A DNA stretch of 63,956 bases, filler included. It is 5 parts of 5 records of this genome, joined end to end, with 100 filler letters (N's around TTAATTAATTAA, not from the genome) between each part and the next. Parts side by side here need not be neighbours in the genome. Positions count along the whole stretch, not along the records: positions 15,073 to 26,521 come from SRR31156797_23323; 4 more parts are not named here. The stretch is one strand, 5' to 3'. Numbering within the stretch: position 1 is the stretch's first letter; every line of letters starts with the position of its first letter. Under the pieces are notes generated by a model. It did not search any database and had not been told where the DNA came from. It saw only the letters and a program-made list of their open reading frames with translations. A program made the translations under genes and the position numbers. This document shows positions 1 through 63,956 of the stretch, in pieces.

Positions 1-1693
1 GAGTAAATGGACTGAAGAACAACTGGATATAATAAAAAGCCAAGATGAACTGTTGGTTGTAAATGCAGTTGCAGGAAGCGGTAAAACAAGTACTTTAATG
101 GGAATAGCTCTTAAAAACAAAAGAAAAAAAGTTTTATATCTTGTTTTTAATTCTGCAATGAAAAGAGAAGCAGAGGAGAAATTCCGTAGTGCAGGTCTTA
201 GAAATATAATAGTAAAAACTGGTCACGGTCTTGCATACAGCGAGTATTCTCGTGGAGATATTTCGAGAGGTCTTGATCTGCCAATGATAGCAAAACGTTA
301 TGGAGTTAGTTTTATTGATGCGAGACACTTGATTGATGTGTATACCAGGTTTCTCCAAAGCAGATCAAAAGATATAGAAAGTTTTATGAAAAACAATCTT
401 GATTTTATTGATTATAAATATAATATGAAAGAGAGAATTCTTAAAAAAGTAAAACCTTTCATAATTAGTAATGAAATAAAATATAGAAGAGCATTAGGCG
501 AGCTTGACACGACAACAATAAATGGAAAAGTATTGTTTAGCTTTATTAAATTAAAGCTAAAATTAGATGAAATAGATGAACTTAATCTGAAAAAAGCGGA
601 TGTCAAAACAGATACTCTTATCTATGAGGCGCTTGAGCAAAACTGGGAAGAGCTTCGTGAGGATGAGCTTCTGGTTAGAAGTTATGCAAAAATAGAGGGA
701 AGAGTAAAAGATATGTTTGAATCAATGTCAAACAGAGAACTTCCTCAAATTCATGATCATTATTTGAAACTTTATCAGTTGTATAAAGAGCCTAGTAAAA
801 TATATGATATTGTTCTACTAGATGAAGCACAGGATACGAATGAAGTTATGATCGATATACTTGAAACTAAGTTTCCCGGTTCAAGAAGAATCATTGTAGG
901 AGATACGAATCAGCAGATATATAGATGGCGTGGAGCGGTAAATGCTATGGAATATTTTAAGTCACTGTCTGGAGCTGAAACATTGGAGTTAACTAATTCC
1001 TTTAGATTTGGTGATGAATTAGCTGATCTTGCCAGAAGAATCTTATCATATAAAAACAATAGTAGTGTTGATATAAAAGGGTTGAATGATTCGCAAAAAG
1101 TAGTGAAGAGTTTGAACTCGAAAAATCAAATGCTTGTTTTAGGTAGAACAAACGCCGGTTTATTTAAATATGCCATTGAAAATTTGAATAAAAAGCTTTA
1201 TTTTGTTAGAAAAATAGACTTTACTATTCTGGAAGAAGTTCTGGGAATGTATCTAAATGAAAAACAAAGACTTAAAACAAGTGAGCTTAAAAGATACGGC
1301 ACATATGACAGCTTGGAAAAAGCTATAGATGAAAAAACAGAGCTTAATAGTGAAATAGTTTTATCTGTTTCGCTTGTAAGTAAATTTAAAGATAAACTTA
1401 GAATTTTGATTGAGAAAATGAAAAGTCAGGTAGTGGAAAATAAAGAAGAGTGTGACATTATCTTATCCACTATTCATGCAGCAAAAGGTATGGAACATGA
1501 GAATATTTATGTTTTGGATGATTTTGTTGATCTTGATGAAGCATCAAATATAGTTAAAAATTCAAAGTCGCAGAATCCTTCCCTTTATACAAAGATAAAA
1601 AAATGGTATGAAGAGGAGATAAACATAATTTATGTAGCAGTTACCAGATCAAAAGGAAAACTGTGCCATCAATTTTCACTAAAAAAAATATAA
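1..1693 (+). CDS. UvrD/Rep-family (FBH1-like) SF1 helicase, 5' end cut by the window edge
   Basis: Frame is open from base 2 (SKWTEEQLDII...). Motifs AVAGSGKT, LDEAQD, VGDTNQQIYRWRGA, LTNSFRF, STIHAAKGME and YVAVTRSK are present. Confidence 0.85.
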   Translation, partial: SKWTEEQLDIIKSQDELLVVNAVAGSGKTSTLMGIALKNKRKKVLYLVFNSAMKREAEEKFRSAGLRNIIVKTGHGLAYSEYSRGDISRGLDLPMIAKRYGVSFIDARHLIDVYTRFLQSRSKDIESFMKNNLDFIDYKYNMKERILKKVKPFIISNEIKYRRALGELDTTTINGKVLFSFIKLKLKLDEIDELNLKKADVKTDTLIYEALEQNWEELREDELLVRSYAKIEGRVKDMFESMSNRELPQIHDHYLKLYQLYKEPSKIYDIVLLDEAQDTNEVMIDILETKFPGSRRIIVGDTNQQIYRWRGAVNAMEYFKSLSGAETLELTNSFRFGDELADLARRILSYKNNSSVDIKGLNDSQKVVKSLNSKNQMLVLGRTNAGLFKYAIENLNKKLYFVRKIDFTILEEVLGMYLNEKQRLKTSELKRYGTYDSLEKAIDEKTELNSEIVLSVSLVSKFKDKLRILIEKMKSQVVENKEECDIILSTIHAAKGMEHENIYVLDDFVDLDEASNIVKNSKSQNPSLYTKIKKWYEEEINIIYVAVTRSKGKLCHQFSLKKI

Positions 1694-1706
1694 TAACTAT
1701 ATAAAG

Positions 1707-1735
1707 TCCCCCGCATGTAAAATACATGCGGGGGA
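1707..1735. terminator. Hairpin terminator between convergent helicase and porin genes
   Basis: Perfect 13-bp stem TCCCCCGCATGTA-AAA-TACATGCGGGGGA. Confidence 0.75.
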
Positions 1736-1800
1736 TAAGACTTTAAGAGAAGATTTTATTAATATAATGATATTAATAGTTAAATAAGATGTTTATTTAA

Positions 1801-3207
1801 TTAAAACCAGATTTCAGCTTGAGCACCAACTAATAATAAGTTAGTATCGTCTTCATCTTCAGTATAATTATTTAGTTGTGTTTGACCAGAAACGTCTTCA
1901 TCCCATGCGAATGCAGAGGCAAATATTCTGAATTCAGGTCTTGCCCATACTCCTTGTGCTGTATCAAGTTTCCAAGTAGGACCGGCAGTAACTTTAAATA
2001 ATCCTCCTGAAATATCCTCAGGATCTCCTCCCCATGCGCCTACAACATCTTTTCCATCAAAATATTGATAGTTTGTATCAAATGCCCATGAGAAATTTTT
2101 GTTAACATTGTAATAACCGGAAAGTCCTAAAGTTGACCACATAATTTGTGAATCCTCTGCAAATGTATCATTCATAAATGCAATCTGTGCTGATGGTGCG
2201 AAGCTCCAATTTCCAGCTGTTTTAGTGAAGAAACCTGAGAATTTGTGTTGACTTGCACTTTCATATTGTCTGTGATACCAGTTTGCGCTCTCTTCGAAAA
2301 CTTTCGATTGTACCATTCCCATATGTTCATGACTTCCAGCTAAACCTGTCCCGAATTGATAGGCAAATTTTCCCCATCCGTTACCTAAACCTGGTAATTG
2401 ACTAAGTTCTCTTACATACATAGCCATGAATGAGCTGTTAGCTTTATCATTTGCTGCTCTTGTTGATTCACTTCCATCTCTATTTTCTTCTGCTCCAGGA
2501 ATAGTACCTATATTTAAAATAAATTGGTTTTTGTTAATTTTATAAGCTGTTGATGCTACATAATATTGAAGATCTTTTGAAGTTCCGTTGTTGTAAACAT
2601 CACATGTGTATAGACCTAAATCTAATTCTCCATCTGCAACAGCTATGTTAGATAATCCGATTCCTTTACCGTTCATTGCATAAACATCTACACCTAAGAA
2701 ATGTATGTTGAACGAATTCTCGTCATTTCTTTGTCCTGCCCATAAAACTGAATTTGATAATGCGCCTGAAAATGTTGGTAGATTTCCAATCTCTGCATAA
2801 TATTTATCAACAGTTAAATCATGATAATCACCATATTTAAAATCAGTTGTAAATGAAGCCCATGAACCATCTTCCATATTCCACTTCTTTTTAATCGACA
2901 TATTTAGATAATCATCAGCCTCGAAACCATATCTGGTAGAAGTACCTCCCCATTGCCCTAAGATTCCACCATCATATTGAGTAAGTTTTGCACCTCCGTG
3001 TGTTGTTCCTGCAGTTCCAACGTCGAAGTTGTCATCGTGATCTACATCTTCAGTTGAATCAGGACCTGTTCCCTGAGCAGTTGATAAGAAACCAGTTCTT
3101 GCATAACCGTGAATTTCAAGTGAGTTGTCTGCAAGAACTTCGGTAGTAATAATTGTTCCGGCTAAAACTAAACAGTTAAGCCAGAGAAGAGCTTTTTTCA
3201 ATTTCAT
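1801..3207 (-). CDS. LamB/maltoporin-family carbohydrate porin
   Basis: Signal peptide, N-terminal HGYARTG, WAGQR, RPEFRIFAS and C-terminal GAQAEIWF typical of LamB/ScrY porins. Confidence 0.8.
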   Translation of the reverse strand: MKLKKALLWLNCLVLAGTIITTEVLADNSLEIHGYARTGFLSTAQGTGPDSTEDVDHDDNFDVGTAGTTHGGAKLTQYDGGILGQWGGTSTRYGFEADDYLNMSIKKKWNMEDGSWASFTTDFKYGDYHDLTVDKYYAEIGNLPTFSGALSNSVLWAGQRNDENSFNIHFLGVDVYAMNGKGIGLSNIAVADGELDLGLYTCDVYNNGTSKDLQYYVASTAYKINKNQFILNIGTIPGAEENRDGSESTRAANDKANSSFMAMYVRELSQLPGLGNGWGKFAYQFGTGLAGSHEHMGMVQSKVFEESANWYHRQYESASQHKFSGFFTKTAGNWSFAPSAQIAFMNDTFAEDSQIMWSTLGLSGYYNVNKNFSWAFDTNYQYFDGKDVVGAWGGDPEDISGGLFKVTAGPTWKLDTAQGVWARPEFRIFASAFAWDEDVSGQTQLNNYTEDEDDTNLLLVGAQAEIWF

Positions 3208-3273
3208 TAATTAAACCTCCTAAGTTTGTAATTTTGTAATAAAAATAAATATTAAAGTTAAAATTATATTCTA

Positions 3274-3287
3274 CAGAAACGTTTTCG
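3274..3287. promoter_or_regulatory. LacI-family-type operator, copy 1
   Basis: CAGAAACGTTTTCG is near-palindromic about a central CG and occurs three times in this intergenic region. Confidence 0.7.
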
Positions 3288-3392
3288 TTATAAAAAAATA
3301 GTTCAACAGAGTTTTTTTATAGTTATAATATAATTTTCTTAATTAGTATTGTAGTAGAATTGACTATTATTCTATCATACTATGACTATATT

Positions 3393-3407
3393 CAGAAACG
3401 TTTTCGG
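3393..3407. promoter_or_regulatory. LacI-family-type operator, copy 2
   Basis: CAGAAACGTTTTCGG. Confidence 0.7.
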
Positions 3408-3512
3408 CAAAAGAGAAAAAAATAAAATCTAGAATTGAAAAAGATTGTGTCAGTATTCTCAGATCTTGTTGATTTTCGCTTTTTGATGTTCTGTTTTGAT
3501 AACTGTAGTACG

Positions 3513-3541
3513 ATTATAGAGCTAAAAAATCAAAAAGTCAA
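3513..3541 (-). promoter_or_regulatory. sigma70 promoter for the porin gene
   Basis: Minus strand TTGACT (3541-3536), N17, TATAAT (3518-3513). Confidence 0.7.
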
Positions 3542-3552
3542 TCCTTTTTTGT

Positions 3553-3581
3553 TTGACACTATAAAAAAAATGAAGTATAAT
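3553..3581 (+). promoter_or_regulatory. Consensus sigma70 promoter for the mannanase gene
   Basis: TTGACA (3553-3558), N17, TATAAT (3576-3581). Confidence 0.8.
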
Positions 3582-3596
3582 CGTCTTAACAGGTTT

Positions 3597-3611
3597 CAGA
3601 AACGTTTTCGG
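3597..3611. promoter_or_regulatory. LacI-family-type operator, copy 3
   Basis: CAGAAACGTTTTCGG just downstream of the -10 box, a lacO1-like position. Confidence 0.7.
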
Positions 3612-3673
3612 AAATAATTGCAGAGTTTTGTTTTTACAGGCTTAAAATAAAAATCAAACAGGAGGCTATTCAG

Positions 3674-5725
3674 TTGAAAAAAACTTTTAATTTTAAAAAA
3701 ATATTTACTTTTATGTTTTTATCGTTATTCTTAATTTCATGTATGAGTTCTAAAAAAGAGGTAAAGGGTATAATTGATAAGAAAGATCTATCATCGTCAT
3801 TTGTAACAGTTAAAGATGGAAAGTTTATGTACGAAGGCGAGGAATTTAGATTTGTAGGAACGAATAACTATTATATGCATTATAAAAGTGATTATATGAT
3901 TGATGATGTAATTAATGATGCCAGTGAAATGGGAATAACGGTACTAAGAGTTTGGGGATTTATGGACGGAAAAGAGGGGCCGGCAAAAGATCATAATACA
4001 TATATCCAAACAGAACTTGGAGTATATACTATTCCAAATGGTGGGCAAAGTGGCTTAGAGAGACTAGATTATACAATTTCAAAAGCAGCTGAAAAAAACA
4101 TTAAATTAGTGATTGCTCTTACTAATAACTGGGGAGATTTTGGAGGAATGTCTCAATATGTAAAATGGGTAGATGGTGCTGATCATCACGATGACTTCTA
4201 CACAAATGAGACTATTAAGCAAGGATATAAGGATTATATAAATACAGTAATTAATAGAAAAAATAAATATACTGGAAAAAAATATAATGATGATCCTACT
4301 ATTATGACTTGGGAGCTTGCAAATGAACCAAGAAATGAAAGTGATAAAACAGGAATGACTCTTGTAAAATGGACAGATGAGATGAGTAAATATGTTAAAT
4401 CGATTGCTCCGAATCAATTAGTTGCTCTAGGTGATGAAGGTTTCTTTAATAGAGATCAGAACAACGGATTTGCAGGAGAGGGAGACTGGGCATATACAGG
4501 TTATAGTGGAGTTGACTGGGAAAGATTACTAAAAATAGAAAATATTGATTATGGTACTTTTCATCTTTATCCTGAGCACTGGGGAATATCGGAAGAGCAT
4601 AGAGAACAGTGGGGGACAAAATATATATTAGATCATATTAATGCAGCTAAAAAAATTGGAAAACCAGTTGTACTTGAAGAGTATGGAGTAGTAGAAGATA
4701 GTCACGAAAATAGACTAATGATTTATGAAGCGTGGAACAATGCTGTCTATGATAATGGTGGAGCAGGTTCTATGTTTTGGATTCTTAGTGGAATGCAGGA
4801 TGATCAACAACTTTATGAAAACTATGATGGTTTCAGAATAGTTAATGATGATTCGGTAGTTTCTCAGTTATTGACAGATTATGCTGCTATGATGGCAGGT
4901 GGAGAAGATACAAGAGAAGCAAACGTTCAATTTGCATTTCCAAAAGATGGTTCAGTAGTTAAAGATGAATTGTTAATCGCAGCGAAAGTATTTACATATG
5001 AAAAAGAGATAGAAGAAGTAACGTTGACAATAGATGGGCAGGAAGTAGATTTTGAATATGACGCTGACTTAGGTTATTATGCTGTAAGTGGTGACAGTAA
5101 TGAGATTGAAGATGGGACAAGAGTACTTGAAGTTATTGCTAAATTTACTGATGGAACTGAAGATTCAGAAGAAATTGAGATTGAAGTAGAAAACAATGTA
5201 TACTACGGCGTTGGAATGGAATATGACTTCTCTTCTAAATCACAAGCTGAAAGATTTTCTCAAGATGGAGGATGGCAGGCTGAGTTTGGTAAAAAAGGAA
5301 TTCAGTGGTCAGACTCTTTAGGTAACGGAGTGATGGAAGTGAACGTGAAATTCCCAGGTGCAAATGATTGGGAAGAGTTAAGAATAGCAGATAATGATGT
5401 AGCGACTCTAAGTGAATATGAAAAAGTTAGTTATGAAATTTATATTCCAAAAGTAGATTTCACAGGGGATAATAAAGCTTTCAGACCATACTCAATTCTT
5501 AATCCAGGTTGGGTAAAAGTTGGAGTAGATGAAAATAGAAAAGCGATGAAAGAGTTTCCAGTTGTAAAAATAAACGACAAAGAATACTATAAAGTTGAAA
5601 TCTTAATTGATTATGGTGTTATGAAAGAGAAAACAGAATTCAGAATAGGATTAGTTGGAGATAAAATGGGATATGAAGGTCCTGTTTATGTTGATAATAT
5701 TAGATTTTATAAAAAAATGAAATAA
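3674..5725 (+). CDS. GH5 endo-1,4-beta-mannanase lipoprotein with Ig-like and C-terminal CBM (CBM27-like) domains
   Basis: Lipobox LISC; GTNNYY, NNWGDFGGM, WELANEPR (acid/base Glu), HLYP, VLEEYG (nucleophile); architecture recalls Thermotoga Man5. Confidence 0.85.
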   Translation: MKKTFNFKKIFTFMFLSLFLISCMSSKKEVKGIIDKKDLSSSFVTVKDGKFMYEGEEFRFVGTNNYYMHYKSDYMIDDVINDASEMGITVLRVWGFMDGKEGPAKDHNTYIQTELGVYTIPNGGQSGLERLDYTISKAAEKNIKLVIALTNNWGDFGGMSQYVKWVDGADHHDDFYTNETIKQGYKDYINTVINRKNKYTGKKYNDDPTIMTWELANEPRNESDKTGMTLVKWTDEMSKYVKSIAPNQLVALGDEGFFNRDQNNGFAGEGDWAYTGYSGVDWERLLKIENIDYGTFHLYPEHWGISEEHREQWGTKYILDHINAAKKIGKPVVLEEYGVVEDSHENRLMIYEAWNNAVYDNGGAGSMFWILSGMQDDQQLYENYDGFRIVNDDSVVSQLLTDYAAMMAGGEDTREANVQFAFPKDGSVVKDELLIAAKVFTYEKEIEEVTLTIDGQEVDFEYDADLGYYAVSGDSNEIEDGTRVLEVIAKFTDGTEDSEEIEIEVENNVYYGVGMEYDFSSKSQAERFSQDGGWQAEFGKKGIQWSDSLGNGVMEVNVKFPGANDWEELRIADNDVATLSEYEKVSYEIYIPKVDFTGDNKAFRPYSILNPGWVKVGVDENRKAMKEFPVVKINDKEYYKVEILIDYGVMKEKTEFRIGLVGDKMGYEGPVYVDNIRFYKKMK

Positions 5726-5742
5726 AAAACTTAAAACTAAAA

Positions 5743-5775
5743 AGAGTGTTTACGAATTAAATTCGTAGACACTCT
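5743..5775. terminator. Bidirectional terminator
   Basis: AGAGTGTTTACGAAT-TAA-ATTCGTAGACACTCT between convergent genes. Confidence 0.75.
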
Positions 5776-5781
5776 AAAATT

Positions 5782-6087
5782 TTATTCAAATTCTAAATTA
5801 AAAGTTTCCTGAAGTCTTGCAAGGATAACTATGTGCTCCTCAGATAAGTTAAGGAAAACAGCTGGATCTGCATCATCAGAATTGAAATTATCTTCATCAA
5901 GAACAGTCCACTCCTCTGTAAGAATAACTTTATTCTCTTCAAAAGCAGTAGCGGAATTGCTCATATCATATTTAACACATGCAGTGTTTTCTTTAGCGAT
6001 AGAGATCATTTTGTTAAATCTATCCACATCTGTTTGAGAAATTTTACCTTGTTTAGGTGTAAAAACTGCAACAACATTTATATTCAC
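5782..6087 (-). CDS. ABM/quinol monooxygenase-like small protein (divergent)
   Basis: INVVAVFTPK...E..CVKYD...ILTEEW pattern; GGAGG SD upstream. Confidence 0.55.
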   Translation of the reverse strand: MNINVVAVFTPKQGKISQTDVDRFNKMISIAKENTACVKYDMSNSATAFEENKVILTEEWTVLDEDNFNSDDADPAVFLNLSEEHIVILARLQETFNLEFE

Positions 6088-6125
6088 TATATCACCTCCC
6101 GGAAGTAATTATAGCACATAAATAA

Positions 6126-7190
6126 TTAAAATTCAGCTTTTACTGTACCTCCGGCGTTAAAGCTTCCATATTCATCACTATAATATCTATACTCGCTATC
6201 TTCGGGACCATATTGATAATATAGGCCAAAATTGATAGAGATAATATCATTGTAGTAATAGTTCATGGTATCACCTATAATAAAACTACTATCATCCATA
6301 TTGATCATTGCATAAGTGTATGTACTCATTTTTTCGCTAAAATCAATTTGTAAAGCAGGGATCAGGTAATTTTCACCTATATTTTCCTGTAAAGCCAAAA
6401 GTGTATAGTCATAATTCTCTTTTTTATTTTCACCTTTGTAATTTCTAAAATACTCTAAATTAAAATAATATTTTTCAGAAAAATAGGTATCTACTCCAAA
6501 TGCTGTTCCAAACTCCTCATATTCGTTTGAATAGATTAATTCATTCCAGATACCCCAATCAGTAGCAGGGATATCTCCTTTGAAGTTCAAGCCGTATAGA
6601 GAGTCTTGATCCTCACTTACTCCTATATATCTATCATGTTTTCCTTTTGATATATATAATATCTCAGTGTCAAAATTCAAAATGTTTTTTTTATATTTTA
6701 ATCCAATATCCGAATTTCTTTTATCATTAAGTCCGCTAATAGTTTTTTCTCTGGTAAAAGTATATATCGTTTGTAAATTTGCATCATTAAAATATTTAGT
6801 ATAAATTAGACTATCTCTACCCTCTTTTCTAAAATAAGGATCGAAAGCCGAATCAAAAGGTTTATCATTAAATATATCAGTTGGATTAAAGTTAGTCCCA
6901 ACTCCCCAACCGATTCTGCTTCTCCCTATTTCAAAATCACTAGTTTCAAAATAAAATTTAATTTTTGCAACATCAAGTTTTGCATCACTGTCATTAAGTG
7001 CTAATTCCAAGTCTAGCTCATAATCATCACTTGTAGATTCATTTATCAGGACTCTGGCTTCAGGTGTGAAAGAATCAATGTTGTTTGCCAGAAAACCCTT
7101 TAGGTACAGTTCGGTGATTGTATCATAAGAGAAAGTATAAGAGCTGATTATTAGTGATAATAAAAATATTAATTTTTTCATATTACTCAC
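6126..7190 (-). CDS. Putative outer-membrane beta-barrel protein
   Basis: Signal peptide, IGRSRIGWG...FNPTDIFN motif, C-terminal Phe; follows a LolA-like gene. Confidence 0.6.
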   Translation of the reverse strand: MSNMKKLIFLLSLIISSYTFSYDTITELYLKGFLANNIDSFTPEARVLINESTSDDYELDLELALNDSDAKLDVAKIKFYFETSDFEIGRSRIGWGVGTNFNPTDIFNDKPFDSAFDPYFRKEGRDSLIYTKYFNDANLQTIYTFTREKTISGLNDKRNSDIGLKYKKNILNFDTEILYISKGKHDRYIGVSEDQDSLYGLNFKGDIPATDWGIWNELIYSNEYEEFGTAFGVDTYFSEKYYFNLEYFRNYKGENKKENYDYTLLALQENIGENYLIPALQIDFSEKMSTYTYAMINMDDSSFIIGDTMNYYYNDIISINFGLYYQYGPEDSEYRYYSDEYGSFNAGGTVKAEF

Positions 7191-7193
7191 TCC

Positions 7194-7925
7194 CTATTTT
7201 TTAAGTTTTCTTTCTGAAAACTCTGAATCCTTAATATTGATATCAATCTCTATAGTATTTTCAAAAGTTTCAATTTTGGTTATTTTATTATTAACTTCAT
7301 CAAGCATCTCAAGGTCAGTTTCATACCATCTATTGCCAAATTTTTTATATTGATTAATAGTGAGTGTTTTATACTTGATTTCATTTTTATCATAATACTC
7401 CATTGTTTCAATTAGAAAATTATCTTTTGAAACAATAGTATAGATATATTTATATTTTTTTTCCTTATCTCTGGGGTAGAGTTTCACAGTATAGTTTTTA
7501 GAGTTTTCTGTTATTATTTCACTGGTAAAATCTTTTTTATAGTTCATCTCCATATCATCGTATGAAAAACTAGAACCCATCATACTTCCTTTTTTTGCAC
7601 TTTTAGAAAGAAGTCTAACTCTGTTGCTTCTTTTGTTGTAGTACCAGATACTTCCTTCTTTTGAAAGAATTGCTGTTCCTTTTAATCTGGCAGGATAATA
7701 ATATCTGGACAATTGATAATCCTCGTCGCCAACTTTTTTGGAATAACCTTCAAACTCCATAGTTGACGTAACTTTTCCTTTGTTGATAATAGTCATTTTT
7801 GATTTTGAATAAACAGATTTGAAATTAGAGTTTTCTTCTAATTTATCTAATATCCATTGACCATCCTCTGCAAAAGACGTGATGAATAAAGTGATAAAAC
7901 TAAATAGTATACATAGTTTTTTCAT
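7194..7925 (-). CDS. Outer-membrane lipoprotein-sorting (LolA-like, TP0789-type) protein
   Basis: Signal peptide; PARLKGTAIL, WYY...RVR, SMMGSSFSYDD and FSERKL motifs. Confidence 0.75.
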   Translation of the reverse strand: MKKLCILFSFITLFITSFAEDGQWILDKLEENSNFKSVYSKSKMTIINKGKVTSTMEFEGYSKKVGDEDYQLSRYYYPARLKGTAILSKEGSIWYYNKRSNRVRLLSKSAKKGSMMGSSFSYDDMEMNYKKDFTSEIITENSKNYTVKLYPRDKEKKYKYIYTIVSKDNFLIETMEYYDKNEIKYKTLTINQYKKFGNRWYETDLEMLDEVNNKITKIETFENTIEIDINIKDSEFSERKLKK

Positions 7926-7941
7926 GGTTCTAACCTCCTAT

Positions 7942-7959
7942 AAACCGAACAGTCGGTTT
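7942..7959. promoter_or_regulatory. Palindrome (candidate TetR operator) upstream of the LolA-like gene
   Basis: AAACCGA-ACAG-TCGGTTT adjacent to the SD. Confidence 0.55.
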
Positions 7960-8009
7960 GTAATTTTTTCTAATATTTGCCATGACATAGAGCCATGGCA
8001 TAAAATTTA

Positions 8010-8573
8010 TTATTTAAAAAGTTGTTCAACAAAACTATTCCAAAGAGTTTCGTAATCCAGATCAAGTTCATAAGTTTGGTATAAAGATAGTGCATCTAAA
8101 AAAATGAAAAACTTCTGAGCAAGTAACTGATGGTCAGCATCCTCAGGAAGAATTCCCTTAACTTGTAAATCCTCAAAGACTCCATTAAGCATTTCGAAAT
8201 ATTTTGCAAAGATATCACTCATTGCAACTTTGATACTATCATATCTAATAGACGCCATTAGAAGTTCGTAAAAAAACTTATTATAATGTCCCTCTTCTTT
8301 TATATTATTGAAAAATGTAACACCGGTTTGTTTAAAGATATCTATATAATTATCTTTTGTAACTATGCTGGTATCTATAATTTTTTCTTCACCATGTGTG
8401 AATATAAATGCAACGGCTTCAAGAAAAAGTTCTTCTTTATTCTTGAAATGATGGTAGATAGCACCTTTAGAAATTCCCGCTGTTTTGACTATATCATTCA
8501 TGCTGGCTTTTTCATAACCCTTCTCTGAAACAAGGTTATAAAAAGTAGTAATGATTTTTTCTTTTGTATTCAT
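8010..8573 (-). CDS. TetR/AcrR-family regulator
   Basis: N-terminal HTH KGYEKASMNDIVKTAGISKGAIYHHFKNKEELF. Confidence 0.9.
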   Translation of the reverse strand: MNTKEKIITTFYNLVSEKGYEKASMNDIVKTAGISKGAIYHHFKNKEELFLEAVAFIFTHGEEKIIDTSIVTKDNYIDIFKQTGVTFFNNIKEEGHYNKFFYELLMASIRYDSIKVAMSDIFAKYFEMLNGVFEDLQVKGILPEDADHQLLAQKFFIFLDALSLYQTYELDLDYETLWNSFVEQLFK

Positions 8574-8672
8574 AAAATATACACCTGACTTTCAAACTTT
8601 AGTAATTTAGTTATATTTTATCAAAATTACTAATTGATTACTACAATAAAATTGATTTACTTCTATATGAAA

Positions 8673-8701
8673 ATTATACTACAGACCACTCGGTCTGTCA
8701 A
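8673..8701 (-). promoter_or_regulatory. tetR promoter with overlapping palindromic operator
   Basis: Minus strand TTGACA, N17, TATAAT; palindrome ACAGACC-ACTC-GGTCTGT (8681-8698) covers the spacer and part of the -35 box. Confidence 0.7.
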
Positions 8702-8813
8702 GGGCTGCTTTTATTTTTTTATACTTCTTCAAAGTTTTGATTTTCAAGAGGATAGCTGAAAAAGTATATAGATGAATAAATATGAAAAAAAACCAGATGA
8801 CAAGAAAAAAACC

Positions 8814-8842
8814 TTGACAAAATATTGTAGTTGCTGTATAAT
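8814..8842 (+). promoter_or_regulatory. Consensus promoter of rplM-rpsI
   Basis: TTGACA (8814-8819), N17, TATAAT (8837-8842). Confidence 0.8.
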
Positions 8843-8912
8843 TTTCTGGAAAAACCTTTCCCACAAAGGTCATTCCGTTATAAGTGAATTATAACCAAGG
8901 AGGAATAAAGAA

Positions 8913-9347
8913 GTGAACAAATATACAAAAATGTTAAGAAAAGAAGATGTGTCAAGAGATTGGTACCACATCGATGCTGAAGAGCAAATCTTAGGAAGAC
9001 TTGCTGTAGAAGTAGCAAAAAGAGTAATGGGTAAAACTAAAGTAGACTTTACTCCACATGTCGATAACGGTGATTTCGTAGTAATTACTAACGCTGCAAA
9101 AATAGCTGTTACAGGTAAGAAATTAACGGATAAAATTTATTATAATCACAGTGGATTCCCAGGTGGAATTAGAGAAAGAAGATTAGAAGAAGTTTTAGAC
9201 AAGAAACCTGAAGAAGTAATTTTATTAGCAGTTAAAAGAATGTTACCTAAAAACAAATTAGGAGCACAAATGTTAACAAGAGTTAGAGTATTCGCAGGAG
9301 AAGCTCATACTCACGCAGCACAAAAACCGGCAAAGATCGAATTATAA
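8913..9347 (+). CDS. rplM: 50S ribosomal protein L13
   Basis: ILGRLA, FTPHVDNGDFVV, YYNHSGFPGG, AVKRMLPKNKLG; N-terminus resembles Fusobacteriota L13. Confidence 0.98.
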   Translation: MNKYTKMLRKEDVSRDWYHIDAEEQILGRLAVEVAKRVMGKTKVDFTPHVDNGDFVVITNAAKIAVTGKKLTDKIYYNHSGFPGGIRERRLEEVLDKKPEEVILLAVKRMLPKNKLGAQMLTRVRVFAGEAHTHAAQKPAKIEL

Positions 9348-9361
9348 GGAGGTAAGTTTAA

Positions 9362-9757
9362 GTGGCTAACAATCAATTTTGGGGAACTGGAAGAAGAAAA
9401 ACTTCAGTTGCAAGAGTAAGATTAATACCTGGAGGATCAGGTGTTGTTATAAATGGTAAAGATATGAGAGAATACTTCGGAGGGAGAGAAATCCTTTCTA
9501 AAATAGTAGAACAACCTTTAGCTTTAACTGAAACTATGGAAAAATTCCAAGTTATGGTTAACGTAGACGGTGGAGGGCAAACTGGTCAAGCAGGAGCTAT
9601 CAGACACGGAGTTTCTAGAGCATTATGTGAAGCTGATGCAGAGCTTAGAGGAGCTTTAAAAGCTGCAGGGTTCTTAACAAGAGATTCAAGAATGGTTGAA
9701 AGAAAGAAATACGGAAAGAAAAAAGCAAGAAGATCACCTCAATTCTCAAAAAGATAA
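9362..9757 (+). CDS. rpsI: 30S ribosomal protein S9
   Basis: [43 protein letters not shown]. Confidence 0.98.
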
Positions 9758-9771
9758 TTTTATTTATATCG

Positions 9772-9800
9772 AAGCAAGGCTATATGCCTTGCTTTTTTTT
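9772..9800 (+). terminator. Rho-independent terminator after rpsI
   Basis: AAGCAAGGC-TATAT-GCCTTGCTT followed by a T run. Confidence 0.85.
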
Positions 9801-10024
9801 GTATCTTAATAAAGTAGAAATTCTCAACTTTTAATATATAAAAATTAAAATAATTTTAGGCTTATCTACCGAAAATTACTCGACTTATTTAATTCCTAAA
9901 ACAAAACTCTTAATATGTATCATTATCAAAAGATAAAAAGAATTTTATATACTCTGATTAAAAAAATGTGCTATAATAAAATAAAGATGATTTGTAAGAC
10001 AAAGAGTGAATAGAGGTAGAGCTT

Positions 10025-11758
10025 ATGATAGATAAAAATTGGATTAGGCCAGCTATTGCTGCCATTTTTGTGCTTTTTGGAGTAATATACATTGAAAAAC
10101 TGAATAGTGATATTAAATTATTAAATATGGAAGTCTCTAAGTTAAGTGTTTTAACAACAGAAATTGCTAAATCAAAGGCAAGAGTAGAAGAGATAATGAA
10201 TTTTTCTCAAAACAGTTCAGGTAAAGATTTAGATAGAGCAAATGAAATTCTAATTAATTTAAATAAAAAACTTAGTAATGACAAAATGAAATCATCAGAT
10301 TTTTTTACTGAAAATGAAATTCCTAAAATACTGAATCATATAAGTTCTAAAGAAAAAATAGTAATTAATACTAAAAGTGATAAAATTAAAATTATTAGAT
10401 CAATCTTGTCACAAAGAAAATTTGTATTTAGGCTTGTAGTAATACTTTCAACTTTATTTATTATTTTGGAGATATTGTTATTTATTATTAATAGTAAAAA
10501 AGTCAAAAGATATCTTAAAAATTTATCATACAAAAAATATAATTTTGAAACAAAACTTGGATTATCGCCATTTCAAAATGGAAATATTAAAGAAATAGAA
10601 GAAGTTAGAAGAAATTTGAAAATACTTGACCAGGCGATAGGAGTTACATTAAAAGGTTATGGTATAGATGAAACCATAAGAGAGATCTATTATGATGAAA
10701 AATTTAAAGAATATTTAAAATTTGATAGAATAGGTTTTGCAACTATACTTAATGATGTAGTTGTTGCTGAAATAAGCTATTCATTTACTAAAAATTTAAA
10801 ATTAAATAAAGGGTATTCAACAGCTTTAAAAGAATCAAAATCTCTTATGGAAGTTAAAGCTAGTAAAGATGTAAGAATAATAAATGATTTACAGGAACAT
10901 TATAATAATAATCCTAATTCGGAATCAACAAAATTAATACTTGATGAAGGATTTAAATCAAGCTTGACAGCTCCGGTAATATCAGAAAATAATGAAGTTG
11001 TCGGATTTTTATTCTTCTCTTCAATTGAAAAAAATTCATTTAATAAAATTGATAAAGAAAGAATTAGATCAATTACAAATATCTTGGGTTATGTATTATC
11101 AAAGCATATGCTTATAGATGATTTAATAACAAATACAGCAGTTTCTTTTGTGAAATTAGTTGAAGGAAAAGACCCGGAAACGTCAAATCACTTAGAGCGG
11201 ATGGCAATGTATAGTAGAATTATAGCGGAAGAATTAAATGAAAAAGGTGCTTATTCAGAAGAGATTGATTTCCTATTTATAGAGGGGATATATAAATTTG
11301 CAGCTCTTCATGATATAGGGAAAGTAGGTGTTCCGGACAATATTTTATTAAAACCGGGAAAACTTACAAAAGAGGAGTTTGAAATAATGAAAGGACACTC
11401 TTCAATTGGTGCTAAAGTTCTTTCAGATTTTGATAATAATTTGAGCAAATATGAGAGAGGTTTCTTTAATCTAGCTAGAAGAATAGCTGTATCTCACCAT
11501 GAAAAATGGGATGGTAGTGGATATCCTAATGGAATTAGTGGTAAGAGAATACCGTTAGCAGCCAGAATAGTTAGTATTGCAGATGTATTTGATGCATTAG
11601 CAAGTAAAAGAGTTTATAAAGAAGCTTTTCCTTTTGATGAGTGTGTTGAAATAATAAAAAGTTTATCAGGAACAAGTTTTGATCCTGAAGTAGTAGATGC
11701 ATTTATTAGATCCAGAAAAAAAATATTAGCTGTTTATGATAGATTAAAAGATATTTAG
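10025..11758 (+). CDS. Membrane-anchored GAF + HD-GYP c-di-GMP phosphodiesterase
   Basis: Two TM segments, a GAF-like region, ET..H..R, LHDIGK, HHEKWDGSGYP, ADVFDAL. Confidence 0.88.
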   Translation: MIDKNWIRPAIAAIFVLFGVIYIEKLNSDIKLLNMEVSKLSVLTTEIAKSKARVEEIMNFSQNSSGKDLDRANEILINLNKKLSNDKMKSSDFFTENEIPKILNHISSKEKIVINTKSDKIKIIRSILSQRKFVFRLVVILSTLFIILEILLFIINSKKVKRYLKNLSYKKYNFETKLGLSPFQNGNIKEIEEVRRNLKILDQAIGVTLKGYGIDETIREIYYDEKFKEYLKFDRIGFATILNDVVVAEISYSFTKNLKLNKGYSTALKESKSLMEVKASKDVRIINDLQEHYNNNPNSESTKLILDEGFKSSLTAPVISENNEVVGFLFFSSIEKNSFNKIDKERIRSITNILGYVLSKHMLIDDLITNTAVSFVKLVEGKDPETSNHLERMAMYSRIIAEELNEKGAYSEEIDFLFIEGIYKFAALHDIGKVGVPDNILLKPGKLTKEEFEIMKGHSSIGAKVLSDFDNNLSKYERGFFNLARRIAVSHHEKWDGSGYPNGISGKRIPLAARIVSIADVFDALASKRVYKEAFPFDECVEIIKSLSGTSFDPEVVDAFIRSRKKILAVYDRLKDI

Positions 11759-11766
11759 GGGAAAAT

Positions 11767-12255
11767 ATGAATTATAAAATTAGTATTTTGAAAAATATTG
11801 ATGAAGAGCAATTACTTGAAATAAATGAGTTATGTAGAGAGTGCTTTGATGAATTTGTAGGTGTAGAATATTCACAAAAAGGAAGAGATACATTTTATAC
11901 TTTTTCATCAGTGGAAAATCTGAAAAAACTAATAAATTTTGGCGAGCTGCTAATAATGGCTAAGTTTGAAGATGAATTGTCAGGTTTTATCTGTAGTGCA
12001 AAGGGAAAAAAACATATTGCATTACTATTTGTAAAAAAGAAGTATCACAGACAAGGAATCGCAAAATCTCTTTTAGCTGCGTTTTTAGACGAAATTAATG
12101 AGCAAAGCTTAAAAAAGACAAAAGAAATTACGGTAAATTCATCTCCATACGCTGTTCAAGCGTATGAAAAACTAGGCTTTGTAGCAATTGGAGAAAAAAC
12201 AAAAGGCGAAGATAGCGGTATAATTGCTATTCCGATGAAGTACGTAATAAAATAA
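11767..12255 (+). CDS. GNAT acetyltransferase
   Basis: LFV..YHRQGIAKSLL; VNSSPYAVQAYEKLGF. Confidence 0.85.
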   Translation: MNYKISILKNIDEEQLLEINELCRECFDEFVGVEYSQKGRDTFYTFSSVENLKKLINFGELLIMAKFEDELSGFICSAKGKKHIALLFVKKKYHRQGIAKSLLAAFLDEINEQSLKKTKEITVNSSPYAVQAYEKLGFVAIGEKTKGEDSGIIAIPMKYVIK

Positions 12256-12322
12256 CTTTCTTGTTAGAAATGTGTAATTTTTTTTGAATATTGTATTTTT
12301 TATCGTATAATTAAATAGGGGA

Positions 12323-12352
12323 AAAATAGAGGATTGCAAAGTCCTCTATTTT
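12323..12352 (+). terminator. Hairpin terminator
   Basis: AAAATAGAGGAT-TGCAAA-GTCCTCTATTTT. Confidence 0.6.
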
Positions 12353-12501
12353 ATTATAGTATGGGAAAGTATAAATTTGTGACTTTTTAAAAGTCCGACT
12401 TTATATATATTGAGAAAATATAAATTTGAGTTATGTTTGCAATATGCCGGAGAGGGCAATTTGTAAGACGTTTTCTTATATAATCTTAATGGGAGGTTGT
12501 T

Positions 12502-13014
12502 ATGATATTAAAAGGGGAAAGAATAAATTTAATATCTCTTAGTATTAATGAATTACTTGAAATCTTAAGTAATAAAGAAAATTTTATTAAAGCAGATTTA
12601 TCTGATTATGAAATAAGTGAAGTTCAAAATGGAGCGATTAAAATTAAAATAACTAAAATGCAAAGAGTTAATAAAGAGTTGCATGATTGGTTCACATATT
12701 GGGTGATTCAAAATAGAGAAACGAAAAAAGGAATGGGATTAATCGGTTATAAAGGAATAACTTTTCTTAAAGAAGCAGAAGTGGGTTACGGACTTGATGA
12801 AAAGTATCGTAGAAAAGGTTATATGGGTGAAGCATTGAAATTATTATCTGAATGGGCTTTTTCTCAAAAAAACTGCAGAAAAATAACCGCAACAAAAGTT
12901 CTCAAAGATAATTTTGGCTCACAAAAAGTACTTGAAAAAAATGGATTTGAGCGAATAAGCGAATCTGCCGAAGCTTATGATTACATAAAGTTAAAGAAAA
13001 AAATATTCTTATAA
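12502..13014 (+). CDS. RimJ/RimL-type GNAT acetyltransferase
   Basis: EVGYGL...YRRKGYMGEAL; N.GSQKVLEKNGF. Confidence 0.85.
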   Translation: MILKGERINLISLSINELLEILSNKENFIKADLSDYEISEVQNGAIKIKITKMQRVNKELHDWFTYWVIQNRETKKGMGLIGYKGITFLKEAEVGYGLDEKYRRKGYMGEALKLLSEWAFSQKNCRKITATKVLKDNFGSQKVLEKNGFERISESAEAYDYIKLKKKIFL

Positions 13015-13037
13015 GTGTCTATACTATAGGGGGATAG

Positions 13038-13565
13038 ATGGAAATACGTGAAGCACTATACAACGATATTGATGGTATAATTGATGTGAATATTGCTACT
13101 TGGTTTACGGCATATAGAGGAATTATAAAAGATGAAACTCTTCAAAAACGTGTAGCAAGAAGAGAAAAACAAATAAAAAATGATAAAGAAACTTATCCGG
13201 TAAAAATAGTTGACGGAGAAGAAGCTACTCAAATAGTAGCAGTTGAAAATAATAAAGTAATTGCTTTTATAAATTTCGGTAAATGTCGTGAGGAAAATAA
13301 ATTTAATCTAAAAGATGCCGGAGAAATTTATGCATTTTATGTATTGCAGGAATATCAGGGAATCGGAATAGGTAAAAAGTTATTTAAAAGAGCTATTAAT
13401 AATTTAAAAGAGAAATACTCTCAAATACTGATTTGGTGCCTGAAAGAAAATAAAACAGTTGAATTTTATAAATATATGGGTGCTAAAGCTGTATTGGAAA
13501 GAGAGATAAATATAAATAGTCAAACACTAGATGAGTTAGGTTTTGTTTATGAGATGTTAAGTTAA
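13038..13565 (+). CDS. GNAT acetyltransferase
   Basis: GEIYAFYVLQEYQGIGIGKKL; WCLKEN...FYKYMG. Confidence 0.85.
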   Translation: MEIREALYNDIDGIIDVNIATWFTAYRGIIKDETLQKRVARREKQIKNDKETYPVKIVDGEEATQIVAVENNKVIAFINFGKCREENKFNLKDAGEIYAFYVLQEYQGIGIGKKLFKRAINNLKEKYSQILIWCLKENKTVEFYKYMGAKAVLEREININSQTLDELGFVYEMLS

Positions 13566-13587
13566 TTTTAAAATAGAGGAAGAACAG

Positions 13588-14778
13588 ATGTTCTGGAAAG
13601 GAAAGTCTATGAAATATGATTTGGATAAGATAGTAGAAAGAAAAGGAACCAATTCGGTAAAATGGGAATTTATAAAGGGAGGAAAAGCAAATCATTTGCT
13701 TCCACTATGGGTTGCAGATATGGATTTTGAATGTGCCGAACCAATTAGAAGAGCACTTCATGACAGAGTTGATAAAGAGATATTTGGTTATACGATAGCA
13801 ATGGACGGTTATTATGACTCAGTAGTTAACTGGTTTGCTAGGAGATTTGAATGGAAAATAAATAAAGAGGATATTATAATTGCTCCGGGAGTTGTACCTG
13901 CTTTAGGATTTTTAATTAGATCATTTACAAGAGAAGGAGACGGAGTTATCATTCAGAAACCTGTTTATTATCCTTTCTCTAATATGATAGAGAATAATGA
14001 CAGAAAAATAGTGAATAATGCTCTTATATATGAAGATGGAAAATACTCGATAGATTTTGATGATCTAGAGAAAAAAGCAAAAAAATATAAGAATAAGATG
14101 TTAATTCTGTGTAGTCCGCATAATCCGGTTGGAAGAGTTTGGACAGAAGGAGAGCTAACTAAGATTGCTCAAATTTGCCTGAAGCATGATGTAATACTTG
14201 TATCTGATGAAGTTCACTGCGATCTTATTAGAGACGATATAGATTTCATACCAATGGCGAAACTGGTTGATAGTGAAAGAATAATCTCATGTACAGCTCC
14301 AAGTAAAACATTTAATTTAGCTGGTCTGAAAACAGCAAATATAATAGCAAAAAAAGGAATTGTACAGAATAAACTTAGAAAAGAGATATTTGATATTACA
14401 GGATTATTTGGAATAAACAGTTTAAGTATAAGTGCAATAGAAGCAGCGTATAATGAAGGTGAAGAGTGGTTAGAACAGGTTAATGAATATATAGATGCTA
14501 ATTTGAAATTCACAGCAGAATTTGTGAAAGAGAATTTTCCTAAAGCGAAGCTTATTCCGGCAGAAGGAACTTATTTTGCATGGATTGATTTTAAGGAATA
14601 TGGACTTAGCCATAATCAATTGGAAAAATTAATGACAGAAAAAGCAGAAGTTGCATTGAATGAAGGATATATCTTCGGAGAAGAAGGAAAAGGTTTTGAA
14701 AGAATTAATGTTGCATGTCCGAGAAGTATTCTGGAAGACTGTTTGAATAGAATGAAAGAAGCAATTTCAAGTCTATAA
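13588..14778 (+). CDS. patB: MalY/PatB-family PLP-dependent C-S lyase
   Basis: SVKW, PLWVADMDF, LCSPHNPVGRVW, SDEVH, APSKTFNLAG, RINVACPR. Confidence 0.9.
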   Translation: MFWKGKSMKYDLDKIVERKGTNSVKWEFIKGGKANHLLPLWVADMDFECAEPIRRALHDRVDKEIFGYTIAMDGYYDSVVNWFARRFEWKINKEDIIIAPGVVPALGFLIRSFTREGDGVIIQKPVYYPFSNMIENNDRKIVNNALIYEDGKYSIDFDDLEKKAKKYKNKMLILCSPHNPVGRVWTEGELTKIAQICLKHDVILVSDEVHCDLIRDDIDFIPMAKLVDSERIISCTAPSKTFNLAGLKTANIIAKKGIVQNKLRKEIFDITGLFGINSLSISAIEAAYNEGEEWLEQVNEYIDANLKFTAEFVKENFPKAKLIPAEGTYFAWIDFKEYGLSHNQLEKLMTEKAEVALNEGYIFGEEGKGFERINVACPRSILEDCLNRMKEAISSL

Positions 14779-14804
14779 TATTTGAAAAATAGAAAGGGGA
14801 AAAT

Positions 14805-14972
14805 ATGATCTTTAGGCACATACCTTTGTATAGATTTCTAATGTTATGTGAAGAGGAAGAAAAATCAGGAAAAACAATACTTGATTGTGGTGCAGGTGGA
14901 AACATGCCGCCACTTAGTTTATTCGCAGATCACGGGTTCCAAACAACTGGAATTGAGTTTGATGAAAATCAA
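14805..14972 (+). CDS. Class I SAM-dependent methyltransferase, partial at contig end
   Basis: ILDCGAGG motif I; runs into the N linker. Confidence 0.7.
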
Positions 14973-15072
14973 NNNNNNNNNNNNNNNNNNNNNNNNNNNN
15001 NNNNNNNNNNNNNNNNTTAATTAATTAANNNNNNNNNNNNNNNNNNNNNNNNNNNNNNNNNNNNNNNNNNNN
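14973..15072. other. Artificial contig linker
   Basis: 44 N + TTAATTAATTAA + 44 N; base composition changes across it. Confidence 0.98.
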
Positions 15073-18000
15073 TTCGGGTGTCCATACCTTTGGATTTCGG
15101 CCGTGATAAGGTCCTGAAGCTCAAGACGTATACTCTCAGCGTCCATGTTGTCCGGGTCCTGGGCAAGATTCGCATACCTGCCGATCATTCCGCCGACCAG
15201 GGACCCGCGCCATATCTGTTCCCGGTATTTTTCTTGGGGCTGAGACATAGCAAGTTCGACGCTGTTCTTTTGCAGGGGAGAAAGCAGGTCCGGGAAAGAT
15301 TTGTAGATACTGAATGCCTGTTTTGCCGTGAGTTTCAGGCTGGTTTTTTGGGATTCCAGGATGGCTTTCAACTCTTGAATGGTTCCGGCGCCGTACTTTG
15401 CAGATTCCAAAACCATGCTTTCATCTTTTTCAATGGCAATCTTGATCCAATCGCCATTCTGGAATTCGTACTCGCTTCCATTGATAATCCGCCGGTCACC
15501 ATTGGCATGGTGCTTTTCGGCCGGCTCCGCAATTTCCAGGGCTTCCCAATCAATACGGCTGTCAAATCGTATCGCCAATTTTTTCTTTAAGGATTCATTG
15601 TCAATATCGCCGTCAACCGTTTCACGGGACCACCGATCACCGGGGACCTTGGGCGTGTATTTCCCCATGATGAACTTCCGGCCTTCTCCCTGCCAGTACA
15701 TGCCGGATATGAATTCATCCCAAAGAATGTTTGATTCCTGAAGGGTTTCGAGTACCAGGGCCTCTATCTTTTCCAAAAGGCTTTCAGGGTGTTTTTTGAA
15801 AATCACGATATCGGTAACTGTGTCGGTCCCCTGGGCACTGAAAGTCTTTGACGGCAGTTTATGGGCCCCAAGGAATTCTGCTTTTTTGCTGACAGCTGTT
15901 CGCCACTGTTCCCACTTTCCGCCCTTGGCGCCCACAATGTTGATAGGCGCTACAAAACAAGCCAGCTTCCCGGGTTTGATCTTATCCAGGGCTCGAAGGA
16001 TGAAGTATCTTTCAATTCTCTTCTCAGCCTTGTAAGCGGGATCCTCATGAGCCGCGGCCCCACGGGCGCTACCGAAAGGAACATTCGCGATTACACCGTC
16101 AAAGGTGTTATCAGGGGTGTTTACGGCCACCAGCTCGAATGACTTATTTTCAATCAGGTCATCCGGGTTCAGAAGCTGGGCCACCTGTGAGCCCACGGGA
16201 TCCAGATCACAACCGGTAATGACTGACCCTTCCGGTTTGGTTCCAGAGAAGACGCCTGGGCCTGAGCATGGGTCCAAGATATTACCATTTGCAAAGCCAT
16301 TGGCTTTCATGGCATCCCAGAGACCTTCCGCCACATGGGTAGGCGTGTAATATTCATACTGGGAGTTGTCGGTCAGGCCACCCTTCCCTGAGTATTGTCT
16401 CAGAATGTTGATTTCTTCAGGCGTAAGCTTGGAAGCGTCCTTGCCGACCCGGGCAAGGATCTCTTTGGATTTCGCGTTCAGCTTTTCACGGGTCTTGATG
16501 CCACGGGATTTCAGTCCGTAATCGCTGTTTTCAAATTTGCGATCGTTTTTTTTTGGACTACCAAAAAGGCGGGAGAAGATGGCCTCAATATCCTTGATGG
16601 TTGCGGCCGCCATGATGTCCTCGACCCATGGGTTCGCGGCGGATCTTTCAAAGATCATTCCTTCTTTTTCGGTTCCGCCGGCCACTTCATCTTGGGTTCG
16701 TCGGACTCCGCCTGATTCGCTTCCTCCACCGCTTTGATCATTATTTCTTGCAGCTTCGAAAAGCCCTTTTTGTTTTCCGCCATAATAATCGTCCTCTACT
16801 TTCTGAATTGCTCTTGAAATGACTTCGCTCGGTGTGGGGTCCGGTTCTTTCCCGAAAAGCGTTTCCTGATTTTCGTTTGCAAGGTGGGTCTTCAGGAGCT
16901 TCGCCGCTTCCTTGAAAACACGCCCCATTCGCTTGCCGCTTCGGACATTCTGGTCAATGAATTTCGAAAAGGTCGCCGTCCCCTCCGGGATCTCTTCAAA
17001 CATGCCGATCTGTGCAAGCATGCCATCTATGGAAATCTTTTGATCCCTGCTTTTCTGGATCAGCTTCATTGCACCAATGGCGTGTGAAGGGATGTTGATG
17101 CCCCCAAGGTCCATATCAAACCCTTTGCACTTGGAGAATTCACCGGCTGAAAAGGTGAGGGCGTTCAAGACATTTCTTAATTTCGGGTCAGCTTCTTCAG
17201 CCATCAAAGCCAAAAGCGAATCGTCATCATAGGCTTTCTGGAAAATGGCCGCCTGTATCCGGTCAATCAACTGCTTTGTGGCTCGGCCGTCCTCAGTCAA
17301 ATACCCGGTTGCTTCATTGACACCCATTTTTGAAATGAATTTCTTGACAAAATCAGCATTGGAGGAAGCATTGATATTCCCGTCTTCTGACGGCTCGAAA
17401 ATGGCAAGGTCTGCATCGGTCAGATTTTCCGCATCCATCCGGGCCAGTTCCGCCGGGCTCATCTTGGCAATTTCATCTTTGTTCGCGTCTTCCGCGAATT
17501 TGGCGCGGTCTTCCACTTCGGAAGTCCTGATTCTCACCAGGATCGGACGCTCCATGGCCTCGATATCGGCCGGCTGAATGCCAAACTGAGAAGCGTTATC
17601 AATCAACCATTCCCGGTATTCCTGCCCCTTTGGGCCATTGGCGTAGGCTTTCCTCAAAGCGATGGTCCGGCCGTTCCCGGATTCCACGGCCAGGTCCGGG
17701 CCAACAATGGGCGCCCCGGAAGAGGCCAGGGGAGATTGACCCATACGTTCCGGATTCAGCTTGTTCGCCATTTCTTCAACCTGCATCCTCATGGCGTCAC
17801 GGTCCCGTTGCCTGGGCTGTATTTCCTGAGGATAGGTCTCGTCTTTGGCTAAATCGTCGGAATGGGATGTCTTGATATTTCCAATTTCCAGAACGGCATA
17901 CTGCGTATCCACTGATGTATTATCATGTAGAAAAGCCTTAGCGTTTTTCCCTTTTATCTTGACATTTTGGACTGTTTCGCCTATGTCTGAGTCATCAGGA

Positions 18001-20855
18001 GGTGAAACCATGTCACTTGAATTTTTGGAAAAAGAAGATCGACCTTTCGTGTTTGACAAAGAGTCTTGGGAATTGTTCCGAATGGACGGAAGCGATAGAT
18101 CAAACTGGGTCAAAATTGAAGATTCTGACAGTTGCGTAAGGATCAGGTCCCAATCGTCCATCATTTCGGAGTTGGAAGCCAAGTCTTTGGCCGATGCTTT
18201 GGCCCGTGAACGTGCCGAATCGGCGGCGGCCTGATTGTAGGCCCTTCTACTTAGATCCTCTAACTCTTCCAGGGCGCCCCTTGCAACAAAGCGGGCGTCT
18301 CCTTCTTCATCCCTTGCAATCGGCGCCAGTTGGCGGGTAACGTCATAGATTTTATGGCCCAAACCGTTGTTCTTGGCGTCAATCATGGTCTGGGTGTTCA
18401 ACTGCAATTCCGCAACATGCCCGTTGGACATGGCCACGTTCATGAAGATGTCGCGGTAGCCACTGTGCATCGGCTTTTCATAGCGGTTTTTGATCCTGAA
18501 AACTGAATCATCATCCTTGAGCATCTGAAATGCGGCCGCCACTTCTTCAACGGTATCGAAAACCAGCGTTCCGGCAAGAATGTCTTTCAGGTTCCCATAC
18601 TCCCCGCCTTCATCATTCTTGGCCTTCTCAATAGCCCTTTCCCGGCTTTTGAGCCCCGGCCGCACCATGGCCTTCCCACCGGTCTTTTTTGCCCATTTCG
18701 CCATAAAGTCAGAAAACAGGGGTTGCGCTTCGGTTGCCTGCTCAAACAGGTCATCAATGGTTTTGACACCGGGCTGCTTCAGGGTCCTCTTGATTTCAAC
18801 CGTGGCTTTTTCTTCACCCAGGGCCTGAAGCGCATGAAAGGTCGTGTTTCCGTCCAGGATCTTGTATTTCCCGTTACCCATGGCAAGGACACTGATAGGC
18901 TTTCTCTTTTCCCCGGCCCCTTCTTTGGCGGCCGACATGTATTCATGGGCATGCTCCAGGCGGTTCGGATCCGGGGTTTCCCTTTTCACCAACTTATCCA
19001 GGGGCATAACGACGCTGGTATCAGTTGATTTCAGGTAGGGGGATATCTGGACATCCAGTTTTCCACCGAAAAGTATCTTGAAAACATTTGAAATGTCGTC
19101 CACGTCTTCCGCACGTTCAATTGCATGTCCCCAGTTGGAATGCGCGATTTCAGAAGGGTCTACTGCCATTTCGTATATGGGGGTGGCTGTAGATCCCATG
19201 ATTTGTCCTTTTGGAGCGGTTCCGCCATTTATCCTTGCGCTCTCTACCAAGTTTGCACCATTCCTCTTGACATCCATCACCCATTTGATTAATTTGTCTT
19301 TAGAAAGGTCGTTGAGACTCCGCCCCTGCATTGCACGCGGGTAAGCCTGAGTCTTAGTGGCCTTTTCCATTTCTGATTCGTCGGTTATGTGTGCATCCCT
19401 GAAAAGGTTAAGATGTCCTGTCCCTTCCTTATCTACTCGTACGGTTAACCTTGCATATATAGTTTCCCCATCGATGTTAGCCTTTACGCCATAGTGTAGC
19501 CACTTTTCGGTTTTCCTTGGATCATCTTCATTACGATGTTCTTCAAACAAGGGGACAGCGTCTTTCGTAAGGACCTTTAATGATGGTACAATTTTCACAA
19601 CCCTGATGTCAGCGCTGTGAGATTGTATTTCTCTATACCCTGGCATAATGAACTTTATGACGCGACGATCATATATATTCACCTCTTCCTTCAGATCTCG
19701 ATATAGTTCCATCGCCTTCTTTCGAATATGCTTTTTCTCAGAAAGCCCTTCAAATGGTGAAGTATTAATTTTGCAGGCATATGAATTAATTAGAAACTCA
19801 AGGCGTTCTTGAGGCGCCAAACTAAACAACCCATCAAGAACCACTCGGACTTCTTCAACCGACGTGGCGCTCCGAATAGCCTGCATCCATTCCGGATCAC
19901 CTGCCGATTCCAGGACCGGGGTTTCAATCGGTTTGGTGGTATCACCCTTCAGCCACGTTTTGAATTCATCAACAGAAAGGGAGACCATGCTGCCGAGGCC
20001 TTTCCACCCCTTCTCGTAGTTGGAAAGATAGGCGCCTGTGGCTTCTTTTTCGGAAGAAAAGCCCATCATAATTTTGTGTTCGTCAAAGGCCCCTTTTTCG
20101 TTCGTCTGGTTGACGATATAGACCGTGCTTGCGCCTTCCGGATCAGGTCCAAAAAAAACATCAAGGTGATCTTTGTCTTTGCCTACGGTGCCTTTGATGT
20201 AGCCATAATGATGATTGATTTTAGAGGTCCATTTCTTGCCGCTTCGGTCTACTCCTGATCTTTCGGACCCAGCGGGGTTCTCAATGGCGATATCCAGGCC
20301 CAGAACGCGCACATGGCCCTTCCGGTAGTTCCCGGATTCCTTTTGCGCTTCCGTAGGTTTTGGGAGATCGTTCTTCGGGGATTCAGCCGCCTTATGGGCT
20401 TCCTTATCAATCTTCACTGATTCCAAAACCGGATTTTCTTTCACAGCTTTCAACCCTTCCCATCCTGCCAGATACCAAGTTTTCCGGCCTCTCTCCCACG
20501 CAAGGGATACGACAAATCCTTGATATGTGATGTCTACGCGCCTGTTTCCAGGAGGCCCATACCGCTTTTTGATTTTGCCCCGGGAAAGGGCTTCAACCGC
20601 CTGCAAAATCGTCTCGTTACTTCCAGGCGCCTTCGAAAGAATGTTCGCAATCCCGTATCCGTCTTCATAGCCAAGAGTCTTATCGCCTTCTCTTCCCCAA
20701 AGGAATGATATCCACCCCAGATCCGGCCTAAACGCCGCATCTGGAAAATTCATCTTCCGATCAAGGACCAATTGCATGTTGACTTGTGCGGGAGTCACCC
20801 TTTCGGCAGGGTTAAGACGCTGCAAATATGCGGCACCTTCAAAGATTGCTGACAT
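15073..20855 (-). CDS. Giant polyvalent virion protein: BECR-like nuclease, inorganic pyrophosphatase, LPD3-like, ParB-like, RelA/SpoT, DdrB-like ParB, DarB-like N6-adenine methyltransferase (3' truncated)
   Basis: InPase: GNYRKGHV..IENPAGSERSG..YGYIKGT.GKDKDHLDVF. ParB-like: RKPISV..KILDGNT. RelA/SpoT: GLKSRERAIEK..LKDILAG..KNRY..SGYRDIFMNV..AELQ. DdrB-like: QPRQRDR..GAPIVG..VESGNGR. DarB-like: YSGKGGL..EYYTP..LDPCSGPG..NVPF. The BECR-like and LPD3-like calls are weaker. Confidence 0.85.
17959..18005 (+). promoter_or_regulatory. Antisense promoter and SD inside the polyprotein gene
   Basis: TTGACA (17959-17964), N17, TATGTC (weak -10); SD AGGAGGTGA at 17997-18005. Confidence 0.55.
18010..18234 (+). 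CDS. Nested antisense 74-aa protein, candidate antitoxin/immunity protein for the RelA/SpoT domain
   Basis: ATG 7 nt after AGGAGG; MSLEFLEKEDRPFVFDKESWELFRMDGSDRSNWVKIED...IISELEAKSLADALARERAESAAA. The overlapping polyprotein segment is Ser-rich and looks like a shadow frame. Confidence 0.7.
   Translation: MSLEFLEKEDRPFVFDKESWELFRMDGSDRSNWVKIEDSDSCVRIRSQSSIISELEAKSLADALARERAESAAA
19267..19366 (+). ncRNA. Antisense promoter plus ~65-nt structured RNA inside the polyprotein gene
   Basis: TTGACA (19267-19272), N17, TAATTT (19290-19295). A 17-bp stem (19304-19320 with 19349-19365) has four G-U pairs that form only on the + strand and ends in a U run. Confidence 0.55.
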
Positions 20856-20872
20856 CGGAAAGCCTCCAAGGG

Positions 20873-20905
20873 TCCCCCCTTTAACCTTCGCGGGGTCAAG
20901 GGGGC
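20873..20905 (-). other. GC-rich hairpin before the polyprotein RBS
   Basis: Minus strand CCCCCTTGACC...GGTTAAAGGGGG, no U-tract, followed by GGAGG and ATG. Confidence 0.45.
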
Positions 20906-20925
20906 AGTTGGGTAAGTCAGGGGTA

Positions 20926-21870
20926 TTAAGCAGCCGCTTTCATGTCAGCCGCTTTGATAATCGCTTCAACGGTTGTTCCGCCGTCTAGTGTGTAAATTTC
21001 AAGGACTTCGATGTTTGCAGATCCGAAGGAGGGCGCAGCACCCGCGCCCCAAAGATCCACTCCGGTCCATGTAATGGTGTGGTTGTCGGTATTATCCATA
21101 CGAAGGGTCAATACATCCGCAATCCCGGTCGCTTTCCAGTTCGAAAAAACAACGGTGCAATCGGCGCCAACGGTGATGGTTTGAAAATTTCCACCATCCA
21201 GGTCGATAATCACAAGGCCCGCCCCTTTGCCGGCCTTCACCGCCGTCGCTGCGCCATCCACGGCGATACCGGTTACGGTTGCAAACCATCCGGTACTCGT
21301 CACGGTGTTTCCATTGGGTCCCGTGATTTCTTCCGTCGAGGCATCCCCGTTTTCGTCGGTTCCCGTAACGGTCACGGTCACGCCGGAAAGGTCGTTGGCG
21401 GAGGTGAGCGTCACCTTACGGGGGACATCGAATTCAACCGCGCCATCGGAAACATCCGCCCCGTCAAGGGTAAGGGCGCCGGCTTCAGTGGGGCTTTGCA
21501 CTTCCGCAATGGCGTCATCATCCGCCGCATTGGGGTTCGTGCCAATGGCGCCCACTGCAACACCCACGCGGGAAGCATCGTTCGTCAATCGTCCATTGGC
21601 ATCCAAAGGCGCAAGCCCACCCGCCGCGCCCCTTTCGGAATAAGGTATTTTTGCAAGCGGGTCCGGGGTTTCCCCATCATCTGCCGGTGCCCCGGCGGTT
21701 GCGGTCAAAAGGTTTGATTCGGCATTGATTTTGGCTACGGCAGCCGGCGCCAGCGCGGAACCAATGGAAAAGGTTGTGGTTGCATTTGCAGCGCAAAGGA
21801 CATTGAACCCGGGACCAATGATATGTTCCTCGTTGCCACCATTCACGACTGATACGATTGTTTTCAACAT
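20926..21870 (-). CDS. Ala/Thr/Gly-rich putative virion structural (fibre or decoration) protein
   Basis: GAAGGLAPLDANG fibre-like motif, beta-rich composition, SD AAGGAG, phage late-gene context. Confidence 0.55.
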   Translation of the reverse strand: MLKTIVSVVNGGNEEHIIGPGFNVLCAANATTTFSIGSALAPAAVAKINAESNLLTATAGAPADDGETPDPLAKIPYSERGAAGGLAPLDANGRLTNDASRVGVAVGAIGTNPNAADDDAIAEVQSPTEAGALTLDGADVSDGAVEFDVPRKVTLTSANDLSGVTVTVTGTDENGDASTEEITGPNGNTVTSTGWFATVTGIAVDGAATAVKAGKGAGLVIIDLDGGNFQTITVGADCTVVFSNWKATGIADVLTLRMDNTDNHTITWTGVDLWGAGAAPSFGSANIEVLEIYTLDGGTTVEAIIKAADMKAAA

Positions 21871-21914
21871 GGTTTTTCTCCTTTAATTTGCTTCATCAAG
21901 TTCAATATCCAGCA

Positions 21915-22259
21915 TCACGCGGCCTTCTTTAGTTTGTCCTGGTTCGCCTCAATATAGTTGATGGTCGGGTTCTTCACCGGTTCCAGGTCGCCAATTTCCC
22001 GTACAATTTCATCCAGGATCACCAGGAATTCCCTGTGATTCTTGTTATTGAATTTGCCCGCAATCAGGTCTTTAAGCTTCTGGTTTTCACCGGCGCCCTG
22101 TCCCTGCGAAATCTTGAAGGACAGCTTTTCAAAGGCATCCTTCAATTCCTTTTGTGCGGCCCTTTTCTCCTTGAAAGAAAGGGATCCGCCTTTCAGGTCT
22201 TCCATTTTGGCCGCTACCACTTTTTGAAGGGCTCTTTTTTCCTTGAAAGATATGGCCAT
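21915..22259 (-). CDS. ddrA: DdrA-like protein
   Basis: 114 aa directly after darA; duplicated N-terminal helix (SFKEKRA x2) and C-terminal L.DLIAGKF..F..L..DL..VK..T..YI.AN pattern recalling P1 DdrA. Confidence 0.6.
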   Translation of the reverse strand: MAISFKEKRALQKVVAAKMEDLKGGSLSFKEKRAAQKELKDAFEKLSFKISQGQGAGENQKLKDLIAGKFNNKNHREFLVILDEIVREIGDLEPVKNPTINYIEANQDKLKKAA

Positions 22260-24097
22260 TATGCAGCCTCCTTTAACTGTTCCAGAACAACGGTGTAATG
22301 GTCTGCAGCCTCGTTCAAGAGATCGTCGTATTCATCCATCAACCCGGCTTCCTCAAGTTCATCGGCCGCCAGGTCAAGGGCACGGTCAAGGGCGTCCGGG
22401 TCATCGTCCAGGTCACCGTTTATGATGTTGTTGAGGGTTTGGACTGCGGGCGGGATTTCCACAGGAGTTTCTTCCTCGAGTTCCGGAATGGGTTCGGGGT
22501 CGGGCTCAATAACCGGTTCCTGCCCTTCATCAAAAACGATCACCTTCGGTTTGCTAAGACTTTTATCGAACTTCCAGGCCTTCCCTTTTTCTTTCATACG
22601 TCTGGTAAACTCCACGGTTTCATCGTCGATGTTCCCCTTTTTGGTTTCCAGGGACCTTTTCAGGGAAGCGTTTGACCGGCTTTTGAATTTCTTTTGGACA
22701 ATCTCTTCAATGGTCTCGCGCTCGGGGGTGGGTTCCGGTTCTGGTTCGATGTCCGGTTCGGGGGAAGTATCCAACTCCATGGATTTCTCATTGTAAGTAA
22801 GCAGGCTCCCACCGTTAATCGGTCGCGCCTTATATCGTCGGTCTCCCAACTCAGCATCATAGTTACCTACGGTTTCCACTTTAAGCCTGTCTGATCCGAC
22901 CTTGACGATATCGCCCGGTTTGAATTTCGGTTCCGGTTCCGGCCTGTTCGCATGACCACTGGTGTAGAGGTCTTCCACATATTTATCCCAATCCTCTTTT
23001 GATATTATGCCATCGTTGTACGCTTCCCATGTTCCGCCCGCTTCTTCCGCCCGACCAAGGCGAAGCCCAGGGACTTTCTCTTGCCCGAGATTCTGCAACC
23101 GCTTAACTTCGGCGGCCGCTTCGTCGGCTTTCTGGAGTCTCTGCCGGTCTCTTACGGTTGCCCTTAATACCTTAATGCCATCGCCAACAAGGGTCTGAAT
23201 CGTTTCATCCGTCATACCCAGATCCGAGGCCTCTTTCTTCAAGGCTTCAATGGCCGCGTTTTCTTCATCCTTCCGCGCCTGTTCCGCCTTCTCAGCCTCT
23301 GCCGCCTTCCACCGGTCAATTTGATCCTGAAGGTCGGCATTTCGGGTGATGGCCGCGTCAAGCTGTTCCTGCGTGTTATCAATCTGCATCTGCATATCGT
23401 CGGCATCTTCCGTCTGTGCGGAAAACTCCATCATGAGATTATCCCTATCAGCACCGACCATGGCCAAGTCCGCCTTTGCGGTTCGCAAGGCCGCTTTTTG
23501 CTTACCGACCTGCTTTGACCGCTTCTGGAACTTTTCGGAATTCTTGGCCGCAATCTGGGTGATACGCTTCGAAATCTGTTCAAGGGATACTTCACGGCCG
23601 GATTCGGGAGAAACGGCCTGGGTGATATCGCGTTTATTGAGGAGCCATCGGAAAGCAATGATTTCATCATCCGGCATAATTTTCGTGTTATCCCCATCGG
23701 GGGAATGGAAAACGATACTGATCACCTGCCCATCGGAAAGCGGGATTTGCACCGTAACGGAAGCAAAAAGCCCGGACTTTCGAACTTTTCCAATTTGCGC
23801 CGGATCCGCCTTGATACCATCGAAATTCTTGTTAAGGGCCCGGACCAATGCCGCCATACGCCTTGTGGTCTGCGAAAACTTACGCACCGTGACGGCCTCC
23901 AGCAGCATGTCAACAATGTCACCGGGGTTGAATTCTGTATCAATGTCTTCCAGGGTCGCGGTTTCCATCAAAAGGGCTTCCTGTTCGCCATCTGCGGAAA
24001 GGCCGTAATAAACATCTTCCAGCTCGGTATCGGTAAAGCCTTTCGCAAATAGATCCAGACCGCCTATCACCTTTATGCCTTCAGTCATCGGATTCAT
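22259..24097 (-). CDS. darA: Defense-against-restriction protein DarA
   Basis: RMAALVRALN, LSDGQVISIVFHSP, IIAFRWLLNKRDIT..V.P.SGR, KNSEKFQK; coiled coil; C-terminal LEEAG..DEYDDLLNEAADH matches the P1 DarA C-terminus as I recall it. Confidence 0.85.
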   Translation of the reverse strand: MNPMTEGIKVIGGLDLFAKGFTDTELEDVYYGLSADGEQEALLMETATLEDIDTEFNPGDIVDMLLEAVTVRKFSQTTRRMAALVRALNKNFDGIKADPAQIGKVRKSGLFASVTVQIPLSDGQVISIVFHSPDGDNTKIMPDDEIIAFRWLLNKRDITQAVSPESGREVSLEQISKRITQIAAKNSEKFQKRSKQVGKQKAALRTAKADLAMVGADRDNLMMEFSAQTEDADDMQMQIDNTQEQLDAAITRNADLQDQIDRWKAAEAEKAEQARKDEENAAIEALKKEASDLGMTDETIQTLVGDGIKVLRATVRDRQRLQKADEAAAEVKRLQNLGQEKVPGLRLGRAEEAGGTWEAYNDGIISKEDWDKYVEDLYTSGHANRPEPEPKFKPGDIVKVGSDRLKVETVGNYDAELGDRRYKARPINGGSLLTYNEKSMELDTSPEPDIEPEPEPTPERETIEEIVQKKFKSRSNASLKRSLETKKGNIDDETVEFTRRMKEKGKAWKFDKSLSKPKVIVFDEGQEPVIEPDPEPIPELEEETPVEIPPAVQTLNNIINGDLDDDPDALDRALDLAADELEEAGLMDEYDDLLNEAADHYTVVLEQLKEAA

Positions 24098-24687
24098 TAT
24101 GCAGCCTCCTTTAAGTCTTCAAGTTCGGCCATCAAGGTCTCAGTTTTCTGATTCTCAGTTTCCAATTTGGCCCGCAATTCAGCCAGGGTCTTGCCCTTTG
24201 TCTCAATGGCCGTGGTCAATTCCTGCACTTCCGCCTCAAGACCTTCATTTTCGGCCTTCATAAGGGACATGGACTGATTAACCGCCTCCAATTGTTTCTT
24301 TGCGCTGGTCGTGGCCGGCTTCAGGGGTTTAGGCGTTGGGAGATTTTTGTTTTCAAGGCGTTTCTTTTTCTGTTTCAAGAACTTGGGTTCATTCTTTTTT
24401 ACAAAGAGGATCACTTCTTTAACGGCTTTGTCCAGGTCATCCACATGCTTGATTGGTATGGCCTTATTGTTCAACTTTACCTGGAAGATGGAACCATTGG
24501 CCTTGGCCTTCAACAGCAACTTCTGCCCGCTTTCAAAAAAGAATGTGGCGGACTTTGTTTGATATCCTGATTCTCTTTTCGGCCGGTTCGTCGCCTCAAC
24601 CGTATTTATGGGAAGGCTCTGTTTAAAGGCATCGATCACCTTTTTTAACCCCTTCTCATTAAACTGCTTAAAGTCTATCGAAATCAT
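24097..24687 (-). CDS. hdf: Hdf-like protein (DarA_N domain plus coiled coil)
   Basis: IDFKQFNEKGLKKVI, GSIFQVKLNNKAIP; lies immediately upstream of darA as in P1. Confidence 0.75.
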   Translation of the reverse strand: MISIDFKQFNEKGLKKVIDAFKQSLPINTVEATNRPKRESGYQTKSATFFFESGQKLLLKAKANGSIFQVKLNNKAIPIKHVDDLDKAVKEVILFVKKNEPKFLKQKKKRLENKNLPTPKPLKPATTSAKKQLEAVNQSMSLMKAENEGLEAEVQELTTAIETKGKTLAELRAKLETENQKTETLMAELEDLKEAA

Positions 24688-25205
24688 AATCCTTTCTCCT
24701 TTTCGGGAAGGGTCCCCTCGAAAACTATTTCAAAACCTTTCCAATGGCGGAAGATATCCGCCAATTCATCCGGGGTTACGCCTTGCCAATATTCCAGGAT
24801 CTCGGCAAAATACAGGAATTCCGCTACAAGCTCTGAGCATACCGCCATGCCGAATCCCCACCTTGACAATGGCGGAAAAAGATGGAAAAGTATCCTATGC
24901 AGAGGGTAGGGGTCACCTATACGCTTTTGGCTTTTACCAAAGGCATTTTGAAAAAGGTGGGTATCCATATTGGCATGCCGTGCAATTAACACCGGCTTCC
25001 CGGCGTAATGATAAAGATCCCCCTCGGATACCCCTTTCCCAACAGATTCGAAAATATCACCCTGATTATTCAGGATGATTCCGGCATGTGAATATCTGGC
25101 TCTACCATCTGGGGCCCAGAACCGTTGGATTGCATTGATCATCTTTGAAACAATGCCCTTTGAATCCGACAAAAACATATCACCTGATTTTAAATCCATC
25201 ATCAC
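24684..25205 (-). CDS. Permuted papain-like (YiiX/YebB, NlpC/P60) amidase-family protein
   Basis: LKSGDMFL..YSHAGI (His) precedes CSELVA (Cys); TPDEL near the C-terminus. Confidence 0.75.
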   Translation of the reverse strand: MMMDLKSGDMFLSDSKGIVSKMINAIQRFWAPDGRARYSHAGIILNNQGDIFESVGKGVSEGDLYHYAGKPVLIARHANMDTHLFQNAFGKSQKRIGDPYPLHRILFHLFPPLSRWGFGMAVCSELVAEFLYFAEILEYWQGVTPDELADIFRHWKGFEIVFEGTLPEKEKGL

Positions 25206-25756
25206 AGCACCCTATAAACTTTGAATTCGTGATCGCCAATGAGTTTGATAACGTACTCGGAGCCACCGATTTCAAGCGTTTCAAAATCGGATTCAAGGAC
25301 CTGCAAAATGCCGGGGGGGCCTGAAGTTGTGTAATCGAATGTCGCAACCCCATCGGTGAACGCAACTTTCACGATGTCATGTACGGCGCCGTCACTGTTC
25401 CGGATGGTGATCCTCCGATTCAAGCCCGTTATGGCCGTAATGATATCGGAAGAAGGGGACTCGCCAACCCTGAATGTGACAGACACTCTCAAAGACTCCA
25501 CACCATTGTTTTGAATTCCGATAGGGTCCATGCCATCACCATCGGCAAGAGCCACATGGGCATATATATTGGCCGGCGTGGATACCTCCTCTGCCGAAAA
25601 CTCTTCCGTTTCGGAGTCATATGCCCACCCGGTTTGCGGTTGCGGGCTGACCGAGGAAACATCAATAATCGTAAGCCCGGCATTCCTTAAAGCCGTGACT
25701 CTATTCGGCTCAACTTCAATCGCGTTTGCTTTGCCGTTAATTATTTGCATATACAT
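25202..25756 (-). CDS. Phage tail-fibre-associated hypothetical protein
   Basis: PQPQTGWAYD...FSA motif seen in fibre assembly proteins; follows the Gly-rich fibre gene. Confidence 0.5.
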   Translation of the reverse strand: MYMQIINGKANAIEVEPNRVTALRNAGLTIIDVSSVSPQPQTGWAYDSETEEFSAEEVSTPANIYAHVALADGDGMDPIGIQNNGVESLRVSVTFRVGESPSSDIITAITGLNRRITIRNSDGAVHDIVKVAFTDGVATFDYTTSGPPGILQVLESDFETLEIGGSEYVIKLIGDHEFKVYRVL

Positions 25757-25762
25757 ATCTTT

Positions 25763-26392
25763 TTACCCCCAATACACTACGCAATAACCGGACCCGCCAG
25801 CCGCGCCATTTCCACCACCACCACCACCGCCTGTATTAGCAGCTGCCGCGGTATTGAGATCTACGCCAGGTCCATATGAACCGCCTCCGGACTCCCCTCC
25901 AACGCCATCTATGGCATTGTTGTTGGTGCAGGCCCCGCCGCCGTAATCGTAGCAGGCACCACTGCCACCCCCGAAACCTATACCGTCAACCCCTGGAAGG
26001 CCTGATCCATCGCCCGGACCTACTCCACCTCCCGGGCCTCCACCGTTCCCGCCGCCACCTTTATTCGTGCTAATCCCATACTTGCCATGGAACCCGCCCT
26101 GGGCATTAATGCTGCCGAAAGAAGAGGCACCGCCATTGCTCCCTGCAGCACCGCCCGCGCCAATGGTTACCGTAATAGACTCTGCCGGCGTCACGGCCAC
26201 CCGGTCCAAAAACTTACATTCACCGCCACCACCGCCGCCTCCATATCCGCCCGTGCCGCCGCCGCCGCCGCCGCCGACCAACAATAATGAGACCCATTCC
26301 ACACCGGCAGGAACGGTGAACGTACCGGAGCTTGTGAAAGCTTGAGAATTTATGGCCCCACCGGCCGCAAAAAACTGACTTAAGAATGACAT
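25763..26392 (-). CDS. Glycine-rich phage tail-fibre protein
   Basis: FTSSGTFTVPAGV..LVGGGGGGG..VTIGAGG..GGSGYCVVYW. Confidence 0.8.
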   Translation of the reverse strand: MSFLSQFFAAGGAINSQAFTSSGTFTVPAGVEWVSLLLVGGGGGGGTGGYGGGGGGGECKFLDRVAVTPAESITVTIGAGGAAGSNGGASSFGSINAQGGFHGKYGISTNKGGGGNGGGPGGGVGPGDGSGLPGVDGIGFGGGSGACYDYGGGACTNNNAIDGVGGESGGGSYGPGVDLNTAAAANTGGGGGGGNGAAGGSGYCVVYWG

Positions 26393-26405
26393 TTATGGTT
26401 CCCCC

Positions 26406-26521
26406 TTATGCTATCCGCCAACCGTCTGAGTTACGGACCAACTTGAATGCTGCGTTGCTGATATCACAGGCCATATCTTCAGAAAGCCCCATGATTTTGA
26501 GGCCGTTCCGTCCAATGGTAA
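26406..26521 (-). CDS. C-terminal fragment of a tail-fibre protein (not in the ORF track)
   Basis: Minus-strand translation TIGRNGLKIMGLSEDMACDISNAAFKLVRNSDGWRIA*, a typical fibre C-terminal motif. Confidence 0.65.
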
Positions 26522-26621
26522 NNNNNNNNNNNNNNNNNNNNNNNNNNNNNNNNNNNNNNNNNNNNTTAATTAATTAANNNNNNNNNNNNNNNNNNNNNNN
26601 NNNNNNNNNNNNNNNNNNNNN
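26522..26621. other. Artificial contig linker
   Basis: N44-TTAATTAATTAA-N44. Confidence 0.98.
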
Positions 26622-26657
26622 GATTATTAATCATTGGATCAGGAGCTCTGAGTTTGT

Positions 26658-26690
26658 AAAGGGAGTGGGTAAACAAATCCACTCCCTTTT
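26658..26690 (+). terminator. Terminator hairpin
   Basis: AAAGGGAGTGG...CCACTCCCTTTT. Confidence 0.65.
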
Positions 26691-26725
26691 CGTTTTGTGT
26701 GACCAGAGACCACATAACATAAAAA

Positions 26726-27685
26726 ATGTCTGAAATCTCATTCCCATGGGGACATAGCCGCCGATTTAACGCTTATGCCCAGTACTTCCAAAAAGTGTTT
26801 GGTGGCCGTGTACAAAAAGTAACCGTTGATGCCGGGTTTACCTGCCCCAACCGTGATGGCACTAAAGGCCGCGGCGGTTGTACCTACTGTAACAATGAGG
26901 CTTTTAATCCCTCTTACTGCTCGCCTCAAAAATCCATCAAACAACAAATCGAAGAAGGTATCGAATTTCATAAAAACCGGTACCGCCGGGCTGAAAAGTT
27001 CCTGGCCTATTTTCAGGCTTATTCCAATACCTACGACTCGCTTGAAAACCTCAAACGCAGATATGATCAGGCATTGGAAATCGAGCATATTGTGGGGTTA
27101 GTTATCGGCACCCGGCCCGATTGCATTGATGAGGAAAAACTGAAATATTTTGCTGATCTGTCAAAAACCCACTATGTCATAATTGAATATGGCCTGGAAT
27201 CCTGCTATGATGAATCTTTACAGCGGATCAGCCGCGGCCATACTTTCCGGGAATCAGTTGATGCATTGGAACTCACCGCTTCTTTTGGACTCAAGACCGG
27301 AGTGCATATAATTTTCGGTTTGCCCGGCGAAACCAAGCAGATGATGATCGATGAAGCTCAAATTTTATCATCGCTGCCTATTAACACCCTTAAAATCCAC
27401 CAGCTTCAGATTGTTAAAAATACAAAAATGGCTGATGATTTTAATTCCTGCCCTGATGACTATTCATTCTTTGATGTTGAAGAATATATCGACCTGATAA
27501 TTCTTTTTCTTGAAAAGCTGTCACCCAAAATTGTTGTTGAACGCTTTGCAGGAGAAGTGCCTCCATGCTTTTTGGCCGGACCACAATGGAGCCTGCTCAG
27601 ATATGATCAGATTTTACAAAAAATTGAAAAGAAACTAAAAGCGCGTAATAGCTGGCAGGGAAAAACGTTTGCATCCCATTATTAG
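26726..27685 (+). CDS. TIGR01212 (YhcC-like) radical SAM protein
   Basis: GFTCPNRDG..GGCTYC, YFQAYSNTY, IGTRPDC, HIIFGLPGE. Confidence 0.9.
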   Translation: MSEISFPWGHSRRFNAYAQYFQKVFGGRVQKVTVDAGFTCPNRDGTKGRGGCTYCNNEAFNPSYCSPQKSIKQQIEEGIEFHKNRYRRAEKFLAYFQAYSNTYDSLENLKRRYDQALEIEHIVGLVIGTRPDCIDEEKLKYFADLSKTHYVIIEYGLESCYDESLQRISRGHTFRESVDALELTASFGLKTGVHIIFGLPGETKQMMIDEAQILSSLPINTLKIHQLQIVKNTKMADDFNSCPDDYSFFDVEEYIDLIILFLEKLSPKIVVERFAGEVPPCFLAGPQWSLLRYDQILQKIEKKLKARNSWQGKTFASHY

Positions 27686-27782
27686 ATGTATTCTAATTTC
27701 ATTTGGATTGCCTAAATATTTAACTTTGCAGCATAAATGTTTAATGCTAAACAACTAATTTTTAATTCAAATCAAATACATT

Positions 27783-30700
27783 ATGTTTAGAAAATTACAA
27801 TTGTTAATTCTTTTCGTAGCAATTTCATTGGCTACGTTTGCACAAGACTGGACCGAAGTTAGTTCTGACCTGGCGTCAGGGCTGGGTATCGGTCAGATTT
27901 CGATCGGCATGAACGATGGCTCTGCCGTATGGGCATTGGCTATCAACAATGACGGTACGATAAATGACGCATTTACACGCTCTACAGATGGCGGTCAGAC
28001 CTGGTCAGCCGGAACATTCAATGCCGGAACAGGCCTTTCACAAATTTTTGCCATCGATGCCAACACCTGCTGGGCTGTGTTTAACACAGGAGCAGATCAG
28101 GGTCTTTACAAAACTGAAGACGGAGGCGCAACCTGGACCAAAAAGGGTGGTGCATACGGCGGAAGTTCATTTGCCAACGTTATTCACTTCTTTAACGACA
28201 ACGACGGATTTGCCCAGGGCGACCCGGTTGGCGGTTACTATGAATTGTACACCACAACCGATGGTGGCGAAAGCTGGACAAGAGTTCCTGAAGGTGATAT
28301 TCCTGCTCCAACATCAGGTGAATATGGAATTACCGGTAACTACAGCGCTGTAGGTAACAGCATCTGGTGGGGAACCAACCAGGGCCGTGTTTTCTACTCT
28401 TCTGACAAAGGTTTAACCTGGGATGCCAGCACATTACCTTTTGGAACAACAAACGTTGTTCAGCCTTTATTTAAAGATGAAAACGTAGGTATCGCTTTCC
28501 GTTCATACCTGGATATGGGTATTGAACCCGAATTGAATGTAACTACAGATGGTGGTGCCACATGGACATCCGTTCTCGTAAACGGTGACATGTATGCTCG
28601 TTGGTTCGACTACATCCCCGGAACAACCGGAACATGGGTTGGCAGCTCATCAGAACCTACTTTCGAAGGAATCAGCTTTACACTTGATGATGGTGCCACC
28701 TGGAATGATCTTACCATTGGTGTGCCGGTTCAGGCTCCTGAATTTGTTGATAACGAAACCGGTTGGGCCGGAACATGGTCTGACGGCAGTTCATCAGGTA
28801 TCCTGATTTACAACGGCGACCCGATTGGTGGTGGCGGCGGTGCTGAAATCGTTGAAGATTTCGAAAGCTACAACGCCGGCGAAAAACTCGTTGAGCAGGC
28901 ACTTGCCCAAGGGCTGGATTACTGGACTTGCTGGAGTGGTGACGGCGGTGCCGGTGGCGCTGAAGACGGAACCGTTTCAGCAGAGCAGGTTTTCACGGGG
29001 GACAACTCTGTGATGTGCGATGGCACAAACGACTTTGTAATGTTGTTTGGTGATAAAACAGCTGGTAAATACGCTGTGGATTTTTACATGTATGTTCCTT
29101 CAGGATTCGTTGGATATTACAACCTGCTCCAGGCATGGGGACCCGGCGGAACAGGTGCTACATGGGGCCTCGAAATTTATTTCAACCCCGGAGGTATTGC
29201 AGAAATTACTGCTGAAGGTGTTACCGGTATCGAAACATTCAGCTATGCTTATGATACTTGGTTCCACGTTGAAAACATCATCAACCTCAACATGGATGAA
29301 GCCATGCTCATGATTGATGGAACAGAGATCCTGACATGGGAATGGAGCGTTGGTGCTTCAGGTGGAGGAATCAACCAGCTTGCAGCCATGGATATTTATG
29401 CTGCTGCAACTAACGGAACACCAAAATTCTTTATGGATGACATTCAGCTTATCGAGCTTGAGCCTCCGGTAGGCCCTCCTACAATTGGTGTTGATCCGAT
29501 GTCATTCACTATAGATCTCGATGCCGGTACTTCAACCACCGAAACACTGATGATCTCGAATGATGGTATCGCTCCAATGAACTGGTCAGCATTTCCTCAG
29601 TATACCGTTGGCAAATCACTCAAAGGTGCTGAATACAACAGGGTAGTTGATTATAAATCAATTGAAATTCCTGAGCTATCAGTTACTAAAGGTTTGGGCT
29701 ATCCTGCTCCGGCAAACAGCGATCTTGACGTCACCCTGAACTATGATGGTGAAAATGCAAGTGCTGTTGGTCTCACTAATGGTGGCACATTCGAATTTGG
29801 CGCTAAATTCCCAACTGATATGACAAGCCCATACATTACCATGGACATTTTTCAAGTTCAGGTTTGGGTTAACGATATTGTAACAAATTCAGTTGTCCGC
29901 GTTTACGGACATGGATATGACGATGCTCCGGGCGAACTGCTCGCCGAAAAGGAGTTTACCTCAATCATCGGGTGGAACAATGTTCTTCTTGATGCTCCCG
30001 TAACCATTACAGGTGGTGATGTTTGGGTTACATGTGAAGTTACGCATGACGCCGGTTTATTCCCGGCCGGTAACGATGCAGGCCCTCACACAACCAATGG
30101 CGACTGGTTTAAAGGCGGTGCTTCATGGGTGCCCATGCACGTAGCAAATCCTGATCTGGATGCCAACTGGAACGTTCGCGCTGTTGCTACAGGCGATCCG
30201 ATGGACGGATGGATTGTGCTTAATCCTGCTAATGGTGAATTGAATGGTGGTGACTCAGAGGATGTAACTGTTACATTTGATGCTTCCGAACTTTCAGCCG
30301 GTACATACAATGCCAATATTATGGTAAACAGCAACGACCCTGCAACTCCGACTGCTATGGTTCCTGTAGAATTAACAGTAACAGGCGGTGTGGCACTTGA
30401 TCCTCCTACAAACTTAACAGCTGAATTGGTTGGAACAAATGATGCAGAACTTAACTGGGTTTCACCAGGTCCTGCTCCTGCATTCTTTGAAGGTTTTGAA
30501 GGCACTTTCCCACCAGCTGACTGGGCTAAAATCAGTCCTGATGGTGGTACTGGCTGGGAACAACTTGGCGTTGGCACAACACCGCTTCCGGGCTGGACGG
30601 GTGGCGAAGCTACTGCCCCACCTGACGGCGGTGATTTTCAGGCTTTTTGCACCTGGACAACCGGTGGTGCTGCTTCAAACGACCAATGGATTGTAACTCC

Positions 30701-31544
30701 GATGCTCAATGTTAGTGATGGAACTATGCTGGAGTTTTACATGGTTTGTTATTATGATACTTATGCTGATTATGTTGAGGTGCTTATCTCAACAGGCAGC
30801 CAGACTGACCCTTCTGACTTCGATGTTGTTGTTGCAGAAATTGATTTCCCGGTTGGCTCAACCACGGATTGGACCATGTATTCATATGACCTGAGCCAGT
30901 TTGTATCTCCCGGAACTGATGTTTATATCGCTTTCCGCGAAACTGTTGCTGATAACCTAAATGATGGTAGCGCAATTTCAATTGACAACGTTTATGTTGG
31001 TGAAGGAACTTTCCTTGCTGATGTTGAGCCATCAAATACACAGAGTTTTGTAGGTGGCAAAGACCTTGACTATGTTCATGTTCCAAGCAACTATGATCTG
31101 CAGGACAGAGGCACTGATGCACTTCTCGGTTTCAATGTTTACAGAGACGGTAATAAAATCAATGATGATTTGGTAACTGAAACAACCTACATGGATGTAG
31201 ATTTAGGTGCCGGAACTTACATTTACACGGTTACTGCAGTTTACGATGAAGGAGAATCAGATCCTTCAAACGAAGCTACCGTTGAAGTACCTGTTGGTAT
31301 CGGAGAAATTCCTGAATCATCTTTCAATGTATATCCGAATCCTGCTAACAACCTTGTAAATATTTCGAGTGATGTTGAACTGAAATCAGTTAGAATCACA
31401 AATTATACCGGACAGGTTGTGTTTAGCAGCTTTGCTACAGGTAATGAACTCAAAGTAAATACCAGCGATTTTGCTGCAGGTATTTATGTGATTCAATTAG
31501 AAACAGAAAAAGGTAAAGCAACTTCAAAACTTGTAATAGAATAA
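27783..31544 (+). CDS. T9SS-secreted multidomain protein (BNR propeller, Ig-like, cleaved-adhesin-like, FN3, C-terminal sorting domain)
   Basis: Signal peptide; S/T-x-D-G-G-x-T-W repeats; FEGFEG..DQWIVTP..IDNV; YDEGESDPSN; VYPNPA..AGIYVI..KLVIE. Confidence 0.85.
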   Translation: MFRKLQLLILFVAISLATFAQDWTEVSSDLASGLGIGQISIGMNDGSAVWALAINNDGTINDAFTRSTDGGQTWSAGTFNAGTGLSQIFAIDANTCWAVFNTGADQGLYKTEDGGATWTKKGGAYGGSSFANVIHFFNDNDGFAQGDPVGGYYELYTTTDGGESWTRVPEGDIPAPTSGEYGITGNYSAVGNSIWWGTNQGRVFYSSDKGLTWDASTLPFGTTNVVQPLFKDENVGIAFRSYLDMGIEPELNVTTDGGATWTSVLVNGDMYARWFDYIPGTTGTWVGSSSEPTFEGISFTLDDGATWNDLTIGVPVQAPEFVDNETGWAGTWSDGSSSGILIYNGDPIGGGGGAEIVEDFESYNAGEKLVEQALAQGLDYWTCWSGDGGAGGAEDGTVSAEQVFTGDNSVMCDGTNDFVMLFGDKTAGKYAVDFYMYVPSGFVGYYNLLQAWGPGGTGATWGLEIYFNPGGIAEITAEGVTGIETFSYAYDTWFHVENIINLNMDEAMLMIDGTEILTWEWSVGASGGGINQLAAMDIYAAATNGTPKFFMDDIQLIELEPPVGPPTIGVDPMSFTIDLDAGTSTTETLMISNDGIAPMNWSAFPQYTVGKSLKGAEYNRVVDYKSIEIPELSVTKGLGYPAPANSDLDVTLNYDGENASAVGLTNGGTFEFGAKFPTDMTSPYITMDIFQVQVWVNDIVTNSVVRVYGHGYDDAPGELLAEKEFTSIIGWNNVLLDAPVTITGGDVWVTCEVTHDAGLFPAGNDAGPHTTNGDWFKGGASWVPMHVANPDLDANWNVRAVATGDPMDGWIVLNPANGELNGGDSEDVTVTFDASELSAGTYNANIMVNSNDPATPTAMVPVELTVTGGVALDPPTNLTAELVGTNDAELNWVSPGPAPAFFEGFEGTFPPADWAKISPDGGTGWEQLGVGTTPLPGWTGGEATAPPDGGDFQAFCTWTTGGAASNDQWIVTPMLNVSDGTMLEFYMVCYYDTYADYVEVLISTGSQTDPSDFDVVVAEIDFPVGSTTDWTMYSYDLSQFVSPGTDVYIAFRETVADNLNDGSAISIDNVYVGEGTFLADVEPSNTQSFVGGKDLDYVHVPSNYDLQDRGTDALLGFNVYRDGNKINDDLVTETTYMDVDLGAGTYIYTVTAVYDEGESDPSNEATVEVPVGIGEIPESSFNVYPNPANNLVNISSDVELKSVRITNYTGQVVFSSFATGNELKVNTSDFAAGIYVIQLETEKGKATSKLVIE

Positions 31545-31567
31545 TCCACCTTTTTCAGATAAAACAC

Positions 31568-31599
31568 AAAGTCCCGGCAAATTTGCCGGGACTTTTTTT
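31568..31599 (+). terminator. Rho-independent terminator
   Basis: AAAGTCCCGGCAA-AT-TTGCCGGGACTTTTTTT. Confidence 0.85.
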
Positions 31600-31604
31600 A
31601 TACC

Positions 31605-31946
31605 ATGGAAAACAAAGATTCATTTTTTGACCAGGTTTACGAAGTTGTTAGGCTCATCCCTCATGGTCGGGTAACCAGCTACGGTGCTATTGCCGCCTAT
31701 TTGGGGACAAAAGGCTCGGCAAGAATGGTGGGCTGGGCCATGAATGCATCTCACTCAGCTAAAGAAAATCTCCCGGCACACCGTGTGGTAAACAGGGTTG
31801 GAATGCTTACCGGGAAAAATCATTTTGGCAGCCCGACAGTAATGCAACAATTGCTCGAAAGCGAAGGGGTTAAAGTGCTTGATGACAAGGTTGTGGATTA
31901 CGAAAAGCATTTCTGGGATCCGGCAATTGAGCTGAACTTAGAATAA
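31605..31946 (+). CDS. Alkyltransferase-like (ATL/MGMT-family) protein
   Basis: IPHGRVTSYGAIA, ARMVGWAM; PAHRVVN has Ala in place of the catalytic Cys. Confidence 0.85.
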   Translation: MENKDSFFDQVYEVVRLIPHGRVTSYGAIAAYLGTKGSARMVGWAMNASHSAKENLPAHRVVNRVGMLTGKNHFGSPTVMQQLLESEGVKVLDDKVVDYEKHFWDPAIELNLE

Positions 31947-31948
31947 CA

Positions 31949-32896
31949 CTACACCTCCTTCCACTCCACAATGTTGCCCCGCTCCCTGGTGAGCATATAA
32001 TCCGGAACAGAAGTCCTGATCTCTTCAAATAATAGTTTTAGCAATCTTTCCTTGGCAAACGTTCTGGAAAAAACAAGGCTCACTTCCCTTAGTGGTGTGT
32101 AGTGGTTAAAGGAGCGCACCTGATTTTTCGCTTTCGCAGGCAATTCTACCACGGCAAGCTCTGGAAGTAAAGTAAACCCACCTTCTATATCAATAATCTT
32201 CATCAACGTTTCCAGCGATCCTCCTTCGAATTCAAAGGGCAGTTCATTTTCAGGTAATTCGGGTATGGAACAGAGGTTTACCACCTGGTCGCGAAAACAA
32301 TGCCCGTCAGACAGAAGCCAAATTTCCGGTGTTTCCACATCTTTAACCAGAATCTCCTCCTTGCGCAAAAGCCGGTGCCCCGGGCTGGCATAAATTTTCA
32401 TCTCCTCATAAAACATTGGCCACTCCTTCAATCTTTCATCATGATAGGGTGTCACAAAAATCCCGGCATCCAGGTCGTCGTTCTTCAGGCCTTCAACAAT
32501 CCTGTCGGTCACCATTTCCTGAATAATGAAATGTACATCAGCATACTTTTTAATGAAACCACCGGCAAACCGGGGAAGGAGATAAGGTGCAAGCGTTGGG
32601 ATTATTCCGATCCTGATTTGTCCGGAAATGTTCTTATTGAAGTCATTGATGATTTCGTGAATCTCTTGATTTTGCTGCTTAACCACTTTGGCCTGGTCGA
32701 TTATCAGCCTTCCCACTTCTGTTGCAATTACTGGCTTTTTACTTCTGTCAAAAATAATGATGCCCAAATCCTCTTCCAGCTTTTTTATCTGCATACTCAG
32801 GGTAGGTTGCGTTACAAAACAGGCTTCAGAAGCCCGGGCAAAATTCCGGAATTTGTCGACAGCAATGATGTATTCCAATTGAATGAGTGTGATCAT
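31949..32896 (-). CDS. oxyR: OxyR peroxide-sensing LysR regulator
   Basis: LysR HTH, GHCFRDQVVNLC two-Cys motif, SLETL; divergent from dps. Confidence 0.92.
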   Translation of the reverse strand: MITLIQLEYIIAVDKFRNFARASEACFVTQPTLSMQIKKLEEDLGIIIFDRSKKPVIATEVGRLIIDQAKVVKQQNQEIHEIINDFNKNISGQIRIGIIPTLAPYLLPRFAGGFIKKYADVHFIIQEMVTDRIVEGLKNDDLDAGIFVTPYHDERLKEWPMFYEEMKIYASPGHRLLRKEEILVKDVETPEIWLLSDGHCFRDQVVNLCSIPELPENELPFEFEGGSLETLMKIIDIEGGFTLLPELAVVELPAKAKNQVRSFNHYTPLREVSLVFSRTFAKERLLKLLFEEIRTSVPDYMLTRERGNIVEWKEV

Positions 32897-33025
32897 GATC
32901 TGTTATTTAAACAAAAATATAAATTTTATCTATCAGTTTATAAATTTATTCGATTTGTTTTATAAGATTACCGCACCTATTTTTGCACTGTCAATTTATT
33001 TCAATAACACTTAAACACTTAAACA

Positions 33026-33487
33026 ATGACAAATTCAGGAAATGAAAAAATATCAGAAACAATTAACTTTCTAAACGACCTGTTGGCCAATTATGCCATT
33101 TATTATCAAAATCTGCGGTCGCTGCACTGGAATGTGAAAGGCATACATTTTTTTACATTACACCAAAAGTTTGAAGAAGAATACCTTGATGCACAGGAAA
33201 GTGTAGACGAAATTGCTGAAAGAATTTTATCTTTGGGGGGTAAACCAAAAAGCAGATTTTCTGTTTACCTAAACGATTCTGAAATAGCGGAATTTAACCA
33301 ATATATCGATGCGCCGTCGAGTATCAAAACGGTAGTTGATAATTTGAACATATTACTTGATAAGGAAAAGAAAATACTTAATCTGGCCACTGAAAGTAGC
33401 GACGACGGAACTGCGGATTTAATGACAGGGTTTATCAGCAAGCAGGAAAAAAACAGGTGGATGTTCAATGCATCGATCAACGAATAA
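33026..33487 (+). CDS. dps: Dps DNA-binding ferritin-like protein
   Basis: LHWNVKG..FFTLHQKFEE..DEIAERIL. Confidence 0.93.
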   Translation: MTNSGNEKISETINFLNDLLANYAIYYQNLRSLHWNVKGIHFFTLHQKFEEEYLDAQESVDEIAERILSLGGKPKSRFSVYLNDSEIAEFNQYIDAPSSIKTVVDNLNILLDKEKKILNLATESSDDGTADLMTGFISKQEKNRWMFNASINE

Positions 33488-33533
33488 TAAAGCTCAACCA
33501 AAAAATAACTTTTAACTTTTAAATTATCTCACA

Positions 33534-34187
33534 ATGGAACAAGAAACAATGAAGGTTCAACAAATGCCAAGAATCGGCGATATGGCTCCTGATTTTAAGG
33601 CCATGACAACAACGGGTGAAATTCAATTTTCGGAGTATAACAAAGGGAGCTGGGTAATTCTTTTCTCACACCCTGCCGACTTTACCCCAGTTTGCACAAC
33701 AGAGATGTCAGAATTTGCCAAACTGGAAGGCGAGTTTGCAAAATGGAACACCAAACTCATGGGTTTGAGTATCGACAGCATCCACTCACATGTAGCATGG
33801 GTTCACAATGTTAAGAAGAACCTGGGTATAACCATGCGTTTTCCAATCATTGCCGACCTCGATATGAAAGTGGCAAACCTCTACGGAATGATCCAGCCGG
33901 GCGAAGCTGAAACTGCAGCTGTTCGTGCAGTTTTCTTCATCGACCCACACGGAAAGATCAGGCTCATCATGTACTACCCACTCAACGTTGGCCGTAACAT
34001 GGATGAAATCTGGCGTGTACTTAAGGCACTTCAAACTTCAGATGAGAATGGCGTGGCCATGCCATTAAACTGGAAACCAGGCGCAAAAGTAATTGTTCCC
34101 CCACCAAAAACTGTTGACGAGATGGAAGACCGTGAACAAAGTGATTACGAAATGGTGGATTTCTATCTGGCAAAGAAAGATATCTAA
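33534..34187 (+). CDS. 1-Cys (Prx6-type) peroxiredoxin
   Basis: FSHPADFTPVCTTE; only one Cys in the protein. Confidence 0.9.
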   Translation: MEQETMKVQQMPRIGDMAPDFKAMTTTGEIQFSEYNKGSWVILFSHPADFTPVCTTEMSEFAKLEGEFAKWNTKLMGLSIDSIHSHVAWVHNVKKNLGITMRFPIIADLDMKVANLYGMIQPGEAETAAVRAVFFIDPHGKIRLIMYYPLNVGRNMDEIWRVLKALQTSDENGVAMPLNWKPGAKVIVPPPKTVDEMEDREQSDYEMVDFYLAKKDI

Positions 34188-34337
34188 TAATACACAGAAA
34201 ATTTTTTCATTATTGGGCCGGAATAATTTGTTCCGGCCTTTTTTATACACCTTTCTAAATAAGGCCTTGCATTTTCAAACACCTCAACCTGAGCATTTGA
34301 AAATAGTAATTTTGGCTATTCTCAAAAATTTAAACAA

Positions 34338-35402
34338 ATGACATATACTAAAGATCAGGTGCTGAAAGCCCTAAGGGAAGTCATTTACTTTCCCAAGAGC
34401 GACAATGTTGTTGCCCTGGAAATGATCGATAACATCGAAATCAACGGGAAAAAAATCAGCTTTACACTATTGTTTCCCGAACCCAATGATAAAAGTGCAG
34501 CCATTGTAGAGCAGGCCTGTGTTGATGCTGTTGAAAAACACCTTGGCGGGGATGTACAAATCCGTGGTAATATCACTTTAAAAGCCAAAACCCAGGATTC
34601 GCTGGATGGCATTAAGCATATAGTAGCTGTTGCATCGGGAAAAGGCGGCGTAGGTAAATCAACCGTTTCGGCAAACCTGGCTGTTGCCCTTCAAAAAGCG
34701 GGCAATAAAGTTGGAATTTTGGATGCTGACATATATGGCCCTTCAATTCCTTTGATGTTCGACCTTGTGGATTCCAAACCAATGGCTGAAAACCGCAATG
34801 GCCGCGATGTGATCATTCCGGCTGAAAAATATGGCATGAAAGTGCTTTCGATAGGATTTTTTGTTGATCAAAAACAAGCACTTTTGTGGCGCGGCCCGAT
34901 GGCTTCAAATGCGCTTAACCAACTACTCCGCGACACCGACTGGGGAGACCTCGACTACCTGGTTATTGATCTTCCTCCGGGAACCGGTGACATCCATCTG
35001 ACCATCGTTCAGGAAGCAAAGGTTTCGGGGGTGGCCATTGTCAGTACCCCGCAAAATGTTGCACTGGCAGATGCCCGTAAGGCTTTCAGCATGTTCAATT
35101 CTGATAAAATCAAAGTTCCCATTTTAGGACTCATCGAAAACATGTCGTATTTCACACCTGCCGAACTGCCCGATAACAAATATTACATCTTTGGAAAAGA
35201 AGGTGGTCAAAGGCTTGCAGAAGAATCTTCCGTGCCGTTCCTTGGAGAAATTCCTTTGGTACAAAGCATATGTGAATCGGGAGATAATGGAAAACCTGTT
35301 GCTCTGGAAGATGACAATAACCCCATTTCAAAAGCTTTCGATACACTCGCTCAAAACGTTATGAAACAATTGAACCAAAAGAAAACCTCACCATTTGCTT
35401 AA
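34338..35402 (+). CDS. apbC: Mrp/NBP35 Fe-S carrier ATPase
   Basis: SGKGGVGKST, DADIYGPS, WRGPM, DLPPGTGD, ENMS. Confidence 0.92.
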   Translation: MTYTKDQVLKALREVIYFPKSDNVVALEMIDNIEINGKKISFTLLFPEPNDKSAAIVEQACVDAVEKHLGGDVQIRGNITLKAKTQDSLDGIKHIVAVASGKGGVGKSTVSANLAVALQKAGNKVGILDADIYGPSIPLMFDLVDSKPMAENRNGRDVIIPAEKYGMKVLSIGFFVDQKQALLWRGPMASNALNQLLRDTDWGDLDYLVIDLPPGTGDIHLTIVQEAKVSGVAIVSTPQNVALADARKAFSMFNSDKIKVPILGLIENMSYFTPAELPDNKYYIFGKEGGQRLAEESSVPFLGEIPLVQSICESGDNGKPVALEDDNNPISKAFDTLAQNVMKQLNQKKTSPFA

Positions 35403-35442
35403 GGTTTTGTAATTTCGCATGCTCAATTAACAATATAACCTC

Positions 35443-35697
35443 ATGGATCAAAACAAAACAGAAATCACCAGGAAAGTAGAAAACGTGATTGAACAGATAA
35501 GGCCTTACCTCCAACAGGATGGCGGAGACATCGAATTTATTGAGTTCACCGATGAAAACGTTGTAAACGTTAAGTTGCTCGGTGCTTGCGGGTCATGCCC
35601 ATATAGCACCATGACATTGAAAAATGGTGTTGAAACCGCCATGAAGAAAGCCATCCCTGAAGTAAAATCAGTAGAGGCCGTTAACCTGGAAATTTAA
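35443..35697 (+). CDS. NifU C-terminal (Nfu) protein
   Basis: IRPYLQQDGGD, GACGSCP. Confidence 0.92.
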   Translation: MDQNKTEITRKVENVIEQIRPYLQQDGGDIEFIEFTDENVVNVKLLGACGSCPYSTMTLKNGVETAMKKAIPEVKSVEAVNLEI

Positions 35698-35718
35698 TTT
35701 CCGGAAAAACAGCACATA

Positions 35719-35755
35719 AGCGGGCAATCCATTTCAAAAAGGGTTGCCCGTTTTA
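35719..35755 (+). terminator. Terminator hairpin
   Basis: AAGCGGGCAATCC...GGGTTGCCCGTTTT. Confidence 0.7.
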
Positions 35756-35826
35756 TTTTGCGTAATTCTAAGCTTGATCAATAATCTTTTTGTACTTTGG
35801 TGCTTCATTTCAAAAATTCCGGTGAC

Positions 35827-37167
35827 GTGAAGAAAACTTTCATCCTTTTGGCTTTTATCTTCTCTATTTGTGTGTTAAGCGCACAAAATATCTACCATCC
35901 CTGGATTATCTCAGCTGGAAGTAATTTTGCAGATTTCAATGCTGTAAATAAACCTTTTGGTGAGCAATTTAAAAGTACAAACTGGATGGGAAAGAAAGCG
36001 CCTACCATGATCAGATTTGGCCGCCTTGTTAAGCCCTGCTTTTCCGTTTCATTAATTTATACAACGCTTACGCTTGAGACCGGTAAATTAAATGCCATTC
36101 CGCTGGATAAAAACATAACCGAGAGTTATTTTACAAAAGCCGGTTTGCAGGCCGAATACAGGTTTGCAAACGGAAAATTGCTTGAGGATGAATTTTTTAT
36201 TGATCCGTATGTTTTTACAGGCTTTTCGATATCCAACATTGATAAAGAAAACTATCCCGGCATCCCCGGAGGAGTTGGTGTAAATTTCTGGCCGCTGGAT
36301 TTCCTGGGGCTGAACTTCCAGGCATCATACGAATATCTTCTCGATTTTAATGACTACATCCATTATTCAGTTGGGATCACTGCCCGCTTCGGAAATATGA
36401 TTGACAAAGACCGTGATATGATTCCCGACAGGTATGACGCTTGCCCTGAAATATGGGGTTTGGAAAGTTTTGACGGCTGTCCGGATTATGACCACGACGG
36501 TGTGGTTGACAGTTTGGACCAGTGCCCAAAAGAACATGGATGGCCACCCAGCAACGGTTGCCCTGATTTTGACAAGGACGGCATTCCTGATAAGGAGGAC
36601 GCCTGCCCCTGCCTGGCCGGGCCAAAAAAATTTAATGGCTGCCCGGATTCCATTCAAAAAACAGCCTCCCCGGAACCAGCACCTGAGCCGGAACAGCAGG
36701 TTCTACCACCAGGTGAAAATCAAAATCCTGAAACACAATCGACCGAGATAGAAGAGCACCCTGAACCTCAAGCACCTGTTGAGGCTGCTTTACCATTAAC
36801 AAATCCTGAACCAGCCACCATCGATGAAGCCATCGACCCGCATCTCGACAACATCCATTTTGAAGCCAACAGCGCAGCCATAAAACCCACCTCCTTCGCA
36901 AGTCTGGATAAAATACTGGAGATCATGCAACAAAATCCGGAAAATTCTTTTACCATTCAGGGTTATACTGATGTGAGTGGCCCAAGCGAATACAACCTTT
37001 TCCTGTCGGAAGTAAGGGCTAAATCCATTAAAGAATACTTTGTGAAAAAGGGCGTTTCCGCTTCAAGTCTGGATGCGAAGGGTTTTGGTGAGATTGATGA
37101 TGCCCACTCCAACCGAAGTGAGGCAAGCCGGGCAAAAAACCGCCGGGTGGAAATTTATATGAAATAG
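35827..37167 (+). CDS. OmpA-family protein with TSP3 (DxDxDG..D.CP) repeats
   Basis: Beta-barrel N-terminus, repeated D.D.DG..D..D.CP, Pro/Glu linker, IHFE..GYTD..LS..RA..NRRVE; GTG start chosen for the signal peptide. Confidence 0.88.
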   Translation: MKKTFILLAFIFSICVLSAQNIYHPWIISAGSNFADFNAVNKPFGEQFKSTNWMGKKAPTMIRFGRLVKPCFSVSLIYTTLTLETGKLNAIPLDKNITESYFTKAGLQAEYRFANGKLLEDEFFIDPYVFTGFSISNIDKENYPGIPGGVGVNFWPLDFLGLNFQASYEYLLDFNDYIHYSVGITARFGNMIDKDRDMIPDRYDACPEIWGLESFDGCPDYDHDGVVDSLDQCPKEHGWPPSNGCPDFDKDGIPDKEDACPCLAGPKKFNGCPDSIQKTASPEPAPEPEQQVLPPGENQNPETQSTEIEEHPEPQAPVEAALPLTNPEPATIDEAIDPHLDNIHFEANSAAIKPTSFASLDKILEIMQQNPENSFTIQGYTDVSGPSEYNLFLSEVRAKSIKEYFVKKGVSASSLDAKGFGEIDDAHSNRSEASRAKNRRVEIYMK

Positions 37168-37198
37168 GCAATATTTTTGGTTTAAAAAAGGAAAGTAA

Positions 37199-38851
37199 TC
37201 AAGCAAGATATCTGGCAACAATCGGCATTCTTCGTCCCATTCCAAAAGCCTTAGGCGATACCCGTAAAATGGGCGGTGTCTGATATCTTTTGTATTCGTT
37301 AATGTTGACCAGTTTTAAAGTTTTTCTTACGATCTTTTCATCGAAACCCATTTTTATAATCTCCTTTGGGCCTTGTCGCTGCTCGATGTACTGGAATAAT
37401 ATTTCATCAAGAACAGCATAATCAGGCAATGAATCCGAATCTTTCTGATCAGGCCTCAGCTCTGCCGAAGGTGGTTTGGTAATGATGTTTTCCGGAATAA
37501 TTTCGCCATCCTTATTGATGTACCTTGCCAGTTCAAAAACTTCAGTTTTATACACATCGCCTAACACCGACAACCCTCCGTTCATATCCCCGTAAAGTGT
37601 TCCATACCCAACTGCTGCCTCACTTTTATTGGAGGTGTTTAATAAAATGTATCCGAACTTGTTTGACAGCGCCATCAGCAATACCCCACGGATACGGGCC
37701 TGAATATTTTCCTCGGCAAGGTCAAAAGGCATATCCATAAAATGAGGATCGAGCTGAATCTTGAATTTGTCGTAAATTTCCTTGATGGTCACCAGCTTCT
37801 GGGGCGAGGCCAGGTTATCTAACAACTTAACAGAATCATCCACTGAGTGCTGCGAAGAAAACTGGCTGGGCATCATCACCGAAAGCACATTTTCGTTTCC
37901 AAGGGCCCTGGCAGCAATTGCCAGTGTAACCGCAGAATCGATACCACCAGACAACCCCAGAATGGCTCTTGAAAATCCAAGCTTCTCAAAATAATTTCTC
38001 ACACCCATCACCAGGCCGTCATGAATCAGGCCAATTTTTTCACTGCCCTCGGGATATTTATAAATCGGACGTTCGGATTTATCATCCTTTAGATTAACAT
38101 CGGTATCAAAAACCCTGAAATCTTCCTCATAGTATTTTAGTTCGTGCAATATCTCCCCGCCGGCATCAATCACCATGGACCCGCCATCAAAAAGCAGTTC
38201 GGTTTGCGCGCCAACATGATTTACATAAAACAGTGGAATGTTGTATTTGCGGGCATTTTCCTGCAGGATCTCCGAGCGTGTTTTATATTGGTTGTAATTA
38301 AAAGGCGATGCAGCAATGTTGATGATCATTTCAGGGTTTTGATCCATCATTTCATCCATGGGGTTGATGGTGTAGAGCGGATCGTTTCCCACATTCCATA
38401 AATCCTCGCATATGGTTAAGGCAATTTTTTTATCCTTAACGGTTATGGTTTCAAACGTGGTAGCAGGTTCAAAATAACGGTACTCATCAAAAATATCATA
38501 GTTCGGCAGCAAGGCCTTTTTCCTGATTTCAACAATCTCACCATCACGCAACAAAAAGGCAGCATTAAAAAGGTCCTTGCCCTGGAATTCCGGATTTTTT
38601 AGGGGGCCGCCAACAATAGCTGTTATTCCTGTACAGTAGTCAGCAATTTCCCGCATAGCTTCCATACACTGGTCGATGAAATCATCGAACTCCAAAAAAT
38701 CGCGGGGAGGATATCCTGAAACCGCCAACTCTGCAAACACTACCAGGTCAGCCTTTTCGGTAACGGCATGGTCAATTCCGGATTTTATTTTGGCCACATT
38801 GCTTTCAAAATTCCCAATGTGATAATTTATTTGTGCAAGAGCAATGCGCAT
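37199..38851 (-). CDS. nadE: Glutamine-dependent NAD+ synthetase
   Basis: Nitrilase domain (ICEDLW) plus LSGGIDS, ENIQARIR, NKSE, PSAEL. Confidence 0.95.
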   Translation of the reverse strand: MRIALAQINYHIGNFESNVAKIKSGIDHAVTEKADLVVFAELAVSGYPPRDFLEFDDFIDQCMEAMREIADYCTGITAIVGGPLKNPEFQGKDLFNAAFLLRDGEIVEIRKKALLPNYDIFDEYRYFEPATTFETITVKDKKIALTICEDLWNVGNDPLYTINPMDEMMDQNPEMIINIAASPFNYNQYKTRSEILQENARKYNIPLFYVNHVGAQTELLFDGGSMVIDAGGEILHELKYYEEDFRVFDTDVNLKDDKSERPIYKYPEGSEKIGLIHDGLVMGVRNYFEKLGFSRAILGLSGGIDSAVTLAIAARALGNENVLSVMMPSQFSSQHSVDDSVKLLDNLASPQKLVTIKEIYDKFKIQLDPHFMDMPFDLAEENIQARIRGVLLMALSNKFGYILLNTSNKSEAAVGYGTLYGDMNGGLSVLGDVYKTEVFELARYINKDGEIIPENIITKPPSAELRPDQKDSDSLPDYAVLDEILFQYIEQRQGPKEIIKMGFDEKIVRKTLKLVNINEYKRYQTPPILRVSPKAFGMGRRMPIVARYLA

Positions 38852-38862
38852 ATCAAGTTGAA

Positions 38863-39606
38863 TTAAAAAATTACGCCCAGCGTAAGCTCAAAGTAATGTG
38901 GACTGGCTTTTTGTTTTACACCGGTAACGGTGTTATTACCCTTAAGTACATTCGAAATGCCATTGTAATAGGTAACACCGGCTACAATCGAGGTAGAATT
39001 ATCGATGTAATATTCGATACCGCCACCCAAAACAAGGGATCCTTTGAGCAATGTTACATCATCCGAAATATCACGGTCATTATCCTGGCTCATGTATTCG
39101 CCGTCAACCTGATAACTGAAGTTATCCTCGGCCTTGGCTTTGATATTAAATCCCAGCGAAAATCCTATTTGCCCGAATACCTGAAGTGCATCAAATTTGT
39201 TGGTCTTCATTTTTAAGGTTAAAGGCAGATCGATATAACGAAGTTTCGTTTTTCGCATCATCGTGCCGGTAAAAGCCATGGAATCGGGTTCAGTGATTGT
39301 GATCATGTGCGGATAAGAATATTTTCCATTCAGGTAACTGATGTTAAAACCAGTACCCAGGTAGTAATTCTCGGTTATGGCAAAATCACTAATAAACCCC
39401 CACGAAAAGCCGGCCACCGAACCCTCTTTTTCATACTCATCCGAATCAGGAGAAATCCAGCCAACATTGGGAGCTACCTTTAAACCAAACCTGAAAGGTT
39501 TAACCTGTGCCTGGGATATTTGTGGAATGATGACACTCAGAAGTACAATCACAAGTGCAAATTTTTTCATAACCGGTATTTTTAAATTTGTTTCGACTGG
39601 AGGCAA
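38863..39606 (-). CDS. PorT-like outer-membrane beta-barrel protein
   Basis: Signal peptide, YIDLPLTLK, C-terminal LTLGVIF. Confidence 0.75.
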   Translation of the reverse strand: MPPVETNLKIPVMKKFALVIVLLSVIIPQISQAQVKPFRFGLKVAPNVGWISPDSDEYEKEGSVAGFSWGFISDFAITENYYLGTGFNISYLNGKYSYPHMITITEPDSMAFTGTMMRKTKLRYIDLPLTLKMKTNKFDALQVFGQIGFSLGFNIKAKAEDNFSYQVDGEYMSQDNDRDISDDVTLLKGSLVLGGGIEYYIDNSTSIVAGVTYYNGISNVLKGNNTVTGVKQKASPHYFELTLGVIF

Positions 39607-39745
39607 AAATAATTAATCTAACCCTTCAGTCCCGATGGTTTGGAAAAAAAGAAATATCAATCGCCTCAAAAACATTTTTCTTTTGACCATTTGCATTCTT
39701 TTCTATATTTGTACCCAGTTCATATTAACCTAATTCAAAATCATT

Positions 39746-40357
39746 ATGAAAAAGATAACATTATTATTTGTGATGATCCTTGCAGCAAGTTTTGCATTCG
39801 GACAAATATCACTAGGCCCTAAAATTGGTTTCAACACATCAGAACTCACTACCGATGTCAGCGAAATCAATTCCGAAATGAAAAACTCATTCAACTTTGG
39901 TGTTTTCTTAAGGATTGGTAAAAAGATTTATGTACAGCCTGAGGTTAACTGGCTGACCCGTGGGAGTGTACTCAAAGTTCCCTCCTTGAGTTCTGTAAGT
40001 CCTGTTGAACAGGAAATTGATATGAAATCCATCGAAATTCCTGTTTTGGTGGGGTGGAGACTGATCAATTTTGGTGTTGGCAATGTAAGGATAATGGCTG
40101 GTCCGTCTGCCTCAATTGTTACAGATAAAACAATTACGACAGATGATGGAAATAATCTCACCGACCCAATCCAGGATTCAGACATTGAGGATATGATTTG
40201 GGGCTTCAACATCGGAGCAGGCGTAGATGTATTGATGTTTACGCTTGATGTGCGCTATCAGATGGGGCTTAACGATGTAATCAAATCAGTTGAGGAATTT
40301 GATATCAATTCAAAAAATAACATTTTTGCAGTTTCACTGGGCTGGAAAATTATTTAG
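39746..40357 (+). CDS. Porin-family outer-membrane beta-barrel protein
   Basis: GPKIGFN, YVQPE, IEIPVLVG, LDVRY, SLGW. Confidence 0.75.
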   Translation: MKKITLLFVMILAASFAFGQISLGPKIGFNTSELTTDVSEINSEMKNSFNFGVFLRIGKKIYVQPEVNWLTRGSVLKVPSLSSVSPVEQEIDMKSIEIPVLVGWRLINFGVGNVRIMAGPSASIVTDKTITTDDGNNLTDPIQDSDIEDMIWGFNIGAGVDVLMFTLDVRYQMGLNDVIKSVEEFDINSKNNIFAVSLGWKII

Positions 40358-40389
40358 CCTGTAATAAAAGATATTTCATTTTCGTAATT

Positions 40390-40422
40390 AAAAGTGCCAA
40401 TACCGTTGTGTTGGCACTTTTT
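40390..40422 (+). terminator. Terminator hairpin
   Basis: AAAAGTGCCAA...TTGGCACTTTT. Confidence 0.65.
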
Positions 40423-40429
40423 TAATTTT

Positions 40430-41422
40430 ATGCATATGAGAAATTTGGGCCTGGTATTTATCTTGATTTTGATTTTAACCTCCTGCAAAACCAACAATGA
40501 TCGGAAACTGGATGTAGATGTTGGCGGTATTGATATCCCTGACGTTGAGATCAGGAGATACGAAAAAGCGTTATTCAACATTTCACCTGATTCACTTCAA
40601 TCCGGATTAAAGGCCATACAACCGGAATTTCCGGTTTTCCTCGGTGCTGATCTCGACGACACACTCAATATTATCCAGCTCCACCGATTTATAACCGATC
40701 CCTTAAACATCAAACTTTTCGATAGCACTGTTGCCAAATATCCTGACCTTCATTTTCTTGAAAGTGGCCTTAAATCGGGGTTTAAGCATTTCAGATATTA
40801 CTTCCCAGATAAACCGCTACCGGATGTCTTTACCTATGTTTCAGGCTTACTGTATGAACTTCCTATTCAGTTTTTTAACGATGATATGATCATCGCCCTT
40901 GATATGTATCTTGGTGAACTGGAAGAATACCGCCGTATGCGAATCCCGCTTTACCAGGTGAAAAAAATGAACCGGGAATTTATGGTGAGGGATGCCTTGT
41001 ATGAACTTTTCTTTTACCATTTCGCGCTAAAGCCAGGAAAGGACTTTTTGCAAATGATGATCAACAGAGGCAAACACCTGTATTTTCTGGATGCCATGCT
41101 TCCTGAAACTCATGATTACATAAAGATCGGATATCCATCAGAAAAATTGCAATGGTGTGTCAATAACGAGGAGAATATTTGGTCGTTCATTATCGAAAAT
41201 GAATTGTTGTATGACTCGGATGCAGGGATTAACCGTAAGTTTTTTGTAGATGGCCCATTCACTTCTGAATTTTCATCAGATTCTCCTGCAAGGCTTGGCG
41301 AATGGATTGGCTGGCAAGTAGTAAGGGCTTACATGAATTACAACCCCAAGATTCAGCTCCGGCAACTTTTGGAAGAGCAGGATGCACAAAAAATCCTTAG
41401 TCAATCGGGCTACAAGCCTTAA
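40430..41422 (+). CDS. gldB: Gliding motility lipoprotein GldB-like
   Basis: Lipobox LTSC; IRRYE, ALDMYLG, WC..NE..IW, PF..SPARLG.WIGWQ, ILSQSGYKP; near nadE. Confidence 0.8.
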   Translation: MHMRNLGLVFILILILTSCKTNNDRKLDVDVGGIDIPDVEIRRYEKALFNISPDSLQSGLKAIQPEFPVFLGADLDDTLNIIQLHRFITDPLNIKLFDSTVAKYPDLHFLESGLKSGFKHFRYYFPDKPLPDVFTYVSGLLYELPIQFFNDDMIIALDMYLGELEEYRRMRIPLYQVKKMNREFMVRDALYELFFYHFALKPGKDFLQMMINRGKHLYFLDAMLPETHDYIKIGYPSEKLQWCVNNEENIWSFIIENELLYDSDAGINRKFFVDGPFTSEFSSDSPARLGEWIGWQVVRAYMNYNPKIQLRQLLEEQDAQKILSQSGYKP

Positions 41423-41655
41423 AGTGCACCTCCTATCAGTCTCAGAATTCATCCGTCATCAGGTATTTTTTAAAACCTGTATCTGATCATTCACTGAGTA
41501 ATTCTGAAATAGTGTTGAGTAAATTTACACCAGCCAAAAAATATTTTTACGTTTTCTGGCAATTTGGCATTATTTTTACGAAATTTGCATGCATTGTAGT
41601 AAAAAATTTTTACCAATACGAATTGAGATCGATACACCTCAACAGCAAAATTGAA

Positions 41656-44600
41656 ATGAAATTTTTACAACGTGACTGTCGTAAGTGCCAGTTACAAAAT
41701 ATTTTTATTCTACTCTCTCTGGTTATCCTTCCGGTTCTGCATGCAGCATTATGTTGCACTGTAAACGCAGCAATAAGCAATAGCCCTGAGGTTATCATTT
41801 ACCAGGAACTCCCTGATAGTCTGAAACTTGAAAATAAACAAACGAACCGACAAGGCGATCCTGGTATTGCCCGTGCCTCTGGAAATCCAACAGAAAATAA
41901 TTTTACGGAATCAATTCGGGGCTCAGCCAGTGCAACGTTTACATCAGGTATTATCGATTCTGATCGGGACTTTAATCAATCTACCAATTCATCATCCTGC
42001 CCTGGATATTTAACAGTAACGATTCCCATTGGTGCGGTAATTACATCAGTAGATGTTGAATATGACATGACCTCAAATAACCCAACTTATGTTTTACACC
42101 AAAGGTCGCAGCTTAGATGTGTGTCCCCGGGCGGCATTAATGAAATGGCCGTCACCCAGGGAGTTGGAAACAGTGAAGGTACATATTCCTATAGCCGCTC
42201 CGGCCTCTCGATTGCAAATAATGTTACAGGGGGAGGTGATATTGAATTTGAGCTACATGCCGGTAGAACAACACACTCATCCGGATGCAGCAACAATAAA
42301 ATTTTTGTTCCAAATAACACCTGGACCGTTACCGTATACTATACAGAAACACCCATCCCCGATTTTACGGTTGATCCCGCAACTGTATTTGTCAATCAGC
42401 CGGCAACTTTTACAGATATTTCAACCGGAAACATAACTTCCTGGCAATGGGATTTTGGTGCAGATGCAGTACCGGCCACAGCAAATACACAAGGCCCGCA
42501 TTTGGTTTCCTGGACTTCCGATGGGTTAAAAACAATTAGTCTCACCTTAAATGGCACTTATACCGAAACAAAAACTTTCATGGTTGATGTTGCCGATCCG
42601 ATATTATCAAGCAGCGCAACATACACCAGCGGAGATATTTCAACCGATGGATCATATTATGTAGAGAACACCGGATCCAGATGCCCGGGAACATTAACAG
42701 TTACCATCCCTGTTGGCGCTATTATTTCAAGCGTTGATGTGGAATATGAAATGACCGCCCGAAACAACGCCTGGATGTCGGAGCAACGATCCCAGCTTCG
42801 TTGTGTTTCAACTGGTGGTATAACCGAAGGTGAAATCTATTCAGGATCAGGAAATAGCACAGGAACATTTTCATATAGCCGCACAGGCCTTGACATAGCA
42901 AATAGTGTTACTGGCGGTGGTGATATAGCGTTTGAACTCCATGCGGGGCGAACCTGGCCAAGCTCATTTGGGAGTTGCACTGCCTACTACAATTATGTGA
43001 GGAATGGTTCATGGACAGTGACAGTTTATTATTCTTTTGATCCGATTCCCAATTTTTATGCAGATAACACATTTGTATTCCTTGGCAATCAGGTCGAGTT
43101 TACCGACATTTCGCTGGGTGCTATCACCAGCTGGGACTGGGACTTTGGGGGTGGATCGCTACCATCAACGGCAACAACACAAGGTCCGCACAATGTTGTT
43201 TATAACAGTGCGGGTTATAAAGATGTCTCCCTTACCGTAAATGGTTCCTACAACCAGGTGAAAGAAGATTACATTTTTGTGAGCGATCCCAATGATTGGT
43301 TGAAGTGGGATGACAACATTAACAGCAGTGCCATAGGGCGTACAGCAACCGATGACTGGCAAATTGCAGCACGATTTGAACCAATAGACTTTAGTGGCTT
43401 TTCGAACAGTCAGATCACAAAAATCAGGGTTTATGTCCAGGATGTGCCAACCAGTTCAACGATCAAAATTTGGCAGGGGAGTGATTATCTGAACCTGACT
43501 GAATATGTGAGTCAGGTTTTTACACCTGTTGCCAATAGCTGGAATGTGGTTGATCTCAATACACCTTACGTAGTAAATTCAACAGAAGAGCTATGGTTTG
43601 GCGTTGAATACGATCAACTTGTTGATGATTTCCCGGCGGGTATTGATGCCGGCACATCTGTGGATGGTAAAAGCAATATGTACCGTATTGATCTTAGCGA
43701 TCCATCAGACTGGAACTCGTTATCCTCCGCAAATATTGATGGCGACTGGAACCTCCAGGCTTACCTCGTGGAAACGGGAAGCTGGATAGGGGTAGTTTCA
43801 CCACAATGGGAAGACCCAAACAACTGGTTCTCGTCAACAGTCCCCAATGCCACAACAGATGTAAATATTCCAGTTACACCAAACGATCCTTTTCTCCGCT
43901 CCGATGCAGAAGTTAGGGATATCACCATCGAACCCGGAGCATCCCTGACCATTTCAGCAGACAGAAGCCTGACTGTAAACGGAACAATGGTAAATAACGC
44001 AGGCGCTGAAAACCTCATTATCCAATCGAATATAGATGGAACAGGTTCGCTCATTTGCACCACCACAGGTGTTCAGGGGACTTTCCAGCGCTATATAAAA
44101 GGTGAACCGGAAGCATGGCATGGGCTGTCATCACCCATGACCGACCAGGAAATATCCGGCGACTTTACACCCTCCGGTGATTATGCCGACGGCACAGGTT
44201 ATGACGTTTATACCTGGTACGAACCTGACACTTCGTGGATTTATTTGCTCAACGACAGTTATCCGCCCACATGGCTTGATGCCAACGGAAATAATGATTT
44301 CCTGCAAGGCAAGGGCTACCTGGTTTCATATCAGGACACCAATCCTACCCTGAATTATAAAGGCACATTGGCTGCCGGTAATGTTAATGTTCCGGTTACG
44401 CTAACTACCGGGGTGGGTGATGCCTTCGGGTCGAACCTGCTTGGAAATCCTTACCCATCTTCAATCGACTGGAGTGCTGCAACCGGGTGGAACCGTGCTG
44501 ATCTGGATATGACGGGTGGCGGTTACAATATTTGGGTCTGGAATGATACGGCTTATAATTACGGTGTTTACAATTCAGCATCCACCAGCGATGTGGGAAC

Positions 44601-45384
44601 ACTAGGTGTTACCAGACATATTCCACCGACCCAGGGATTTTTTGTGTTAGCTGCACAATCCGGTGCGGTGGGATTTACTGATGATTTACGTGTTAATGAT
44701 GGGTCATCCAACTGGTTGAAATCAAAAGGAGAAAAACCGGAACTGTTTTTCCTGGCTGTATATTCTGAAGATGGGAATGGTGATGATGAAGTAATGTTAG
44801 AAATGAACCAGGACGAAAGCAAAAAAGGCGCTTTCAAACGATTCAGCTTCATTCCGACTGCTCCCAGTTTATGGATTCCCAAATCGGGACAGTACTATTC
44901 CTCTCTGATGATTGACAGCCTGACGCAATATTCTGTTTTACCGGTATCATTCAAAGCCGGCAAATCAGGAAGTTTCCGCATGGAGTCGTTGTTTTATCAG
45001 GATAGTATTGAAACAGCGTTGCTTCACGATAAACAAACAGGAGAAGTTATTGATCTGTTACAAACACAGGAATTTACCTTCCTCGCATCCGAATCCGACG
45101 ATCCGGGCAGATTCGTTTTACAATTCAAGGAAGGAATTTATCCGGATCCGCATCAACAGTTACCGGTTAGGATTTTTACATACAACCATGTGCTATCCAT
45201 CGATATGCGGCTGGTTGAAGAATCCTGCGACATAGAAATGTACAATCTGGCAGGTGTAAACGTTTTCGACGACAATCTGGAGGGTGGAATGCAGTACGAA
45301 ATACAGTTCCCTGACTTACAAGGTGCTTTTATTGTTAGTGTAACCAGTAACCAGGGAAGAACAACAAATAAGGTAGTTTTCTAA
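41656..45384 (+). CDS. Large secreted adhesin-like protein with two tandem (Cys-containing domain + PKD) units and a degenerate T9SS-like tail
   Basis: Repeated CPG.LTVTIP..SVDVEY.MT..QRSQLRCVS..ELHAGRT..WTVTVYY plus F.D.S.G.ITSW.WDFG; GNPYPSSIDW, IPPTQGFFV. Start uncertain (ORF open from 41512). Confidence 0.7.
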   Translation: MKFLQRDCRKCQLQNIFILLSLVILPVLHAALCCTVNAAISNSPEVIIYQELPDSLKLENKQTNRQGDPGIARASGNPTENNFTESIRGSASATFTSGIIDSDRDFNQSTNSSSCPGYLTVTIPIGAVITSVDVEYDMTSNNPTYVLHQRSQLRCVSPGGINEMAVTQGVGNSEGTYSYSRSGLSIANNVTGGGDIEFELHAGRTTHSSGCSNNKIFVPNNTWTVTVYYTETPIPDFTVDPATVFVNQPATFTDISTGNITSWQWDFGADAVPATANTQGPHLVSWTSDGLKTISLTLNGTYTETKTFMVDVADPILSSSATYTSGDISTDGSYYVENTGSRCPGTLTVTIPVGAIISSVDVEYEMTARNNAWMSEQRSQLRCVSTGGITEGEIYSGSGNSTGTFSYSRTGLDIANSVTGGGDIAFELHAGRTWPSSFGSCTAYYNYVRNGSWTVTVYYSFDPIPNFYADNTFVFLGNQVEFTDISLGAITSWDWDFGGGSLPSTATTQGPHNVVYNSAGYKDVSLTVNGSYNQVKEDYIFVSDPNDWLKWDDNINSSAIGRTATDDWQIAARFEPIDFSGFSNSQITKIRVYVQDVPTSSTIKIWQGSDYLNLTEYVSQVFTPVANSWNVVDLNTPYVVNSTEELWFGVEYDQLVDDFPAGIDAGTSVDGKSNMYRIDLSDPSDWNSLSSANIDGDWNLQAYLVETGSWIGVVSPQWEDPNNWFSSTVPNATTDVNIPVTPNDPFLRSDAEVRDITIEPGASLTISADRSLTVNGTMVNNAGAENLIIQSNIDGTGSLICTTTGVQGTFQRYIKGEPEAWHGLSSPMTDQEISGDFTPSGDYADGTGYDVYTWYEPDTSWIYLLNDSYPPTWLDANGNNDFLQGKGYLVSYQDTNPTLNYKGTLAAGNVNVPVTLTTGVGDAFGSNLLGNPYPSSIDWSAATGWNRADLDMTGGGYNIWVWNDTAYNYGVYNSASTSDVGTLGVTRHIPPTQGFFVLAAQSGAVGFTDDLRVNDGSSNWLKSKGEKPELFFLAVYSEDGNGDDEVMLEMNQDESKKGAFKRFSFIPTAPSLWIPKSGQYYSSLMIDSLTQYSVLPVSFKAGKSGSFRMESLFYQDSIETALLHDKQTGEVIDLLQTQEFTFLASESDDPGRFVLQFKEGIYPDPHQQLPVRIFTYNHVLSIDMRLVEESCDIEMYNLAGVNVFDDNLEGGMQYEIQFPDLQGAFIVSVTSNQGRTTNKVVF

Positions 45385-45406
45385 ACCAATTTATATTAAA
45401 AACATC

Positions 45407-46759
45407 ATGAGCAATATTCTAATCATTGACGATGACGATTTTATCAGGGGTGTGCTGATAAGTGTACTTAAAAAAGCAGGTTACAAAGTTGTTGATGCAG
45501 CTGATGGAGAAACCGGATTGAAATATGTTAAGGAACACGATCCTGATCTTGTGCTCACCGATTATAAAATGCCCGGCATATCCGGAATGGACGTGCTGCA
45601 GGAACTCGTAAGAACCAATCCGGGTCTACCTGTGATCATGCTTACGGCTTATGGTGATGTTGCCCTCACCATTAAAGCGATCCAGGCTGGTGCTTATGAT
45701 TTTATCGAAAAGCCCGTTAAAAACCATGAATTGCTTGAAGCCATCCAAAATGGGGTGAAAGCATCTGAGCAGAGTAAAAGTCTCAAACAGGTGATTGCTC
45801 CTGAAGCCCGGAAAGAAATTGAGGAAAACCTTCCTGCTGGCAAAACACCAGCCATGCGAGAAATTTTCAAAAACATTGGACGTATATCGCTCAATAAAGT
45901 TCATGTGGTGATTAGCGGCGAATCGGGAACCGGAAAAGAACAAGTTGCACGACTCATCCACTATAGCGGAATCAATCGCGAACATCCGTTCATGGTAGTT
46001 TACTGCAGTTCAGCCGATGAACAAAAACTCGACCGCGAATTATTTGGCTTCACCAATGGAAATGGTTCAGGAAGTTATTCCGGTAAACTGGAACAGGTAG
46101 GTGAGGGTACCATTTTTATTGATGAATTTCCTGAACTTCCTGAAAGGATCCAGCGAAAGCTGTTCCGTGCATTCCAAAACGGAGAATTTGAACAACCCGG
46201 AAATCAACAACCCATACAACTCAGGGCCAGATTTATTGTGGCTACAAATAAAGATGTTGATATTATGCTACAGGAAGGTAAATTTTCAAAAGACCTTTAT
46301 TACCGTTTAAGGATGTTTTCGATACACCTGCCTCCCGTTCGAGAACGCAGGGAAGATATCCCGGAACTGGTTCAATCGTTACTGATCAAACTAAACCGGC
46401 GATTCAACAAACACGTGGTTAAAGTGGAAGATGGTTTGATTGATTTGCTTAAATCATACAATTGGCCGGGCAACATCCGCGAATTGGAAAATACCCTTAC
46501 GCAAGCCATGATTTTAACACATGGTGATGTGCTGGAAAAGAAGAACATCCCATCATTTCAAAAACCAACCGGACAAGCAGGTGAAACGAGTCATGCAAAT
46601 CTTGTCCCCATGTTTGAAGTTGAGAAAGAACATATCAAAAAAGTGCTGGACGCCGTTAACTGGAACAAAATGGAGGCTTCGGGCATACTACAGATCACAA
46701 GGCCGACTTTGAATAAGAAAATCGAAAAGTACGCCCTTGAACCGAGTCATGGTTTATAA
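45407..46759 (+). CDS. NtrC-family response regulator (REC-AAA+-Fis HTH) lacking the GAFTGA loop
   Basis: DDD/D/T/K receiver motifs, GESGTGKE, FIDE, DLYYRL, WPGNIREL; ELFGFTNGNGSGSYSGK where ELFGHEKGAFTGA is expected. Confidence 0.9.
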   Translation: MSNILIIDDDDFIRGVLISVLKKAGYKVVDAADGETGLKYVKEHDPDLVLTDYKMPGISGMDVLQELVRTNPGLPVIMLTAYGDVALTIKAIQAGAYDFIEKPVKNHELLEAIQNGVKASEQSKSLKQVIAPEARKEIEENLPAGKTPAMREIFKNIGRISLNKVHVVISGESGTGKEQVARLIHYSGINREHPFMVVYCSSADEQKLDRELFGFTNGNGSGSYSGKLEQVGEGTIFIDEFPELPERIQRKLFRAFQNGEFEQPGNQQPIQLRARFIVATNKDVDIMLQEGKFSKDLYYRLRMFSIHLPPVRERREDIPELVQSLLIKLNRRFNKHVVKVEDGLIDLLKSYNWPGNIRELENTLTQAMILTHGDVLEKKNIPSFQKPTGQAGETSHANLVPMFEVEKEHIKKVLDAVNWNKMEASGILQITRPTLNKKIEKYALEPSHGL

Positions 46760-46897
46760 CGTTTATTGGTCCGGGCTAACGTCTCCATAGGGTAACCCTC
46801 TCAATACTTTTATCTCCCATTATTTCCAGGGTTAAGTTATTCTGCATTTCGTATAAAATAACCAAACCCACCAATCTTGTTTTTCCCAAACCTACAT

Positions 46898-47196
46898 TGT
46901 AAACATTTTTTACACAGGTGTAATTTTGTGCAATTTTGAGATAAAACACCCACTTTTTTTATAGTTTTTGGTTAAAATTTCAGCTACGCCAATAAATCCC
47001 GGTGTAAATTATTGATTGTGTGTATATTTTCTTTACACTATGGTTTATTTTAAAAAGTTTGTATCTGCTTGATTTTTTGTGTTTTATGTAAACCATAACA
47101 CAAAATGTAAAGTTTTTATATTTTTTGTTGCTTTTTTACTTGACTTATGTAAATTTTTTATCTATCTTTGTTGGGTAGTTGTTAATTTATTTTACA
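46898..47196. promoter_or_regulatory. Three TGT-N11-ACA palindromic boxes (candidate enhancer/operator sites)
   Basis: TGTAAA-CATTT-TTTACA 46898-46914; TGTATA-TTTTC-TTTACA 47021-47037; TGTTAA-TTTAT-TTTACA 47180-47196. Confidence 0.55.
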
Positions 47197-47628
47197 ATGA
47201 AACCAGCAAAAAAACTCATAACACTAATCAGCGCACTGTTCATCCTGGCGGGAGTTTCTGCTCAGGTAACAGTTACAGGTCATGTATCTGCTGAGGTGGT
47301 TGAGGCGGTTTCAGCTAAATCAGGAACAAATAACCTGCTTTCACTTCAACAAAACACATCCCCTGAAAATCTGGACCTTGGAAGCTTTACCCTTAGCGGT
47401 GGGTCGAATGCAATTTGCTCCGTTGTGGTAAATTCATCACAATTAACCGGAAATCATGGTAACCAGGTTAACTTCTCTGCAAATACCAATCTGACCAACA
47501 ATACTGGTGTGCTTGACGACAGAGGAACACAGGTGTTTACTTTTAAAGGCAATGCAAGTGAGGACATCCTGAAGAGCAACGAAAAAAAATATGAAGGCCA
47601 ATATAATGTGGTTTTCGCGTATAACTAG
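47197..47628 (+). CDS. DUF4402-like pilin subunit
   Basis: Signal peptide, VSAEVVEA, C-terminal Y.G.YNVVFAYN. Confidence 0.65.
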   Translation: MKPAKKLITLISALFILAGVSAQVTVTGHVSAEVVEAVSAKSGTNNLLSLQQNTSPENLDLGSFTLSGGSNAICSVVVNSSQLTGNHGNQVNFSANTNLTNNTGVLDDRGTQVFTFKGNASEDILKSNEKKYEGQYNVVFAYN

Positions 47629-47999
47629 AAACTTGTAACTCTCCGAATAGACAATTAGCTTTCTCACTTTGAGAAAGCTTTTTTTTTGCAATCAGGTTTT
47701 AGTATAAATTATCAAATTAATGTGCCAAAACACTATTTTGTTTCTGGAATTGTCATATCCAGGCAGATAAAAAACGCTTCAAGCCCTTTTGCATGTTGAT
47801 TTTTAATTACATTTGCCGTCCAGTGAAAAAATAGTAGAAAATTCAAAACAAAAAAGAACAGCAAATTGACCAGCCCGTATTTTTCCCAATGGGATAAAGT
47901 CTCAAATTATTTTCATTTTGGAAACATTTTTGAAAAATTGGTTCACGATTTGGAAAACTGTGTTGTGCCTAATTATTGATTAACAGGGTGTTATAATTT

Positions 48000-48015
48000 T
48001 GGCATATGCTTTGCT
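48000..48015 (+). promoter_or_regulatory. sigma54 (-24/-12) promoter upstream of the putative major pilin
   Basis: TGGCATATGCTTTGCT, with GG-N10-GC spacing. Confidence 0.6.
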
Positions 48016-48088
48016 AATCTGGTATCACGTGTTTGCAAATAATAAACAATATTTAAAATAAATTTCAATCTTCAAAAATTAAAGAATT

Positions 48089-48595
48089 ATGAAAAAGTTA
48101 GCAATTGTTTTTATCGGTCTCTTTCTTATCACATTTTCAGTAGGAGTTAATGCTCAAAATCCAACGGCATCAGATAATGCTGTTGCAAATGCAACAATAA
48201 TATCTCCTATTGCTATTTCGAATGTCCAAAGCCTTGAATTTGGTAATATCATTGCAGACGCTGATGGTGGAACAGTCGCTATTGCAACAGATGGCACACC
48301 AACACTTACCGGTGTAAACGCTCCTTCAGTGAATGGTACCCGACAACAAGCAACATTTACAGTAACAGGATTAAGTGATGCAACATATGCTGTTACTCTG
48401 CCAACTTCAGTTTCTATTGATGATGGTGGATCAAATTCAATGACGGTTGATAATTTTGTGTCTGATCCAAATGCAACAGGTACATTAACAGGTGGGACTG
48501 AAACATTAAATGTAGGTGCTACCTTAAACGTCGCTGCTTCTCAAGCAGCAGGTACTTATTCTGGATCCTTTACAGTAACAGTTGCCTATAATTAA
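48089..48595 (+). CDS. DUF4402 / spore-coat-U-like pilin (probable major subunit)
   Basis: ATII.PI.I....L.FG, A.FTVTG, LNVGATL.V...Q.AGTYSGSFTVTVAYN. Confidence 0.8.
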   Translation: MKKLAIVFIGLFLITFSVGVNAQNPTASDNAVANATIISPIAISNVQSLEFGNIIADADGGTVAIATDGTPTLTGVNAPSVNGTRQQATFTVTGLSDATYAVTLPTSVSIDDGGSNSMTVDNFVSDPNATGTLTGGTETLNVGATLNVAASQAAGTYSGSFTVTVAYN

Positions 48596-48673
48596 CATCT
48601 AATTAAGCACATAAGGCAAATGAATGCATTCATTTGCCTTTTTTTATACTTTTGTTTTAGCATACAACAAATA

Positions 48674-49186
48674 ATGATTCGTAAGTCCACATTACTTTTA
48701 TTATTAATCTTAGGCTCAATATCTTATACTCTAGCCCAGGCAACCATTACAGCACAGGCATTTGCAGAAGTGATTGAAGCATTGAGTGCCAACGAAACCG
48801 ACCAACTCAATTTTGGCCGGTTTTCGACGGATGTGAATGGCGGCGACATCATTATTAACCCGGATGGTTCAAGGGTTGTTGAAGGGTCAGTCATCGGAGT
48901 GGCCGGGCCGCACAGCCCGGGTGTTTTCCAGGTAACCGGGGCGCCGGAAGCCAGTTTTACCTTACAATTGCCCGAAGGCCCAATCCCAATTTTGCACCAG
49001 GGTTCCAATAAAATCATGCTGGTTGACAATTGGGTTTCGGACCCGCCCGTGAACGAGGGCCCTGCGGTGTTAACCAACGGCAACCGCGACATCAGCATTG
49101 GGGCCACCCTGAATGTAGGCTCATATGATGAAAACCCGATTGGAATCTATTCAGGAACTTTCCAGCTGACCTTTGCTTATAACTAG
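48674..49186 (+). CDS. DUF4402 pilin subunit
   Basis: LNFGRF, FQVTG, IGATLNV..GIYSGTFQLTFAYN. Confidence 0.78.
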   Translation: MIRKSTLLLLLILGSISYTLAQATITAQAFAEVIEALSANETDQLNFGRFSTDVNGGDIIINPDGSRVVEGSVIGVAGPHSPGVFQVTGAPEASFTLQLPEGPIPILHQGSNKIMLVDNWVSDPPVNEGPAVLTNGNRDISIGATLNVGSYDENPIGIYSGTFQLTFAYN

Positions 49187-49292
49187 GAAAATAGATTTAG
49201 AGAAAAATATATGGAGCGCTGTGAAAACCACAGCGTTTTTTATTGGAATAAAAATTGTTTGTACTTTTGGTCAAACATTAACACAAATCTAA

Positions 49293-50174
49293 ATGCACCA
49301 CATGTACACAAAATCAAACTCCAGGACTTGCAGGAAATCAAAACAATGCAGTGCTGCATTCCTGTTTGCCTTAGTTGTTCTCCTGATCTTTCCGGATTTT
49401 GCGTTTGCACAAGGCAACCTGCTGATTACACCACGGCGTGTTATTTTTGAAGGGAATAAATCTTCACAGGAAGTAAACCTGGCCAATACAGGTCAGGATT
49501 CGGCCACCTATTCGGTGTCGTTTGTACAATACCGAATGACAGACAATGGAACCTTTGAGCAAATTGAGGAGCCGGACGAGAACCAGCGTTTCGCAGATAA
49601 GATGATCCGCTATTTTCCACGAACAGTAACATTAGCCCCAGGGGAGGCTCAGATGGTAAGGATGCAGTTGCGACGGTCTGCCGATACAGAAGCCGGTGAA
49701 TACCGTTCGCATATGTATTTCAGAGCTGTTCCGGAAGAAAGTGCTCTCGGACTTGAAGAACAACTGGAAGACACGACTGCCATTGGCATTCGACTTACCC
49801 CTATTTTTGGTATAACCATTCCTGTTATTGTAAGATCCGGGGATTTGTCAGCTGAAGTATCACTCAATAATCTCAGCGTGGAACACAGCACAGATTCAAC
49901 ATCCAAACTCATGGTCACCTTTAATAGGGAAGGAAACAAATCCGTTTATGGTGACCTTACGGTAGATTATAAACCCGACAGGGGTGCTGCAATTCAGGTT
50001 GGCCTGGTAAGGGGAATATCCGTTTATACACCCAATGCTTCACGTAGATTTGAAATGGATATTAAAAAGCCCGGAGGAGTGGATTTCACCAAGGGGAAAC
50101 TTGTTGTAAGATACACAAATGCTGAGGGAGATAACGAAAACCTGCTGGCCGAAAAAGAGCTCTTATTGGAATAA
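49293..50174 (+). CDS. PapD-like fimbrial chaperone
   Basis: LLITPRRVIF, L.NTG, PRTVTLAPGEAQMVR, GEYRSH.YFRAVP, IPVIVR, REGNKSVYG. Confidence 0.8.
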   Translation: MHHMYTKSNSRTCRKSKQCSAAFLFALVVLLIFPDFAFAQGNLLITPRRVIFEGNKSSQEVNLANTGQDSATYSVSFVQYRMTDNGTFEQIEEPDENQRFADKMIRYFPRTVTLAPGEAQMVRMQLRRSADTEAGEYRSHMYFRAVPEESALGLEEQLEDTTAIGIRLTPIFGITIPVIVRSGDLSAEVSLNNLSVEHSTDSTSKLMVTFNREGNKSVYGDLTVDYKPDRGAAIQVGLVRGISVYTPNASRRFEMDIKKPGGVDFTKGKLVVRYTNAEGDNENLLAEKELLLE

Positions 50175-50202
50175 AGTGACGATATTTAAACAAAAAATAA
50201 AA

Positions 50203-50712
50203 ATGAATCTTATAAACAGCAATTTGGCTATAAGCCTGATTGCTGTTTTTTTCCTTATCCTCGGCAAATATGCTTTTGGGCAACACACGCCATTCCCTCC
50301 CCCAAACCAGCTACAGGTATATGGAATGCAGGAGTTAAGTTTTGGGTCATTTTCAACAGGGGCCAGTGGAGGTACGGTAGTAATCAGTGCAGAAGGTTTT
50401 AGATCATCCACGGGTTCAGTAATTTTAATGGGAGGTATGTTTAACCAGGCTATATTTGAGGTTAAATTAATTCCCGGCAGATTGGTAAATATTATATTAG
50501 GACCACAGATCCAACTTACACGTATTGGCGGGGGCGGCAGTATGAATATGCAGATTGGCCCTACAGACCGGGGAACAAGTTTTGTTACCACAGGAGGCCA
50601 CCCATTTATAAATCGTGTGAATGTTGGAGGAACATTATTTGTTGGAAGTTCAGCAGCTAACCCTGCCGGAAATTACGAAGGTCAGTTCAGTGTAACGTTT
50701 ATTCAGGAATAA
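50203..50712 (+). CDS. DUF4402 pilin subunit
   Basis: QELSFGSF, GGTVVIS..G.RS.TG, VGGTLFV..NPAGNYEGQFSVTF. Confidence 0.75.
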   Translation: MNLINSNLAISLIAVFFLILGKYAFGQHTPFPPPNQLQVYGMQELSFGSFSTGASGGTVVISAEGFRSSTGSVILMGGMFNQAIFEVKLIPGRLVNIILGPQIQLTRIGGGGSMNMQIGPTDRGTSFVTTGGHPFINRVNVGGTLFVGSSAANPAGNYEGQFSVTFIQE

Positions 50713-50835
50713 CAATTCCATTTGAATTTAAGAGACCTCTGCATCAGAGTGGGTTTATCAGGTCGGTTGAGTAGTCAAAACAAAAATCAGAAATATACCA
50801 ACATAAAAAAATTATAGTACTATTCCCATGCAACA

Positions 50836-51917
50836 ATGTCCAGATCAAACCTCATCATACCGTTTCTGTTTCTTGTTTGCTGGGCCGGCCAATTAAAAGC
50901 TCAGGAACTGGGTGATGATTACGAGGAAATTTTGGTTTTCCTGAAAGTACAGGGTGTTGGTGGGTATGAAATTAACAGTGTGTTTTCGTATACCGACAAC
51001 CGCTTGCTACTTCCGGTAACCGAATTATTCACCACGTTGCGTATTAACCAGGAAACTTCAGAGCGCTACGACTCTGTAAGCGGGTACCTGCTGAATGAAA
51101 CTAATCGGTATCTGATCAATTATCCCGAAAGGTATATTGCCATAAATGGTGACACCCTGCAACTTAAAGAAAATGATATCCTGAAAACCAACTTTGGGCT
51201 TTTTCTGCATACAGGAGTTTATGGTCGTGCCTTTGGACTATACTGCACTTTCAACTTCAGGGCATTGAGTGTAGATTTGAAAACCGACCTGGAGCTCCCT
51301 GCGATACGCGATATGCGACTGGCACAGATACGCAAAAATATCGAGATGATTAAAGGAGAGGTAAAGGTGGATACAACATATGACCGAAAATACCACTGGT
51401 TTAAATTTGGTATGGCTGACTGGGCTGTTAACCTAACGCAGACTGATGGTGATTTCACCAACAACCGACTATCTACTGCTATCGGTGCTGAAATTCTGGG
51501 TGGTGAAACCAATGCCGTTCTGAATTATTCATCCAACCAGGATTTCCAGTTGAACAACCAGCATTTTACCTGGCGCTGGGCCAACAATAAATCCAAATTT
51601 GTCCGGCAGGTTATTGCTGGAAAACTCAGTCCGGGATCGATATCTTCGGTTTATGATCCTTTTTACGGTATTATTGTTACCAACAGCCCCACATCATACC
51701 GGAGATCATTTGGAGAATATGAATTGACCGGATATACCGAACCCGGATGGACGGTGGAATTGTATATCAACAACGTTCTGATCAACTATAAAAAAGCAGA
51801 TGCATCCGGGTTTTACAGTTTTGATGTACCGTTGGTTTATGGTTCTTCTGAAGTTGTAGTAAAGCTCTATGGCCCTTATGGCGAAGAACGGATCCGTGAA
51901 CAGCCCATATCAATCCC
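50836..51917 (+). CDS. Outer-membrane usher-like protein, partial at contig end
   Basis: Signal peptide, LPV.ELF, GWTVELYINN.L, DASGFYSFDVPLVYG, YGPYGEER; follows the chaperone and pilins. Confidence 0.65.
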
Positions 51918-52017
51918 NNNNNNNNNNNNNNNNNNNNNNNNNNNNNNNNNNNNNNNNNNNNTTAATTAATTAANNNNNNNNNNNNNNNNNNNNNNNNNNN
52001 NNNNNNNNNNNNNNNNN
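51918..52017. other. Artificial contig linker
   Basis: N44-TTAATTAATTAA-N44. Confidence 0.98.
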
Positions 52018-52395
52018 CCATGATTCCGGTATGACGAACAGATTGATGACATAGGTCAGCACCATAACGATCAGGGCCAATAACAGGGCCGGTCGGGCAA
52101 GCGCCGATTGGCTCATGCCGGTGCCGCGCATGACCACCAGTTCGCGATCGGTGATCATCTTGCTGTAGACGAAAACAATGATGGCAAATAGGGCGACCGG
52201 CAGGACCAGCGGGAACGAATTCGGCAGGACCAGGACCGTCATGTAGATGAAGGTTCCGGCCGACAATCCGCGGTTCACGATCATCTCGACAAACCGCAAC
52301 GACTGGACAAGCCAGATGATGCAGGCCAATCCCGCCGTGACCATGAGCATACCGATCACAAGCTGCTCAAAAATATAGCGCGAGAGTCTTTTCAT
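52018..52395 (-). CDS. lptF: LPS export permease LptF, partial
   Basis: MKRLSRYIFEQL, WLVQSLRFVE, LVLP, DRELVVMRGTGMS. Confidence 0.85.
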
Positions 52396-52799
52396 GCCGC
52401 CTTTGCCGCCCATGCGGAATCCGCGCCAAGGTGTGGGAAAAACAACCGGGAATCAAGGGTTAACCAAAAAGATTACCCAACCGTAAAAATGCCTTCGCGG
52501 CCCGCCGCCGATTTCGGTTGTCTCAAAGCTGTTACAAAACGAAACAAATTAATTCGTGAATGACATATTGGCGAAACCGGTGGCCGTTACATTCAGAGCC
52601 GTGGTTCGTTGCACGGGTGCCGGTCACCGGGTCTCAAAAGACCAAGACCGGCCAGTAGAACGCGGTGGCTGTCCGCCCCTTCCAGTCTCCCCCCTCCCCC
52701 TCCTGGTCGGACAGTCATCGCAGTTCTCCAACGATGAAGCCTCCCTGTTGAACTCGCCGGACCAGAAAACTGGTCCGGCTTTTTCGTTGGGAATTTGCG

Positions 52800-54209
52800 T
52801 TAACGCGCGATGACTTTCCCGGGATTCATGATGTCGTCGGGATCCAGCGCCGCCTTGATGCGGCGCATCAGGTCGATTTCGATTTCCGACCTGAATTCCG
52901 CAAGCTGGGCCATCTTCAGGCGGCCGATGCCGTGTTCGGCGCTGATGCTGCCGCCGACGTCGGCCAGCAGATCGTTGACAAGGCGGTTGATGCGTTGCCA
53001 TTGCGCCAAAAAGGCGTCGCGATCCGAATCAACCGGCTGGCTCAGATTGAAGTGGATGTTGCCGTCACCGACATGGCCGAAGGCACACAAACGGACGCCC
53101 GGAATTTCTTTCGCCACCAGGGTCGAAGCGCGCTCCATGAAGTTGCCGATCTTCGAGACCGGAACTGAAATATCGTTCTTGATGCTGCCGCCCTCGAACT
53201 TTTGGGCTTCCGGGATGGATTCCCGGATGCGCCACAGGTCATCCCGTTGCGCCACGCTGGCGGCGACGACGGCGTCCTCGATGATGCCGGCGTCCAGGGC
53301 CGCGCCGAGGACGGTTTCCAGTGCCTGACGCAGCGGGTCGTCCGGCCGGGGACTGGTCAGTTCGATCAGGCAATAGTGAGCATGGGTTTTGGCGAACGGA
53401 TCGCCGAGCCCCGGGATATGCCGCAAGGCGAATTCCATTGCGATCCGGGGCATCATCTCGAACCCGGTTAGGGTGTCTCCCGAGAAGTCGCGAACCCGCC
53501 GAAACAGTTCCAGAACGGAATCGAAATCGGCCATTGCCGCCATTGCCGTTTCCCGAACCTTCGGCATCGGAAACAGTTTCAGCACGGCTGCCGTGATGAT
53601 GCCGAGTGTTCCCTCGGCGCCGATGAACAGATGCTTGAGGTCGTATCCGGTATTGTCCTTGCGAAGCCCGCGCAGGCCGTCCCAGATCTGCCCGTCCGGC
53701 AGCACCACTTCCAATCCCATGACCAGGTCGCGGGCATTGCCGTAGCGAAGAACGGCGATGCCGCCCGCGTTGCTGGAAAGGTTGCCGCCGATCTGGCAAC
53801 TGCCCTCGGAAGCCATGCTCAGCGGAAACTGGCAATCGGCTTCAGCCGCGGCATCGTGCAGGTTGGACAGGATGCAGCCGGCTTCGGCGGTTAGCGTATT
53901 GTTGAGCGGATCGATCTCGCGGATCCGATTCATTCTGCCGGTGCAAAGAACGATACCGCCTTCCGGAACGCCGCCGCCGACGTGGCCGGTGTTTCCGCCC
54001 TGTGGCGTAATCGGCGTTTTCGATTCGGCGCAAATACGCACGACCTCGGCCGTTTCGGCCGTCGAGGCCGGCCTGACCACCGCCGCGCAACGGCCCCGGA
54101 ACAGGCCGCGGCTTTCCTTCAAATAGGGTTCCAGACCGGCTTCGTCTTCGATCCAGCCTTTCGGCCCGACGAGATCGCGGATGGCGGCAAGGGCGGTTTC
54201 GGAGGTCAT
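52800..54209 (-). CDS. FAD-binding oxidoreductase (D-2-hydroxyacid dehydrogenase-like)
   Basis: PQGGNTG, IGGNLSSNAGG, LRKDNTGYDL, GAEGTLG, FGHVGDGNIH, SAEHGIG. Confidence 0.9.
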   Translation of the reverse strand: MTSETALAAIRDLVGPKGWIEDEAGLEPYLKESRGLFRGRCAAVVRPASTAETAEVVRICAESKTPITPQGGNTGHVGGGVPEGGIVLCTGRMNRIREIDPLNNTLTAEAGCILSNLHDAAAEADCQFPLSMASEGSCQIGGNLSSNAGGIAVLRYGNARDLVMGLEVVLPDGQIWDGLRGLRKDNTGYDLKHLFIGAEGTLGIITAAVLKLFPMPKVRETAMAAMADFDSVLELFRRVRDFSGDTLTGFEMMPRIAMEFALRHIPGLGDPFAKTHAHYCLIELTSPRPDDPLRQALETVLGAALDAGIIEDAVVAASVAQRDDLWRIRESIPEAQKFEGGSIKNDISVPVSKIGNFMERASTLVAKEIPGVRLCAFGHVGDGNIHFNLSQPVDSDRDAFLAQWQRINRLVNDLLADVGGSISAEHGIGRLKMAQLAEFRSEIEIDLMRRIKAALDPDDIMNPGKVIAR

Positions 54210-55186
54210 GGATGGTCACCGTTTTCGCATTTGGCTTCGGGCGGGGTTGCCGCCCGCCGCAAACGGTCGTTGATGGCCCGGCCCAAGCCGGTTTCGGGGA
54301 TCGGCGACACCGCGATCCCGGCGTAATCGCCGCAATCCAGTTGCCGCAGCATGGCGAAAAAATTGGCCGCCGCTTCCGTGAGATCGCCCGACAGGCTCAG
54401 GTTCAAGGTCGCGCCTGAGGCGGCAGGGCCGAAACCGAGAAACGCTTCGCCGGGGTGCGGGCGTTCGGCATCGAGACGGACCGGACAGCCGGGCGCATAA
54501 TGTCGGCGCATCATGCCGGGCGATTTCGGTGCGCCGTCTCCGGCTTCGGCCAGCGGCCCGATAACGGCCTCGATGTCCTCGGCTGGAATGCCGCCGGGCC
54601 GAAGCAGGGCAGGGACAGGGGTGCTGAGGTCGACAACCGTCGATTCGACGCCGACCGGGCAGGCACCGCCGTCCAGGATCAGGTCGATGCGCCCCATCAA
54701 TTCCGCCGCCACATGTTCCGCCGTCGTCGGACTGATTGCCGAAGACCGGTTGGCGCTGGGCGCGGCGATCGGAATGGATGCGGTTTCCAGCAGTTTCCGT
54801 GCGATCGGTTGGCTTGGAATCCGTGCCGCCAGGGTATTCAGCCCGGCGCTGCACAATAGGGAAATGCTGCAGGATCGGCGGCGCGGAAGAACCAGTGTCA
54901 GGGCTCCCGGCCAAAACCGTTCGGCCAGTTTTTCGGCGCGTTGGTCGAATTCGATTTCTTCGGCGGCTCGCGCGGCAGACGGGAAATGAACGATCAGCGG
55001 ATTGAAGTTGGGTCGTTCCTTGGCGGCGAATATGGCGCTGACACACGCATCGCTGCGGGCGTCGGCGCCGATGCCGTAAACGGTCTCGGTGGGAAAAGCG
55101 ACCAACCCGCCGGCACGCAACCGGCGCGCCGCTTCGGACAGGCCGTCGTCGTCCGGGAAAACAGTCTTCGTTTGGATATCCGCCAA
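54206..55186 (-). CDS. sua5: L-threonylcarbamoyladenylate synthase (Sua5 type)
   Basis: AFPTETVYG, K.RP.FNPLIVH, AAPSANRS, GVESTV, SPGM..RHYAP, AINDRL.RAA. Confidence 0.93.
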   Translation of the reverse strand: MADIQTKTVFPDDDGLSEAARRLRAGGLVAFPTETVYGIGADARSDACVSAIFAAKERPNFNPLIVHFPSAARAAEEIEFDQRAEKLAERFWPGALTLVLPRRRSCSISLLCSAGLNTLAARIPSQPIARKLLETASIPIAAPSANRSSAISPTTAEHVAAELMGRIDLILDGGACPVGVESTVVDLSTPVPALLRPGGIPAEDIEAVIGPLAEAGDGAPKSPGMMRRHYAPGCPVRLDAERPHPGEAFLGFGPAASGATLNLSLSGDLTEAAANFFAMLRQLDCGDYAGIAVSPIPETGLGRAINDRLRRAATPPEAKCENGDHP

Positions 55187-55260
55187 ATCGTTCGCTCGAA
55201 ATCGATCAAACCGGCTGGAGGCTTTCCCAGCCTAAAAAAATCGGCAACATGTTTCGCATA

Positions 55261-55439
55261 AAGAAGAGCCGTCGGCCATACCAACGGCTCTTTCTCTCGT
55301 ATCTTTTTTTCTGCGGTCAGCCTAGACCATCCGCGGTAATGATCTGGCTCGGCAGTCCCCGCATCGAGTGCGGCGGCTAAAGCGGTATCGGTTTCCCGAG
55401 ACCGCCCGTATTATGCCTCTTTTTGCGGTTCCTAGTCAA
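55261..55439 (-). ncRNA. Candidate structured small RNA or leader with its own promoter and terminator
   Basis: TTGACT-N18-CATAAT (55439-55410); a GAAA-capped hairpin, a multibranch element, an A-rich linker and the hairpin AAGAGCCGTTGG..CCGACGGCTCTT. Confidence 0.55.
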
Positions 55440-55490
55440 GGTGCGGACATTCCTATTTGGGCGCTGATTTTTCTGAATAATTGTTTATTA

Positions 55491-56279
55491 TCAATTCGTT
55501 AGAGAGAATTCAGCGCCGCTGACGATGAAGTCCGGATTCTCGAAATCGGGCTTTCCATACATCAATTCGGTGCCATCCGTTTTGCGCACGCTGCCGCCGG
55601 CGAAACGAACCACCGCATGACCCGCCGCAGTGTCCCATTCCATGGTTCGTCCGAAGCGCGGATAGAGGTCGGCCTGACCAGTGGCAATGCGGCAGAATTT
55701 CATCGAACTGCCGGCGCTGATCTCTTTCTTGACCGTGAAATCGGCGAGGTATTCGTCGACCTCCGGCGTTTTGTGCGACCGGCTGACCATAGCGACGATT
55801 CCGTCCGATGGCGCCGGACGGCAGAAGATCTGCCTGGGTGCGCTGCCGGCGACGGTGGCGAAAGAGCCGTTGCGGCTTCCCCAGAACGTATCGCCGGAAG
55901 CCGGAAGATGAACCACGCCCAGCATCGGAAGTCCGATCTCGATCAGGGCGATGTTGACGGTGAATTCCTTACCGCGTTTGACGAATTCCTTGGTTCCGTC
56001 CAGCGGATCGATCAGCCAGAAGGGCTGTCCGGTAACGACCGGGATCCGACCTTCGGACGCCGCTTCCTCGCCGACGATGGGGAAGACATCCGTGATCTCC
56101 TTCCGAATGGCGTCCGTGATCAGGGCTTCGGCCCGCCGGTCGGCCTCGGTCACCGGCGAATCATCGTTCTTGGACTCGACGGTGAAATCGCTGCGATAGA
56201 CATCCATGATTTCTTCGCCGGCCCGGATTGCCAGGTCGCACACCTGCTTGATCAGCCCCATTCCGATATTCAGGGTCAC
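55491..56279 (-). CDS. cysQ: 3'(2'),5'-bisphosphate nucleotidase CysQ
   Basis: SPVTEAD, FWLIDPLDGTKEF, SRSH, GSSMKFC, EWDTAAGHA. Confidence 0.93.
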   Translation of the reverse strand: MTLNIGMGLIKQVCDLAIRAGEEIMDVYRSDFTVESKNDDSPVTEADRRAEALITDAIRKEITDVFPIVGEEAASEGRIPVVTGQPFWLIDPLDGTKEFVKRGKEFTVNIALIEIGLPMLGVVHLPASGDTFWGSRNGSFATVAGSAPRQIFCRPAPSDGIVAMVSRSHKTPEVDEYLADFTVKKEISAGSSMKFCRIATGQADLYPRFGRTMEWDTAAGHAVVRFAGGSVRKTDGTELMYGKPDFENPDFIVSGAEFSLTN

Positions 56280-56386
56280 GGTTCGTCTCCACTATCGTAA
56301 TTGTCGGTAAAAGAATGGACGGCAAAATCCCATCGCCGGGTTTGCCTGTCAACATGTTGGATTGAGGATGGAAAAAACGAGCGTGC

Positions 56387-57889
56387 TTAGCTCGGCGCGG
56401 CGCCCGACCAGACCGACGTCGGATCGGCCAGTTCGTCGATGGATGTCTCCTCGGCGACGAAGCGCCAGGCCTTGAATCCCTGCGTCCAGTGTTTGACTGA
56501 AAGTCCTGCCTTCACCTTCAGATGGCCGACGAAGGTTTCGACGTCCGGCAACGTCTCCCAGACCGACGGCAGGAAAAGTGCCTTGCGTCCGGCATCCTCG
56601 ATGATCAGGCCGTCGATACGCGGTCGCAACTGGGCGAGCAGATCGGCCTCACCTGCGAACGTCATCGGCGACGGCGCGCTCAATACCGATACCGACAACG
56701 TCAGTCCCGGGATTTCTTCCGATTTCAACGGCGGAAAGCGGGGATCGCGAAACGCCGCGGCATAACCGTGTTCGGCGACATCCTTTATCAACGGCTGGGC
56801 CGCCACCGACGTACCGATGCAGCCACGCAATTTTCCATCCCGCTTCAATGTCACGAAGGAGGCGCCGTTTTCCTGCAGGGCTTCGGCATAATCCGACAGG
56901 GCCACCGCCAGCGGCCGCGAATTCATCAACCCGTTTTCGATCGATGCGGCGGCGACATGCAGAAGCGTTTCCTTATGATCGGCGAGGATCTGCCGCGTCC
57001 GCTCGGCGAAAACATCGTGGTCGTCGCGCACCGGTGCGGTCTCTCCATCGGTTTCGGCCTCACCGTCGCGGACGGTCTCGTCCATGGTTGTTTTGGCCGG
57101 CTCGACGAAGACCCAACTGCCGTACCCCACCACCTTGTCGCGGGAGCCTGCGGTATCGCCGGAATTGCGTAAATCGACGGTGGAAACCTTGAGCCCCCGC
57201 AATTGCGCCTGGCGAAGCAGGCCGCCGACCGGTATGCGTCCGCAGGCGTCATGGCGGCCGATCGAGGCTGGATCGAGGCTTTCGATGGCCCGGCAGGTTG
57301 ACTGATCCATGCGCCGGGCGGCCTCGTAATTCTCGTAGTGGCTGAGATCGGAACTGATGACGATAAGGGTTTCCGGCCCTCCCCAAACCGCTTCCAGAAC
57401 CTGCGCCACCTCGTCGGGCGAGGCGTCGCCGACGACCAGCGGCAGTAGTTCAAAATCCTCCAGGATCACCTGCAGAAAGGGAATGTGAACCTCCAGGCTG
57501 TGCTCCATCTCGTGGGTGGCGTCGAATATCTGGACCTGCGGAAGTTCAAGCAGCCGCTGACCGCGGTCGCGGTCGATGGGCACGTTGCCAAGGGGCGTTG
57601 CGAAGGCTTCGGCGCTGCTTAGTGCCAGTCCGCGCACCGGTACCCGATGGCACGGGCCGAGCAGGACGACTCTTTTGATCCGTTTCGCCGCCGGACGGAT
57701 GCGGGCGTAAGCCGACGCCGCCACCGATCCGGAATACATGTAGCCGGCATGTGGCGCGATGATCGCCTTCGGCACCGGACCGGGGCTAGACGTCGCTTCG
57801 GCCATGTGTCGTTCGACCGTCGCCGCCAGTTCGGCGGCCGATCCGGGATAGAACTGACCGGCCACGGCGGCGGCTCTTATCGCGCTCAT
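56387..57889 (-). CDS. amrB: AmmeMemoRadiSam protein B (Memo) fused to protein A (AMMECR1)
   Basis: AVAGQFYP, PHAGY.YSG, EHSLEV, SSDLSHY, CG, VVGYG; then FVTL..LRGCIG, AAFRDPRF, FLPSVWE. Confidence 0.88.
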   Translation of the reverse strand: MSAIRAAAVAGQFYPGSAAELAATVERHMAEATSSPGPVPKAIIAPHAGYMYSGSVAASAYARIRPAAKRIKRVVLLGPCHRVPVRGLALSSAEAFATPLGNVPIDRDRGQRLLELPQVQIFDATHEMEHSLEVHIPFLQVILEDFELLPLVVGDASPDEVAQVLEAVWGGPETLIVISSDLSHYENYEAARRMDQSTCRAIESLDPASIGRHDACGRIPVGGLLRQAQLRGLKVSTVDLRNSGDTAGSRDKVVGYGSWVFVEPAKTTMDETVRDGEAETDGETAPVRDDHDVFAERTRQILADHKETLLHVAAASIENGLMNSRPLAVALSDYAEALQENGASFVTLKRDGKLRGCIGTSVAAQPLIKDVAEHGYAAAFRDPRFPPLKSEEIPGLTLSVSVLSAPSPMTFAGEADLLAQLRPRIDGLIIEDAGRKALFLPSVWETLPDVETFVGHLKVKAGLSVKHWTQGFKAWRFVAEETSIDELADPTSVWSGAAPS

Positions 57890-58014
57890 GACGTCAATAT
57901 TCCTTGGTAGATAGAACGGTCTTTAACATGGTTAAATATAACATGTTCGGGTTTCCGGCGCCCGCGAAATGAAGTTGATGGGTACGCCGTGAGGGCCCAA
58001 TTGCCACCGTCGGA

Positions 58015-58359
58015 ATGATGTGGATGAAAAATCCGTCCGCCACCGAAACCTTCGCCGATGCCCATCCCGGCCGCTATTGGCGGGCCTTGCCCGATGGCCG
58101 CATCGAATGCCGGGTCTGTCCGCGCTATTGCAAGCTTCGCGACGGCCAACGCGGCCTTTGTTTCGTGCGGGCCTGTCGCGACGGCGAAATCGTTCTCACG
58201 ACATACGGACGGTCCAGCGGCTTCTGTATCGATCCGATCGAGAAGAAGCCGCTCAATCATTTTCTTCCCGGTACGCCGGTCCTTTCCTTTGGTACGGCAG
58301 GTTGCAACCTGACCTGCAAGTTCTGCCAGAAACATAGTTCACAAGTAAGTATGAATTAA
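58015..58359 (+). pseudogene. amrS: AmmeMemoRadiSam radical SAM enzyme, interrupted just after the CxxxCxxC motif
   Basis: CRVCPRYC..GLCFVR..DPIEKKPLNHFLPG..GTAGCNLTCKFCQ, then homology is lost near 58331 with an abrupt shift to AT-rich DNA. Confidence 0.8.
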
Positions 58360-58632
58360 AACAATGCGTTAGAATTTTCATGTAAGAAAATTCTGACCTT
58401 TTTATAATTCAGAAAACGCTCATATATGGCGGGTTTGAGCGGCTTTTTCGATTGTGCTGCTAGTTGAAAATTTACGCACAGTGTACACACAGTGGGGGTG
58501 TAAACTGTGTAAAAAAGGGTGAAGGTGGGAGGAGGGGCTAGGTATCGATATGGCAATCGTCGAGACGCTGCTCGCACAATTTCCTGCAACGATTTCTACA
58601 ATTGGAACGGCTGCGACCGTGGCGGCTGTGAT
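58332..58632. mobile_element. Probable end of an element integrated into amrS
   Basis: Drop in GC content, no credible ORF, short ACAGTG/CTGTGT/GTGTA repeats around 58470-58512. Confidence 0.45.
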
Positions 58633-58732
58633 NNNNNNNNNNNNNNNNNNNNNNNNNNNNNNNNNNNNNNNNNNNNTTAATTAATTAANNNNNNNNNNNN
58701 NNNNNNNNNNNNNNNNNNNNNNNNNNNNNNNN
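58633..58732. other. Artificial contig linker
   Basis: N44-TTAATTAATTAA-N44. Confidence 0.98.
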
Positions 58733-58733
58733 C

Positions 58734-58784
58734 GTGGTTTGGGATATGTCCGGCGAAGAAATCGATACTTTCTGGAATTTCTAG
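58734..58784 (+). CDS. C-terminal tip of a probable aldehyde:ferredoxin oxidoreductase
   Basis: VVWDMSGEEIDTFWNF* immediately before a MoaD-like gene, a common aor context. Confidence 0.45.
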   Translation: MVWDMSGEEIDTFWNF

Positions 58785-58893
58785 AAAAACAGGTCAGCAA
58801 GAAAAGTATATTACGCTTTTCTGCTCCTTTTTCATTGAACATTGGGGCCTGGTTCTTTACAACCAGGCCTCATACAATTTTCTATTGACACCT

Positions 58894-59118
58894 ATGATAA
58901 TTACAGTAAAACTTTTCGCGTATTTTCGTGACAATCGCTTCATAAAGCAGGAACAGGATCTTCCAGCTGGAACGACCGTCCGCGACATTATCAATTCTCT
59001 GGAAATTGATATCGAAGAGATAGGAGTAACTATGATCAATTCTCGCCACTGTCAGTTCGACCAGGAAATACAGGCGGGGGATCAGGTTGCTATTTTTCCG
59101 AATATTGGCGGTGGCTGA
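58894..59118 (+). CDS. MoaD/ThiS-family sulfur carrier
   Basis: ITVKLFAYFR...GDQVAIFPNIGGG. Confidence 0.88.
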   Translation: MIITVKLFAYFRDNRFIKQEQDLPAGTTVRDIINSLEIDIEEIGVTMINSRHCQFDQEIQAGDQVAIFPNIGGG

Positions 59119-59188
59119 TCAACGCTTTCTTCTGTTGCATCTGCGCCTCTGCTAATGACACCCACTTAAAACCAGGCAGGCGCCCCGC

Positions 59189-60166
59189 ATGAAACACACC
59201 CTTTTACTGTTTTCTTGTCTCCTCTCGTTTTTCATCAGTCAACCTTCCCAGGCAGCCCACGAGATAAAACTTGGGGTCGTGACCAAGCCAGGATCAGCAC
59301 AGAATATTGTTGCTGGCAAATTTAAGGAAATCCTGGAAAAAGTTTCCAACGGAAAATATACGGTCAAAATTTACCATTCGAAATCCCTCGGAAACGAAAC
59401 TGAGATTCTCCAACAAATCCAGATGGGCACTGTACAAATGGGCGTTATTACTGTTGGCCCGTTTGACACCTTTGCTCCCATTGTCCGTGTTATCAACTAC
59501 CCCTTCCTCTTTAAAGATAATCAACAGGCAGATGACATTCTTGACGGCCCCTTAGGCGATGAGATTCTAAACGAACTTGAAAAAGTCAATTTCAAGGGGA
59601 TATCCTTTTCTGAAAACGGATTCAGAAACCTTACCAACAACAAACGTCCTGTAAAAACTGCCAGCGATGTCGACGGAATGAAAATCAGGGTAATGGCCTC
59701 CCCGCTCCACAAGTCCATCTGGCAGGCCCTCGGAGCAAATCCCACCCCTATGCCATGGCCGATTTATTCAGAGCTCGAACAGGGCGTCATTGACGGGCAG
59801 GAAAACCCTCTTTGGGTTATGGAGGTGTATAAATTTTACGAAGTACAGAAATACATGACCATGTCACGTCACGTATATTCCGCACATATTGATGTAGCTT
59901 CGCTCATGTGGTGGAAGACCCTTTCTGCAGAAGACCGTAAAATGATCACCCAGGCAATGTCTGATGCCGCAAATTTTCAGCGAAAGGATAATCGCGAAAA
60001 AGACGGCGCCCGCATGGCTTTGCTGAAGGAAAAAGGAATGGTTATTGAGGAACAACCAGACATAGCAACTTTTCGTGAAAAAGTAGCAACCCTGAAAAAT
60101 ATGGATCTTTATCAGGAACCCAAGGTTCAGGCACTGCTGCTGAAGATGCTGGACGCAACCAAATAG
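59189..60166 (+). CDS. dctP: TRAP transporter substrate-binding protein
   Basis: LGNE, ENGFRNLTN, GMKIRV, LGANPTPM, GVIDGQENP. Confidence 0.92.
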   Translation: MKHTLLLFSCLLSFFISQPSQAAHEIKLGVVTKPGSAQNIVAGKFKEILEKVSNGKYTVKIYHSKSLGNETEILQQIQMGTVQMGVITVGPFDTFAPIVRVINYPFLFKDNQQADDILDGPLGDEILNELEKVNFKGISFSENGFRNLTNNKRPVKTASDVDGMKIRVMASPLHKSIWQALGANPTPMPWPIYSELEQGVIDGQENPLWVMEVYKFYEVQKYMTMSRHVYSAHIDVASLMWWKTLSAEDRKMITQAMSDAANFQRKDNREKDGARMALLKEKGMVIEEQPDIATFREKVATLKNMDLYQEPKVQALLLKMLDATK

Positions 60167-60205
60167 TTTCCAGTTTCTCACACGCCACCCCCTTTTCAAA
60201 ACAAT

Positions 60206-60234
60206 GAGGGCAGATCGCAAGATCTGCCCTCTTT
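60206..60234 (+). terminator. Hairpin after dctP (terminator or mRNA stabiliser)
   Basis: GAGGGCAGATC-GCAA-GATCTGCCCTC-TTT. Confidence 0.75.
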
Positions 60235-60250
60235 ACTTATCGGCATTACT

Positions 60251-60733
60251 GTGATTCGATTTATGCAAAACTGCTGTCGACGACTGAACACTGGTATAGA
60301 GTACCTCCTCTTTACCATTGGTTTTTCCATGGCCATGCTCGTTGCAGCCCAGGTTTTTTTTCGCTATGTTTTAAACAACTCGCTTTTTTGGTCTGAAGAG
60401 CTGGCAAGATACATGCTTGTCTGGATCAGTTTTCTCGGGGCAACGACCGCCTATTACAGAGGGCTGCACCCTGGAGTGGATTTCATAATATCCCGCCTAT
60501 CAGCAACTCTGCAAAAGTGCACTGCGATACTCGTGCATCTTATCTCTATTTCCCTTTTCGCTACGATGACTGTTGCTGGTTTTCAGTTTGCCTACTTTGT
60601 CCGTCTGCAGATCTCACCGGCATTGGGGATTGAGAAATGGATAATACTGGCTGTTATCCCGATCAGTGGAATCATTCTCATCGGATACGCCCTGACGGCA
60701 CTAGCATGCACTGCCAGAGGAAGCCAGTCATGA
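60251..60733 (+). CDS. dctQ: TRAP transporter small permease
   Basis: QVFFRYVLN..WSEELARY..FLGA; four TM segments. Confidence 0.9.
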   Translation: MIRFMQNCCRRLNTGIEYLLFTIGFSMAMLVAAQVFFRYVLNNSLFWSEELARYMLVWISFLGATTAYYRGLHPGVDFIISRLSATLQKCTAILVHLISISLFATMTVAGFQFAYFVRLQISPALGIEKWIILAVIPISGIILIGYALTALACTARGSQS

Positions 60734-62010
60734 CCAGCGAAATCCTGCTCATTTCCCTCCTTGTACTTTTCACACTCAATGTACCCATTGCTATCAGTAT
60801 CGGGGCCGCCTCTGTTCTTGCCATTGTCATTCAAGGTGATTTCCCGATCATGATGATAGCCCAGCGCCTTTTTTCAGGCACCGATTCATTCCACCTCATG
60901 GCCGTTCCGCTTTTCATGTTTGCCGGAGTCTTGATGGATGCAGGCGGGATAAGTAAACGCATTATTGACTTTGCCAATGCGCTGGTCGGCTGGCTTCCAG
61001 GTGGACTCGCAGCGGTTACCATTGTTTCCGCCATGTTTTTTGCCGGCATTTCAGGTTCTGCCGCAGCCGATGCAGCAGCCGTGGGTGCCATCCTTATCCC
61101 GGCCATGAAAAAATCCGGCTATTCTTCAGATTTTGCTGCTGCGGTGCAGGCCTCAGGTGGATCCATAGGGGTCATCATTCCCCCTTCCATCCCCATGATT
61201 ATATTTGGTTTTCTCACCGGCGCCTCTATTGGACAACTTTTTGCTGCTGGCATTCTCCCCGGCCTTCTCATTGGAATATCACTCATAGCAGTTTCCACCA
61301 TCATCTCACTTCGTTATCGATATTCAGCAACCACCCCTTTTTCAGCAGCGCTTGTCTGGCATACGCTTAAAAGATCGCTACTAGCCCTTGGCGCACCACT
61401 CATCATCCTCGGCGGCATCCTCAGTGGTATTTTTACCGCAACGGAATCTGCTGCCATGGCAGTTATCTATGCGCTTCTAGTGGGAATGGCCATTTACAGG
61501 CAACTTACATTAAAAAGCCTTTTCCCCCTTTTCCGAGACGCCGCAGTCACTTCATCTATCGTCATGTTTATTATTGCCATGGCGTCTATTTTCAGCTGGA
61601 TTGCTGCCATTGAAAATATACCAGAACAATTAGCTCAATCGCTGCTCAGCATGACCGATAACCCGACTGTTCTCTTACTACTGATCAATCTCATCTTACT
61701 GGCGGCAGGCACTTTTGTTGAAACAACCGCAGCACTGATTCTCCTCGTCCCGACTATCGTCTCGATGCTCCCTATGCTTGGCATTGATATAATTCAACTC
61801 GGAGTGATAGTTGTCACCAACTTAGCTATCGGCATGTTGACCCCACCCATGGGTATCTGCCTAATAGTTTCCGCCTCTATTTCCAGAGATTCAATAGGTG
61901 CTGTAAGCAAACGAATCGTTCCTTTTCTAATGATCCTCTTGATTGATCTTCTCCTGATAACCTTTTACCCGCCCCTTACCATGTGGCTGGCCAGCTTTAT
62001 AGGCAACTGA
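60730..62010 (+). CDS. dctM: TRAP transporter large permease
   Basis: AVPLF, FAGISGSAAAD, IIPPSIPMI, FTATESA, TPPMG; ATG overlaps the dctQ stop. Confidence 0.92.
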   Translation: MTSEILLISLLVLFTLNVPIAISIGAASVLAIVIQGDFPIMMIAQRLFSGTDSFHLMAVPLFMFAGVLMDAGGISKRIIDFANALVGWLPGGLAAVTIVSAMFFAGISGSAAADAAAVGAILIPAMKKSGYSSDFAAAVQASGGSIGVIIPPSIPMIIFGFLTGASIGQLFAAGILPGLLIGISLIAVSTIISLRYRYSATTPFSAALVWHTLKRSLLALGAPLIILGGILSGIFTATESAAMAVIYALLVGMAIYRQLTLKSLFPLFRDAAVTSSIVMFIIAMASIFSWIAAIENIPEQLAQSLLSMTDNPTVLLLLINLILLAAGTFVETTAALILLVPTIVSMLPMLGIDIIQLGVIVVTNLAIGMLTPPMGICLIVSASISRDSIGAVSKRIVPFLMILLIDLLLITFYPPLTMWLASFIGN

Positions 62011-62231
62011 TTTTTTCGCTAATCTAAGATAGCTTCCTGGCTACTGCTTGACCAAAGACTTCTGTTTAGTCGATAACAATAGCGCCGCTCCTCTCCCTTT
62101 ATTTCCAGCTCCTTGTTACTTTAGGGTTGCATAAAGCAAACAAACCATGCGATATTAACAGATGCACATTTTGCACAAGCAGTCTCTTCCTTCAATCATC
62201 ACAGACATAGGTCTCTAGCAAATTACAAAGC

Positions 62232-63689
62232 ATGGTTTACGAAGTTAAAGTCAATGAACTAGCCGAAGAATTCGGCGTTCATCGCAATACCATCAGGAAC
62301 TGGATTAATTCCGGAACCCTACCTGCCCAGAAAGCACCAGGGCGCCGTTACGTAATCCAACAGGAAGACTACCTTAAACTGTGTGAAAAATTTGGCCGTA
62401 AACCAAAAAATGATCTTCCCACACGGCCCATAGAAAACGAATTCAAGGAAAATCCAGCAAAAGAGTCCACCTCTCCCCCCATACAGCTCAACCCGGAAAC
62501 CGCAGATCTCGTAACCGCCGTGGATTTTGCTGGCATCTGTACCACTTGTGGCAGTTGCGCCAGCGCCTGCCCCATTTCAGGTGTGGACGGCCTTGACCCC
62601 CGAAAAATAGTGCGCATGGCAGCCCTTGGTATTGGCAAGGAATTAATAAATATCGATTGGCCCTGGAAATGTACATTGTGCGGCAGGTGTGAAGAATCCT
62701 GCCCAATGAACATTAACATCGTTAACCTCATGCGCACACTCCGCGCACATAGGCAACGCAACAAAGTTCCCCACCCTCTCCAGAAAGGGGTAACCACCTG
62801 TCTGGAAAAAGGTAACAACCTCGGCATTCCAAAAGATGATTTCCTCGAACTTCTCCATGATATGGGAACCGAACTTGCCGAAACAAGCTGCCCAGGATTC
62901 GCCACTCCCATTGATATCCGCGGTGCACGGCTGCTGGTTACAGTCAACTCCAAAGAGCCATTTGCCCAACCAGACGATATGTCTTGGTGGTGGCGCATTT
63001 TTTACGCTGCGGGAGAATCTTGGACCATCTCCTCTGAAAACTGGGAAGGGGTCAATTGGGGAATCTATACCGGCGACGACAATGCCATGAAAACAATCGT
63101 TGAACGTATTGTCGACAACATGGAGCGGCTTAACTGTCAGGCATTGCTTCTCCCTGAATGCGGTCACGCCTATTATGCAACAAGATATGGTTTGGAAAAA
63201 TGGTTCCCAGGATCACTGCAGAAATTCAAAATATATTCTGTATTTGACCTCTTGCTGGAATATATCACTAAAAACAGACTCACCATTGATCAAGCTGTAC
63301 ACACCAAGCTGACAACCCTCCACGACTCTTGCAACTACGGCAGAAAATCCCTCAAGGCTTTTGGCCACGGCTATTTTGACGAAGGACGCACTATCCTGGA
63401 AGCATGTTGTGCAAACTTTACAGAACTTATTCCCAACAAAAAGGACAACTACTGCTGCGGTGCCGGAGGCGGTGCCTGGGCAACGCCCTATGCAGCAGAA
63501 CGCACCTATTTCGGCAGAGAAAAGGCTCGACAGATTCAGCAGGCAGAAGCAGAGGTCGTAGTTGTTGCCTGCCACTCCTGCAAAGATCAGCTGGAAAAAA
63601 CGCTCGCTCGTGAATTTCACCTGAATATCGAAGTCAAATATATTTGGGAGCTGGTATCCCAGGCACTGATTCTTCCTGAAACGGCATGA
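62232..63689 (+). CDS. Excisionase/MerR-like HTH fused to HdrC/HdrD-like Fe-S oxidoreductase
   Basis: VNELAEEFGVHRNTIRNWINSG.LPA; two CxxCxxCxxxCP motifs; ECGH, HDSC, CCGAGGG, ACHSC. Confidence 0.85.
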   Translation: MVYEVKVNELAEEFGVHRNTIRNWINSGTLPAQKAPGRRYVIQQEDYLKLCEKFGRKPKNDLPTRPIENEFKENPAKESTSPPIQLNPETADLVTAVDFAGICTTCGSCASACPISGVDGLDPRKIVRMAALGIGKELINIDWPWKCTLCGRCEESCPMNINIVNLMRTLRAHRQRNKVPHPLQKGVTTCLEKGNNLGIPKDDFLELLHDMGTELAETSCPGFATPIDIRGARLLVTVNSKEPFAQPDDMSWWWRIFYAAGESWTISSENWEGVNWGIYTGDDNAMKTIVERIVDNMERLNCQALLLPECGHAYYATRYGLEKWFPGSLQKFKIYSVFDLLLEYITKNRLTIDQAVHTKLTTLHDSCNYGRKSLKAFGHGYFDEGRTILEACCANFTELIPNKKDNYCCGAGGGAWATPYAAERTYFGREKARQIQQAEAEVVVVACHSCKDQLEKTLAREFHLNIEVKYIWELVSQALILPETA

Positions 63690-63779
63690 GACACTCCGCC
63701 CAAAGAGTTCATCAAATGAACGCGCTACCACTTGATAAGTTACACCAGTTATCCAGGCTACACACAAGGTACAATACTT

Positions 63780-63956
63780 ATGTCAACGGCTAAAAAAACA
63801 GGGGCAATCCTAGTTGTTGGCGGCGGTGTCTCAGGAATGCAGGCTGCGCTGGATCTTGCCGAATCCGGCTACGCAGTCTACCTGATTGAACAAACCGGCG
63901 CAATTGGCGGCACCATGCCCCAACTCGACAAAACCTTTCCCACCAATGACTGCTCC
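63780..63956 (+). CDS. hdrA: Heterodisulfide reductase subunit A-like flavoprotein, partial (not in the ORF track)
   Basis: [59 protein letters not shown]. Confidence 0.88.

Follow-up and report, generated by a model that had tools for sequence, protein, structure and literature searches.

The antisense RNA OOP of phage lambda, about 77 nt long, is transcribed from a constitutive promoter of its own opposite the 3′ portion of a coding region. An intrinsic terminator hairpin ends OOP, which works through base pairing and cleavage of the duplex; it overlaps the end of cII together with an intergenic stretch and belongs to one phage group. RNA-OUT of IS10, an antisense RNA of ~70 nt, consists of one long imperfect hairpin, has its promoter within the coding region of a gene of the mobile element and overlies the site where translation of the transposase mRNA begins. 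SymR/SymE and RatA/TxpA are type I pairs whose antisense RNAs go with enzyme toxins or a 3′ overlap. ToxI is a tandem repeat array placed upstream of an endoRNase toxin on the same strand.

The unit analysed here, a candidate RNA gene opposite the LPD3 coding region of a polyvalent gene, resembles OOP as a short phage antisense RNA that has a promoter of its own and ends in a hairpin, here predicted from the sequence. It differs from OOP in that the unit, promoter included, lies wholly inside a domain-coding module and moves with this domain among unrelated polyvalent genes and host phyla. With RNA-OUT it shares the size, the single long hairpin and the promoter inside a coding region; the LPD3 RNA, however, would lie ~1.5 kb inside a gene of ~6 kb and therefore, unlike RNA-OUT, cannot block initiation. 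In analogy to SymR/SymE and RatA/TxpA it would be a cis-encoded antisense RNA linked to a single protein module carried by a mobile element, and the 3′ overlap would apply in stand-alone LPD3 genes. LPD3 is, however, soluble and ~165 aa long, whereas the typical type I toxin is a small membrane or hydrophobic peptide. Finally, ToxI is similar in being an RNA linked to a protein of the phage-bacterium conflict, but its repeat array and its same-strand upstream placement are missing at the LPD3 unit, where the searches also gave no sign of an endoRNase toxin.

Polyvalent proteins are large, shuffled effectors brought into new hosts by phages and conjugative elements. In the window, by which we mean the whole analysed stretch of 63,956 nt, the ORF list, translation and Pfam place a gene for a DarB-like polyvalent protein at 15073-20855 on the minus strand. 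Its 3′ end is cut by the contig end and adjoins the contig spacer N44-TTAATTAATTAA-N44 (14973-15072). Pfam recognises InPase (residues 169-303), LPD3 (373-479), RelA_SpoT (736-836), ddrB-ParB (978-1110) and N6_Mtase (1574-1692), the LPD3 match (PF18798) reaching 35.6 bits at a curated cut-off of 27. In HMMER comparisons the LPD3 homology runs past the end of the Pfam match to about residue 534: a search with LPD3 gave 129 hits, roughly 75 of which extend to query position 185 or beyond (residue 524 at least). HMMER, the alignments and AlphaFold2 thus define an extended LPD3 coding region at 19254-19736 (minus strand, residues ~374-534), which includes one helix at 493-501, a second, C-terminal helix at 517-532 and, between them, a variable disordered loop (504-515). 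The AlphaFold2 model (pLDDT 77, the loop at low confidence) describes a soluble alpha+beta domain within a protein that exceeds 1900 aa, and stand-alone LPD3 proteins of ~200 aa occur as well. A Foldseek comparison of this fold with the PDB gave nothing below E 0.05 and merely a faint NTF2/cystatin-like similarity; Pfam and PADLOC named no family beyond LPD3 for the domain, and no nuclease-like family or fold. The domain sits in an exchangeable cassette (19179-19821, minus strand, residues ~345-559), as BLASTP against P0005 and tblastn against L001 indicate, these two closest relatives holding unrelated inserts at the same position. In the part of Iyer et al. 2017 that treats these domains, LPD3 is listed among LPD1 to LPD40, whose functions are called elusive (PMC5512222).

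On the + strand, opposite the gene, TTGACA-N17-TAATTT is present at 19267-19295, as the sequence-only reading had stated. The -35 box (19267-19272) is antisense to the third base of D528, to V529 (GTC) and to the AA of K530 (AAG), and the -10 box (19290-19295), 17 nt away, to K521 (AAA) and L522 (TTA). As the -10 box agrees with the consensus at only three of six positions, a promoter scan of the window does not list the site. That reading had further placed the unit in a linker C-terminal to LPD3 and had seen no ORF; instead, the unit encodes residues 497-530, which in most relatives are a conserved extension of LPD3, and a mechanically called + strand ORF (19078-19344) overlaps it. From the promoter geometry and the hairpin we predict a small + strand RNA of ~70-75 nt (19302-19376), which would start 7-8 nt past the -10 box and end within a U-rich tail; its sequence is complementary throughout to the polyvalent mRNA (codons 497-518).

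The long hairpin (19303-19366, + strand) has an 18-pair outer stem with five G-U pairs, from which a step of two pairs leads to an apical stem-loop. The 17-pair stem with four G-U reported earlier was fully recovered: AAAGGTCGTTGAGACTC (19304-19320) pairs with GAGTCTTAGTGGCCTTT (19349-19365) at all 17 positions, four of them G-T, and an additional G19303-T19366 pair extends this to 18 pairs without interruption; neither strand of the window has a longer stem of this kind anywhere. The inner hairpin and the terminal U run are likewise in place, the former as the apical stem-loop at 19325-19341 with CCUGCAUUG (19325-19333), which codes for the disordered protein loop, and the latter as the terminator-like tail TTTTCCATTTCTGAT at 19362-19376 (both + strand), whose first Us are paired at the base of the stem. 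These features were obtained by direct reading of the sequence and with RNAfold, separately from the 15 elements tabulated below. RNAfold yields -31.4 kcal/mol for the + strand (z -3.69, none of 200 shuffles as good) and -21.6 for the gene strand (z -1.40, 18 of 200 as good). Stems with 18 or more pairs arose in 4/40 block-wise dinucleotide shuffles of the window and in 4/150 synonymous shuffles of the gene, and the local folding energy was reached in 2/1000 of the latter kind. Taken by itself, the window hairpin is therefore borderline and not significant window-wide. Rfam 15 gave nothing at E up to 1 for window positions 14000-22000 and, for ten homolog loci, a sole unrelated hit below threshold; in the literature searched we found no description of an antisense RNA embedded in LPD3.

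Close DNA relatives were searched for. Neither blastn against phages and plasmids nor tblastn of the window LPD3 against phage and plasmid collections returned any, and a single-protein search of viral and genome contigs for related loci and a search for proteins homologous to residues 340-620 were equally empty. LPD3 was detected at E ≤ 0.001 in 6 of 401 sampled genomes, five matches exceeding the Pfam cut-off, and in one of the 400 genomes of another sample, the centre genome itself. Retrieval via InPase delivered 80 metagenome loci, two of which the LPD3 profile hits at E 1e-3 or better. Two InPase-retrieved loci, L075 and L079, were recognised as LPD3-like only afterwards. L099, from a crAss-like phage, was left out because its alignment is limited to the next domain, and L091 because it is cut by a contig end.

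The homologs of the first set are ~25-37% identical at the protein level. Of 11 independent LPD3 homologs, 10 have TTG...-N16/17-TAnnnT at the aligned antisense site, where sampling of codons from the synonymous pool of each ORF predicts 0.29 (Fisher p 1.7e-11; 1.2e-10 without the window); L103, being closely related to L085, was not counted here. The promoter conservation asked for by the sequence-only reading is thus evident. TAnnnT is kept in 12/12 sequences of the set, by means of NTA codons that follow codons starting with A. The Val codon at the -35 box is invariably GTC, and GTC-AA yields TTGAC; at the -10 box the Leu/Ile/Val codon has A as its third base throughout, and the codon before it always begins with A although its residue may be K, S, R, N, I or T. 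The boxes thus arise from codon choice. L082 has no good -35 box. The LPD3 module of Achromobacter phage CF418P1 carries TTGACG-N17-TACCGT. The subfamily of L075, L079 and L101 carries, at the aligned place and in another codon register, TTTG-N20-TATCTTTG (TTTG-N20-TAnnTTTG), a pattern with no more than 12 occurrences in 627 kb when both strands are counted, and this variant appears to be host-adapted, of a Bacteroidota type as against a sigma-70 type.

For replication, 73 further viral loci corresponding to 44 distinct sequences were scored at the domain end for a composite of promoter, hairpin and T-tail. It was present on the antisense strand in 32/44 and on the sense strand in 0/44, the upstream controls giving 4/44 and 0/44, respectively; the background amounts to 100 hits in 671,397 bases, both strands counted. 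The -7 motif occurs in five further sequences, together with a terminator hairpin and an RNA of greater length, and the other seven of the 44 show no unit as scored here, two of them being partial matches. The promoter-hairpin whose absence from homologs would have spoken against the earlier claim therefore does recur.

Among the 15 tabulated elements, the homolog hairpins at the aligned place diverge in sequence and span 55-92 nt with 20-32 pairs, the tails contain 5-9 T within the 12 nt past the stem, and 2-24 nt separate the start site from the terminator hairpin. The 95 nt past the -10 box fold better on the antisense strand than synonymous shuffles do (Fisher p 8.3e-6; 1.4e-4 without the window). 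The sense strand of this region has excess structure, too (Fisher p 2.0e-3), which is to be expected of any inverted repeat, and in L084 both strands fold equally well. Compensatory changes in the stem, which the sequence-only reading had proposed to look for, were found: L085 and L103 differ at 12/80 positions, eight of which are paired, and all six changed pairs remain paired. Two of these are double compensatory changes, while four are of the G-U to A-U type and preserve pairing solely on the antisense strand. In an alignment of five sequences 79% of the cells are paired as compared with 67% in shuffles (0/500 reach the observed value), with both sides changing in 9/21 pairs, the structure having been derived from the same sequences as were tested. 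RNAalifold did not find the long stem in a MAFFT alignment of 11 subfamily elements (A10), as the registers shift in that alignment. A covariance model built from five elements and run over 470,738 bases recovered its own five plus weak hits to L046 (E 0.065) and L061 (E 2.8), and hence missed the other homolog elements.

Against an RNA gene one might argue that the conserved sites are rare A/T-rich codons which make translation pause where the domain ends, and that the hairpins are due to chance or to structure of the mRNA. NTA, AGA and AGG codons are indeed rare in many bacteria, and the excess structure on the sense strand would fit as well. This explanation accounts, however, neither for the invariant GTC-AA that makes TTGAC and the fixed 17-nt spacing, nor for the switch of one subfamily to TTTG-N20-TAnnTTTG in a different codon register, nor for the T-rich tails, the changes that involve only G-U pairs and the occurrence in 32/44 sequences antisense against 0/44 sense. 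On these grounds chance and rare-codon pausing were rejected, and we regard such an origin as extremely improbable. Recurrence of the arrangement in dozens of distant relatives makes it look like a real, undescribed RNA rather than a chance hairpin, and the core of the sequence-only reading, a gene for a small RNA that has a promoter of its own and a hairpin opposite the polyvalent gene, is strongly supported by the homolog comparison.

As to its function, we give about an even chance to a cis-antisense RNA gene of ~70 nt which moves together with LPD3 modules and probably silences the mRNA of the polyvalent gene. Regulation of the polyprotein mRNA was one of the two options in the sequence-only reading and is the mechanism that we favour. 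The host-type promoter TTGACA-N17-TAATTT would start + strand transcription at ~19302, and the transcript, barely more than one long bulged hairpin (19303-19366), would be terminated by this hairpin and its U-rich tail at ~70 nt. Pairing of the RNA with codons 497-518 of the polyvalent mRNA would then lower expression by duplex-triggered cleavage, to which transcriptional interference by the convergent promoter may contribute. The effector gene could thereby stay silent while sense transcription is weak, as in a prophage or early after infection, and at late stages the RNA would become out-titrated.

An antisense RNA that acts purely in cis does not need the conservation that is seen at the apex independently of the reading frame. 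Within a 20-nt apical motif L085 and L084 agree at 19/20 positions although the frames differ (PDPKSGGE versus HLIPNQGV); CCUGCAUUG is common to the window, L081 and L083, and the motif CAATGCAGG is read in one frame in the window and in a different one in L081. This conservation spans lineages with ~30% protein identity and favours an RNA that acts in trans or via a protein, its complementarity to the mRNA being incidental. The apical loop might be bound by LPD3, to which the RNA would be a partner, an antidote or a cargo; alternatively, a host factor or a defence protein might bind it, in which case the RNA would be a decoy. In agreement with such a role, the RNA goes strictly with LPD3 through domain shuffling, and the unit is located in anti-defence polyvalent genes. 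On the other hand, the apical motif is kept in some lineages only, the Foldseek comparison revealed no RNA-binding or nuclease match, and duplexes of the predicted RNA with the eight translation start regions of the contig (-11 to -29 kcal/mol) are within background (mean -24.9, sd 5.9). We therefore judge action in trans or through a protein to be rather unlikely.

The same apical conservation, together with the stem covariation, would be superfluous if the unit were a mere roadblock and worked through transcription or DNA rather than through a free RNA. Options of this kind are a convergent interfering promoter, a short primer transcript, or a constitutive promoter with a regulated terminator, of which lambda PR′-tR′ with its conditional read-through is an example. 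The promoter boxes are in fact the most strongly conserved part, and the terminator nearly abuts the start site, as it typically does in regulated leader terminators, too. On the + strand further downstream in the contig, however, only minus-strand genes reach 100 aa, so that read-through would express nothing obvious, and we consider a function of this sort distinctly unlikely.

The sequence-only reading had favoured a type III-like RNA antitoxin which neutralises an RNase activity of LPD3. RNA and LPD3 are inherited together, and the occurrence of stand-alone LPD3 proteins means that both could form a two-part module. The label nevertheless does not fit the arrangement: Tandem Repeats Finder detected no repeat RNA array near the unit on the contig, and the RNA is single-copy and antisense instead of upstream on the toxin strand. 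The putative RNase domain fared no better, as Pfam, Foldseek and PADLOC gave no indication of one. Moreover, LPD3 stands outside the seven domains termed potentially enzymatic in the relevant part of Iyer et al. 2017 (PMC5512222), and a type III-like antitoxin is accordingly very improbable.

Returning to the cis-antisense gene, the data point to a conserved RNA gene hidden in one of the commonest uncharacterised polyvalent domains, and would provide a testable regulatory or antidote mechanism as well as a first functional handle on LPD3. The protein sequence appears to be constrained by the RNA, the disordered variable loop of LPD3 coinciding with the apical hairpin while its C-terminal helix carries the promoter. 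The unit would thus be an example of dual coding in which the RNA is revealed by synonymous sites and even by shifts of the reading frame; RNA genes embedded in ORFs escape annotation pipelines and domain models. More tentatively, and with considerable doubt on our side, LPD3 may be a two-product module, every copy having an obligate partner RNA on the opposite strand with a host-adapted promoter and a recognised apical loop. As the counterpart of the domain, this RNA would be an antidote, a cofactor, or a decoy that is injected or made early, and polyvalent genes would in that case be patchworks in which protein domains and embedded RNA genes are shuffled jointly. A composite that recurs in L068, L071 and L073 may point to similar units in other polyvalent domains.

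Two pattern scans were carried out in addition. The pattern CCTGCATTGCN{2,3}GCGG matched at least 118 viral stretches and was discarded, the hits being chance matches since none falls within an LPD3 gene. The scan with CCCCCTGATTTGGNATCAGG contributed a single addition, the near-relative L105.

The window contained four spacers of the form N44-TTAATTAATTAA-N44 (14973-15072, 26522-26621, 51918-52017 and 58633-58732), and since these part stretches of differing G+C content (about 30%, 50%, 42%, 60% and 46%) the window is a concatenation of five contigs. Consequently, any ORF running through a spacer is an artefact there, as are the final 18 codons of the 1944-aa ORF. The antisense unit is located on the contig 15073-26521, where according to the ORF list every large ORF is carried by the minus strand, among them those of an Hdf-like protein, two DarA_N proteins and a DdrA-like protein. 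The final ORF (15073-20855), truncated at the contig end, encodes the polyvalent protein with InPase, LPD3, RelA_SpoT, ddrB-ParB and N6-methylase domains. Upstream of it in the operon (20926-26392, minus strand) are a Gly-rich tail-fibre-like gene, two genes without family, the Hdf-like gene, a 612-aa DarA_N gene, the DdrA-like gene and a 314-aa gene without family. The contig carries a phage anti-restriction operon of the P1 dar type. The archetype, according to Iyer et al. 2017 (PMC5512222), is DarB.

Two further features of the polyvalent gene were observed. In the N-terminal region, residues about 40-100 (20570-20740, minus strand) resemble a part of the close relative protein P0005 with a sub-threshold match to the phage BECR nuclease family PBECR1 (25.1 bits vs a cut-off of 27.6). 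Behind the RelA/SpoT domain lies a 129-aa antisense ORF (17845-18234, plus strand), probably the "antisense gene" mentioned in the sequence-only reading, which is also open in the related locus L001 (7735-8148) with 50% identity over 122 aa, the sense protein there being 62% identical.

All statements of the sequence-only reading on promoter (TTGACA 19267-19272, TAATTT 19290-19295), stem and hairpin were reproduced by a direct sequence check. The stem reaches 18 uninterrupted pairs (19303-19366), the longest on both strands of the window, and the folding energy was −31.4 kcal/mol (z −3.69) on the plus strand vs −21.6 kcal/mol (z −1.40) on the gene strand. A stem of equal or greater length was found in 4 of 40 shuffled windows and in 4 of 150 synonymous shuffles of the polyvalent gene, and the local hairpin energy was attained by 2 of 1000 synonymous shuffles. 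As the −10 box matches the consensus at just 3 of 6 positions, the promoter scan leaves the site out. On its own, the hairpin of the window is weak evidence.

The phage, plasmid, viral and genome contig collections searched yielded no DNA closely related to the cassette; distant LPD3 homolog DNA was therefore gathered from metagenomes (L051, L027), genome contigs (L081-L084), viral contigs (L085, L103), sampled genomes (L092, L096) and GenBank phages (L100, L101), with about 25-37% protein identity to the window. At the aligned position the antisense strand carries TTGACA-17-TATACT (L085, L103), TTGACA-17-TACACT (L084), TTGAAA-17-TAGTCT (L081), TTGATT-17-TAACCT (L083), TTGACT-17-TATATT (L051), TTGACA-17-TAATAT (L027), TTGACG-17-TACACT (L092), TTGACG-17-TACCGT (L100), TTGACA-16-TACCAT (L101) or TAATCT with a poor −35 box (L082). 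These boxes arise from codon choice: throughout this set the Val codon of the promoter region is GTC without exception, with AAG or AAT as the next codon; the Leu/Ile/Val position is encoded by NTA in every case, and the codon preceding NTA is A-initial whichever of K, S, R, N, I or T it encodes. With codons sampled from the synonymous pool of each ORF itself, 0.29 sequences with the core TTG...TAnnnT were expected vs 10 observed among 11 independent ones (Fisher p 1.7e-11; 1.2e-10 without the window).

In the LPD3 subfamily of L075, L079 and L101 the antisense strand carries TTTG-N20-TATCTTTG in a different codon register. This corresponds to the Bacteroidota promoter consensus TTTG/TAnnTTTG, and may be a host-adapted promoter. 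In 627 kb, both strands counted, the motif has only 12 occurrences, 5 of them within the three loci. Scanning viral contigs with this subfamily gave 73 loci, 44 of them distinct, at 23-78% identity. Under a fixed composite definition, a sequence had to show one of the two promoter types, a hairpin folding at ≤ −18 kcal/mol and, within 112 nt, a T-rich tail. At the domain end the composite was present on the antisense strand in 32/44 sequences vs 0/44 on the sense strand; upstream controls gave 4/44 and 0/44, respectively. Closer relatives carry the TTTG/TAnnTTTG type, distant ones (23-32% identity) TTGACA or TTGACT-17-TAnnnT. Five further sequences exhibit the −7 motif; their predicted RNA is longer and its terminator hairpin is clear. 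The remaining seven show no unit by the composite definition, two of them being partial matches. The composite matches 9 of the 12 sites of the first LPD3 set; its background in all earlier loci was 100 occurrences in 671,397 bases on both strands. These comprised about 78 minus-strand vs about 22 plus-strand rows, the window's rows included, an excess that may be partly compositional; loci from protein matches were oriented with the matched gene on the plus strand.

For 14 homolog elements of the 15 tabulated (the script mis-picked the row of the window, whose values come from the separate analysis) the hairpins measure 55-92 nt with 20-32 pairs and −25 to −45 kcal/mol, begin 2-24 nt past the −10 box and are followed by a T-rich tail, while the stem sequences vary among lineages. 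The 95 nt that follow the −10 box were stabler than synonymous shuffles on the antisense strand (Fisher p 8.3e-6; 1.4e-4 with the window left out); for the sense strand p was 2.0e-3. Between L085 and L103 (69% protein identity) 12 of 80 positions differ, eight of them paired, and all six affected pairs remain paired, two via double changes and four via G-U/A-U switches that preserve pairing on the antisense strand only. In five alignable elements 79% of the cells were paired vs 67% in shuffles (0/500 as high), a contrast inflated by deriving the structure from the same sequences; slid controls gave 43-57%, and both sides had changed in 9 of 21 pairs. A covariance model from these five did not recognise the other homolog elements, and RNAalifold failed on the MAFFT-aligned subfamily because stem registers shift; the RNA family is thus structurally loose. 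A weak covariance-model match (E 0.065) at 3670-3748 (minus strand) of locus L046, with hairpin, T-rich tail and a poor promoter match, is antisense to a domain resembling LPD3 (…RLYVHEVFVAENIKKGD…).

The unit encodes residues 497-530 of the polyvalent protein. In an exhaustive HMMER search, residues 340-620 had 129 hits; roughly 75 of these, as counted from the table, align up to query position 185-221 (residues 524-560). LPD3 homology therefore continues about 55 residues past the Pfam model, which places the unit within the domain and not in a C-terminal linker as first proposed. In an AlphaFold2 model (pLDDT 77) the 3' arm of the hairpin maps to a first helix (493-501), the apical loop to a disordered, variable protein loop of low confidence (504-515), and the 5' arm with both promoter boxes to the C-terminal helix (517-532). 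Flanking sequence is common to the window and its two closest relatives (P0005 72-80%, L001 62-66% identity). In place of residues about 345-559 these relatives have unrelated inserts, about 336 aa long in P0005 and about 605 aa in L001 (4960-6776). LPD3 and the unit are thus one exchangeable cassette (19179-19821, minus strand). A WFGDW motif recurs ahead of LPD3 modules (L079 5666-5700, L075 5021-5050 and several homolog proteins) and the next, ART-type module begins with VDENGEP(L)VVYHG; both resemble regular boundaries between the modules of such polyvalent proteins. The viral contig L105 (12060-12260) has almost the same RNA unit as L103, minus the T-run, and differs from it in the LPD3 core upstream. 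The junction falls on the 3' end of the hairpin, which suggests that recombination took place at the unit.

The predicted RNA start (A19302 or G19303) falls at the first base of the stem; the RNA would therefore be essentially the hairpin with its U tail (19362-19376), about 70-75 nt in length. Its sequence complements codons 497-518 of the polyvalent mRNA. Lambda OOP and IS10 RNA-OUT are cis-antisense RNAs of phages and transposons, and the unit matches their layout. Because of this resemblance we favour silencing of the polyvalent mRNA: the antisense RNA would pair with it, convergent transcription from the antisense promoter would add to the effect, and silencing would operate while late transcription is off. 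The type III-like antitoxin of a putative RNase domain that had been proposed found no backing, since a fold search of LPD3 gave no nuclease-like fold, a defence-family search no match, and the contig holds no repeat array of the RNA. Action in trans or via protein binding is a possible alternative, in favour of which are the strict linkage of the RNA to LPD3 and a loop conserved independently of reading frame. The apical motif CCCCCUGAUUUGG(G/U)AUCAGG is identical at 19/20 positions between L085 and L084 and translated in different frames (PDPKSGGE vs HLIPNQGV); likewise, CCUGCAUUG is common to the window and L081 in different frames. Such conservation is hard to account for by protein-level selection.

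Rfam 15 has no family for the unit in the window or the homolog loci. In a word search, "antisense", "small RNA" and "promoter" were absent from the main text of Iyer et al. 2017 (PMC5512222), and literature searches on LPD3, polyvalent proteins and DarB in connection with antisense or small RNA yielded no description. Judged by its sequence, the unit is a cis-antisense RNA of a known kind; what appears new is that it sits inside a protein domain and is shuffled together with it. Another antisense unit that recurs, with TTGCTT-16-TAT(A/C)TT, a long, perfectly paired hairpin and a tail rich in T, was observed within another polyvalent domain (sense peptide DQAMREMAINATMLDT...) at about 7343-7352 (minus strand) of L068, L071 and L073, close relatives that count as one observation.
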